A DNA stretch of 20,000 nucleotides, taken from assembly GCA_018398765.1 (NCBI GenBank), contig JAHBMJ010000388.1, positions 110,113-130,112 on the forward strand, read 5' to 3'. The position numbers and the translations under genes were made by a program. This stretch comes from Chromera velia. Taxonomy: Eukaryota. The notes beneath the pieces are model-generated. The model was not told the origin of the DNA and made no database searches. It saw only the letters and a program-made list of their open reading frames with translations. Every line of letters begins with the position of its first letter. The first letter of the stretch is position 1. Shown piece by piece: positions 1-20,000 of this stretch.

Positions 1-211
1 GCTCGTTCATTCTGTTTCTATCAGTCTGACTTTCATACAACAGAAATACGACTGTTGATTCATATGGCTACATCATATATAATGACGTGTGCGCTTACTT
101 CGATCACGGCCCCGGAACGACGTGCACACACACGGGCCGGTTCTATCACAATCGACACGCGAAGGCGGGGTGCTCACTGACACTCGTACCATGACGGGTA
201 TACACGTCACA
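1..211 (-). repeat. 3' LTR (partial; continues left of the window)
   Basis: Ungapped match to 2466-2676 with 29 mismatches in 211 bp; ends ...GTCACA. Confidence 0.92.
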
Positions 212-215
212 CATG

Positions 216-224
216 CCCCTCCCC
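216..224 (-). other. Polypurine tract (GGGGAGGGG) of the LTR element
   Basis: CCCCTCCCC on the plus strand, 4 nt from the LTR boundary at 211. Confidence 0.75.
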
Positions 225-1296
225 AGAATGATCGTCCCCAATCATTTCATTTCCTTCATGCAAGCATCGTTCATCCTCAGTCATGCTTTATTCATTCCTG
301 TCTATACTTGAATAAACTCACACAATGAAATAAGAAGCAAACGGGTGCACATCGATCCTCGTAAGACTGACATCGCGGAATTAAGAAATCAATTGCATCT
401 GCATGAGGATGAAAAATTTCGTTTCACATCCATACACACGCTTCGATCGATCGTCTGGCTCATGAATACATGACATAAAAGCTGTGGTCGCAACTGGACC
501 TGCATGAGCTTATTCGCTTTGTGCATGCGCGCATGACTTCTGGTGGTAACCATGCCAGTCTCTGTAGAGTCAGACTCGCCAACCTTATAGCCTCCCTTTC
601 TCCTCTTCCTGGTGGCAATGCATCTGTGCACGCTCATCGCATTGTCGACATGAACGACTGACTAGACGACTGATGCTGCTCAATCAATCATCCACACTTT
701 GAGTACCGCTGCACAAACATACTGTAAGCTGGTCTTTCTGTGTTTCTTTATAGTTGCTGGTCAGAAGAATTGTCAGCCTTCTCCTTTCTTCTGTCAGATG
801 CAATCTGACACACTCTTACTTCCTCCCCTTCCCTTTGCTTCACTCAGTACACAAACTCCAACGAGATCGACCTAGGGTGGGGTCTGCCTCCACTTTCCAC
901 AGCTTAATATGCAGGAGGGCACCACAGGTCGTCTCTTCTGTCTCCTCTTTCCTAGCTTCTTTCTTACTCTCCGTCTCCTCCTCCTTCTCTGCTTGTCTGG
1001 CAGCGAATGCGCTTTTGATTTCGACGATCTGCTGCTTACTGCTGCTTTATCAATTCCTCCTCCCTCTTTACTCTTCTAGGGCCTGGCATATAGCTTTTGA
1101 CTCCTGTCTGGATCGGTCTTTCTCTTTGACAGCGGTTAGGGGAATTGGCGAACTCATCTTCCTCTTCGCCGTCTCCATCCCGTCCTTCACTGCACTCACA
1201 CCCTTCGATGTGATACATGCCTAAGGGGCGGTGCACCTACTCATCATCAGACCTCTCTCCTGTAGCACGGACCATCTTCGGCTGCCCCTCTGGCCT

Positions 1297-2320
1297 TCAG
1301 ATGTTGCTGGTCTCGTTAGAGTCATGACCAAACGACAGGTGTTTTAGCCCTCTGCCATCTGCCCTCTCTCTCGGCTTCTGAATGATGATGATGTTGTTGT
1401 CAGGACAGTCTTTTGCACCATGACCTGCGTGCAATGTCCTGCAGAGGAAACACCCATGGAACTGAATCTTCCTGAGGATTTCTTTCTCTTTGTCAGTCAG
1501 GGGTGGCAGCTTTTGGATATTGTGTTCTCTGCTTTTGTTTATCTGCCCCAGTGCACCGATGTCCATGGGTGCTGGACCAGTGGGATGATCACTGGGATCA
1601 TGTGATATATAACCTCCACTACCGGTCACAGGGGGTGCTTCTGTTGAGGGAAGTGTTCTGGGGTGGGTTGCTGCTACAACAAACGAAACAGATGAGTGGG
1701 GAATGATCGAGAGTACTTCAAATGCTGCTCCTACTGCTACCTCGAGGTTTGTAGGTTTCTTTCTCTTCACCTCCTTCTGGACGTCTTCGGGAAAACCCTT
1801 CTCGTACTGATATACTTTGTCGCTCATGCTCATGTCAGGGATGAAGAGCATCTTAGAGATGAAGTTGCTCATGTACGTCTTGAGATCTGTGCCCAACACT
1901 TCCACACACTTTTAAATTATCCTGTCCAGTTCATTTTGGTGATTATCACGAGTTCGTCTGTCCTGAAAATATGTCAGCAGGACAGTCTAGAGCTCCAACT
2001 ACGTCACAGGCGTGTGCCCATTCTTTTCTGCGAGCTTTACAGCCTTAACCACATCGCCTTTAAGGTGGCTGTCAGCTGTACTGAGCAGCTACGCATCGGT
2101 CATACCATGGAAGTCGCGGTACTTCTCGCACACCCAGACCTAATCTTTGAATTCCTCAACTGTTCCAGCATAATCGTAGATTGGTTTGATCGCCTTCGCA
2201 AAAGCACTGGAAGAAGTGGAATGCAAGTGACCGAGGATCGCTCTCAACTCAGCAATCTCTGCAGTCTGAGCTTAGTACAAGGCTTTCAACTCTTTGAAGT
2301 CTCTGGTGAAACCTTCCCTC
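1297..2320 (-). pseudogene. gag: gag pseudogene (Retrotrans_gag-like capsid region plus CCHC zinc knuckle)
   Basis: One frame with six in-frame stops (2272, 2140, 2089, 1999, 1987, 1912) and no frameshift. It reads ...HLKGD...PVT*LEL...YMSNFISKMLFIPDMSMSDKVYQYEKGF...PTNLEVAVGAA...GPAPMDIG...LPPLTDKEKEILR...GCFLCRTLHAGHGAKDCP, containing the PM[DE]I motif and a CX2CX6HX4C knuckle typical of gypsy-type gag. The 5' end is approximate. Confidence 0.88.
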
Positions 2321-2347
2321 TTGACAAAGCAAATTTGGTCACAACGA

Positions 2348-2361
2348 GGCTCCTGCTATCA
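2348..2361 (-). promoter_or_regulatory. Primer-binding site, tRNA-iMet-like (TGATAGCAGGAGCC)
   Basis: Directly follows the CA end of the 5' LTR on the minus strand. It resembles TGGTA[GT]CAGAGC with a G->A change in TGG. Confidence 0.65.
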
Positions 2362-2676
2362 TGTGTAGCGTAGTGGCTAGCTATACGTTAGCAGACAAGG
2401 GCTCATCAAGACAGAGACAGTTAGTCAGATGGAAGGTCTGTCATGCTAGGCATTTGTTGTTATTCGCTCGTTCATTCTGTTTCTGTCAGTCTGACTCTCA
2501 TGCGACAGAAATATGACTGTTGATTCATGTGGCTAAATCATATGCAATGACGCACGCGTTTACTTCGATCGCAGCCCCGGAACGGCGTGCATACACATGG
2601 GCTGGTTTTATTACAATCGACACGCGAAGGCGGGGCGCTCACTGACGTTCGCACCACGACGGACATACACGTTACA
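2362..2676 (-). repeat. 5' LTR, 315 bp
   Basis: TGTGTAG...GTTACA on the plus strand; homologous to 1-211; adjacent to the PBS. Confidence 0.9.
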
Positions 2677-2710
2677 GTTCTATCATTCAATCAGTTGGTA
2701 CCTGCGCTGT

Positions 2711-3583
2711 GAGGGTTACCAATTTTATTGGCGGTAGACAAGCTTTATTACCGGTAACCGGTAATTACCGGGAGAGTTTGCTTACAGTCGGAAAAGACTT
2801 AGCAGAATTTTAACAGTCATTCATACTCCGTTATAGGTTAATCAATCAATCATAGGTAGCACAGTCCAAAGAAGTGCTTTTACCATCCAGTTGTAACTGG
2901 CAATATGCAAGGTGCAAGACAGTCAGTGACACTAGGTTAAGTGATGCATGCCAGTTGATCCTAGGCCAGATCTGTATTATTAATTGTATTGATACAGATG
3001 AGAATACAGATACAGATGGATCAAACAGAATAAAGACACAAGCAAGAGGAAGTCTCTTCATGTTGTTATGAATAGTATCAACTTCTGTAAGGTGTGAACT
3101 CTGGATGAGTATGCCTTAGGAGCCGACTACGCTAAGTCTAGATGCTAAGTACTGTTAAGTCGTTACTCGTCCCTTACTTTGATCGCTCTCAAACAACGGC
3201 TCAAGGCTTGATACAGAGAAGCAGCACAGTTGGAGATGGAATTAACAGAGTCAATTTAAGGAAAAGGAAGTAGCTGTTGCACAGAGCTGTTAGAACTTTA
3301 TGTCACTTTAATATAGGGGTGATCGAAGCAGTTAAAATAATTGAAATTATAACAAATTATAAAATTTATATATATTGTTTTTTGTTAATAGGCTTTTCAA
3401 ATGTCAATAAACACTTAAAAACATGTTTTTGAAGGTTGGCGCCGCAGGCGAAAATTTTTTTTTTTTGACCCTATAATTTTTATCATTTTTTTTTTCGGTA
3501 AAAGGAAGATAGACTGAGGCCATTACCGGTTACCGGCAATTGCCGGTAGACTACACCTGTTACCGACCAGAAAAGCAACCCTG
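2711..3583. mobile_element. Non-autonomous hAT-superfamily element (873 bp)
   Basis: Perfect 8-bp TSD TGCGCTGT at 2703-2710 and 3584-3591. Imperfect TIRs GAGGGTTAC / GCAACCCTG (reverse complement CAGGGTTGC). Clustered subterminal TTACCGGT-type repeats at both ends (~2749-2771 and ~3523-3548). Confidence 0.88.
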
Positions 3584-3848
3584 TGCGCTGTCAGACTGAC
3601 TTTGCTGCAATTTAGATACGATATCTAATTCCAGTTGCTAGTCCAGTTGCTTTGGCTGAGACGCACGCTCTTTTCTGACGTGGTCCCAGAAAACATGCAA
3701 GAATCATGTAAGGTGCTCGCTTACGCTCACACCATGCATTCATACACATAAGGTTGATTGATTGCCAAAGTACAGTATGGTGTTTTTTGAAATTCTAGCT
3801 AAAGTACAGTATGATTATGGTATGGTGGCTCTCCAAAGCCATCCTAGG

Positions 3849-3896
3849 AAAATCTATAAAGTTTAGGATGAGAAAAATCTATAAAGTTTAGGATGA
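3849..3896. repeat. Short tandem duplication (AAAATCTATAAAGTTTAGGATGA x2, 25-bp period)
   Basis: Exact 23-bp copies at 3849 and 3874. Confidence 0.9.
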
Positions 3897-3963
3897 TGAT
3901 TTACACAAAAGAACATTTACAAAATTGTTCATATAATATCATGCAGAGACGGCCAGAGAGCGT

Positions 3964-5787
3964 CACGTGTGAACCCGCGGCTGCAAACAAGTTCGCGGGT
4001 AGGACCCCGGATTTTTACGGGCTGCCGCCGGGCTGGAACCCGTTTTGAACCCGCTTGAACCGGGTTCGAACCCGAATGCCGACTTTTTTGTAGGCCTCCA
4101 AAAGGCTCAAGAAGTCAAAACAAAGCGTTTCCCATCGATTCCCACAGGGTCCGACCGATGGCGGACACACAATGCCTGTCAGTCACGCATTCAGTCTGAC
4201 CACATCCTTCCGACTCACCAGTATGTGGAGACACCAGAGGGGTCCTGCTCCTCTAAGGCGCTTGGAATCTGCATTCAGCGAGCGCAACAGATGCACATCA
4301 CTGCACTGACCTTGACTATAGCGGATGACGCAGAGGGAAGAGCCTCTGGATGGACCTGGGGGCTCTTTGCTCGCCATCCGCACAGACGCTCCCACAAGAA
4401 CGCAACACACTCTTCATCCCCACCAAAAATTCCAACAAGCATCAATGCTGTCTGCAGCTGGCTGCAACGCAAAGAAACAAGGAAGATGCATTGTTTAGCA
4501 CGGCGGGGGAGAGAGCAAGGAGCCTACTGGGTGCCACAAAGGTTCTGCCGGAGGGGCAGACAGGTGTTGCTCACACCGTCTCGAGATGAGGTCACACTCG
4601 ACCCATCGAAAGGGTCTCCGCGCACAGCCACACCAAAAGGTGAATCCTGGACACACCACAGAGTCTGCCGGTGTTGTAGGAAGAGAACTGTACCAGTTTT
4701 CTGGAAGGATCTGCTTCACAGCCACTCCTGTACATCGAGAACGGTTCAGACTGGGTGTGACTGAATGTATCTCGTTGAGCCCATTTTGAGCTTTCGGAGC
4801 CGATTTTGAAAGCCGATTTTTCTCAGTGACGCACGCATCGGGCCGGGGACGCGCGGGGGCCATGTACGCGCGCGCGTCCCCGGCCCGATGCGTGCGTCAC
4901 TGAGAAAAATCGGCTTTCAAAATCGGCTCTGAGAAAGTTCAAAAACTGCTCATGCAACTAGATTCAGTCACACCCAGTCTGAGTTGTTCTCGATGTACAG
5001 GAGTGGCTGGGAAGCAGATCCTTCCAGCAAACTGGTACAGTTGTGTTTCTACAACACACTTAGACTCTGTTCTGTGTCTGGGTTTCACCTTTTGCGGTGG
5101 TTGTGTGATGAGACCCTTTCGAAGGGTCCAGCGTGAGGGTATCTAGAGACGGTGTGAGCAACACCTGTCTGCCCCTCCATCAACACCTTTGTGACACCGA
5201 GTAGGCTTCTTGCTCTCTCCCTAGCCGTGCTGGGCGACGTGTCTTCCTTGTTTCTCTGCATTGCAGCCGGCTGCAGCCAACTTTGATGCTTCTGGGATTT
5301 GTTTGTGGGGTTGAAGAATATTGAAGAGTGTGTTGCCTTCCTGTGGGACAGTTCGTGCTGATGGAGAGCAAACAGCCCCCAGGTCCACCCAGAAGCTGTC
5401 CCGACTGGGTCATTCGCTACAGTCAAGGTCAGTGCAGTGATATGCATCTGTTGTGCTCATGGGATGCAGGAGTCTAGCACCTCACAGGAGCAAGACCCCT
5501 CCGGTGGCTGCAGATACAGGTAAGTGGGAAGGATATGTGGTGTGCGGTGAGTGACTGACAGGCACTGTGTGTCCGGCATTGGTCAAACTCTGTTGGAAAC
5601 TCTTTGTCTGGACTGTTTGAAGCTTGTGGATGTGTGTTTGGTCGCTCAGAACTCACAAGTGCTCTTTTTGACAACCCGGCGAGAGCCCGGCGAAAACTGG
5701 GATTCCGGCCGGGCTCTAACCCGTTTTTGGCCGTGAAAATCCGGGGTCCTGCCCGCGAACTTGTTTGCAGCGGCGGGTTCACACATG
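3964..5787. mobile_element. Foldback element: two ~0.9-kb inverted arms with a perfect central palindrome
   Basis: 3964-4855 is an imperfect reverse complement of 4871-5787. The termini CACGTGTGAACCCGC / GCGGGTTCACACATG match (about 4 mismatches in 57 bp). The inner 59 bp (4797-4855 vs 4871-4929) are perfectly complementary around a 15-nt spacer. GT flanks both sides, a possible 2-bp TSD. Confidence 0.85.
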
Positions 5788-5820
5788 GTATGCGACGGTC
5801 ATGGAGGGCCCTATGGTTCT

Positions 5821-5883
5821 TCAATCAATCAATCAATCAATCAGTCAATCAATCGATCAGTCAGTCCTCAGTTAGTCAGTCAG
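5821..5883. repeat. (TCAA)n/(TCAG)n microsatellite
   Basis: Tandem tetranucleotide units read directly. Confidence 0.9.
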
Positions 5884-6030
5884 CCAGAGCGGCCCGGAGG
5901 GTAGGGCAGACACTAGGGCAGACACTCCGATGGTATCGCCCCCAGTCCTTCTTCTGACAGCGACGAGAGTAATATCGGGTGTAGTGACACCCGGAGCATT
6001 TCTGGATGTGAGCCGACACCCTGCTACAAA

Positions 6031-6558
6031 TTAACGGCACACATCTTGCCGTCTCCTGAAGCCAACAGACACACACCCAAAGCCATCTCCACGACAACGG
6101 TGATGGGACACTCAAGGGGCCTCTTCATCGCCTCCAAGAATGTCTTCACGTTGAACCCCTCCGATGCACGAGCCGAGAGGGAGGGCACCCACACGGACAA
6201 ACAACGTCCCGAGCCCGGTACCCTCCAGGAGTTGCCGTTCGTGACGACGCCTATGTCCGCGAGGGCATCGAACTACCCCCTCTCCATCCAAGTTCCTTCT
6301 GCCATCCTCACCCAGGACCTTGCCCCCTCGGACCCCTCCTGGTGGATGAAGGCGTCCATGGAATCTTTTCTGCCCTCGTGCCGGTATGTCCACCAATCAG
6401 GGCCGACCGCCTCCAAAACAGGGTGAGGGAGGGCAAGAGGGACCCCAACCAAAGGTCAACCTCTGGGTGCTTCGGGGAGGCCCGCAAACTCCAGTCCCCT
6501 ATCGAGGACAACGGACGCAAAACGAGTTCAAGCAGGGCGTACTCCTAGGGCGTACTCC
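6031..6558 (-). pseudogene. Possible decayed coding fragment, unknown product
   Basis: GC-rich island. The minus strand reads EYALLELVLRPLSSIGDWSLR...[frameshift]PVLEAVGPDWWTYRHEG...WMERG*FDALADIGVV...KTFLEAMKRPLECPITVVVEMALG. No family recognised. Confidence 0.3.
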
Positions 6559-7764
6559 AAAAAGTACTACCCGTGCAATGTCGTGGACTGTGTTGTTCAT
6601 TTTGCTATTGAGCATAAGGGTGTGTCTAAACACTCCTATTTAACGAATTTTGTGGTGTTCCAGACTGAGAGATCAGCTGACCGCCAGAACCAAGAGTTTA
6701 TTATTTAATAGAGTGTAATACAGTACAGTGTTAAGTTACTATGCTTGAAAGTGGACCCCTATGCTGAAGTCTGACCTTTATATTGATAGTATTATTCTAC
6801 GTTTTCTTGACATAAAATATAAGTTAATTAGACTATTTTTTTTTAGTTTATCAATGATAAATAAGCTGATAACAAATGTTTATAAATTTGGATTCAAGTT
6901 CTTGCCCACCTGAAAGCGGTAAGCGCATGCATTCGGGGGACCAGAGGAGTGCAAGGGGAGGGCTGGGAGGAAGGAGGAGTAGGCAATGCACTGGTTATGA
7001 CTGAGGGGTAGGAAGTACTTAGCAAATACCGAAGAAGGCATTCAGATGGAGGAGCGTCAACTATGAGGTCGCATGAAAGAGAGAGAGCTAGTAGCAAGAG
7101 CAGTAACTAGGACAGAAGGAAGAGATGAAAGACGTATAGGCCAGACGCTAGGAACAAACTTTAAGTCAATGCCCCCCCAAAAGTTCTTAAAAGTAATTCT
7201 AGTACTAGCTAGTTAAAAGTAATTGATCAATAGTGACTGCCAGCTGCTGCGCGTAAATGTTTTTCAAATCTAAATCTGTTTAATGATATACTGTTAGCTA
7301 AAAAAGTTTTGAAATTTGACTATTATTCGATTAAGTATATGTGTGTGCATGAATGCGCAGCAAAAAGTTAAAAAAAAAAATAAAATCTATCTAGATAATC
7401 TAGACATTTTAAAGTTTTTACTACAAATGTTAGACCAGAATAATATTAATTCTCTGGAAAATTCTTTTAAAAATAGTTCAGTAAGAATGAGTTTTAAATT
7501 TTAATACTATCAAAACAATGATCGAAAACTAAAATTTAATATTTTTTAAATATTATTTCAAGACAGAACCTTGAAAAGGCCAATGTTTACGCCGTTTTGT
7601 TCCATTTGTTATTCAGATCGATTCTGATTGAAGAGCCGTTTCTGTACTTCTTCTACTATCGCCCAAAGAATGACATATTGAGACACCAACTTCTTGTAGG
7701 ACAAATCGCGGAAACTTATAGTGCCTCTGCTTTGAACGCATAAATGATATTCATTGGGTGAGGG

Positions 7765-8532
7765 AAGAGAACAAAACAAGTAAGCAAAACAGGAAGGTAA
7801 CGGAAACGGAGGAAGCAAGAAGACAAATAAATGAGAAAAAAAAAAGGAAGGAAGAAAGGAAGCAAGGAAGGAAGGAAGAAAAGTAAGGAGTCTTAAACAA
7901 AGAAAGAAGGAAGGCCAATTAATAAAGACGGAAAGCAGGATGGAAGGAAGCAAGGAAGAAAGGAATTAAAAAAACAAGAAAAAAGAAGGAAGAAAAAGAT
8001 GAAGGAAGGAAGGAAGGAAGCTAGCAACGAAGGAAGGAAAGAAGGAAGGAAGGAAGGAAGGAAGGAAGAACGGCAGGCAGGGATAAAGCACAAAAGAAAA
8101 TAAAAAAAGAAGGAACTTCAAGGAAAGAAGAAAGCAGCAGAGGAAGGAAGAAAGAAGCAAAAGGAGAGACAGGGCAACGAAGGAAGGAAGAACGAAGGAA
8201 GGAAGGAAGGAAGGAAGGAAGGAAGGAAAAAAAGAAGGAAGGAAGGAAAGAAAGAAAAAAGGAAGAAAGGAAAGAAACGAATAGAGGAAGGATGGGAGAA
8301 ACGACGGAAGAAAGGAAGGATGAAAGACAGGAAGGAAACAGACACAGAAAGCTTAAAATTTTTTGAACGAAAGAAAGAACGAAAGTAGGAGGGGGGGACG
8401 ATGCAATGAAAGGAGGAGGGAAAGACGGAAAGAAGGGACTCCAACAAGGAAAGAAAGGAAGAAAGGATGGAAGAAGGAAGGAAAAAAGAAAGCAACAAAG
8501 AGAGAAAGAGAGAGAGAAGGAAAGAGAAAGTG

Positions 8533-8577
<45 letters not shown>

Positions 8578-8690
8578 GAAAGAAAGGAAGGAGAGAAGAA
8601 AAGGAGGAAGGCACGAAAACAACAATTAAGGAAAGAAGGGGAAAAAAACAATAAAGATGGAAGCCTTAGGGAAAAGGAAAGAAATTTGAA
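7765..8690. repeat. Polypurine low-complexity tract: (GGAA)n, (GAAA)n and (GA)n
   Basis: About 0.9 kb of nearly pure G/A on the plus strand, including a (GA)n run at ~8538-8573. The ORFs here are compositional artefacts. Confidence 0.95.
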
Positions 8691-9289
8691 GAAGCTGTGC
8701 GCTCTAAGTGGAAAATATAGAGAAAAGCAGAAGGGTATGAGGGTATCAACTTGTGTCAATAAAGCCAGAACGGCAATATTCTTTTTAAAGAAAAAACATG
8801 ACCACCCTGACTCCGACAGAATTTCCGACTCCAAAAAAAACAATATTTAATATAAATAATTAATTGAGTTACACAGTCTTATTAATTTATTTTTACTCTT
8901 TAAAGACTGTTTTTAAACATAAATAAAAGCGTAAAACAAAATCTACAAACAACTAGAAATATAAATGAAAATTTTTTTTCAGGTTTACTTTGTTTTTCAA
9001 TTTTTTATGAAACTTGCCCCAAAGGTTCCTACTAGCTTCCCTAGCTAGTTCTCTAGATGTTAGACTTGTATAATTAAAGTTTGTTGGGGTTACTGTCAGA
9101 CTAGTGTAATCAATTGGTGAAGAGTTAGTCTACAGACACTTAATGCTAGACTTAATGAATGTCACATCTACGAGAGCGTGGAGGAAAGAGTTTTCAACCG
9201 CTGAAGCCATCATTGATAAAGCAGATATTGCGGTGGCATCATGTACACTGATCCATAACAACGGGTTTCTGTTCGGCGCATAGAATAAG

Positions 9290-9342
9290 AAAAGCTACAA
9301 AAGAGAAGCAGACAGATAGATAAAGAGGCGGACAGAGAAAAT

Positions 9343-9380
<38 letters not shown>

Positions 9381-10080
9381 GAGAGAGGCAGGCAGGTAGG
9401 TAGGCACAGAGAGAGGGGCAAGACGGGGGAGGAGGGTGAAAAAGGCTTGCAATGAGAAACAGGCATTGCATTAAAAGATGGGAGGACGAAGAAAGGGATA
9501 GAGGCCTAGAGAGGGAAGTCTTAGGCACTGCAGGGAAGAAAGAGTGGAAACATAGACGAAAAGAGAGAGAGCATGCAGCGAATCTCAACACTTAGTATGC
9601 AAGAAGGGAATAGGGCGGGCAAAGAAAAAGGATAAACGAGTCACGTTGAAATTCAAAGAGAAAAACAAGATCCAAAGTCAGGGAGACAAGAAAGATGCAA
9701 TCAGAACAGGAGAAAGGAACAAAGAAAGCGGAAAGAAACAATAGAGTTCGTGGAGAGAAAAAAAGATGGGAAGGGGGCGAGAGAGCAGAAGAGAAGACGA
9801 GACGGATGCATAGTTTGGGGACAGCTTTCACAAAATCAGCGAGCAGGAGTCTCTGAGTAGACAACTTTCTAGACAACTTTCAAGTGAAGTGAAAAGAGAA
9901 ATAGGCAGCTCGGTGGGCCGCCGGTGAAGGGGGAAAGGGCAAAAGACATGATAAAGTTCAAGAAGGGGAAGCTTGGAGTGTTAAAATGCAGAAGAAGCAA
10001 GCGGACGAGAGTCAACCAGAGGAACAGCAGAAATTGAAAAGCAAGAGCAGCCGCTGCTAAGACTAGAGAGAATCCCTCTA
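9290..10080. repeat. Second purine-rich low-complexity tract with (GA)n
   Basis: (GA)n at ~9348-9376 and strong purine skew through to ~10080. Confidence 0.75.
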
Positions 10081-10730
10081 GCTCGCTATCTCTGATACCT
10101 GTAACTATAAGTGCAGAGTCTCGTAGTCATCCAACTTGTGTAGAACTGTGAGAAGGTGTGAGAAGTGAACCCACATTTGCATGTATACTGACGGAAAGAT
10201 ATTAGCACGTTGCTTACTGCTTGAAACACACAGACAGGGGAAGTGAAAGCCGAAAGAAAAAGCTTTCTAGCAGCAGCAAAAGACAAATAAGTTACACGCA
10301 TAGACACCTGTCACCGCCTCTCATGTATTTACATATACACAAACACACGTACACATACACACAGTCATACATACGCCTACACATACACATAGATATACAT
10401 GCGTAAAACGGATTAAGACATCAAAGTAAAAGGAAAAGGTGGATAGAAACACAGCTTTGAAAGCCTGGTAGACCGAAATAAGTCCGTCAACACAAGTGCC
10501 GGGCGATAGACCTAACGCCCCCTATCTTGTACATAGGGAGTTTGAGATAGCCCCTCCACACACCTTGAGGTTGAGGCCTGCATACACATTCAAAAGACGT
10601 ACATATGAAAGAGAGTCGAAAGACAGCCACATAAAAGGATGAAAAGGGTATTTTTGAGTTCTCCAACCCTTACTTATATTTTTAAATTTTAATATCAACT
10701 TCGTGCTCGACACTTTTTTTCCCACCCAGA

Positions 10731-11033
10731 TTCCAACAGAGAGGATCAGCTCAGGGGGAATTTTCTGGAAATTTTCACACGAAAATTTCCAGAAAATCCT
10801 CCCCGACGGCGAAAGCTGAAAAATAAAAGTCGGAAACAGCGGAAGGAAAAGCATAAGAGGCATCGATGTGGGCTTTAAACATCGATCGGAGTTCATACAA
10901 GCCTATCTTTTGTTCTTCCCTGCATTTTTTGTGACTTTCATTTTTCAGCTTTCGCCGCCAGGGGGGATTTTCTGGAAACTTTTGTGCGAAAATTTCTAGA
11001 AAATCCCCCCTGAGCTGAGCCTCTCTATTGGAA
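10731..11033. mobile_element. MITE-like inverted repeat with nested palindromes
   Basis: The arms 10731-10831 and 10933-11033 are reverse complements. Each arm contains its own hairpin (ATTTTCTGGAAATTTTC-acac-GAAAATTTCCAGAAAAT). No TSD seen. Confidence 0.7.
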
Positions 11034-11199
11034 GTTTATACAGAGACCAAAGAGCCTGGAAGTGAAACATGCGTGGTCGACAGACATCAGCCGACATCAA
11101 CATCCATTCCTGCATGCCCGTTGACCCTCCGATCCTCTCTAGCGCTGAGCCTCCTACTGACCTCATTTCCACGGACTTAAGATCGATACCGTCCGATCT

Positions 11200-11660
11200 C
11201 AGACCATTCCGGCCCCGGGCCCGCCCCGTCCCCCACCCCCCGGCCTTCTGAGCCCACGCGCACTCCCGCTCCGGGATCAGCGCCCTTCGACGGACATAGA
11301 ACGCCATCCGTCTTCCCCTTACAACTTCTTCCTACCCGAGGCTACCCCCTGCCTCGCTTGAGTCTCTGGGCCTCAAACTTAACCTCTCTGTGACGCCTGA
11401 CTCCGCCAGGGCCCGCCCTGGCTCGGCCCCGGCCCCGCCCCACCCCCCGCCGGGGGCCGCCCCGCCAAGTCCCCGCATCCCCCCACTCTGGGACCACTCT
11501 GGAGACCTCTTCCAATCCATCTTTCCCGCACAAGGAACTTCGTGTGAGACTCTCTCTCTCTGGCCTTTCGGGGCTTCAAACCCTCTCTGCAACGTTCGGT
11601 CCCGGCCCGGCCCCGGCGGCAGTCTTGACCACAGCCCAGCGGCCCGCCATGTAACCCCCA
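11200..11660. repeat. GC-rich diverged repeats (~200-bp spacing) with C-run clusters
   Basis: CGG(C/T)CCCGG(C/G)CC.G.CCC blocks at ~11210, ~11423 and ~11617. GGGC(C/T)TCAAAC...CTCTCTG occurs at ~11368 and ~11571. Confidence 0.55.
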
Positions 11661-11679
11661 CTTGAGGAAGGCAACCGAT

Positions 11680-12480
11680 TTAGCTTCAGTTCTACTACAT
11701 ATCCAAGTAAAAGCCCCAAACTTTGCATTCAGACACAGAACAAGAAGGCAGTCAGTGCAAATAGGAGCTAGGAGCAAGGTGGATCCCTATCTGGCAAGAG
11801 ACAACCACTTACCCCACATAACATAAAGTGACAGCTACAATCACACTTAGCAGAAAAGAGAGCCAAAAGCAACTTAAGCTCCACAACACACCCAAGCGAA
11901 AGCTCCAAACTCTGCAGCTAGACAGGACCTAAGAGCACAATGAGGTTTGGAGAGAAGGGTTGAGGTAGGTCGCAACCGTTTACTCCATATGACACAATTG
12001 AAGAGACGGCTAGAAGAAAAAACAAGCAAAAGTGATTCCAAGTCCCCGAAGCACGCAAGCTGAAGCCCCAAACCATGTATTCAGACAGAAGATAGGATGT
12101 CAATGAGGGTAAAAGAAAACGAGAAAGGTGGGTCCTTCACTTCTTTGATTCAACCGCTTGCTTTTACTTGCACACCGCAGCGCCATCTGTCCAACCGACC
12201 AGAAAAGAGATCCAAAAGCAACTCCAAAACCGCAAAAAAGGCAGGCTGAAGCCCAAATCCTTGCATGCAGCAAGCCAACAAAAAGACCATCAGGGAGTAA
12301 AAAGAGAACAAGGTGCATCTGGGTGTAGTTCTCTTGGGTACGACTCTACTGCCTGCTCATATCAGATGTGACACACCGAGACGGCTTTGCCACGGCAAGC
12401 CAATGCGAAAAGAAGAGCAGTGACCAAGCCGGACCGAGCCAGCTTCAGCTCTACTACAAGGTCAAGCAGCAGCCTGGAGT
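11680..12480. repeat. Degenerate tandem repeat, ~160-220-bp units
   Basis: AAGC(C/T)C(C)AAA core at ~11711, ~11901, ~12063 and ~12249. CAGAAAAGAGA(G/T)CCAAAAGCAACT at ~11851 and ~12200. AGCTTCAG(T/C)TCTACTACA at ~11682 and ~12441. Confidence 0.6.
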
Positions 12481-13136
12481 ATCACACAACTGACAAGCAG
12501 TGATAGCAGAGTGTTTTGAATGAAAGCTGGGCAAAGGGCTTCTTCTTTTTCTTAAGTGTACCTTCGATCAGCTCTATACCAAATTTTCGATCGCGTGCTC
12601 GCAGAGTAATCGGGTCGCAAATAAAAACCGGATGCGTGCATCAACCAACGCGTGGAGCTGCACGCGACCACGCCAGCGCCGCGCTTACGCTGGTGGTACG
12701 CCTAGAGCTGCCGCCGCGGCACTGCCACCCTACATGCATAGCACGCCATTTAATTATTGCAACCTCAATTCTCACTCCCTTATTTGAAAACATAAAAAGT
12801 TAACAATAAGAAAATCGAGAAAAATACATTCAGATGATGTGAAATCTCTCTAAAGTATTATTTTAAAACAAAAAAAAATATAAATTTTTGGAGTTGAAAA
12901 TTCTGTCAGAGTCGGAAATTCTGTCAGTGACCTGTTTTTTCTTTTTAGAGACTCACTAATCACATGCTCACCCATGGTGACCGCGCAGAGGTGGCATCTC
13001 GGGGGACTTTTGCATGCTTCTGAATCTTGTGTCCTGCACAGACAACCGTTCAGAAAAGATAGAGAACTGAAACGTACAATCGGATTACTGCGTGTATATG
13101 TAATACATGCATTCTGCTTCTGTCATAGTTGCATAA

Positions 13137-13219
13137 GTACATTGTACTACATTGTACTACACTGTACTGTACTGTACTACTGTACTATAACATCTACACT
13201 GCACTGTACTACTGTACTA
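13137..13219. repeat. (TGTAC/TAC)n simple repeat
   Basis: Read directly. Confidence 0.85.
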
Positions 13220-13362
13220 GACCTTAAAAAACAATTTCTTCTATTTCTAGCGTCCTAGGGGGTCTCTTAACCTACGTTAATACTCTATCAACGTGTGCTA
13301 AGTTATGATATAGTAATGATAAATTATAGTAACTTAGAGAAAGCTTCCAAAAGAATTGAAAC

Positions 13363-13383
13363 TATATATTATACATATATATA

Positions 13384-13420
<37 letters not shown>
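13363..13420. repeat. (TA)n microsatellite
   Basis: Read directly; resumes at 14491-14499. Confidence 0.95.
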
Positions 13421-13423
<3 letters not shown>

Positions 13424-14490
13424 GGGTATGACACCTAAAAAAAAATAAAATATAATTTAATTACAAACCCTAGGGGCATGTGTCACTCTGATTAGCTATA
13501 ACTCTAAAAAGTAGTTTTTTAAGGTTTTTAGGATGAACTGACCTTATTTCTATGATAACACAACTTTTTAAATTAAATTTGATGACTTTTTATATATAAG
13601 AAAGTCAATTCGCCCTCTGAGGTTTGCAAACGCTCATGACGTCGGTTTGTAAACCTAATCCCCCAACCTGACCAAACCTGTCTAAACCTGGTTCTAAATG
13701 GCTTTTGCATGAACACAAAGAAGATGCAAAGCAAACATAACCTAGCATTTTACCAGGAAATATCAGATAAACCGATTATTTAACGAATGTAGGATAAAGT
13801 CAAGAACATAAAAGCTGTCTTCATTCTTTTACACTTCAACAGACTTATCCAAAGGTGCAATTTCCTTTTTAAACGCCCGGTCAACTTACTCCAATTCTCT
13901 ATCTTCAATTCATAAGCTGCCATTAATGTTTAGTGCAGTGGGTTTCCAAATTCCTCAATCATGTGTATAGTTTCCACGGAGAGGCGATCAAGCATTGCCA
14001 AACAAAGATCGTGCCGGGAAAGAAGAGAGGGGAAAAGGGGCAGGGGCAGGATAAAGAGAATGCAGCGGCTACTGTGAATGCTGATACGAGCAAGGCTGTA
14101 TCCCCTTGCTGAAATGCTCATACACAGAGTGTCACAGATGTGGTCCTGCCGGCAAAAATGTACAAAATGTACTTTTAACAGATTATTCACATATAGATTT
14201 TAGAAGTTTGACCAGGTTTGGACGGGTTTAAAGAGGTTTGAAAGCTTTAAGTCTGGTACGACCATGGTTTTCAAACCAATTCTAAACCTGATATAGCGAA
14301 TGGGTTTTATACTCATCTAAACCTACCCTAACCTACCTTAACCTTAGCCACTTGACCCTATTTTAGCGTTTTTTAAGCTTTTCTAGCAAATTAAGCTCCA
14401 AAAATCTCTTTTAAAACATCAAAAATTTAAGTTTTTATTGAGAAACCTAACTTCAAACCTAGGGTACCCTCACAAAGTGTCAGATCCTAG
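13421..14490. mobile_element. Putative TIR element inserted in a (TA)n tract
   Basis: TTAGGGTATGACACC vs CTAGGATCTGACACT (reverse complement of the right end), 11/15 identical. ATATAT flanks both sides. A subterminal CCTAGG occurs near both ends. Confidence 0.55.
13606..14303. mobile_element. Putative nested non-autonomous TIR element (CMC/EnSpm-like architecture)
   Basis: Ends are CAATTCGC... and ...GCGAATGG. Inverted clusters of AAACCTG / CAGGTTT subterminal motifs lie at 13620-13692 and 14205-14290. GT flanks both sides. Confidence 0.5.
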
Positions 14491-14590
14491 ATATATATAA
14501 CATAAATTCACATACCATCATTACAACAGTCCTAGCAACAGTCTCAGCAGTCTGCCCCCCCCCCCCTCCTTCCTGTCCCTTCTGTCAAAC

Positions 14591-15156
14591 TCAGAAAAGA
14601 GTCTCTCTGAACTCCAGTCCGATGCTCTTCAGGTATTCAACTGTCATCTCTCTATCCAACTCATCATCGAATACCTCCGCTGACTCATCAGACGCAAGGT
14701 CGAGTCCCTGTAGGGCCTGGCCCAAAATCTATGTCTGTCTTTTATGGTGCCCGGCGTTTTCTGTGTCTGTCTTCTTCTCAGAGTAAACCTAGTCATAGAG
14801 AGAGAACCCCCGCTCCGAGACCTCCGCCGCGTTGGTGGCCTGAAAGACCTCCGTGGTAAGGGTGGCGTTTTTAGGGGCTGCTTCTACAAGGTCGTCCCGG
14901 CACCACCAGGAGAGGTTATCCACGGTGACCTTGTCGTCTAACGATATACAGTTAAGCTGAAGAGGAGGCGTCATAGCCTGTACTGCCTTGTACCACTCCG
15001 ACGTTATCTACAAGGACTGTTACTAGGCTTCACGGACATCATTGCCCTGGATTTCCTCCACCCCTCGACTTTAACATGCAAAACCTCGTCTAAGGACCCA
15101 AGGGGTGGAACAGAAACCTTGTATTCTTGTGGTTGAGAGGCTTCACTTAAAGCCAT
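14591..15156 (-). pseudogene. hAT C-terminal dimerisation-domain-like pseudogene
   Basis: Reads DNLSWWCRDDLVEAAPKNATLTTEVFQATNAAEVSERGFSLYD*VYSEKK. The WW..P-x18-SERxFS spacing matches the hAT C-terminal domain (Dimer_Tnp_hAT). There are five in-frame TAG/TAA stops and one frameshift near 15060. Confidence 0.6.
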
Positions 15157-15335
15157 CCTTTTCTCTAATTTATGTTTTAGAATACAAATTTTAACTATTT
15201 ACTATTTACTATCTTAAATTACTCTAAAAACATAATGAAAATTCACTAAAACACTGGTAAAAAGTTACTAAAACTTAGCTTATACGCATGCCGGGGCCCG
15301 CTGGGTTCCTTTTTGCCCCCCCCTGCCCATATGTA

Positions 15336-15352
15336 GGCGGCGCTTCGCCGCC
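15336..15352. other. GC hairpin GGCGGCG-CTT-CGCCGCC in the divergent intergenic region
   Basis: Perfect 7-bp stem with a 3-nt loop; function unknown. Confidence 0.6.
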
Positions 15353-16919
15353 AAAAACTCAACTGAACCAACCAAGTGGCCTCCAGAGCTGAAAGTTGGG
15401 AGATTTCTCACCCATCCCACTCTCATCAATTCTATGGAACAGAATTTGCAGACTCAACCTATAGCCTCTGCACCAGCAGTTTTCTGTTTAGCAACGTGTA
15501 TAAACTTTTATTTCTGAGGTGTTGTTCACTGTTGTTTGAGCTCAGTTCCAGACTGAGCCGTGTTACAAGCCGCGATGCCACCGCTCCCACCGCCTAAATC
15601 TTCGAAGGGGCGTAAAGGAGTAGGAGGGAGACCCACAAGAGCAGAAGCAGAAGGTCTGAAGGACAGACATGTACCTTTAGGAGAGTACCGTACCAACCTT
15701 GTCTCAACCATGTGCGGTTCGTCTCCTGCGTTGGAAAGGCCCTGCCACATAGCAGGGCTAGAGGCCATCAAGGCCTATAGGGAGAGAGAAATGCCGCCTT
15801 TCACTGCAGTGCGGACCGAACAGCAACAGCAGGAGCGAGATGCCCACCAGCAAAAGCAGCATAAAAGGAAGAGACGGATAAGTGAGCAGTCGGGGGTGTA
15901 TTGGAGGCAGGTTGTAAAGCGATTTGCATCTGATGCCCCGTCTTGGCCCCTTCATGACAAGTACAAAGAGGCCGCAGATGCGCTTTCCTCTGCAGCTCCC
16001 TTGCTTCCTACTCCCGAGGAGGACCCCAACGCTGCTAACGGCAGCTACGAGAACGGCTGCCGGAATCGGGCCAACACGATTGAGAAGCTCGACAGTTGTC
16101 GGGACGCCCCATCCTTCCATGGAGCGCCCATCCTTGACCCTCGAGACTATGAGAGGTCAGGGAAGGGTACAGAAAAATTGGCCGACAAGACGACCGCAGT
16201 GGTTGGGCTAGTGGATGACCTGTATGGGCTGAAAGGCCTACCCGCAGAAGAGCGTGCGGAAGGCCTCACATCGGCCTTTGCTTCGATCGCGTGCAAGGCC
16301 TCCTCCATCAAAGAAATGGAATTAGCCGAGAAGATTGCAGAGAACACACAGCAAGGGGGGTATTGTTTCGTAGACATAGAGAGGGAAAACAGAGCAGACA
16401 TGCCCCTTCACATCAAAAAGAGACTTGAGAGAGTGAGGGGGTTGAACAAGATGTGCAAGATTAAGAGCAAGCAGGTGAAAAGTCTGAATTTCTAGCTCCA
16501 CAAGAAATGGAAGAGAACTCCAGCCGATTGGCTCGACTATTGTCTGCGCAATGGCCTCACCCGGACAAAGTTGGGGAGGCTGAGAAGGTTTCTGGGGTTT
16601 GAGGTTGTCCCAGACCCCAAGGATGTGTTTGGGCCCCTGTGTGACTTGCAAAAGAAGCTTCGCGAGCAGGGGTTCTTCCGACCGTGCTCCAAGTTAGTTG
16701 GGGAGGTGGCAAAAAAATTGAAGGAGAAAGACAAGGAGGGAAGGGGAGAATTTTTTGCTGCATTCACAGTCAATCCTGCAGACTACATACGGCTTCTGAT
16801 GGAAGATGAGTGGGGGGGGGAATACTTCTCTACCAACGCGGACCTCTCAGAAGAAGGAGTCATCGGCCAAGAGTGGGTCGTCTCTATTGATGGCTCCTCT
16901 GGGTCTGGCCTGGCTGACG

Positions 16920-16924
16920 GTTGG

Positions 16925-16955
<31 letters not shown>

Positions 16956-17059
16956 GTATGTGTGTGTGTATGTGTGCATATGTGTCTGTGTGTGTGCGTC
17001 TGTGTGTGTGTATGCATGTGTATGTGTGTGTGTGTATGTGTTTGTGTTTCTGTTTCCAG
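16920..17059 (+). other. Intron 1 of the RAG1-like gene, (CT)n+(GT)n filled
   Basis: GTTGGT...TTCCAG; phase 1; restores the frame. Confidence 0.8.
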
Positions 17060-17107
17060 TTTGTGTTACCCTCGCAACCGCTCGCAACTTGACCCCTGCA
17101 CAAAATT

Positions 17108-17152
<45 letters not shown>

Positions 17153-17165
17153 TGTGTATGTGCAG
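17108..17165 (+). other. Intron 2, (GT)n filled
   Basis: GTGTAT...TGCAG; phase 1; joins into the RPLC-containing frame. The nearby GTATGT at 17110 would break the frame. Confidence 0.7.
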
Positions 17166-17386
17166 GGGGCGGGTGTGTTTCACTCATCATGCGGCCCCTC
17201 TGTGTCCCAAACGAGGCACTGTACAGAGTTGATCTCTCTTGCTGCCTCGGCATTACTAATTGGCAGGAAAACGTCAACACCATCACCTCCCTCTTCGAGG
17301 CCCCAGAGATCAAGACTGGGGGGACCCTTCTCTCGACGACTGGGATCGTTCTTCAAAAAGGCCCACACGCAGGAAAAACTGTCAAA

Positions 17387-17487
17387 GTTGGTCTCCCCGC
17401 CCCTCCCTTCCGCTCCCTTCCCCTCTTTCTCTCTCTCATTCTATCCCATAATAATTCTCCTGTTTCTTTTTCTCTCTCTGCATGCAG
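17387..17487 (+). other. Intron 3, pyrimidine-rich
   Basis: GTTGGT...TGCAG; phase 0; creates KTVK|IEFHGTAD. Confidence 0.85.
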
Positions 17488-17733
17488 ATAGAATTCCACG
17501 GGACCGCAGACCAGAGCGCTGAACTCAAAGGAAAGGGACATGCGGGGGCGAGTTGCGCTGCATCCTGCGGCAACTGTGTTCAGAATGACAAAGAGATGCA
17601 GACCCTCAAGGGGCTCGAGAAGTGGGTTTCGAAGGATGCCAACTTCAACCCCCGAAGACCAACCAGGTCCTACTTGGACCCTCTACCCCCTGACTCAGCC
17701 CCGACAAGGACACGTTAAAGCCACGATGCAAAA

Positions 17734-17736
17734 GTG

Positions 17737-17781
<45 letters not shown>

Positions 17782-17855
17782 ATATATGTATGTGTGTGTG
17801 TGTATGTGTATATATGTATGTGTGTGTGTGTGTGTATGTGTGTGTGTGTGGTCAG
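17734..17855 (+). other. Intron 4, (CT)n+(GT)n filled
   Basis: GTGGGT...GTCAG; phase 0; joins to the long terminal ORF. Confidence 0.8.
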
Positions 17856-19213
17856 TTCAATGCAGGCTGCGCATGTTCCAGAAAGCACTCGACAGATTGC
17901 TACCGATGGGTCTGCAAAGGCAGCGTGGGGCCATGGCGGTGGCCCTCATGGATCAAAGAGGTCTGGCCCGATGTCCTCTACCTTGCGATGCGTGCGGCAG
18001 AATTCATCTGCATTCGCCGTTTTTGCACGACCATGTGGAGAAGGGCCTGCATGTGTCAGGAATACAGGCAAGGGGGGGGGTCCTCTGCGAGTGAGGCTGA
18101 GCTGAATGCAGAAGAGGGGAACGAAATTCCCCCCCCCTTTGAGGAAGAGGAGGAAGCGAAAAGGAAAGGGGGGGAGGAGACAAAGAAAGCCAAGATCCAG
18201 CCCCTTTGCCGTCATGAGTGCAACTGCCCTCTCGAGCCAAACGAAGAGGGCAAGCAGTGCGGACGGAAAGTCCTGCATGAGATGAACTCTCTTTGGAGCG
18301 ACAGCATCCTGATCAACACAGACACACTGATTCTGGTAGCCAATCCAGAGCTCTCGAAGAAGCCAACTGCCCCAAAGTTCGTCTGGCCAAAGAAGAGTCT
18401 GCAGGGGCGGACTGTTGTGAAGCTGTCCCTTCAGCACAAAGACATGTTCCGCATATGCCACATGATGGACACAAAAGAGAGGATTATGCAGACATCGTTG
18501 TTTCGATGCCTGCATGTTCTTCGTATGACAACAGATTTGGATGTGAAAGGGGCAGGAAACTACGCAGCTGCGTTGTGGCAGTTGAAAGATCTTTTTCTGC
18601 AGATTCATAAGCATACGGGGGTAAAGTGGAATGGGACCCTCCACAGGCTTGAGCATGCCTGGTATTGGCTGAGAACGAGGGGGTCTTATGGGAGGGTCTT
18701 CAATATGCAGGCTCATGAAGCCTTCAACCGGGTCATCAAGGAGGCTTTTTCATCAAAAGGCGCCTCAAGTCATGGTTCGTTTGGCACAAAGGCCCCAACG
18801 GGAAAGTGGGAGAGAAGAGACCTGCACATGGGCCGTCGGCTAGTGACTGGCCATCTCTTACAGACCCTGTCGGCTTCCAGTACCGCCAACAGAAGGACAG
18901 AGGCACGGACCGCTTCCCGCCTTGAACTAATGCTTGCACCAAGTGAGAAGGAAGACCTCTCGTCAGAGAGTGAGGTTGATTCCGATGCCGATTTAGACAT
19001 ATCTGTTGAGCTTGATTTCGTTGAAGACGTTCAGGACTAAGATGAAAACATGTAAAAAAAAATTAATAGCATATAAATTTTAAGCATTAAATTTTAAGTC
19101 ATTTAAACTCTAATTTAAATTAAGTAGATTAAGTATCTAGTTAACTATAAACCATAATTCAAAATAGAATTCAGGTGACGTATATTTGCGTAGCATAACA
19201 TAGCATTGATATC

Positions 19214-19333
19214 AACCGTCAACTATATTTTTAACTAGAATTTATAAATCAATAAATAAAGTATACATAAAGCATATAAACTATAATTGAAATGAAATAC
19301 ATTAACCGTCAACTATATTTCAAACTAGAATTT
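19214..19333. repeat. 30-bp direct repeat in the AT-rich spacer between the convergent genes
   Basis: AACCGTCAACTATATTT(TT/CA)AACTAGAATTT at 19214 and 19304 (28/30 identical). Confidence 0.85.
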
Positions 19334-19464
19334 CTCAGTTTAAATTTTATACTTCGATTAAAAAGAATTTAAATTATAAGTATACTTTAAGCATAAATTA
19401 AAATTTAAAATAGAATTTAAATGAACGGTTTTTTGTTTAAAATCAAACCTCAAACCTCAATGAC

Positions 19465-20000
19465 TCAAACATCAAAATCAAAGTAGACTTTATCCTGTCC
19501 GTCATCGGCCGAATCCTCTGCGGGCGCCGAAGGTTGAAAAGGGAGTGGCGGCCTACTCCAAGCCACCTGAAGGACACCTGCTCCTGCTGCAGCCGCTGCT
19601 GCAGGTACTGGTGCAGCAGAAGAAGAAGAAGAGGCCACAAACGTCACCCATGAAGGGACGCGGACCCCACCCTGCTGCTGCTGAACAACATGTAAATGGA
19701 AGGACGAAGGAGCCGTCTTGCTACCCCCCCCTCCACTCCAAACCATCTGAAGACGGCATCGACCTGCAACCCAGGCAGCACACCCTGGATCGCCTTTCCC
19801 CTCAGACGGACAACGCAGGGATGCTCCATGGCTGTCCTAAATTGGATGGCCTCCATCTTGAGGAGGCGCTCCACTGCCTTTCGCCTCTTCGCATCATTTC
19901 GGGGCTGCCTTTTCTTCAGCTTTCTCTTCTTCCCTCCTCCTCCCTCCGCTCCTTCTTCCTCCGAGGTCACCTCCTCCTCGGGGTTGTAGTTCGTCGTCAG
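19465..20000 (-). CDS. 3' end of an unknown gene convergent with the RAG1-like gene (5' part outside the window; probable frameshift in the G-run at ~19724-19731)
   Basis: Sharp rise in GC. The frame is open from the window edge (LTTNYNPEEEVTSEEE...KKRKLKKR...VFRWFGVEGG). A second frame continues GSKTAPSSFHLHVV...DDGQDKVYFDFDV* up to the AT-rich boundary. Confidence 0.55.

What the first reader, a model, noticed from the sequence alone, without database searches (positions are those of the whole stretch)
15575..19040. Hidden five-exon RAG1-like transposase in a probable protist genome
Seen in the sequence: the ORF fragments join through four frame-preserving GT-AG introns and two read-through stops into ~1014 aa. 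From established knowledge (mouse RAG1 numbering, recalled): the catalytic residues are D600/D708/E962 and the Zn ligands are C727/C730/H937/H942. Here D439-D546 is 107 aa (RAG1 108), CxxC sits at D2+19/+22 (identical), and H883-E908 is 25 aa (identical). The FxGT..D, PLC, AAEF and GSxG motifs look RAG1-like, while DGSSG looks Transib-like. Inference: a divergent member of the RAG1/Transib lineage. Such proteins are best known from animals, with few reports from unicellular eukaryotes, so this may inform the origin of the V(D)J recombinase.
Basis: partly seen in the sequence, partly recalled or inferred. Interest (0 to 1): 0.92.

Follow-up and report, generated by a model that had tools for sequence, protein, structure and literature searches.

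The report
Decayed RAG1-leaning transposase in Chromera
This is a broken copy of a multi-copy, intron-containing gene of the alga Chromera velia whose product is likely a cut-and-paste DNA transposase of the group that gave rise to the antibody-gene enzyme RAG1, and the one assembled transcript found across its middle skips the exon with a predicted catalytic residue.

Summary
The gene is real but the model needs correction. RNA-type contigs and paralog gene models support four exons, not five: 17060-17107 is spliced out. The first stop reads Trp, not Gln, in 5 of 5 paralogs. The closest relatives are all Chromera velia 'uncharacterized' proteins; HMMER over 1.84 billion representatives, Pfam and PDB sequences found no RAG1 or Transib hit. 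The ESM Atlas ranks RAG1 first by features (0.95, tied with unnamed clusters) and gives TM 0.63, against 0.48-0.62 for CACTA clusters. The motifs quoted are shared by the whole CMCT clade (PMC12730594). The tail-to-tail partner gene is conserved beside other copies but is not RAG2-like. There is no CTT1 motif, an RSS-like site proved internal, and the ends are unknown. The only RNA-type contig across the middle skips the exon with the second Asp and CxxC. Verdict: a divergent CMCT transposase leaning to RAG1/Transib, not a demonstrated RAG1L; this copy is dead.

The parts
15575..16919 (+). Exon 1 of the transposase-like gene: long N-terminal region, premature TAG at 16493, first catalytic Asp candidate (D439, codon at 16889) in IDGSSG
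   Evidence: RNA-type contigs cover 15440-16917; paralogs read Trp at the stop, 5 of 5
16920..17165 (+).
   Evidence: 10 letters between 16917 and 17174 in the X5 and X8 contigs; models P0002 and P0004 use it
17166..17386 (+). Exon 2 (RNase H-like strands and helix, inferred)
   Evidence: covered by the X5/X8 contigs 17174-17385; present in P0002, P0004
17387..17487 (+). Intron 2 (101 nt); donor used in RNA, acceptor seen only in gene models
   Evidence: acceptor used in P0002, P0004, P0005
17488..17733 (+). Exon 3: second catalytic Asp candidate (17509), CxxC (17566, 17575), premature TAA at 17716; skipped in frame in the only bridging RNA-type contigs
   Evidence: a DNA contig of X1 covers 17174-17616 unspliced
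17734..17855 (+). Intron 3 (122 nt); acceptor used in RNA, donor inferred from sequence
   Evidence: other stop-free donor/acceptor pairs exist
17856..19040 (+). Exon 4: D-x-x-H position (Tyr here at 17979, His in P0003), AAEF, a Cys/His-rich and acidic insertion (about 18045-18270), H-x3-H (18642, 18654), catalytic Glu candidate (18717), acidic tail, stop 19038-19040
   Evidence: RNA-type contigs cover 17858-19063
19041..19464 (.). AT-rich spacer with degenerate direct repeats between the two convergent genes
   Evidence: GC 0.23; self-matches; DNA contig depth like that of the gene
19465..20000 (-). 3' part of a convergent partner gene of unknown function (Chromera family P0010-P0019, up to 390 aa); frameshifted in this copy; runs off the window
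   Evidence: other copies hold about 40 more letters at 19649-19651; no convincing Pfam or PDB hit, no kelch pattern

Best explanation
The locus is a decayed copy of a multi-copy, four-exon Chromera gene that likely encodes a cut-and-paste DDE transposase of the CMCT clade (CACTA-Mirage-Chapaev-Transib-RAG1), probably nearest the RAG1/Transib branch but forming its own lineage. Shown: exon structure in part, multiple copies, transcription of a related copy (RNA status of the runs is the tool's guess), two stops and a His-to-Tyr change in this copy. Inferred from family knowledge: in an intact copy D439, D530 and E892 (998-aa numbering) would bind two metal ions in an RNase H fold, C549/C552 with H867/H871 would bind zinc, and a dimer would excise the element at its ends and insert it elsewhere. 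The convergent partner gene likely travels in the same element. The 916-aa product that skips exon 3 lacks D2 and CxxC and would be catalytically dead; the skip is most simply decay or loss of stop-carrying transcripts, less likely regulation.
For: ESM Atlas, paralog P0002 residues 200-678: first hit RAG1 at 0.95 with 179 of 256 features shared, 9 of the 10 best family hits agree, TM 0.63 over 395 residues to a RAG1 cluster (calibration not measured for parts of proteins). For the C-terminal half the only two family-labelled rows shown are RAG1-related, at 0.91 and 0.90. By eye against three sequences printed in the supplement of PMC9435367: D2 to CxxC +19/+22 as in FcoRAG1L and AanRAG1L (+16/+19 in AnoTransib); D-x-x-H in P0003 as in both RAG1Ls; D2 to that His 116 aa against 90, 95 and 50; E-A-x-N-[KR] in all four; DGSSG as in AnoTransib. 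Multi-copy: 7 annotated loci at about 91-94% protein identity including this one, plus a family at 35%; differences between copies are mostly transitions. Partner-family genes carry adjacent gene numbers at 2 of the 6 other loci (Cvel_15946/15947, Cvel_14657/14658).
Against: No RAG1 or Transib hit by sequence: Pfam at E up to 10, PDB sequences, 4 hits, all Chromera, among 1.84 billion representatives. In one search unnamed clusters tie with RAG1 (0.95) and CACTA Transposase_21 clusters reach TM 0.48-0.62 on a model of pLDDT 0.49. In one search, 28 of 30 hits are unnamed and RAG1 is rank 25 with 158 features, under the 170 typical of family members. The His pair is H-x3-H, against H-x4-H in all three printed sequences, and Gln stands three residues before the Glu where all three have Glu. 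No element end or target duplication was found. No intact copy was seen: 5 of 5 gene models that span the region avoid the codon at 17716. The partner's orientation at the other loci was not seen.
Confidence: 0.62

Rival explanations
1. It is a CMCT transposase of another lineage (Chapaev-, ESTA- or EnSpm-like, or a lineage of its own) that only looks RAG1-like because RAG1 is the best-sampled named member of the clade. It would work the same way.
For: The quoted motifs are CMCT-wide and ESTA gives RAG1 as its HHpred hit (PMC12730594). Unnamed clusters tie with or outrank RAG1; CACTA clusters reach TM 0.62. H-x3-H and Gln at E-3 differ from the three printed RAG1L/Transib sequences; their likeness to CACTA and Chapaev motifs is recalled, not tested.
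Against: RAG1 is rank 1 by features and has the highest TM by query; no CACTA cluster appears among the feature rows shown. DGSSG, +19/+22, D-x-x-H and E-A-x-N-[KR] match the printed RAG1L/Transib sequences.
Confidence: 0.27
2. It is a true RAG1L of a ProtoRAG-type transposon, with the convergent gene as a much-changed RAG2L.
For: Tail-to-tail layout as in ProtoRAG (sequence; PMC9435367); RAG1L-type spacing and D-x-x-H; RAG1 first.
Against: The partner family has no kelch pattern in 10 of 10 proteins and no RAG2 or kelch hit; no CTT1 motif in 3 of 3 C-termini; the RSS-like site at 14133 is internal to a repeat and expected in 21% of shuffled windows.
Confidence: 0.05
3. It is a domesticated or amplified host gene derived from a transposase, whose working product is the D2-less 916-aa form.
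For: The only bridging RNA-type contigs skip exon 3; no gene model reads through 17716; no ends found.
Against: Copies are decayed in different places and differ mostly by transitions; exon 3 with its Asp and CxxC is kept in 3 of 3 paralog models that include it; the 12 synonymous of 24 scored changes are not clearly above the 33% expected without selection (p = 0.063).
Confidence: 0.06

Closest known systems
RAG1 / RAG1L core (AanRAG1L of Aureococcus, FcoRAG1L of Fungia; PMC9435367)
   Same: Order D, D, CxxC (+19/+22), D-x-x-H, His pair, E-A-x-N-[KR]; long stretch between CxxC and the third His; best named ESM Atlas match.
   Different: No detectable sequence similarity by HMMER; H-x3-H; D2 to E 362 aa against 256 and 258, from an insertion with extra Cys/His residues conserved in both Chromera families; no CTT1; no RAG2-like partner; three introns.
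Transib transposases (AnoTransib printed in PMC9435367 supplement; Nozomi, bioRxiv 2026.08.26.747230)
   Same: DGSSG at D1, E-A-x-N-[KR], acidic tail without CTT1; bona fide Transibs can also lack InterPro hits.
   Different: CxxC at +19/+22 not +16/+19; D2 to third His 116 not 50; D2 to E 362 not 210 (my counts on the printed sequence); CAC ends and 5-bp duplication not shown.
CMCT clade as a whole, including ESTA, Chapaev, EnSpm/CACTA, Plavaka (PMC12730594)
   Same: DDE with C(2)C, H(3-4)H and a third His; CACTA clusters at TM 0.48-0.62.
   Different: No Pfam Transposase_21 hit; no member of these lineages could be aligned here; termini unknown.

Membership tests
CMCT clade of DDE transposases | [quoted passage not shown] | tested here: met
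   D439, D530, C549/C552, H867/H871, E892; third His in P0003, Tyr in this copy; definition from PMC12730594 passages. Roles assigned by motif only.
CMCT clade of DDE transposases | RNase H-like fold with a zinc-binding insertion | tested here: inconclusive
   Atlas model of P0002 (pLDDT 0.49): TM 0.63 to RAG1, 0.48-0.62 to CACTA clusters. My AlphaFold2 models had pLDDT 35.8 and 41.2 and gave no specific match.
CMCT clade of DDE transposases | Dispersed multi-copy element with CA..TG ends and 2-5 bp target duplication | tested here: inconclusive
   Multi-copy met. Ends not found: right end is outside the window, no whole genome held, candidate left end rejected.
Transib superfamily | Profile or tree placement with Transib transposases | not testable with these tools
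   No Transib sequence could be obtained (scans 52, 60 empty; searches found only Chromera proteins).
Transib superfamily | TIRs starting CAC and 5-bp target duplication | not testable with these tools
   Ends lie outside what could be resolved.
RAG1L / ProtoRAG (RAGL transposon) | RAG1-core similarity detectable by sequence (tblastn E 0.001 in PMC9435367 methods) | tested here: not met
   No RAG1 hit in Pfam, PDB sequences or 1.84 billion representatives. The test ran from this protein outward, on pieces and partial gene models, not on the spliced whole.
RAG1L / ProtoRAG (RAGL transposon) | Linked RAG2L gene with six kelch repeats | tested here: not met
   Convergent partner family: no kelch pattern in 10 of 10 proteins, no kelch or RAG2 hit. 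DNA beyond 20000 was not seen, and no fold of the partner was run.
RAG1L / ProtoRAG (RAGL transposon) | CTT1 zinc motif at the C-terminus | tested here: not met
   Absent in P0001, P0007, P0008; present in the printed AanRAG1L and FcoRAG1L.
RAG1L / ProtoRAG (RAGL transposon) | RSS-like bipartite asymmetric TIRs | tested here: inconclusive
   The one RSS-like site (14133) is internal to a high-copy repeat and near chance; true ends unknown.
RAG1L / ProtoRAG (RAGL transposon) | Long ZnB stretch between CxxC and the third His (lost in subgroup II Transib) | tested here: inconclusive
   Length fits (116 aa against 90 and 95 in RAG1Ls, 50 in AnoTransib); equating it with the alpha11-alpha12 region of PMC9435367 is my inference, and homology was not shown.

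The most novel reading that the evidence does not exclude
A deep-branching RAG1/Transib stem lineage in a chromerid alga: a two-gene transposon whose RAG1-like enzyme carries its own extra zinc module, travels with a non-RAG2 tail-to-tail partner, and is switched off by default by skipping the one exon that holds the second catalytic Asp and the CxxC, so that only a rare splice form makes active transposase.
Probability: 0.12. Interest if true: 0.82.

Novelty: new variant of a known kind. Interest (0 to 1): 0.5.

Why it matters
It adds a chromerid (alveolate) lineage, missed by sequence searches and mis-modelled in the annotation, to the transposase group from which RAG1 arose. If a tree puts it at the base of RAG1L/Transib, it bears on whether that group is as old as the eukaryotic radiation and on what partners such enzymes had besides RAG2. 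The exon skip is a cheap, testable lead for splicing control of a CMCT transposase. Its weight is limited: a complete algal RAGL is already published, this copy is dead, and its place within CMCT is unsettled.

Tried and rejected
Whole genome: none held. Longer homologs of exon 4: none among 2570 candidates. Metagenome loci of the family: none. RAG1 or Transib seed sequences for a profile comparison and tree: four motif scans gave 0, 1 (a chance match in an unrelated frame), 0 and 0 loci, so no tree or HH comparison was made. AlphaFold2: pLDDT 35.8 (P0002 alone) and 41.2 (C-terminal 230 aa, 5 rows); Foldseek found nothing at E 0.001 and VIA-align gave only unrelated helical bundles at Z up to 7.3, with no RAG1 or Transib among the 50 rows shown; inconclusive. 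RSS-like site at 14133 as left end: rejected; contigs of X1 and X2 run through it with no depth step or pile of loose ends. Exon 17060-17107: rejected as unsupported. Gln at stop 307: rejected. Partner as RAG2L: not supported. A shuffle test of the motif chain gave 0 of 20000, but the pattern was fitted to this protein, so I give it little weight. Synonymous excess: 12 of 24 scored changes, p = 0.063; these are the exon-1 coding rows with an X8 difference among the 40 rows shown of 334. The run search listed no holder on record as RNA; X5, X8 and X9 are RNA by the tool's guess. Exon 3 has almost no cover in those runs, which alone shows nothing. hAT likeness of 14594-15007: no Pfam hit. The HzTransib structure paper was not held. 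A literature search on exon skipping in transposases gave nothing relevant in its listing.
Full report
Observation. A model without the 48-nt piece 17060-17107 is also in frame and gives 998 codons. The introns are CT/GT-repeat tracts with 1-2 AG dinucleotides each.

Host and copies. All protein relatives are Chromera velia 'uncharacterized' proteins: 5 hits at 91-94% identity, and 4 hits among 1.84 billion representatives, one of them a second family at 35% identity to exon 4. The profile had 678 positions and so lacked the last Glu region. The locus itself is annotated as P0008, 807 aa, a model that omits D2 and CxxC. Counting gene names, 7 loci of the main family are annotated, this one included. 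DNA contigs of run X1 lie over the gene at summed depth of about 150-410 outside two masked bins, while many single contigs nearby have depth 25-60; this fits several copies but is no copy number. Differences are mostly transitions.

This copy is dead. Stop 307 reads Trp in 5 of 5 paralogs that span it; the Tyr in DVLY reads His in the 1 paralog that covers it; the Tyr in CQEY reads Cys in 3 of 4 other proteins. The partner gene lacks about 40 letters that other copies hold. The stop at 17716 is unresolved: 5 of 5 gene models that span the region avoid it, and the difference table showed only 40 of 334 rows, without this site.

Splicing. Runs X5 and X8 (one study; RNA by the tool's guess) each give a 1344-nt contig of a copy about 96% alike, laid as 16716-16917, 17174-17385 and 17858-18774, with 10 and 3 letters between the pieces. 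Three letters equal 17386 plus 17856-17857, so 17488-17733 is skipped in frame. The tool masked the repeat tracts and did not list these joints itself; the reading is my arithmetic on its piece table, and the letters between were not shown. No bridging contig was listed for X9. The skipped form is 916 aa and lacks D2, CxxC and the stop at 17716. A DNA contig holds 17174-17616 unspliced. Three readings remain: a damaged splice site in the transcribed copy, loss of stop-carrying transcripts by decay, or a regulated switch. Stop-free inclusion forms are possible on paper, for example 17714/17865. Splice control of the P element is the recalled precedent and comes from no call.

What the protein is. 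Sequence searches are silent: Pfam at E up to 10 and PDB sequences gave no RAG1, Transib or CACTA hit. This is weak evidence against, because the spliced whole could not be submitted and a true Transib also lacks InterPro hits (bioRxiv 2026.08.26.747230, passages). The ESM Atlas is the main positive. For P0002 residues 200-678 the first hit is RAG1 (0.95; 179 of 256 features; 9 of the 10 best family hits agree), tied with unnamed animal clusters; by structure RAG1 reaches TM 0.63 over 395 residues and CACTA clusters 0.48-0.62, on a model of pLDDT 0.49. For the C-terminal half, 28 of 30 hits are unnamed, RAG1 is rank 25 at 0.91, and the structure search is uninformative. My own folds failed and their searches were non-specific.

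Motifs against printed sequences. I compared by eye with AanRAG1L, FcoRAG1L and AnoTransib as printed in the supplement of PMC9435367 (counts are mine). RAG1L-like: CxxC at D2+19/+22, D-x-x-H, a long D2-to-His stretch (116 aa; 90 and 95; 50 in the Transib). Transib-like: DGSSG, acidic tail, no CTT1. Shared by all: E-A-x-N-[KR]. Unlike all three: H-x3-H, Gln at E-3, and D2 to E of 362 aa (256, 258, 210), caused by an insertion whose Cys/His residues are conserved in both Chromera families and may form an extra zinc site (inference). The mouse RAG1 numbers in the finding are recalled and were not checked. No Chapaev, ESTA or EnSpm sequence was compared; their likeness to H-x3-H and Gln at E-3 is recalled. 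PMC12730594 (passages) states that these motifs are common to the whole CMCT clade and that ESTA hits RAG1 by HHpred yet is a distinct lineage. A RAG1 top hit therefore does not settle membership.

The element. A convergent gene ends at 19465 and is well covered by RNA-type contigs in X5, X8 and X9. It belongs to a Chromera family of 10 proteins. At 2 of the 6 other transposase loci a member has the adjacent gene number; orientation there was not seen, and the other 4 show no such neighbour among the 6 named members. The family shows no kelch pattern (0 of 10) and no convincing Pfam hit (4 of 10 scanned) or PDB hit. An RSS-like string at 14133 is not an end: contigs of two DNA runs cross it with continuous high depth from 13450 to 14350, and such a string occurs in 21% of shuffled windows. 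The true ends are unknown.

How it most likely works. Shown: a transcribed, multi-copy, decaying gene with ordered D, D, CxxC, His, His pair and E. Inferred: an intact copy encoded a zinc-binding RNase H-fold transposase that cut its element out and pasted it elsewhere, carrying the partner gene. The present main transcript would give an inactive protein.

Literature. PMC9435367 (whole main text; supplement parts 1, 2, 22, 23 of 24 and a term search) reports a complete RAGL transposon in Aureococcus and RAG1L fragments in other unicellular eukaryotes. 'Chromera' is not in its text-held supplement, but 5 of 21 pages are pictures and the species figure could not be read, so a listing there cannot be excluded. 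Searches for Chromera with Transib or RAG1 found 0 papers; one search found none that name Chromera, and one search listed 3 papers not about this element (listings only). The Chromera genome paper PMC4501334 (passages; supplement file 10; term search of 12 of 16 files) gives 7.6 Mb of class II elements without naming Transib or CACTA. bioRxiv 2021.09.26.461848 (passages) calls alveolates minor hosts of DDE elements. PMC10629977 was seen as a listing only. Earlier notes of this scan hold 31 RAG1/Transib-like findings in at least 11 genomes, none naming Chromera; these are unchecked leads, but they suggest that divergent protist members are not rare.

Verdict. Real, mis-annotated and not in print as far as these searches reach. 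It works like a RAG1/Transib-type transposase (CMCT membership about 0.9, my estimate); nearest to RAG1/Transib about 0.6; a true RAGL about 0.05. New variant of a known kind; interest 0.5.

Noticed in passing
window 13421-14490: Probable 1.07-kb MITE or foldback element between TA runs, with degenerate inverted arms of about 340 nt (score 139.5 against 89.9 +/- 11.9 in 300 shuffles; a local alignment was not above shuffles) and very high contig depth.
   Followed up: partly
window 14133-14160: RSS-like string (heptamer-like, 12-nt spacer, nonamer-like); internal to the repeat above and near chance.
   Followed up: yes
window 14594-15150, minus strand: Decayed high-copy ORF with stops and a frameshift; by eye like a hAT dimerisation region (recalled motif), no Pfam hit.
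   Followed up: partly
window 15285-15489: Upstream stretch shared with other, strongly covered contigs that diverge after 15489, in DNA and RNA-type runs: a promoter-region module used by another gene or element.
   Followed up: no
window 18345-18640: A contig of run X9 skips 294 nt at non-splice ends, likely an internally deleted copy.
   Followed up: no
window 3964-5787: 1.8-kb foldback with arms 81-98% complementary around a centre near 4863.
   Followed up: no
window 1-2700: LTR retrotransposon remnant: gag-like ORF 1297-1911 minus (Pfam Ty3_capsid E 0.013, below cut-off) between similar stretches at about 1-210 and 2464-2680 seen by eye.
   Followed up: no
window 10731-11033: Inverted repeat with 128-nt arms, 84% complementary.
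   Followed up: no
P0007 (Cvel_15884): Second, divergent Chromera family (35% identity) with Tyr, Ser and Lys at the two His and the Glu positions; likely another decayed lineage.
   Followed up: partly
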